This document shows, in pieces, positions 1-32,000 of a stretch of DNA of 32,000 nt. Each line of letters opens with the position of its first letter. The stretch's first letter is position 1. Location of the stretch: positions 150,001 through 182,000 of the forward strand of contig NZ_CP010546.1 of assembly GCF_001272835.1 (NCBI RefSeq), given 5' to 3'. The notes beneath the pieces were generated by a model. It did no database searches, was not told the DNA's origin, and worked only from the letters and a program-made list of their open reading frames with translations. Made by a program: the position numbers and the translations under genes. This stretch comes from Mycoplasmoides pneumoniae FH. Lineage in GTDB: Bacteria; Bacillota_I; Bacilli_A; Mycoplasmatales; Mycoplasmoidaceae.

Positions 1-11794: not shown

Positions 11795-13588
11795 GTGAAC
11801 AATACGCTCGCTTTTAAGTTAAAGAACGCACCCCATAAGCCAGGCTGCTATTTGTGAAAGGATGACGCTGGTCAAGTTTTGTATGTCGGGAAGGCTAAGG
11901 ACATCTTTAAGCGGGTACACCATTACTTTAATCCAAACCGTTCCTTTAAAACACGGGCACTAGTGGAGCGAATTGCGGATGTCGAATACGTCATTTTGAA
12001 AAATGAAAATGATGCTTTGAACTTAGAGGCCAAACTAATTAAACAGTACAAACCGCGCTTTAATTTAGTTTTAAAGGAAAATAATGGTTATCTCTATTTC
12101 TTTATTACCGCCAGTGTTAAACCCACCTTGGAATTGGGCCGCCGGTATGAGTTTTCCAAGAATAAGTACTTCGGTCCGTTTGCATCGAGTAAGTTTCGAC
12201 TGCGTGACATTTATGACCTGTTGTTAAAGCTTTTTCCATTACGCAAGTGCGCGCCCCATGAACGGGGTCACCCCTGCTTTTACTATCAGCTTAAAATGTG
12301 CATGGGTCAGTGTATGGGCGAGGATACACCGGAACGTTACCAGACCACCGTCAAGGGAATTGAACAGTTTTTTAACCACGGTCCCGAGCAGGTTTTAAAC
12401 CACTTGCAACAGCAAGAAATCAAGGCTAGTGAACAACAAAACTTTGAAGCAGCACGCCACTTCTTGGACTTACAGAAAGCCGTTTTAGAACTAGTGAACA
12501 TGCAACAAACGGCCTTCATTAAAGCAAAGCAAAGCCATGACTTTATTGGTTATGTCTTTGAGAAAAATGTGTTAGCCATTACCGTCTTTGCTTACGTTGA
12601 TAACCAACTAATAGGCAAAAACCAGCAGGTCTTTGAACTACCACAGGACGATGAAAAGGAAGTTGAAAGTGCTTTGGTTACCTTTATTTACCACTATTAT
12701 TCCACCAATAAGATACCCAAAACCCTTACAGTTTCTTTAAGCGAAGAGAATTTGAGCTTACTGGCCAACAGTCTTAAAATTAATGTTACGCAACCAAAAA
12801 ACGGCGAGCAAAAATCCATTTTGCAAACCGTGATTGACAACGCCCGTTATGCCTTAAACACCAAGTGAACTGGGTTTATCAATAACCTTAACCGTGCCGA
12901 AGTGCACCAGCAATTAGCGCAGCTTTTACAAGTTCCTTCGATTCAAAGTCTGGAAATTATTGACATCTCCTTTTATGACAAAGACCACGTGGTGGGGGCG
13001 ATGTTACGGTACGAAAATGGCAAACGGATGAAAGCGTTATCACGCCGTTACAACATTAACATTGACCATAAGGGTGACACTAACTATATGGCTGATGTGG
13101 TGTACCGCCGGATTATTTCGTCCATCCAAACCCATAAACAGCTACCTTTAAGTGATCTTTTAATTGTCGATGGTGGGATTGCCCAAATTAATACGGTAAC
13201 CAAGGTGTTTGCCTCTTTCCCTAACGTTACCCAACCGATCATTATTGGCTTAGCGAAAAACACCCGTCACCAAACTGACCACATTGTGTTAACGGATAAC
13301 ACTACCATTAACATTGACAAAAATACGCCTTTGTTTGCTTATCTTACCACCATTCAAGAAGAGGTCGATAGCTTTGCCAAACACAATGCCTTTAAGCGAG
13401 TTAGTCGCGCTCGCTTCCAAAATCCACTCTTACAAATTGAAGGGGTTGGGCGAAAAACTGTCCAAATATTACTTGATAATTTTCAAACAATGCAAAACAT
13501 TGAAGCTGCTTCTTTGAGCGAATTATCACAGTTTATTCCTGCTAATTTAGCACAAAAAATTAAAACTTTTCTAAAGGAAAATGACTAA
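11795..13588 (+). CDS. uvrC: Excinuclease ABC subunit C
   Basis: ORFs 11879..12868 and 12902..13588 are in the same frame through TGA 12866-12868. The GIY-YIG motif needs upstream codons ([21 protein letters not shown], with TGA-Trp at 11855-11857), so the start is probably GTG 11795 or TTG 11786. The frame opens at 11768. A C-terminal HhH is present (GVGRKTVQILL). Confidence 0.82.
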
Positions 13589-14060
13589 AGTATTAGTGTT
13601 ATCAGACACCCATGGCTATAACGATAGGTGACTAGCCGTTATGAAGTTGCACAACCCTGATGTAGTAATTCATGCTGGTGATCATTTAACTACTAAAAAG
13701 TTTATGGATCAAAATGCCACTTTTTGGGTTGCTGGTAATCATGATGTTGTTGGCGAAGAGATTCAAATGTTTGAGTTAGAGGGAATCCAGTTTGTTTTAA
13801 TGCACGGCCATCAAGCGCCCCGTCATGATCTCAAGCAGTGGTATAAAATGCTGGTTGATCAAGCTAAAAGCTATCTTTGTGATGTTTTAATTGTGGGTCA
13901 CAGTCACATAGAGCACTATGAAACTATTGATGGGATCCAGGTTATTAACCCCGGTTCTCTAGAAATTCCCCGTAATCCGAGAAAGCTACCTACCTACTGT
14001 AATTTAAACTTAAGTCAGGGCAGGATAAGTGATTTAACGTTCCATTTTCCTCGGGATTAA
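13581..14060 (+). CDS. YfcE/MJ0936-type metallophosphoesterase
   Basis: ATG 13581 overlaps the uvrC stop by 8 nt, and the ORF reads through TGA to join track ORF 13641..14060 (159 aa). Motifs: LSDTHG, HAGDH, GNHD, GHSH. Confidence 0.8.
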
Positions 14061-14149
14061 GTCAAATAAATAAAAAAAGCCATCTACCTAACAAGCAGAA
14101 GGCTAAAAAATACTTTTTTAGCGATATTGAAATTAACAGAAAGATCTGT

Positions 14150-14345
14150 TAGCAAATGTAAGGAACAAGCTTATGCAAACTTTCAATATGTGACGTGTTG
14201 AAAAACCTTTAAGAGTATGCATCAATTGGGAGTAGGAAAGCAGGCTTTCAACACAAGTTTTCGTTTTCCTGCTCCCACTAAATAAATTGGGAAAGGTTTT
14301 CAAAGTCGCCAAAAAGATTAAATATTTTTGGAATTTTGAATTTTT
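14150..14345 (-). repeat. Decayed, inverted copy of the repeated leader module (copy e)
   Basis: 14262-14295 (cgttttcctgctcccactaaataaattggg) aligns by eye with the minus-orientation leader at 27470-27505 (gcattttgctcctccactaaataaattgacc). The uORF start is mutated (cat to cgt on the plus strand) and no downstream gene follows. Confidence 0.35.
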
Positions 14346-14450
14346 AGTTGCTTCTAATTGTTAATAGAGATTTACTTTCAAAAAAACTTTTTGGTTTATT
14401 TTTGGTGTCTTTACTAACTTAAAGCAATTTAGTTAGTGTAAAGACTCATA

Positions 14451-15266
14451 ATGTTTAAATTAAAAATTAACAACTTCCAATTAGGTTTCAAACTCGTTCA
14501 GTGACCAGTGACGAACCACCTTCTTAAACATTTTTACGTTTTTCCAATCAATAATAAAGGAGGTCTTGCCATTAAACGCATAATTTCACTTGCTTTGTTT
14601 AAGAAAAGACTTAACAAAGATAAGATTAATAATTGTCATGTTTGGGAAGAAGAGTTACCTGATGGTAGCTACGACATGGGATTTAATGGCAATTTCAACC
14701 ATATGGAAAAACGAAAAAGTGGTTATGTTACCCAAAAGCAGTTTAGCGAGTTCAAAGATGCCAACAATCAGCGTCTCATAAAGATTGAAACTACTTTGGC
14801 TATCCAAGGCGAACAAATCAACAAATTGACTCAAACTGTTGAAAAGCAAGGCGAACAAATCAATCAATTAGTTCAAGTTGTGCTTCTTCAGGGCGAGCAA
14901 ATTAGAGAACTTCAAGTGGAGCAAAAAGCACAAAGACAAGAGTTTAATGCCCGCATGGATCGTTTGGAAAATCTTTTGGTGGAAAGTATAGAATCTACCA
15001 ATAATCGCTTCGACTCTATGGAAAGACGTTTAGACTCTATGGATAGTCGTCTTGATTCTATGGAAAATCGCTTGGTTTCAATGGAAAGCCGTCTTGATTC
15101 TATGGAAAATCGCTTAGATTCAATGGAAGGTCGTCTTGATTCTATGGAAAATCGCTTAGATTCAATGGAAGGTTGTCTTGATTTTGTTGAAGGACGCTTA
15201 GACTCTATGGAAACTCGTTTAGACTCTATGGAAACTCGCCTGGACAAAGTCGATCCGCCCAAATAG
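14451..15266 (+). CDS. DUF16/UPF0134-family coiled-coil protein
   Basis: ATG 14451 reads through TGA 14502-14504 into track ORF 14508..15266 (271 aa). The C-terminal two thirds are heptad coiled coil (QGEQIN repeats, then RLDSMEx units) ending RLDKVDPPK. It is paralogous to the minus-strand genes at 26783 and 27595. Confidence 0.72.
14805..14930 (+). repeat. 42-bp (14-codon) tandem repeat, 3 units, inside the DUF16 gene
   Basis: The units start at 14805, 14847 and 14889 and encode [14 protein letters not shown] / [14 protein letters not shown] / [14 protein letters not shown]. Confidence 0.7.
15006..15236 (+). repeat. 21-bp (heptad) tandem repeat, 11 units, inside the DUF16 gene
   Basis: There are eleven consecutive in-frame 21-nt units encoding R(F/L)DSME-x, with minor variants such as RLVSMES and CLDFVEG. 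They are followed by a degenerate terminal unit, RLDKVDPPK. Confidence 0.9.
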
Positions 15267-15288
15267 TTTTTAGTTAAAAAATAAGGGT

Positions 15289-15330
15289 ATCAGCAGTTAA
15301 TCTTAAAGATTAGTTGCTGGTATTTTTATT
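15289..15330 (+). terminator. Rho-independent terminator after the DUF16 gene
   Basis: A 14-bp stem (atcagcagttaatc / gattagttgctggt, including 3 G-U pairs) with loop ttaaa is followed by atttttatt. Confidence 0.7.
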
Positions 15331-15339
15331 CATTTAATG

Positions 15340-15522
15340 CTTTCTAAAAACTTTTTGTCAATTTTGTTGGCACTTCTAAATTGCTAGTTCAATTTATTAA
15401 GTGGAGGAGCAAAATGCAAATCTTTAATTTTTGAAATTGATCAGTAAAAAATCTGATCACCGTTGGTAGCATTGCTGCAAATAGTAGTTATGTAATTTGC
15501 AAACAGAAAGGAATTTTTCAAT
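15340..15522 (+). repeat. Repeated leader module, copy a (probably part of the RepMP1-type mosaic)
   Basis: It aligns by eye with 18865-19055 (+), 27359-27545 (-) and, more weakly, 28087-28260 (-). The shared core is ttgttggcacttct..agtggaggagcaaaatgcaaatctt..attgatcag-N8-ctgatc..gttgcaagtagtagtta..agaaagga. Confidence 0.6.
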
Positions 15523-15530
15523 ATGAGTAA
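15414..15530 (+). CDS. Candidate 38-codon upstream ORF (leader peptide) MQIFNFWNWSVKNLITVGSIAANSSYVICKQKGIFQYE
   Basis: GGAGG at 15403-15407 lies 6 nt before ATG 15414. There are two in-frame TGA codons. The TAA stop at 15528-15530 overlaps the start region of the downstream ORF (ATG 15523). The frame is preserved in three other copies. Confidence 0.4.
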
Positions 15531-15804
15531 TACAAAAAAATTAAGAATAACTTCAATCGAAGAAACAATAGAAATAATAGTTAATTCAAAACTATTAGCT
15601 TTTGGTTTTTACCCAGTTGGTTTAGAAGATGGAACTTACGAACTTAATGTAAGGATTATTTTTAAAGAAAAAACTGCAGATTCTGAGAAGAGTAGCAGTG
15701 TACATCCTTTACAAAAGGAGTATTATGTAAGGGAATTTTTGAGATTTCTTGAGCGCCATAAAGATTCTCTGGCGCAACAACTATTAGTAGTAGAAGACAA
15801 TTAA
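15523..15804 (+). CDS. Hypothetical 93-aa protein
   Basis: Intact ATG-initiated ORF directly after the leader. It resembles the 68-aa ORF at 19056 weakly (shared ..EDGT.E.. core). Its TAA stop is immediately followed by the ATG of the P1-like ORF. Confidence 0.55.
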   Translation: MSNTKKLRITSIEETIEIIVNSKLLAFGFYPVGLEDGTYELNVRIIFKEKTADSEKSSSVHPLQKEYYVREFLRFLERHKDSLAQQLLVVEDN

Positions 15805-16938
15805 ATGATTTCTCCCAAACTGGATTGACTCATCCTCACCGCCACCGCCTCCCTCGCGGCGGGACTCACCGTAGTGGGACACTTCACAAGTACCACCACG
15901 ACGCTCAAGCGCCAGCAATTTAGCTACACCCGCCCTGACGAGGTCGCGCTGCGCCACACCAATGCCATCAACCCGCGCTTAACCCCGTGAACGTATCGTA
16001 ACACGAGCTTTTCCTCCCTCCCCCTCACGGGTGAAAACCCCGGGGCGTGGGCCTTAGTGCGCGACAACAGCGCTAAGGGCATCACTGCCGGCAGTGGCAG
16101 TCAACAAACCACGTATGAACCTGCGCGAACCGAAGCGGCTTTGACCGCATCAACCACCTTTGCGTTACGCCGGTATGACCTCGCCGGGCGCGCCTTATAC
16201 GACCTCGACTTTTCGAAGTTAAACCCACAAACGCCCACGCGCGACCAAACCGGGCAGATCACCTTTAACCCCTTTGGCGGCTTTGGTTTGAGTGGGGCTG
16301 CACCCCAACAGTGAAACGAGGTCAAAAACAAGGTCCCCGTCGAGGTGGCGCAAGACCCCTCCAATCCCTACCGGTTTGCCGTTTTACTCGTGCCGCGCAG
16401 CGTGGTGTACTATGAGCAGTTGCAAAGGGAGTTGGGCTTACCACAGCAGCGAACCGAGAATGGTCAAAATACTTCCACCACCGGGGCAATGTTTGGCTTG
16501 AAGGTGAAGAACGCCGAGGCGGACACCGCGAAGAGCAATGAAAAACTCCAGGGCGCTGAGGCCACTGGTTCTTCAACCACATCTGGATCTGGCCAATCCA
16601 CCCAACGTGGGGGTTCGTCAGGGGACACCAAAGTCAAGGCGTTGCAGGTGGCGGTGAAAAAGAAATCCGGGAGTCAGGGCAACTCCGGTGACCAAGGCAC
16701 CGAACAGGTGGAACTTGAATCTAATGATTTAGCCAACGCCCCGATTAAACGGGGCTCCAATCCAGCAAGTCCAACTCAAGGCAGCCGACTTCGGCACCAC
16801 CCCATCCAGTTCGGAATCTGGTCAATCAGGCACCCCCACCCCCTGAAGGCCGTGGCTTGCGACCGAGCAAATTCACAAGGACCTCCCCAAATGATCCGCC
16901 TCGATCCTCATTCTGTACGATGCGCCTTATGCCTTTAA
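15805..16938 (+). pseudogene. Truncated P1-adhesin-like ORF carried by the RepMP4 copy (377 codons with TGA read as Trp)
   Basis: Track ORFs 16057.., 16345.. and the upstream ATG 15805 are all in frame 1. The sequence parallels P1 residues ~14-330. A 5-nt deletion relative to P1 just after 16761 (aacaa, P1 30305-30309) then shifts the last ~60 codons out of the P1 frame. Confidence 0.65.
15818..16932 (+). repeat. RepMP4 element (silent copy of the 5' part of the P1 gene)
   Basis: It is collinear with P1 at 29360-30483 at a constant offset of 13540 over 15831-16425. It is near-identical there and at ~16600-16760, and divergent in blocks at ~16426-16600 and ~16762-16900. Confidence 0.85.
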
Positions 16939-17192
16939 TTGCTCTTGTTAATTTAGTTAAGTTTTTGTTTGCACAAAATTAAATTTTCTGTTTAATTAAC
17001 TATCAATATTTTGCTGCTTTAAAATTTAAAGCAACTTTTAAACAGTAAGTTGTATCTTTTCACAAAGATTTAGTTCGATAAATTATTGGTAACAAGAGGG
17101 ATGGAAACAACCGCAAAAAGTATTGATTGCAAAGAATTAGGCCTTTCTGTAACGACGAAGCAACAACTGCATAAATTAACACTTGCTACTAT

Positions 17193-17741
17193 TTGACTTT
17201 GGGATTCTTTGTTTTTTGTTTTCTCTTACTTTTGTTTATAACGCTTACTTATACGATCTATTTTGAGCAACACATTTTGGGAAGTGATAAACCACTTCCT
17301 TTTTGGTGATACATTAAAAATCATGTGGTTCCCACCTTTGGCGTCTTAACTTTAGCTTGTTGGTGTGCGTTGATTGGGATTAACTTTTGGGTTTACAAAC
17401 ACACTTCACAAACAGAGCTGTTTCACAAATCAATTAGGTGACTTAAATGAGGTATTTTATTACCGCAAATTGCGCTAGCTAACTCCCTTTTCATTAGACA
17501 GAAACTAAGGCTAATGGAAGGCGAAGAACAGTTGAATAACAACAAAATAGAACAGAAACTAAAAGCTTTATTTATTAGTTTCTTTACTATTTGAGCAGTA
17601 CAATTGCTTTTAGGTTTTTTCTTTTGGTTGCCGGTCTATGGTCTCTTTTTTTGATATATATACCAAAGCATCGATTGTAGAAGCTGTACGTTTTTCTTTT
17701 TTGAATACCTTTCAATTAAAGGAACTTGGTTTACCGATTAA
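17193..17741 (+). CDS. Membrane protein segment 2 (hypothetical; start uncertain, TTG 17193 chosen)
   Basis: The frame-0 ORF has several in-frame TGA codons and about four hydrophobic segments (LTLGFFVFCFLLLLFITL, VVPTFGVLTLACWCALIGINFWVY, ALFISFFTIWAVQLLLGFFFWLPVYGLFF). Confidence 0.4.
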
Positions 17742-18087
17742 AGAAATTGCTGTACCATTAGGCACATTAGTCTTTCTTTTTGTTGTTATTATTACCTTAA
17801 TTCCGTTGTTAATTATTGGTAATTTAATTTGGACTAACTTGCGTTTAATAGAACGGGAAAATACACAGCAGTACCAACTCGTTTTTGGTTACAGTTTGAT
17901 AGTTAGTGATATTGTTGGTTTTGCTATTGTTTTCTTCGGTGCCATTTTAGGTACAAATTTAAAAAGTGTTGAATTATTCATAGCATTGGGTTGAATGATG
18001 ATGTTAGGATCATTAATTGCATTGGGCACTACTGTTAACTTAGTGAGCTCAATTTATCTCTACATAAAACTAGCATTGAAGAGATAG
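17638..18087 (+). CDS. Membrane protein segment 3 (hypothetical)
   Basis: Track ORF 17638..17994 extends through TGA to TAG 18085-18087 (149 aa). It has three hydrophobic segments and ends 1-3 nt before the RepMP2/3 copy. Confidence 0.5.
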
Positions 18088-18088
18088 A

Positions 18089-18700
18089 CACACTTCTCCC
18101 CCACGCTCACGCGCTTCTCCACCGGGTTCAACCTCGCGGGGTCGGTTCTCGACTAGGTGTTGGATTATGTGCCCTGGATTGGGAATGGGTACAGGTATGG
18201 GAATAACCACCGGGGCGTGGATGATATAACCGCGCCTAAAACCGGCGCGGGGTCGTCCAGCGGAACTAGTACGAACACAAGTGGTTCGCGTTCCTTTCTC
18301 CCGACGTTCTCGAATGTCGGCGTTGGCCTCAAAGCCAACGTCCAAGCCACGCTTGGTGGCAGTCAGAAGACGACTACAGGCGGCTCCAAATGACCCACCC
18401 TCGACCAAGCCAACCTCCTGCTCTGAACCGGCGCGGGGTGAAGGAATGATAAGAACGGACAAAGTGACGAAAACCACACCACCTTTAAAAGCGCTACGGG
18501 CAGTGGCCAGCAGGGTGGTTCTTCAGGTACAAATACCTCAGCGGGGAATCCCGACTCGTTAAAGCAGGATAAAATCACCAAGGAAAGCTCGGGTAACCTC
18601 AAAACGGAGGACGGCGCTGCCAACTCTAACGAAAACAAAGACAACACTAATTATCAAAATTTACCCGCTTATGGGAAAGTTAGTGGGTGGATAACACCTG
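18089..18700 (+). repeat. RepMP2/3 element, short copy
   Basis: It starts with the same sequence as P1 at 31679 (cacttctcccccacgct..ttctccaccgggttcaacc..gtgttggattatgtgccctggattgggaatgggtacaggtatgg). It is visibly GC-rich against AT-rich flanks. Confidence 0.85.
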
Positions 18701-18708
18701 ATTATTAA
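18157..18708 (+). pseudogene. P1-like ORF fragment within the short RepMP2/3 copy
   Basis: It begins at GTG immediately after an in-frame TAG (18154-18156) where both P1 and copy 2 have CAG. It reads through TGA codons to TAA 18706-18708 (183 codons). Confidence 0.5.
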
Positions 18709-18864
18709 TAGGCTTTTTACTTTCCAAAAGTTTTAAAGTTGTTTTGGCACTTTCAAACTTTAAAGACCATTTAAAAGGCATAAAAGGATAGTTATGTCTT
18801 TAAGAAATATTTTGCGATTCAGTTCGCTTTTGGTTTTATTTGGTTTTGAGTCTTTTCTAGTTAA

Positions 18865-19055
18865 TGCTCAAATCTTTTTGCAAAGTTTGTTGTCACTTCT
18901 AAATAACCTACTCAATGTATTTAGTGGAGGAACAAAATGCAAATCTTTAATTTTTGAAATTGATCAGCAAAGCGTCTGATCCCTGTTGGCAACCGAGTTG
19001 CAAGTGTTAGTTATTTTTTAAAAAATCAAAAGAAAAAAGAAAGGAACATTTAAAC
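18865..19055 (+). repeat. Repeated leader module, copy b
   Basis: It has the same core as copy a: ttgttgtcacttctaaat..agtggaggaacaaaatgcaaatctttaatttttgaaattgatcag-N8-ctgatccctgttggcaac..gttgcaagtgttagtta..agaaagga. Confidence 0.6.
18937..19053 (+). CDS. Candidate 38-codon upstream ORF MQIFNFWNWSAKRLIPVGNRVASVSYFLKNQKKKERNI
   Basis: GGAGG precedes ATG 18937. There are two in-frame TGA codons. TAA 19051-19053 ends 2 nt before ATG 19056. Confidence 0.4.
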
Positions 19056-19262
19056 ATGAAAAAAGTTAAAGCATTAAGGAATCTTTTTTTAGAAAAAGCC
19101 AGTGAAAAACTTGAATACCCCAAAATTGCTTCAATGGTAGCTTACTTTGATCCAAAGGAAGATGGTACTTGTGAATTCATTATGAAAATTAAAACTGTCA
19201 ATGAAGTTGCTGACACTGAGACGACAAATAAGGAAAAGCCTTTAGGCACTTGAAAGAGTTAG
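19056..19262 (+). CDS. Hypothetical 68-aa protein
   Basis: Track ORF 19056..19253 extends through TGA to TAG 19260-19262. It is a weak paralogue of the 93-aa ORF at 15523. Confidence 0.5.
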
Positions 19263-19292
19263 TTGATTTTTTGGTCTAAAAAGACATAAATT

Positions 19293-19334
19293 TACCAACA
19301 GTAAGTGTTAAAACTTGCTGTTGGTATTTTTATT
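19293..19334 (+). terminator. Rho-independent terminator
   Basis: A 14-bp stem (taccaacagtaagt / acttgctgttggta, including 1 G-U pair) with loop gttaaa is followed by tttttatt. The RepMP2/3 copy begins immediately after it. Confidence 0.7.
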
Positions 19335-21092
19335 CCCCCACGCTTTCCCGCTTCTCCACCGGGTTCAACCTCGCGGGGGCACTCCTCGACCAGGTGTTGG
19401 ATTATGTGCCCTGGATTGGGAATGGGTACAGGTATGGGAATAACCACCGGGGGAGCAACAGTAGTACGAGTGGGGTAACGACCCAGGGACAATCCCAAAA
19501 TGCATCCAGTAACGAACCCGCACCGACGTTTTCGAATGTCGGCGTTGGTCTCAAAGCCAATGTCAACGGCACCTTAAGTGGTTCGCGAACTACGCCTAAT
19601 CAGCAAGGCACTCCCTGGTTAACCCTCGACCAAGCCAACCTCCAGCTCTGAACGGGCGCGGGGTGAAGGAATGATAAGAACGGACAAAGTGACGAAAACT
19701 ACACCAATTTCGCGAGTGCTACGGGCAGTACGAACCAGCAGGGTTCAACAACGGGTGGATCAGCGGGCAACCCCGACTCGTTAAAGCAGGATAAGGCTGA
19801 TAAAAGTGGTGATTCGGTAACGGTTGCAGAAGCCACATCGGGCGACAACTTGACGAATTACACCAACCTCCCCCCAACCTCACCCCCACATCCGACTGAC
19901 CGAACGCGCTGTCATTCACCAACAAGAACAACGCCCAGCGGGTGCAGCTGTTCCTGCGCGGCCTGTTGGGCAGCATCCCGGTGTTGGTCAATAAGAGTGG
20001 GCAAGATGATAACAGTAAGTTTAATTCCACCGACCAAAAATGGTCTTACACCGAATTAAAGTCGGATCAAACCAAGCTCAACCTCCCCGCTTATGGTGAG
20101 GTGAATGGATTGTTGAATCCGGCGTTGGTGGAAACCTATTTTGGGACGACGCTTACGTCTAGCACTGCGAACCAAAACAGTACAACCGTCCCCAGTATCG
20201 GTTTTAAAATTCCCGAACAAAATAATGATTCAAAGGCTGTGCTGATCACCCCCGGGTTGGCTTGAACGCCCCAGGACGTCGGTAACCTCGTTGTCAGTGG
20301 TACCAGCTTGAGCTTCCAGCTCGGCGGGTGGTTAGTTACGGTTCACGGACTTTATCAAACCCCGCGCGGGTTATTTGGGCCTCCAGTTAAGTGGCCTGGA
20401 TGCCAGTGACAGCGACCAAAGGGAGTTAATTTGGGCCAAGCGGCCCTGAGCGGCATTTCGTGGCAGTTGGGTCAACCGGTTGGGACGGGTCGAGAGTGTG
20501 TGGGATTTGAAGGGGGTGTGGGCGGATCAAGCTCACAGCGCGGTGTCCGAGTCGCAAGCAGCTACAAGTAGTACCACCACCACCGCAACAGGGGACACCT
20601 TACCGGAGCACCCGAATGCCCTCGCGTACCAAATTAGCTCCACCGACAAGGATTCGTACAAGGCTTCCACTCAAGGCTCCGGTCAAACCAATTCCCAAAA
20701 CACCTCCCCCTACCTGCATTTGATTAAACCTAAAAAAGTTACTGCTTCCGACAAGTTAGACGACGATCTTAAAAACCTGTTGGACCCCAACGAGGTTCGG
20801 GTGAAGCTGCGCCAAAGCTTTGGTACAGACCATTCCACCCAACCCCAACCCCAAGCCCTCAAAACAACGACACCGGTGTTTGGGACGAATAGTGGTAACC
20901 TCGGTAGTGTGCTTAGTGGTGGGGGTACCACGCAGGACTCAAGCACCACCAATCAACTGTCACCCGTTGAACGGGTGAGTGGGTGGCTTGTGGGGCAGTT
21001 ACCAAGCACGAGTGACGGAAACACCTCCTCCACCAACAACCTCGCGCCTAATACTAATACGGGGAATGAGGTGGTGGGGGTGGGAGATTTGT
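19335..21092 (+). repeat. RepMP2/3 element, long copy
   Basis: The first ~300 nt parallel P1 31683-32000. The rest encodes peptides I recognise as the central and C-terminal parts of P1 ([99 protein letters not shown]). Confidence 0.85.
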
Positions 21093-21127
21093 CTAAGCGA
21101 GCTTCCATTGAATCAAGTCGTTTGTGA
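19394..21127 (+). pseudogene. P1-like coding remnant with two frame changes (track ORFs 19394.., 19942.., 20480..21127)
   Basis: The P1-like reading frame is frame 2 up to ~19870-19900, frame 1 up to 20340, and frame 2 from 20342. The final 215-codon piece, 20480..21127, may be annotated as a separate ORF. Confidence 0.5.
21086..21123 (-). pseudogene. Fragment of a DUF16 gene 3' end (..[12 protein letters not shown]) fused to the end of the RepMP2/3 copy
   Basis: Plus-strand gatttgtctaagcgagcttccattgaatcaagtcgttt closely matches 26800-26840 (gattttgtctaagcgagtttccattgaatccaagcgattt), which is the antisense of the DUF16 C-terminus. Confidence 0.5.
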
Positions 21128-21602
21128 ATAGCATTAAAACCTTAGCTAACGCTAACTTTGGGCGATTTAATCCACTTAGTTTTGAACTCCTTAAATTTGT
21201 GTTTTTCTTGACTTTGCTAAAAAAACAATTCAAAGAGGCTTGCAATGAACAGGTCAGCACTGCTAAATTGGTGAGTGCAAGAACTAAATAAAAGTAATTA
21301 TTTTGTAATTTTTCGGCGGTCTTGCCATACATCAATTAAATGCTTGATCAAAACCAAGGTGTCAAAATTTAGTGCACAATTGCTAAGAGCGCCTGTATAT
21401 TTAGAGTAAAACTACTTAAATTGCTAAAAATTAACCGTTTTTGAATTAGTTTTAGGGTCAAAATTAGGCCAATTTCCCGCTTTCTTTTTTTAAAAAATCT
21501 CTACTTTTTACCCCCTAAATAACCTAACAACTACACAATTAATTCCCAATTAATGTAAATTTATCTAAATTGTTCACCGTAGTTAGTTCAATTTAGGTAA
21601 AG

Positions 21603-22508
21603 ATGAAAGGGTTTTCTTGCTCCAGACCGGGCTATCTTACTGGTCTCTTGCTCCTCGCTGTAGCCCCTATTCTCACTGCTTGTACCCGCGACTATACTAC
21701 CAAGAACGAATTTCAATTAACAACAGCTCAACAGGCCAAATTAAAGCCAGCCACCATCGAATATTGGCGTGATGGTGATACGCCTGAGATCAATTACGCA
21801 AGCGAAGAGCGCCGAAAGGAAGCTGAACAAAAATCTAAAGAAAACGCTAAGAAAGAAGACAAAAAAGAGGAAAAGAAAACTGAAGATTCCCAAGATTCTT
21901 CTTCTGCATCCACGCAAGTTCGTAGTAGTAAACACGGTCTCCGCATCTATGGAATAGATACACCCGAAAAACATGTAAGTAGCAAAGGCGATAGCACCGG
22001 TGATGAAAAAATCGAAGCCGAAAAGGCCTCTAACTATGCTGAAAAGCTAATCCCTAAAGGCAGTACTGTTTGGGTTTGATCACTCAACACTTACAGCTAT
22101 GATCGTGAAGTGGGCGCTTTATTCTTTAAGTCTAACCCTAAGCAAACCTTCTTCCAATCCTTTGAAGTAGCTATGGTTGAGGCTGGTCATGCTATTCCAA
22201 TTGCTGGGACTGGTTTAAATTTAATCGCTGATCCGGAATTAAGTGCTGATGATCCTTTAAGTGTCATTGGTCTACAGTTAGCCAACGCTGCCAATAAGGC
22301 TTACAACGCTAAAATTAACATTTGGAGCCATGACACTGATGGTTATCGTTCCTTGACTGCTGTTTACAAGTTAAGGGGCGCTGATATTAGTTGAACCCGT
22401 TTCCTAGATGAAGCCAATGGATATTCCTCTGCTAGTGCTGGAACCGGTGCTAGTTTGTACCAACTCTGAGATCAACGTCAAGCCAAATTAGCCCAAAAGG
22501 GTAGTTAA
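21603..22508 (+). CDS. Membrane lipoprotein with staphylococcal-nuclease (SNase) domain and E/K/S-rich insert
   Basis: ORFs 21603..22079 and 22110..22394 and the tail to TAA 22506-22508 are in one frame through three TGA codons (301 aa). It has a lipobox LTAC (Cys27) and SNase motifs DGDTPEI and GLRIYGIDTPEK. I recognise it as the MPN133-type Ca-dependent nuclease. Confidence 0.85.
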
Positions 22509-22531
22509 TGAAAGCAGTTTAAATCAGCAAT

Positions 22532-24292
22532 ATGGAAAAGATACAAGCGGAAAAATCCCAAAGTGCAATTGAGTTTAAGAATATTGTAGTCGACTTTGGT
22601 GAGTCAATCGCAATTGATAACATTAACCTCACGGTTAAAAAGAAGGAGTTAGTTACCTTACTAGGTCCTTCTGGGTGTGGGAAAACAACTTCGCTTTCCG
22701 TGATTGCGGGTCTTATCGCCCCTACTAGTGGTCAGGTTTTATTTAATGGTTATGATGTCACAAAAAAGCCACCACAACAACGCAAACTGGGATTAGTGTT
22801 CCAAAACTATGCCTTGTATCCGCACATGAGTGTGTTTGAAAACATTGTCTTCCCACTCTACAGTGATACGTCTTGACGCGAAGCCATCTTTGAAAAAAAT
22901 ACCTGAGCGCAACACGACATTAATTGCTTGATCTTAAAGGCTAATGGTGCTACTAGTGAGGAGCTGGCAGAGCTCAATCGTTTAATGCAACAACGAATCG
23001 ATGAGCCCAAACGAATGGCTTACCAGATTAATGATTTGATGGTAAGTGTGTTTCAAAAACAGAGTGAACTGGAAGCTAACCTAAAGTTAATTCCCCGCAA
23101 AAAACAGTTTGCCATTATTTCACTCAGCAAGGAAACACTAAGTCAAATAAGGGATGTTGAAACTAAAGCCAAGGCTGCATTGGAAACCGCTGATAGTGCT
23201 GAAGTGGAGCAGACCATTAAGAGTGAACTTAAGCAAAAACTAAGTGAAATTAAGGCTAATTACCACGATGAAAAGGCCAACATTAAAGCTTACTGATGGG
23301 AAATGTTGGCCAATATTAAGACCGAATTAAAAACCGAAAAAACTGCCATTAAGCAAACTAATGACTATGCCAAATTGAAGGAATTGAAGTGAAAGATCCA
23401 CTTTGAACCCTTGAATTTAAAGAAGCAGTACCGCAGTTACTTTAAACAACTAAAAGCCAAATACAGCTTAAAAGATGGCAATTTAACTGAAAGCGAATTA
23501 AGTCAAATTGAGGAGTTGCAAAAACGGATTGTTTCGCTCAAAGATTTCATTAACCGCACTGCTAAAGAAGTAGCTGAAAAACTGGAAATTACTAAGATTC
23601 TCCACAAGCGCCCCGCTAATATTTCTGGGGGTCAACAACAACGGGTAGCTATTGCTAGAGCAATTGTTAGAAGACCTAAGGTTCTACTTATGGACGAACC
23701 GTTGTCCAACTTAGATGCGAAGTTGCGGGTACAAACACGGCAATGGATCCGTAAGTTCCAGCAAGACCTGCAAATTACTACTGTCTTTGTGACTCACGAT
23801 CAGGAAGAGGCAATGAGTATTAGCGACACGATTGTCTGCATGTCAACTGGTAAGGTACAGCAAATAGGCTCCCCTTCCGAGTTGTACTTAAAACCGGCCA
23901 ATGAGTTCGTTGCTACCTTTTTGGGTAGCCCGGAAATGAATATCGTCAACGCTACGGTTAAAGCTGGACAGCTGTTGTGAAACGAAAGTCCCCTAGTTAA
24001 AACAAAGTTTGATTTACCTGATGGTGCCATTCGGGTTGGTTTCCGTTATGATGAGGTAACGGCTCCCAAAAACGATGGTAGTCCCGTATTTAGCGGTACC
24101 CTTATAAGTGTGGAAAACCTAGGGAAACACATGGTTGGGGTTGTGGAGAGCAATGGGGTACAGCTCAATGTGCGCTTAGAATTGAGCCACCAGTTTGAAG
24201 TAGGTAATGCAGTTAAGTTTACGATTAAGCCTAATGGCTTACACTTCTTTGATCCCCAAACAACGCAACGGGTGGAGGTAAAACATGTTTAA
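22532..24292 (+). CDS. ugpC: ABC transporter ATP-binding protein (UgpC/MalK-like) with a large internal insertion
   Basis: Four track ORFs (22532.., 22928.., 23411.., 24110..) are in frame 2 and joined through TGA codons; I checked the junctions codon by codon (586 aa). Motifs: Walker A GPSGCGKTT, Q-loop LVFQNYALYPH, signature ISGGQQQRV, Walker B LLMDEPLSNLD, H-loop VTHDQ. Confidence 0.85.
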
Positions 24293-25274
24293 GTGATTGT
24301 TAAAGCACCGCTCTAAACCAACGCCATTGGAGCTGGGAATCTTTGACCAAAAGGTTTCCTTTTGAAAACCATTTTTGCTGTTTTGCCCAGCTTTATTAAC
24401 TACCTTTCTCTTTACTTTAGTACCGTTCTTCCTTACGTTACAGAAAGGGTTTAGTCACAATGAGGACATCTACCGGGTTGATTCCCAACAGTTTGGCTTT
24501 CAAACTTTCGCTAACCTTTTTAGTGAGTCCAACTTTATTTTGGGCTTGCGCAATTCCTTTTTGTACTCGATTATTTCCCTACCACTGACAATTGTGCTAG
24601 CAATTATTATTTCTAGTGCCATTGTCTTTGTGTACCGGAAGTTAGCACGGGGCTTTTGACAAACAGTATTCTTTTTACCCTATGTAACTTCCGGAGTAGC
24701 GGTTTCGATTGCTTTTATTTATATTTTGGACTCCTCTTCGGGAATCTTAAACAACATCTTTCATGTCAACATTAAGTGGTTAGATTCGGGGGAACGTGAT
24801 ACCTTTAATGCCTTATGGGGAATTCTTATCTTTGGAATTTGGAAGAACATGGCTTTTAATGTGCTGGTAATATCAACCGCCATGTTAAGTGTGGATCCTA
24901 CTTTATATAAGGTAGCTAACTTAGATGGTGCAAAACCAATTAGGCAGTTCTTTAAGATTACCTTACCTTCAATCCGCCCAACCTTAATTTTCCTGTTGAC
25001 CCTGTTAATTTTGGGCGGAATGCAGGTGTTTCCAATTTCGTTGTTTAACGGGAATGATAGTGAAGCTGTAACCAATGGGGGTTCGACCATCTTGCTTTAC
25101 ATCTTCCAAAAGATTCGTGATCAGAATAACAATTTTGCTGGTGCTGCTACCTTGGTGTTGTTCATCTTGGGGGTTTGTTATGGGTTAGTGTTGCGCAATG
25201 GTTTTCGCTTAATTGAATGAGCGCAGTGAAAGATAAAGAGACATTATGTTCAAACAAAGCTTAATCTGGTATAA
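24285..25274 (+). CDS. ugpA: ABC transporter permease (UgpA/MalF-like)
   Basis: ATG 24285 overlaps the ugpC stop by 8 nt. The ORF reads through TGA codons and joins 24375..24659 and 24726..25220 to TAA 25272-25274 (329 aa). It is multi-helix hydrophobic with an EAA-like loop (ANLDGAKPIRQFFKITLP). Confidence 0.8.
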
Positions 25275-26205
25275 CCGTTACGTCCAAAAACGGAAGAAGG
25301 GTTTAGATCTCACCATTAAAGATCGATCTTGATCGAATGTATTGTTGGGTTTAATCTTTAAAACGGTGGTGTTGTGCTTCTTTGGTTTAATGGTCATCTT
25401 TCCCTTTTATTTGATGCTGGTGGTAGCACTCACCAGTGATGAAGTGGTCTTAAACATTCGTGAACCAATTCTCAAATCCGATGGGTGGCACTTCGAGAAC
25501 TTCCGCCGTGTTTTGGAAGATGGTAAATACCTTAATGCCATTTGGATTAACAGCTTAGTAACAATTTTGTCGATTATCCTACGGCTTTTCTTTACCGTTA
25601 GCATGGGCTATGCCTTTTCGTTAAAAAAGTGAAAGCTCAAGAAGCTGTTTTGGTTTATCTTTTTGGCAGTGTTAATTTTACCCGAATCGGCCTTGCTAAT
25701 TGGTCAGTATCGTGTGGTGGTAGTTGCCAATTGAAATCAACCAGAAAAACCAGCGATTATCTTGGGCTTAACAATGCCATTTGTCGCTTCTGTGTTCTCT
25801 GGGTTTATGTTCCGTACTGCCTTTGAAGCAATTCCACCACGAATTAAAGAATCGGCCTTTGTTGATGGTTGTACAGGGTTGAGGTACTTCCTCAAAATTG
25901 CCTTTCCAATGGTACGTAGTACCACTTGAACGGTAAGTATTTTAACGGCCTTTGCGGCGTGAAATTCTTACTTATGACCGTTATTGTTACTAACAAACAG
26001 ACCCGATCTCAACATTAACCTGTGGGTGTTGGCGCAAGGGACTGATGGCAATGCCGGGCAAAGTGACGAACAAATCCGGGTGTTGTTGAATTTAAAGATG
26101 GCAGCAGCCATTTTAGCAATTCTGCCAATGTTTATTGTTTACTTCTTGTTTAGGAAAAGGATTATGAAAGCCGTGGGATCACGTGCCAATACGATTAAAG
26201 GATAG
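25246..26205 (+). CDS. ugpE: ABC transporter permease (UgpE/MalG-like)
   Basis: ATG 25246 overlaps ugpA by 29 nt. Track ORFs 25342.. and 25984.. are in frame 1 and joined through several TGA codons (319 aa). EAA loop: ESAFVDGCTGLRYFLKIAFP. Confidence 0.8.
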
Positions 26206-26207
26206 TT

Positions 26208-26366
26208 ATGGACAGCTTAAAGCATTTTTGACAACAACTAGTAATGTGATCAAAAACTGTTACCTTTTGAATCATAGTAGCAGTAGGGATTGCTTTTTGT
26301 GCCTTTGCCATTTGGGGCATTATTGCTTGCATTGAAACGATTATCAAAGAAGGGGCGTTGTTGTAA
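26208..26366 (+). CDS. Candidate 52-aa single-pass membrane protein MDSLKHFWQQLVMWSKTVTFWIIVAVGIAFCAFAIWGIIACIETIIKEGALL
   Basis: The ATG lies 2 nt after the ugpE stop. The ORF is invisible in the track because it contains three in-frame TGA codons. It has one clear hydrophobic helix and a TAA stop at 26364-26366. Confidence 0.4.
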
Positions 26367-26617
26367 GTTAGCTTTCTTAGCTTTTTTATAAAAACACCAG
26401 ATTGATATTTAGCCTTTTTGAGTTAGCTGTTCTCACTGCTTTTGGCGGTTGCTATACAGAATGAAGGTCGTTTGTAAAGGAACGTAAACTTTGCTAACTT
26501 AAAGATCTCTTTTTGGGTTTTAGGTGTTTTATTTTTGTTACATAAAATGAAGAAAAGGTTAGGAAACTACTTGCAATCAAAAAAAGCGTTTTAGGTAAAA
26601 AAAGTGCTTTGTTTCAT

Positions 26618-26650
26618 AACCACCCTTCGAGGTGGTTTTTTATTTGTTTT
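26618..26650 (+). terminator. Rho-independent terminator downstream of the ABC operon
   Basis: Stem aaccacc / ggtggtt with loop cttcga is followed by tttttatttgtttt. Confidence 0.7.
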
Positions 26651-26715
26651 ATAGCTTTGTATACGAATTCACTCTATAGATATAGGGTGCTTTTATTTTC
26701 TGGCAAGCTGAAAAG

Positions 26716-26766
26716 GGTAAAAAATACCAAAAGTTAGCAGTTAAGAAACCACTAAGAATTGGTATT
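26716..26766 (-). terminator. Imperfect hairpin terminator after the minus-strand DUF16 gene
   Basis: On the minus strand: ataccaa ... ttggtat with inner ttag/ctaa pairing, followed by tttttt. It has the same ..TTGGTATTTTT.. ending as the other module terminators. Confidence 0.4.
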
Positions 26767-26782
26767 TTGGTTTTACTAAATA

Positions 26783-27358
26783 CTATTTGGGTGGATCGAT
26801 TTTGTCTAAGCGAGTTTCCATTGAATCCAAGCGATTTTCCATAGAGTCTAAACGTCCTTCAACAGAATCAAGGCAACCTTCTATTGAATCCAAGCGATTT
26901 TCCATAGAATCAAGACGACTATCCATAGAGTCTAGACGACCTTCAATAGAGTCGAAGCGTTTATTGGTGGATTCTATACTTTCAACCAAAAGGTTTTCCA
27001 AACGATCCATGCGGGCGTTAAACTCTTGTCTTTGCGCTTTTTGCTCCACTTGAAGTTCTCTAATTTGCTCGCCCTGGATTCTTATTTGTTCACCTTGGGC
27101 AGCCAAAGTGGTTTCAATCTTTATGAGTCGTTGGTCGTTTGAGTCTTTGTACTCGTTAAACTCTTTGCGCGTTACGTATTCCGTGTTCACTGGTATAACC
27201 GGTTTGTTAAGTTTAAATTGTCTATTGAAATTGCCAGAGAATTCCACACTTTTGTTTTCTGGATTAATGATGTATCAGCCCGAAAAAGTGCCCTTTTTGG
27301 TCTTTTTCATCATCTCGTTAAATTCCTTTTCGTTATAAAACGGAATTTTCTCTTTCAT
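26783..27358 (-). CDS. DUF16/UPF0134-family coiled-coil protein
   Basis: Track ORF 26783..27247 extends upstream through TGA to ATG 27358 (191 aa). The N-terminus is [48 protein letters not shown]. The C-terminus is nearly identical to that of the plus-strand gene at 14451. Confidence 0.8.
26813..26959 (-). repeat. 21-bp heptad tandem repeat, 7 units
   Basis: It encodes [49 protein letters not shown], followed by RLDKIDPPK. Confidence 0.85.
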
Positions 27359-27474
27359 TAATAAGCGACTCCTTTCTTTTCAGTGAAATTTAAAAAGTAA
27401 CTACTACTTGCAACTCAGTTGCCAACAGGGATCAGACCATTTACTGATCAATTTAAAAAATAAAAGATTTGCAT
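27358..27474 (-). CDS. Candidate 38-codon upstream ORF MQIFYFLNWSVNGLIPVGNWVASSSYFLNFTEKKGVAY
   Basis: GGAGG precedes the ATG (plus-strand cat 27472-27474). There are two in-frame TGA codons. The stop overlaps the DUF16 start as TAATG. Confidence 0.4.
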
Positions 27475-27545
27475 TTTGCTCCTCCACTAAATAAATTGAC
27501 CGGCTTATTGAGAAGTGCCAACAAAATTGCAAAAAATTTCAAATG
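27359..27545 (-). repeat. Repeated leader module, copy c
   Basis: The reverse complement aligns with copy a from ggtatttttattcattt through the SD, uORF and agaaagga. Confidence 0.6.
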
Positions 27546-27580
27546 AATAAAAATACCAATAGCAATTTAGCCATTGGTAT
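27543..27580 (-). terminator. Rho-independent terminator between the two DUF16 genes (possibly bidirectional)
   Basis: Hairpin ataccaatggc / gctattggtat (minus-strand reading, 1 mismatch) is followed by ttttatt. A T-run is also present on the plus side. Confidence 0.6.
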
Positions 27581-27594
27581 TTTTTAGTCTACAG

Positions 27595-28086
27595 TTATTT
27601 AGGCGGATCGATTTTGTCTAAACGAGTTTCTATTACGTCGAGGCGTTTACCAAAATCAGTCAAAGTGTTTCCGATTGATTCTAGACTTTTAAGCACAAGA
27701 CTTTCAAAGCGATCCATGCGGGCGTTCATTGCTTCACCCTGGGTTTTGATTTGTTGACTCTGAACCATAACAACTTCAGTTAGTCGATCAACTTTGTCCT
27801 CAACAACTTGAATCCTTTGACCCTGACTCTTTAACTCAGTTTCAATCTTTGTAAGTTTTTGGTCGTTTGAGTCTTTGTACTCGTTAAATTCTTTACGCGT
27901 TACGTATTCTGTGTTCACTGGTATAACTGGTTTGTTAAGTTTAAATTGTCTGTTGAAACTGCCAGAGAATTCCACACTGTTGTTATTTTTATTGATGATG
28001 TATCAACCCGAAAAAGTGCCCTTTTTGGTCTTTTTCACCATGTCATGGAATTCTTTTTCGTTATAAAACGGAATTTTCTCTTTCAT
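27595..28086 (-). CDS. DUF16/UPF0134-family protein (short form without the RLDSME array)
   Basis: Track ORF 27595..27975 extends through TGA to ATG 28086 (163 aa). It has the same N-terminal domain ([48 protein letters not shown]) and ends [10 protein letters not shown]. Confidence 0.8.
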
Positions 28087-28172
28087 TAAGCAATAACTCC
28101 TTTCTGATTAAAGCGGTTCAAAAAACTACTACTTACAACTCTTTGTCATTGGACTTTTCAAAATTTGATCAT
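28086..28172 (-). CDS. Candidate 28-codon upstream ORF MIKFWKVQWQRVVSSSFLNRFNQKGVIA (diverged copy)
   Basis: AGGAG lies 10 nt before the ATG (plus-strand cat 28170-28172). There are two in-frame TGA codons. The stop again overlaps the DUF16 ATG as TAATG. Confidence 0.3.
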
Positions 28173-28260
28173 TGTTTTAATGCTCCTTACTAACTAAATT
28201 GACCCGCTTCATAAAAACTGCCAACCAAGTTCAAAAAAGTTTTTAAGCTATTTTTGCACC
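28087..28260 (-). repeat. Repeated leader module, copy d (diverged)
   Basis: It shares gtcaatttagttagtaaggagca.., gttgtaagtagtagtt and cagaaaggag with copies a-c. The GATCAG/CTGATC hairpin is absent. Confidence 0.45.
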
Positions 28261-28336
28261 AAAATGGCGTTGTCAGTCAAACTACGACAACAACAGTTGC
28301 TGTTTGATTCTTTAAACTTAAACAGAATTAGCACCA

Positions 28337-29311
28337 ATGAATAGCCAAGTACACCGCAAGGGCTCTATTGCAGAAGCAGTTAGTGCCATCCAAGCTCATG
28401 ATAAGATCGTGATCTTCCACCACATTCGTCCTGATGGCGATTGTTTGGGCGCACAACACGGCTTAGCGCGTTTAATCCAAACTAACTTTCCCCACAAGCA
28501 GGTCTTCTGTGTTGGTGATCCCAAACACAACTTTCCCTGATTGGAGATGGTTTTCACTCCAAAGGAACAGATTACCCCGGAGTTAATGCAACAAGCCTTA
28601 GCCGTTATTGTTGATGCCAACTATAAGGAACGGATTGAGTGCCGGGACTTATTAGACCAAAACCAGTTTAAGGCAGTATTGCGGATTGACCACCACCCCA
28701 ATGAGGACGATCTCAATACGACCCATAACTTCGTTGATGCGTCTTACATTGCCGCGGCTGAACAAGTGGTAGATCTAGCGGTGCAGGCCAAATGGAAGCT
28801 TAGCCCCCCAGCGGCTACGGCGCTGTATTTAGGTATTTATACAGATAGTAATAGGTTTCTATATAGTAATACATCATGAAGAACACTATATCTAGGATCT
28901 ATGCTATATAGAGCTCAAGCTAATATAGCTAAGATCCATGATGAGTTAAACCACACTTCCTTAAAGGACATCCAGTTTAAACAATATGTCTTTAAAAACT
29001 TTCAGACCTTTCAGAATGTTATTTACTTTGTGGCCGATAAGAAGTTCCAAAAGAAATTAAAGGTAACACCCTTAGAATGTGCACGGGTAAATATCCTAGC
29101 TAACATTGAACAATTCCACATTTGGCTGTTCTTTATAGAAGAGGGTAAGAACCACTATCGGGTCGAATTCCGTAGTAACGGAATTAACGTACGCGAAGTA
29201 GCTTTAAAGTATGGTGGCGGGGGTCATATTCAGGCCAGCGGTGCAGTTCTTAAAAGCAAGCGCGACATAATTCGTGTAGTTCAAGATTGCCAAAAGCAAA
29301 TTGCTGTATAA
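28337..29311 (+). CDS. nrnA: DHH/DHHA1 phosphoesterase (NrnA-type nanoRNase/pAp phosphatase); first gene of the P1 operon
   Basis: ORFs 28337.., 28541.. and 28901.. are in frame 2 and joined by TGA codons (324 aa). Motifs: HHIRPDGDCLGA, DHH (RIDHHPN), GGGGH. Confidence 0.85.
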
Positions 29312-29323
29312 TTTTTAACAACT

Positions 29324-32000
29324 ATGCACCAAACCAAAAAAACTGCCTTGTCCAAGTCCACTTGGATTCTCATCCTCACCGCCACCGCCTCCCTCGCGAC
29401 GGGACTCACCGTAGTGGGACACTTCACAAGTACCACCACGACGCTCAAGCGCCAGCAATTTAGCTACACCCGCCCTGACGAGGTCGCGCTGCGCCACACC
29501 AATGCCATCAACCCGCGCTTAACCCCGTGAACGTATCGTAACACGAGCTTTTCCTCCCTCCCCCTCACGGGTGAAAATCCCGGGGCGTGGGCCTTAGTGC
29601 GCGACAACAGCGCTAAGGGCATCACTGCCGGCAGTGGCAGTCAACAAACCACGTATGATCCCACCCGAACCGAAGCGGCTTTGACCGCATCAACCACCTT
29701 TGCGTTACGCCGGTATGACCTCGCCGGGCGCGCCTTATACGACCTCGATTTTTCGAAGTTAAACCCGCAAACGCCCACGCGCGACCAAACCGGGCAGATC
29801 ACCTTTAACCCCTTTGGCGGCTTTGGTTTGAGTGGGGCTGCACCCCAACAGTGAAACGAGGTCAAAAACAAGGTCCCCGTCGAGGTGGCGCAAGACCCCT
29901 CCAATCCTTATCGGTTTGCCGTTTTACTCGTGCCGCGTAGCGTGGTGTACTATGAGCAGTTGCAGCGGGGGTTAGCGCTCCCTAACCAAGGGAGTTCGTC
30001 AGGCTCAGACAGCACTAACCAAACAGGCGCAATGTTTGGCTTGAAGGTGAAGGATGCAACCGTGGATAGTTCGAAGCAATCAACGGAAAGCTTAAAGGGC
30101 GAAGAATCGAGTTCCAGTTCCACCACATCTTCCACCTCCACCACCCAACGTGGGGGTTCGTCAAATGAAAACAAAGTCAAGGCGTTGCAGGTGGCGGTGA
30201 AAAAGAAATCCGGGAGTCAGGGCAACTCCGGTGACCAAGGCACCGAACAGGTGGAACTTGAATCTAATGATTTAGCCAACGCCCCGATTAAACGGGGCTC
30301 CAATAACAACCAGCAAGTCCAACTCAAGGCGGACGATTTTGGTACTGCCCCTTCCAGTTCGGGATCAGGCACCCAAGATGGCACCCCCACCCCCTGAACG
30401 CCGTGGTTAACGACTGAGCAAATTCACAACGACCCCGCCAAATTCGCCGCCTCGATCCTGATTCTGTACGATGCGCCTTATGCGCGCAACCGTACCGCCA
30501 TTGACCGCGTTGATCACTTGGATCCCAAGGCCATGACCGCGAACTATCCGCCCAGTTGAAGAACGCCCAAGTGAAACCACCACGGTTTGTGGGACTGAAA
30601 GGCGCGCGATGTTTTGCTCCAAACCACCGGGTTCTTCAACCCGCGCCGCCACCCCGAGTGGTTTGATGGCGGGCAGACGGTCGCGGATAACGAAAAGACC
30701 GGGTTTGATGTGGATAACTCTGAAAACACCAAGCAGGGCTTTCAAAAGGAAGCTGACTCCGACAAGTCGGCCCCGATCGCCCTCCCGTTTGAAGCGTACT
30801 TCGCCAACATTGGCAACCTCACCTGGTTCGGGCAAGCGCTTTTGGTGTTTGGTGGCAATGGCCATGTTACCAAGTCGGCCCACACCGCGCCTTTGAGTAT
30901 AGGTGTCTTTAGGGTGCGCTATAATGCAACTGGTACCAGTGCTACTGTAACTGGTTGACCATATGCCTTACTGTTCTCAGGCATGGTCAACAAACAAACT
31001 GACGGGTTAAAGAATCTACCCTTTAACAATAACCGCTGGTTTGAATATGTACCACGGATGGCAGTTGCTGGCGCTAAGTTCGTTGGTAGGGAACTCGTTT
31101 TAGCGGGTACCATTACCATGGGTGATACCGCTACCGTACCTCGCTTACTGTACGATGAACTTGAAAGCAACCTGAACTTAGTAGCGCAAGGCCAAGGTCT
31201 TTTACGCGAAGACTTGCAACTCTTCACACCCTACGGATGAGCCAATCGTCCGGATTTACCAATCGGGGCTTGAAGTAGTAGTAGTAGTAGTCACAACGCA
31301 CCCTACTACTTCCACAATAACCCCGATTGACAAGACCGTCCAATCCAAAGTGTGGTTGATGCCTTTATTAAGCCCTGAGAGGACAAGAACGGTAAGGATG
31401 ATGCCAAATACATCTACCCTTACCGTTACAGTGGCATGTGAGCTTGACAGGTATACAACTGGTCCAATAAGCTCACTGACCAACCATTAAGTGCTGACTT
31501 TGTCAATGAGAATGCTTACCAACCAAACTCCTTGTTTGCTGCTATTCTCAATCCGGAATTGTTAGCAGCTCTTCCCGACAAGGTTAAATACGGTAAGGAA
31601 AACGAGTTTGCTGCTAACGAGTACGAGCGCTTTAACCAGAAGTTAACGGTAGCTCCTACCCAAGGAACAAACTGATCCCACTTCTCCCCCACGCTTTCCC
31701 GTTTCTCCACCGGGTTCAACCTTGTGGGGTCGGTGCTCGACCAGGTGTTGGATTATGTGCCCTGGATTGGGAATGGGTACAGGTATGGCAATAACCACCG
31801 GGGCGTGGATGATATAACCGCGCCTCAAACCAGCGCGGGGTCGTCCAGCGGAATTAGTACGAACACAAGTGGTTCGCGTTCCTCTCTCCCGACGTTTTCC
31901 AACATCGGCGTCGGCCTCAAAGCGAATGTCCAAGCCACCCTCGGGGGCAGTCAGACGATGATTACAGGCGGTTCGCCTCGAAGAACCCTCGACCAAGCCA
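29324..32000 (+). CDS. p1: P1 cytadhesin, N-terminal ~892 codons (3' end outside window)
   Basis: ATG lies 12 nt after the upstream stop. All frame-2 track ORFs (29324, 29597, 29885, 30614, 30983 ...) join through many TGA codons. I recognise the sequence ([36 protein letters not shown] ... [10 protein letters not shown] ...) as M. pneumoniae P1. Confidence 0.95.
29360..30483 (+). repeat. RepMP4 segment inside the expressed P1 gene
   Basis: This is the counterpart of 15818-16932 (see that feature). Confidence 0.8.
31274..31291 (+). repeat. (AGT)6 trinucleotide repeat encoding a serine run in P1
   Basis: tga agt agt agt agt agt agt cac, giving W-SSSSSS-H in the P1 frame. Confidence 0.9.
31679..32000 (+). 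repeat. Start of the RepMP2/3 segment inside the expressed P1 gene
   Basis: This is the counterpart of 18091.. and 19335... All three share ..ttctccaccgggttcaacc..gtgttggattatgtgccctggattgggaatgggtacaggtatgg.. Confidence 0.8.

Follow-up and report, generated by a model that had tools for sequence, protein, structure and literature searches.

In M. pneumoniae, Shine-Dalgarno (SD) sequences are found ahead of 8.1% of all genes and 3.2% of operon-leading genes, rising to 28% where the gene is joined to its upstream neighbour by a TAATG overlap; the authors ascribed this excess to termination-reinitiation coupling (Weber et al. 2023, PMC10568206). These TAATG pairs are the closest described counterpart of the leader studied here, which has the same junction, with the A shared between stop and start and an SD sequence 8–11 nt upstream, inside the upstream cistron. 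It differs from them in that the upstream cistron is an ORF of 28–41 codons without sequence conservation, for which we infer the coupling. DUF16 genes fit this class only if the upstream ORF (uORF) is counted as the upstream cistron; otherwise they are anomalous leading genes that bear an SD.

The second point of comparison is the RepMP1 family, whose short repeats sRepA and sRepB were reportedly recognized by Forsyth and Geary in 1996. sRepB elements are intergenic repeats of 55–72 nt beside RepMP1/DUF16 genes and have been implicated in the type-2 deletion (PMC3472980). They are the same DNA as the 5′ half of the leader, and sRepB mediates the type-2 deletion at leader copy b; the uORF body, with two hairpins (HP1 and HP2) and the SD of the downstream gene (SD2), sits 3′ of sRepB as published. 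The literature on sRepA and sRepB treats them purely as recombination substrates, whereas here they would be part of an expression leader too. PMC3472980 never uses the word “promoter”, and the passages of it that were consulted mention no SD, uORF or hairpin. One member of the uORF family, mpneu03205, is listed among the small ORFs of RanSEPs as an unclassified putative ORF flagged “Repeated” (Miravet-Verde et al. 2019, PMC6385055), with no link drawn to downstream genes, coupling or structure.

The leader is also reminiscent of trpL attenuation and of the stalling leaders ermCL and cat, with which it shares a short SD-led ORF, a hairpin leader, a gene behind and, in several copies only, in-frame Trp (TGA) codons near the N-terminus. 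Unlike these, it has no terminator/antiterminator alternative after the hairpins (the sole terminator lies upstream of the leader), and no stalling motif or regulatory codon run conserved across lineages, and M. pneumoniae lacks an obvious metabolite logic for such control. With neither alternative structures nor an arrest or codon motif found, an attenuation or stalling leader peptide was rejected. An attenuator was likewise rejected: a T-run begins ~10 nt past the HP2 stem, and the terminator scan calls no terminator there.

The window analysed is a 32,000-nt stretch of the M. pneumoniae FH genome (NZ_CP010546.1, 150001–182000), which was translated with code 4 and carries the block that extends from a DnaJ-like gene, past grpE, parE/parC, hrcA and uvrC, as far as the P1 operon. 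The gene names and MPN numbers for this block are presumably those of the M129 annotation. The strain is of type 2 (S1/FH-like). The DUF16 gene at 26783–27358 (minus strand) measures exactly 576 nt, as does the hybrid mpn138/7, and the window lacks mpn130; both the hybrid and the loss of mpn130 have been described for type-2 strains (Musatovova et al. 2012, PMC3472980). The leader copies in the window have the following features:

15283–15327, plus strand: intrinsic terminator ending the DUF16 gene upstream (MPN127), a hairpin called by the terminator scan as a 20-pair stem followed by a T-run; it adjoins the 5′ side of leader copy a
15346–15413, plus strand: sRepB-type segment of copy a, identified by alignment and absent from PMC3472980 Table 3
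15414–15530, plus strand: uORF copy a, 38 codons, its TAA (15528–15530) within the first codons of the downstream gene
15438–15459, plus strand: HP1 of copy a (TGATCAG-N8-CTGATCA)
15463–15480, plus strand: HP2 of copy a (TTG(G)TAGC-ATT-GCTGCAA); compared with copies b and c, one pair is compensated and one is a U-G wobble
15505–15513, plus strand: SD2 of the downstream gene, AGAAAGGAA, within the 3′ end of uORF a
15523–15804, plus strand: downstream 93-aa gene (MPN128-like; small 68–93-aa paralogue family)
18937–19053, plus strand: uORF copy b, with SD1 at 18926–18930, HP1 at 18961–18981 and HP2 at 18986–19003
27358–27474, minus strand: uORF copy c, with SD1 at 27485–27481, HP1 at 27450–27430, HP2 at 27425–27408 and SD2 (AAAGGAG) at 27375–27369
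27549–27584, minus strand: intrinsic terminator of MPN139, adjoining the 5′ side of leader copy c
28086–28172, minus strand: fourth, diverged copy upstream of MPN139, with AAGGAG-N10-ATG, a 28-codon uORF (MIKFWKVQWQRVVSSSFLNRFNQKGVIA) and a TAATG end

The anatomy of the three MQIF copies agrees with the original prediction. In copy a, GGAGG (15403–15407) stands 6 nt ahead of ATG 15414 and opens a frame of 38 codons with two TGA; the architecture recurs in copies b and c, both with GGAGG-N6-ATG. Each ORF is 117 nt, that is, 38 codons plus a stop, and the peptides read with table 4 are MQIFNFWNWSVKNLITVGSIAANSSYVICKQKGIFQYE, MQIFNFWNWSAKRLIPVGNRVASVSYFLKNQKKKERNI and MQIFYFLNWSVNGLIPVGNWVASSSYFLNFTEKKGVAY for copies a, b and c, with conserved N-termini. 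All three carry two in-frame TGA codons, those of copy c being at other codons (9 and 20). The distance from the uORF ATG to the downstream ATG, when recomputed, is 109, 119 and 116 nt, and the stops fall at +5, −5 and −2 relative to the downstream ATG: in copy b the stop ends 2 nt before ATG 19056 of a 68-aa gene (19056–19262), and in copy c it forms a TAATG overlap with mpn138/7. The competing frame, used by an ORF from 18794 at copy b, is closed in copies a and c, as had been claimed. A 44-nt core has three matches in the window at ≤2 mismatches, against 0 expected from shuffles. Absent from the original prediction were the fourth copy, the two covarying hairpins in the ORF and the membership in the RepMP1 mosaic.

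The sRepB-type segment of copy a holds a promoter-like TTGTCA-N16-TAAATT (15355–15382), a match that is not above chance, together with a nearly invariant CAATTTATT(A/T)AG block and SD1. Since strong terminators lie directly upstream of the leader, transcription of the downstream gene should begin inside the leader, in the sRepB-type segment. By the M129 coordinates published in PMC3472980 Table 3, sRepB membership holds for copy c and for the copy upstream of MPN139: M129 179019–179073 is the segment 5′ of uORF c, and 179723–179778 corresponds to window 28181–28241 (MPN139 anchor, offset 151,534), where the fourth copy, whose hairpin module is deleted, has its sRepB-type segment.

Further leaders were located by BLAST in DNA around family proteins (regions L121–L133), which covers MPN037/038, 094, 100/104, 130–139 (type 1), 145/151, 368, 410, 675 and a locus at ~570 kb; the census is thus a partial one, of about one quarter of the genome. 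Two assemblies used, CP179094.1 (L128) and CP179177.1 (L132), are ~857.8 kb long, compared with the usual 811–818 kb. The window and these regions together yield 18 leader loci, each followed by a RepMP1-core/DUF16 gene or by a gene of a small family encoding 68–93-aa proteins. Seven of the 18 are of the MQIF type, behind which the small paralogue family is found (MKKVKALRNLFLEK...EDGTCE or MSNTKKLRITSIEE...EDGTYE); Pfam has no domain on record for those members whose genes were called in these regions. The small genes and the diverged uORF starts are placed as follows:

window 15523–15804 and 19056–19262; L122 2912, L123 294, L127 15635 and L132 11818: small paralogue family
before MPN037: uORF starting MHRNNF
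before MPN145: uORF starting MLNFLN
before MPN130: uORF starting MLFINK
before MPN137: uORF starting MITLEK
before MPN139: uORF starting MIKFWK
before MPN368, MPN094 and in an L132 copy: uORF starting MCNVF
before MPN100 and MPN410: uORF starting MKTNKK

An ATG-started uORF of 28–41 codons is kept in all 18 loci, which bears out the expectation that the frame would be preserved over indels and divergence; the other copies do not carry stops or frameshifts in it. The uORF ends in TAATG, its A shared with the downstream ATG, in all 12 RepMP1-core/DUF16 copies, and its stop is at −5, +5 or +11 in the six copies before small-protein genes. One exception is the L127 copy before an 88-aa gene, in which the hairpin module is lost and the uORF, in another frame, runs 67 codons into the gene. 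The diverged copies were located by DNA similarity or position and not by ORF calls, so that open frames were not favoured by the way in which the copies were found. Among 14 copies (four further intact copies lie outside this count), no stop is found in the uORF frame, whereas the other two frames contain 64 (28 frame-copies). After dinucleotide shuffling of the interior, the chance of an open frame is 0.14–0.42 per copy, and the product over eight lineages is ~7×10−6, a value that is anticonservative since the 3′ halves are homologous; the openness statistics are all anticonservative because the copies share ancestry and recombine. The openness of the frame is clearly non-random, with an uncertain exact P. 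The spacing from HP2 to TAATG, two landmarks that are independent of frame, takes only the values 39, 42 or 45 nt.

A comparable short uORF precedes only 4 of ~75 non-DUF16 genes (≥150 aa), as against 7 of 7 DUF16 genes, and among 85 long ORFs, 11 have a short uORF ending between −10 and +15, seven of them before DUF16 genes. For the small-protein genes, stops occur near the start in both alternative frames (TTTAAACATGAAAAAAGTTAAAG), and a stop near the start is therefore partly automatic. Among the four non-DUF16 cases of this background is the CARDS toxin gene (L121 13490; Pertussis_S1/CARDS domains), where a 53-codon ATG-started upstream ORF (L121 13345–13503) ends 14 nt into the gene.

All copies have SD2, AAAGGAG/G, 8–11 nt ahead of the downstream ATG, a position within the 3′ end of the uORF. 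SD1 has degenerated to GGAAG in two copies, and the MCNVF, MKTNKK, MITLEK and MLNFLN copies lack it. The rarity of SD sequences in M. pneumoniae, to which the original prediction appealed, is also seen in the sequence analysed, where a 5-mer SD core precedes 4 of 71 long ORFs. The uORF thus has what is expected of an upstream cistron: its own start codon, a stop overlapping or near the downstream start (L127 being the one exception), and the SD of the downstream gene in its 3′ end. In two cases the leader is intact though the downstream small gene is broken, by an internal TAA in L121 and by a change of ATG to ATT in L125. Orphan sRepB fragments without an ATG exist as well. A search with the loose pattern GGAGGNNCAAAATGCAAAT returned at least 120 stretches from unrelated organisms, with no Mycoplasma among the matches listed.

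Given these features of the sequence, we consider the chances about even that the uORF is translated, is indifferent to its own sequence and is coupled by termination-reinitiation to the SD-bearing downstream genes. We infer a transcript beginning ahead of the uORF ATG, translation of the uORF, and coupling. The leader would be a cassette of the RepMP1 mosaic, arranged in the order terminator of the upstream gene, sRepB-type segment, uORF, SD2, and stop at the downstream start. The sRepB-type segment probably holds the promoter and would supply SD1, and the uORF of 28–41 codons would carry the two RNA hairpins. Ribosomes may load at the uORF, melt HP1 and HP2 as they translate it, and terminate where the downstream gene starts; there SD2 would retain the 30S subunit and promote reinitiation. 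The DUF16 or small-protein gene would thereby have its expression tied to translation of the uORF, and the peptide would be a by-product. To our knowledge, this ORF has not been interpreted before as a coupling uORF; the repeat and the ORF annotation are already known.

We then considered the RNA structure of the leader. RNAalifold, applied to 12 alignable leaders, recovers exactly two hairpins, HP1 with 5 bp and an 8-nt loop, and HP2 with 7 bp, a 3-nt loop and a bulged G. Covariation is seen at three pairs (A-U/U-A, G-C/A-U and A-U/G-C), and three cells are U-G wobbles. The paired cells amount to 98.6%, compared with 93.1% in shuffles (0 of 500 reach the observed value) and 11–45% when the partners are slid, and nine compensatory cells are observed where 2.5 are expected (0 of 500 shuffles). 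These results give moderate support to a conserved core of two RNA hairpins with compensatory changes; the support is moderate because ~3–5 independent events underlie the covariation. The U-G pairs, in three sequences and only 3 cells, make a sense-strand RNA somewhat more likely than a DNA operator for the HP1 palindrome. The folding energy of the whole leader is unexceptional relative to shuffles (z = −1.7 to +0.6), and our claim is therefore limited to the two local hairpins. Structures that would sequester SD2 or the AUG are predicted in some copies, inconsistently between copies. A known structured RNA family was rejected: Rfam 15 gives no family match, the sole hit being FuFi-1 at chance level, outside the leader (16.7 bits versus a gathering score of 59.6).

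The strongest rival explanation is that the leader is an untranslated, structured 5′ region, a two-hairpin RNA serving stability, processing or protein binding, in which the open frame is incidental. The covariation and wobbles described above would be accounted for, as would the clustering of substitutions in loops, the absence of codon periodicity and the lack of detection by mass spectrometry (MS), which are described below. This explanation has difficulty with the copies that keep the ORF without the hairpins: MQIF-type hairpins are missing in four lineages that retain it, being absent upstream of MPN139 and MPN137 and not alignable upstream of MPN100/410. The open frame is thus more universal than the structure. 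Moreover, a GGAGG-N6-ATG within an mRNA would normally be used, and neither the whole-leader energy nor Rfam lends the explanation weight. We regard it as unlikely, and in our preferred reading HP1 and HP2 would be an additional conserved RNA feature beside the coupling uORF. If the leader is translated, the hairpins would be crossed by the ribosomes on their way to the downstream start.

Leader b (window 18700–19300) is itself a recombinant, identical to the type-1 leader upstream of MPN130 up to 18931 and to that upstream of MPN131 from 18918. The crossover (18918–18931) lies within TATTTAGTGGAGGA, at SD1, and 680 nt (mpn130) are deleted, which matches the published type-2 model. The ORF from 18794 can be explained by this crossover, as the 5′ part of a type-1 84-codon ORF that is now out of the uORF frame. 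It is conceivable that the leader is a recombination module at the DNA level only, maintained by gene conversion among RepMP1 copies, with an ORF that has no role in expression. The recombinant nature of copy b, the published involvement of sRepB in the type-2 deletion and the near identity of the b-type copies to one another are all in keeping with such a module, but it leaves unexplained the ATG-to-TAATG frame in old, barely alignable copies, the compensatory changes in the stems and the conserved SD2. We consider it improbable as a full account.

Longer upstream ORFs raise a further alternative. ORFs of 83–90 aa have been annotated automatically through the sRepB segment before MPN100, MPN410 and MPN130, where they extend the uORF upstream:

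L127 9750–10001: ORF of the 83–90-aa group
L128 9729–10001: ORF of the 83–90-aa group
L126 12492–12746, minus strand: ORF of the 83–90-aa group

The one before MPN410 in M129 (mpneu02739, 494422–494694, 90 aa) is classified as coding by RanSEPs with a score of 0.74, but it was detected in 0 of 116 MS experiments and its RNA is very low (log2 cpm 0.58). These automatic gene calls and the RanSEPs score could mean that the 83–90-codon ORFs are the intact form of an ancestral upstream gene of ~85–90 aa, of which the 38-codon ORF is a truncated relic. This is very unlikely in our judgment: beside the lack of MS detection and the low RNA of the single copy looked up, 1-nt indels shift the reading frame of the sRepB part between copies, and the long ORFs before MPN100 and MPN410 cross an inverted repeat and T-rich run recognized by eye (AACAAGTT-N7-AACTTGTT-CCTTTGTTT).

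The uORF peptide itself shows no sign of selection. Eight copies align without indels over 27 codons, where the variable columns number 11/14/11 at codon positions 1, 2 and 3. The summed pN/pS is 0.87 in the uORF frame, and the same alignment gives 0.93 and 0.62 when read in the other two frames; the codon-position bias for which a check had been proposed is therefore lacking, and on this alignment the peptide is judged not to be under selection. The family alignment reads M..NF.NWS.K.LIPVG...ASSSYFLN..KKGG.A. The seemingly conserved residues (L-I-P-V-G, A-S-S-S and K-K-G-G) coincide with the hairpin stems and the downstream SD, and the N-terminal halves are unrelated between lineages. In M129, the copy at 570322–570438 (mpneu03205, 38 aa) is a “Putative New ORF” of type “Repeated” in PMC6385055 Dataset EV3, with a log2 cpm of 2.97 (threshold 4.6) and a RanSEPs score of 0.21, not classified as coding. 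The proposed search for peptides found none for this copy either, and MS detection in RanSEPs Dataset EV3 is 0 of 116 experiments for each of the two members looked up (mpneu03205 and mpneu02739). Sequence and coordinate searches of the accessible parts of the ProTInSeq and Lluch-Senar 2015 supplements gave no match, which is a weak negative. A functional small encoded protein was thus rejected on selection and periodicity and on peptide detection, the latter for two members.

The claim that the uORF had not been described does not survive. Peptides b and c are already annotated as hypothetical proteins in FH (ADK87000.1; MPNE_0162, MPNE_0174, MPNE_0428 and variants), 309 (BAL21711.1) and an NCTC genome (VEU57359.1), one member is in RanSEPs Dataset EV3, and the 5′ half occupies the sRepB position. 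Peptide c is identical on 451 contigs, an identity that says little because M. pneumoniae strains are nearly clonal. A profile search returned six 90%-identity clusters, all from M. pneumoniae; the protein query was the 38-aa peptide padded with 5 in-frame upstream residues. P0004, a 688-aa DnaX-like protein (ENA) in the 90%-identity cluster of the 38-aa peptide (P0001), is evidently a clustering artefact. Despite these automatic annotations and the family alignment, a genuine functional small protein is highly improbable, because codon periodicity is missing, pN/pS is no better than that of the control frames and MS detected neither of the two members looked up. Between the leader peptide and the small protein originally offered as alternatives, the part that stands is a translated coupling or regulatory uORF, which is the best reading.

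A second leader type is found before MPN127, MPN151, MPN038 and MPN675, in which an sRepA-like segment is followed by an ORF of ~41 codons (...NNKGG). Copies are located as follows:

window 14371–14700, plus strand: second leader type
L125 12330–12600: second leader type
L129 and L130: second leader type

At MPN151 the ORF stops at CAT-TAA, overlapping the ATT that opens the conserved frame, and this frame is open from −86. At MPN038 and MPN675 an in-frame stop stands 17 nt ahead of the ATT with no ATG, GTG or TTG in between, which hints at reinitiation from the ATT in this leader type; the second-type copies at MPN038 and MPN675 are degenerate. In MPN127 of the window, a 1-nt difference fuses the second-type ORF in frame, giving a 271-codon ORF from 14451.

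Beyond coupling at single genes, we put forward tentatively, and as a rather unlikely extension, that the leader is a portable expression adaptor of RepMP1 recombination. A cassette of terminator, promoter, SD, uORF and SD2 would be swapped before RepMP1-core/DUF16 or 68–93-aa genes through sRepB and HP1/HP2 homology, and whichever downstream module it reached would be expressed by reinitiation. Such an adaptor would allow non-ATG starts, such as the ATT at CATTAAA junctions of the MPN151 type. If this is true, the largest paralogue family of a minimal genome in which SD sequences are otherwise little used would have uORF reinitiation as its common translational entry.

As the reference “minimal cell”, M. 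pneumoniae serves to model quantitatively how genes are transcribed and translated; in such models SD sequences are rare and apparently relevant only to coupled downstream genes. If the uORFs are translated, ~20 DUF16/RepMP1 genes that now count as SD-bearing leading genes would become second cistrons, which would remove the anomaly and provide a family-wide case of uORF-driven reinitiation. The RepMP1 short repeats would then be expression signals in addition to recombination substrates, and type-specific rearrangements such as the loss of mpn130 and the mpn138/7 fusion would rewire leaders as well as coding regions. If the uORFs are untranslated, the covarying hairpins would still define an undescribed 5′ leader structure specific to this family.

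Follow-up and report, generated by a model that had tools for sequence, protein, structure and literature searches.

In the window examined here, a stretch of 32,000 nucleotides from the genome of Mycoplasmoides pneumoniae FH, a DUF16 gene of the RepMP1 family is preceded on the minus strand by a 38-codon upstream ORF (uORF), designated copy c, within a repeated leader. Comparison of the leader copies suggests that the open frame of the uORF, and not its peptide, is what has been kept, and we see about an even chance that this uORF is a translated leader cistron, the peptide of which is irrelevant, coupled to the DUF16 gene by termination-reinitiation. What was observed in the DNA is the anatomy of the leader and how it is conserved throughout the family, selection that keeps the frame open with no conservation of the peptide, the match to a promoter consensus and the covariation of two hairpins. 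Table 1 gives the coordinates of the features, which refer to the window or, where preceded by G000, to the whole genome (817,207 bp, a single contig, in which TGA encodes Trp).

Table 1. Features of the copy c leader and of related leader copies and repeated elements
Feature	Coordinates (strand)	Remarks
Terminator-like hairpin	27549..27584 (-)	15-pair stem, then T run; ends upstream DUF16 gene 27595..28086
-35 element TTGGCA	27516..27521 (-)	sigma-20-type
Repeated 14-mer CAATTTATTTAGTG	27498..27485 (-)	position in copy c; includes the -10 element ATTTAT
-10 element ATTTAT	27491..27496 (-)	19 nt past the -35 element
Proximal SD-like GGAGGAG	27479..27485 (-)	in short 5' leader of uORF; comparable GGAG in leaders of MPN313- and MPN534-like sigma-20 genes
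uORF, copy c	27358..27474 (-)	38 sense codons + TAA; ATG 16 nt past the -10 element
Hairpin 1	27430..27449 (-)	GATCAG, 8-nt loop, CTGATC; 27449-27444 pairs with 27435-27430
Hairpin 2	27410..27422 (-)	GCAAC, 3-nt loop, GTTGC; 27422-27418 pairs with 27414-27410
Distal SD AAGAAAGGAG	27369..27378 (-)	within last seven uORF codons, 10 nt ahead of DUF16 ATG
TAATG stop/start overlap	27356..27360 (-)	kept in 13/13 MKEK-type DUF16 paralogues though the 7-8 nt before it vary
DUF16 (RepMP1 family) gene	26783..27358 (-)	191 aa; carries a 21-nt repeat array
Copy d, 28-codon uORF	28086..28172 (-)	TAATG; precedes DUF16 gene 28086..27595; promoter TTGGCA-N19-ATTTAG
Copy a, same 38-codon uORF	15414..15530 (+)	precedes non-DUF16 gene 15523..15804; 8-nt overlap ATGAGTAA
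Copy b, same 38-codon uORF	18937..19053 (+)	TAA 2 nt ahead of the ATG of 19056..19262
Second repeated element	14228-14295 (-)	stem of ~11-12 bp (GGAGCAGG...CCTGCTCC) in place of the uORF
Second repeated element, genomic copies	G000, near 14547, 115974, 130339, 133726, 135579, 164289, 197055, 246763	
Second repeated element, further genomic copies	G000, near 437225, 494761, 563220, 604001, 607361, 640107, 799708	

An earlier note on this DNA had claimed that the stop codon of the 38-codon uORF shares one nucleotide with the DUF16 start codon, and its coordinates were reproduced on the minus strand under genetic code 4. The uORF runs from the ATG at 27474-27472 to the TAA at 27360-27358 with two in-frame TGA (Trp) codons among its 38 sense codons, and the A at 27358 is common to the TAA and the first position of the DUF16 ATG. 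The ORF that starts there (191 aa, 27358..26783) was assigned to DUF16 by a match to PF01519 above the Pfam gathering score (123.9 bits, E=4.5e-36). The SD-like motif that the note had placed within the 3' end of the uORF was found as AAGAAAGGAG at 27378..27369. The junction shows the signature that Weber et al. (2023, PMC10568206) associate with termination-reinitiation, in that the stop of the upstream ORF overlaps the downstream start (27360..27356) and the SD serving that start is located within the upstream ORF. Both housekeeping TAATG junctions that the note named for comparison also exist, grpE/next ORF with ORF 5292..5945 against an ATG at 5945, and parE/parC with 6436..8343 against 8343..10712.

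Among 61 genomes searched (60 relatives and this one), DUF16 scored above the Pfam cut-off in this genome only, and hence there are no orthologous leaders for a cross-species comparison. A tblastn search of the genome identified approximately 25 DUF16-like loci, 13 of which have an MKEK N-terminus. The earlier note had made its claim depend on most DUF16 paralogues having the overlap, which proved to be so: TTAATG is present at the start of all 13 MKEK-type genes, and in 12 of them an ATG-started ORF of 28-83 codons ends at that TAA. By comparison, the genome has 3036 TAATG pentamers, only 5.4% of which end an ORF that starts with ATG and has at least 28 codons. The TAATG arrangement at the DUF16 genes exceeds chance; since the paralogues share a common origin, the test of stop phases in diverged classes described below is a stronger argument than this junction count. 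The exception (G000:245954) is the sole MKEK-type gene with an out-of-frame uORF (G000:245823-245956), in which one A is deleted beside the SD (AAAAAAGGAGG) and the uORF extends 20 nt into the gene.

The 14-mer CAATTTATTTAGTG occurs 45 times in the genome when at most one mismatch is allowed, and 32 leader copies were gathered by means of it, some of which precede non-DUF16 genes (e.g. copies a and b of the window). The uORF is open for 28-42 codons in 28 of the 32 copies; the others are one that is fused in frame to DUF16, one of 67 codons and two that are truncated. Its ATG is the first one past the -10 element in 29/32 copies. The junctions comprise 16 TAATG, 4 ATTAA and 3 TAA-ac-ATG, with the others mostly at 14 nt or less from the next start, and a 17th TAATG sits after the frameshifted uORF. 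Four copies are off-pattern (two truncated, one frameshifted and one fused), and some of the genes behind them may still be expressed.

Several of these copies show how the junction has changed. The fused leader ORF is part of a DUF16 gene encoding 271 aa at 14451..15266 (+), the fusion being due to a 1-nt deletion relative to the paralogue at G000:197189, whose ORF stops at ATTAA after 41 codons; because of this deletion, the annotated N-terminus of the 271-aa protein is probably leader-derived. The truncated uORFs at G000:583066 and 781533 have 9 and 10 codons, and in the 781533 copy an internal deletion puts a TAG directly ahead of the SD. At G000:194744, 197189, 583741 and 609098 (and 164425), ATT takes the place of ATG at the downstream start and shares bases with the uORF stop in ATTAA. 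In 194744 and 609098, the two MKKVK-type copies for which a comparison with ATG paralogues was made, a single G-to-T exchange both abolishes the ATG and makes the uORF stop. These ATT-start copies could be either ATT-initiated genes or pseudogenes. At the locus of copy c, just two DUF16 genes (26783..28086) lie between ugpE and a DHH phosphoesterase gene, the order being ugp permeases, DUF16 genes, DHH phosphoesterase gene and P1-type adhesin sequence; such an arrangement agrees with the S1-like (type 2) one, with a fused mpn138/137, of Musatovova et al. (2012, PMC3472980).

Evidence that the uORF is kept as a reading frame came from the distribution of stop trinucleotides over its first 20 codons, which are largely dissimilar across 12 diverged classes of leader. 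The counts by phase were 0/17/14, with none of the 31 stops in the uORF phase, corresponding to P=(2/3)^31=3.5e-6, or roughly 1e-5 to 1e-4 once segments common to classes are discounted; these values are optimistic because paralogues are not independent. Apart from the two truncated copies, almost all have one or more stops in each of the alternative frames, and the indels within classes are of 3, 3 and 6 nt. Variable columns within classes were distributed over the codon positions as 15/20/17 of 134 each, i.e. with no third-position excess. The N-terminal halves of the peptides are unrelated between classes and the C-terminal halves are alike, the final residues being the SD read as Lys-Gly-Gly, and the copy c peptide gave no Pfam match. 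The phase bias and the in-frame indels, together with the lack of a third-position excess, demonstrate that the open frame is conserved and the peptide is not. Judging from these patterns, the open frame is under selection, and hence probably so is translation of the uORF. A protein variant from other assemblies, P0002, consists of the copy c peptide with residues 20 and 24 changed towards the copy b type and the frame kept; this looks like a short, frame-preserving gene-conversion tract between leader copies.

Other roles for the uORF were considered and rejected. A functional peptide was set aside on account of the codon-position pattern and the divergence of the classes. A programmed frameshift joining the uORF to DUF16 was discarded on the grounds that there is no slippery site, that the stop is conserved and not avoided, and that the one natural fusion is a 1-nt deletion. 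An attenuation-type leader peptide (as in trpL or ermCL) was dismissed for want of a conserved peptide, of a terminator between the uORF and the gene and of an Rfam match.

The SD inside the uORF reads AGAAAGGAGG in most copies and AAGAAAGGAG in copy c, and is complementary to the 3' tail of the 16S rRNA (CCTCCTTTCT); since the 16S rRNA ends in ...CACCTCCTTTCT, AGAAAGGAGG is a perfect 10-nt complement. These leaders account for 19 of the 21 genomic occurrences of this 10-mer; another degenerate leader has one, and the rRNA gene supplies the last. For M. pneumoniae, Weber et al. (2023, PMC10568206) reported that an SD is present in 3.2% of leading genes as compared with 28% of the downstream genes of TAATG overlaps, proposed that the SD at such overlaps enhances termination-reinitiation, and observed that SD strength was without effect on translation efficiency, both overall and in leading genes. 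By these SD and TAATG statistics, the DUF16 arrangement corresponds to an internal coupled cistron and not to a leading gene. The SD core is predicted to pair for the most part with a run of pyrimidines upstream of it (the probability of its being unpaired is 0.08 for copy c and ranges over 0.01-0.7 among the copies), to which little weight is given because the prediction was not controlled against shuffles.

Two hairpins within the uORF were supported by an alignment of 17 copies. The helix of hairpin 1 is 88% paired, with two pairs altered on both sides, and that of hairpin 2 is 94% paired, with an exchange of A-U to G-C in 7 copies. For both hairpins combined, 90.9% of the cells in the alignment pair as compared with 82.6±1.3% in shuffles (0/500 as high), pairing falls to 15-43% when the partners are slid, and four pairs change on both sides; this covariation is regarded as moderate support because the events are few and the copies related. 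The hairpins show a constraint at the RNA level, and some of the conservation of the sequence may be due to it. The fold of the whole leader is no stabler than its shuffles (z=-0.30), a global RNAalifold analysis of all classes gave no consensus and left just the two local hairpins holding up, and an Rfam scan of 26500-28400 yielded nothing near the gathering score. No terminator or alternative-hairpin architecture was found between the uORF and the DUF16 gene in copy c.

Since the upstream gene is ended by an intrinsic-terminator-like hairpin (the terminator scan found 3 sites versus 0.9 expected in shuffles), the leader would start a new transcription unit. A scan of the minus strand before the uORF for sigma-70-type promoters gave no match. 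The promoter of sigma-20 (MG428/MPN626) has the form TTGGCR-N18/19-ATTYAT in M. pneumoniae, with TSSs immediately downstream (Torres-Puig et al. 2015, PMC4446450), and TTGTCA-N18/19-ATTWAT in M. genitalium (PMC4446450; PMC6105099). The sequence TTGGCA-N19-ATTTAT at 27521..27491 matches the M. pneumoniae consensus exactly. Genome-wide there are 28 exact matches to TTGGCR-N18/19-ATTYAT, as against ~1.4 expected from composition: 13 are in uORF-type leaders, about ten are before a second repeated element, and five belong to orthologues of the known regulon members MPN014, 313, 534, 571 and 614. Once TTGTCA and TTGACA are admitted, 20/32 leaders match the promoter. The promoter sites also have like flanks, with a T-run ahead of the -35 element, 'CA' ahead of ATTTAT and GGAG in the leader. 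The distance from the -10 element to the uORF ATG, 16 nt in copy c, is 15-17 nt in 21/32 copies, which is the spacing at recA, MG_220, MG_390, MG_414 and MG_525 (PMC4446450, Table 1). A sigma-20 promoter before MPN143 had already been proposed (Torres-Puig et al. 2018, PMC6105099); it is the leader copy at G000:190387, and the 179-codon ORF behind it is DUF16-like.

An ORF of 172 aa at G000:C1 ~752821-753339 (+), adjoining a ptsI-like gene, contains a sigma region 4 of the ECF type (Sigma70_r4_2, PF08281, 27.4 bits, above cut-off) and is presumed to be the orthologue of MPN626 (sigma-20). MPN626 is reported to be silent in culture, and MPN410, the gene of which is preceded by one of these leaders, reaches ~260 copies per cell in culture. 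Because some DUF16 proteins (MPN410) are made in culture where sigma-20 is silent, sigma-20 cannot be the sole driver, and other promoters or read-through must also feed some of the copies. Contigs from four RNA runs were broken up at the repeats and gave no molecule ends. Our literature search found no publication naming both RepMP1 and a sigma factor.

The second repeated element lies behind the same sigma-20-type promoter, mostly in the form TTGGCG-N19-ATTTAT, and 10 of its copies are exact matches. It is often divergent to a class-C leader, the two being ~135-150 bp apart. Small RNAs that depend on sigma-20, of the kind reported for M. genitalium, may be its products.

That the uORF is translated at all seems likely to us. 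The leader ORF mpneu19790, ahead of the DUF16 gene in the MPN038 region, was Ribo-Seq positive, and mpneu10646, a long variant of the leader ORF, was flagged by both ProTInSeq and RanSEPs (ProTInSeq paper, Supplementary Data 10, PMC10920889). uORFs of the MQIF class, to which copy c belongs, are absent from the list of 302 SEPs of PMC10920889, and one MQIF copy is given in RanSEPs Dataset EV3 (PMC6385055) with a score of 0.21, RNA below threshold, no MS detection and the label 'repeated'; this absence from the lists is weak evidence because repeats hamper mapping. The published M129 small-ORF peptides match ORFs of the present genome at nearly the same coordinates. Public protein collections contain the exact copy c peptide, from 451 contigs and with no name shown, and thus some pipelines call the uORF as a CDS.

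We propose that 27521..27356 (-) is one copy of a repeated RepMP1/DUF16 expression cassette, which would consist, in order, of a sigma-20-type promoter, a 5' leader with GGAGGAG, the 38-codon ORF with its two hairpins and strong SD, and the TAA/ATG overlap. From this anatomy we infer that the transcript starts at the sigma-20-type promoter, giving a 5' leader of roughly 10 nt if the TSS is just past the -10 element, that the copy c uORF is the first translated cistron and that DUF16 depends on it. Ribosomes would enter at the 5'-proximal AUG, opening the hairpins and the pyrimidine:SD pairing, and would terminate at UAAUG, where SD:anti-SD contact would hold them for reinitiation on the DUF16 AUG. 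A handover of ribosomes from the uORF to DUF16 is probable, and on a real dependence of DUF16 translation on the uORF our judgment is evenly balanced. The wider proposal, that the RepMP1 leader is a sigma-20-driven, uORF-gated cassette turned on with recA/ruvAB in rare recombination-competent cells, DUF16 being made mainly by reinitiation, is put forward tentatively, as a possibility worth stating.

The same leader could be read as a non-coding, structured 5' UTR combined with a recombination repeat (the RepMP1 short repeats), in which DUF16 initiates on its own SD and the uORF is an inherited by-product, either untranslated or inconsequential. With a strong SD 9-10 nt from the DUF16 ATG, independent initiation is possible; the two covarying hairpins, the uORF peptide that is not conserved, the MQIF copy with its low RanSEPs score and no detection by MS, and the description of sRepA and sRepB as recombination substrates are all in line with such a leader. 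However, 0/31 stop trinucleotides in the uORF phase over 12 diverged classes, the in-frame indels, the fixed distance of the ATG from the -10 element and the TAA kept though the preceding spacer varies speak against it, as does the report that SD strength is without effect on the translation of leading genes in M. pneumoniae. We consider this explanation plausible but rather unlikely.

The conserved hairpins within the ORF and the mostly paired SD core predicted for copy c (unpaired probability 0.08) would also suit a conditional gate, whereby the progress of ribosomes via hairpins 1/2 or the internal SD sets either how stable the mRNA is or the supply of ribosomes to the DUF16 start, with an effect that could be negative or condition-dependent. 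The lack of terminator or alternative hairpins between the uORF and the gene, the lack of a conserved stalling peptide and a whole-leader fold at z=-0.30 relative to shuffles make a gate of this kind improbable. Finally, a uORF that encodes a functional small protein would be consistent with its being called as a CDS in public collections and with the C-terminal halves that are alike between classes, but it is contradicted by the absence of a third-position excess, by N-terminal halves that are unrelated between classes, by the absence of a Pfam match and by last residues that are merely the SD as Lys-Gly-Gly; we give this explanation hardly any chance.

The putative coupled leader cistron resembles the TAATG + SD operon junctions (Weber et al. 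2023, PMC10568206; Huber et al. 2019) in its one-base TAA/ATG overlap and in having an SD within the last codons of the upstream ORF, and it comes from the same organism. It differs from them in that the upstream partner is not an ordinary operon gene but a 28-42-codon ORF with no conserved peptide, present in ~30 copies directly behind a promoter. With the sigma-20 promoters (PMC4446450, PMC6105099) the leader shares the exact consensus, the N19 spacer, the T-rich tract ahead of the -35 element and a start codon 15-17 nt past the -10 element; unlike the sigma-20 regulon, it has no orthologue among the M. genitalium members, it exists in ~20-30 copies, its first ORF is a uORF and not an annotated gene, and its sigma-20 dependence is putative. 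The positions of the leaders match those of the RepMP1 short repeats sRepA/sRepB (Forsyth and Geary 1996; Musatovova et al. 2012, PMC3472980), which are specific to M. pneumoniae, measure 55-77 nt and lie between genes on the flanks of mpn130 and mpn137-139; the available text of PMC3472980 describes them as recombination substrates, with no promoter, uORF or coupling role. Small-ORF catalogues (RanSEPs, PMC6385055; ProTInSeq, PMC10920889) include the leader ORFs mpneu19790, mpneu10617, mpneu11174, mpneu10646 and mpneu03205, but list them singly as candidate small proteins or as 'repeated', with no leader function at the level of the family, and the ProTInSeq authors stated that upstream regulatory smORFs had not been described in M. 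pneumoniae (PMC10920889). The sigma-20-type promoter on the leader, the hairpin covariation, the census of copies and the phase and codon-position tests are new here.

No gene family of M. pneumoniae is larger than DUF16/RepMP1, which has no assigned function. If a translated leader is the first cistron and the DUF16 gene the second, this would explain much of the odd minority of 'leading genes with an SD', and the annotated expression signals of these genes would need to be re-read. The sigma-20-type promoter provides a testable hypothesis for the timing of expression of the DUF16 family and, if the dependence on sigma-20 is true, the known sigma-20 regulon in M. pneumoniae would grow several-fold. 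Should the cassette reading also be true, ~30 DUF16/RepMP1-associated genes and ~15 hairpin RNAs would be switched on together with recA/ruvAB, which would tie the DUF16 family to the recombination and gene-transfer programme.
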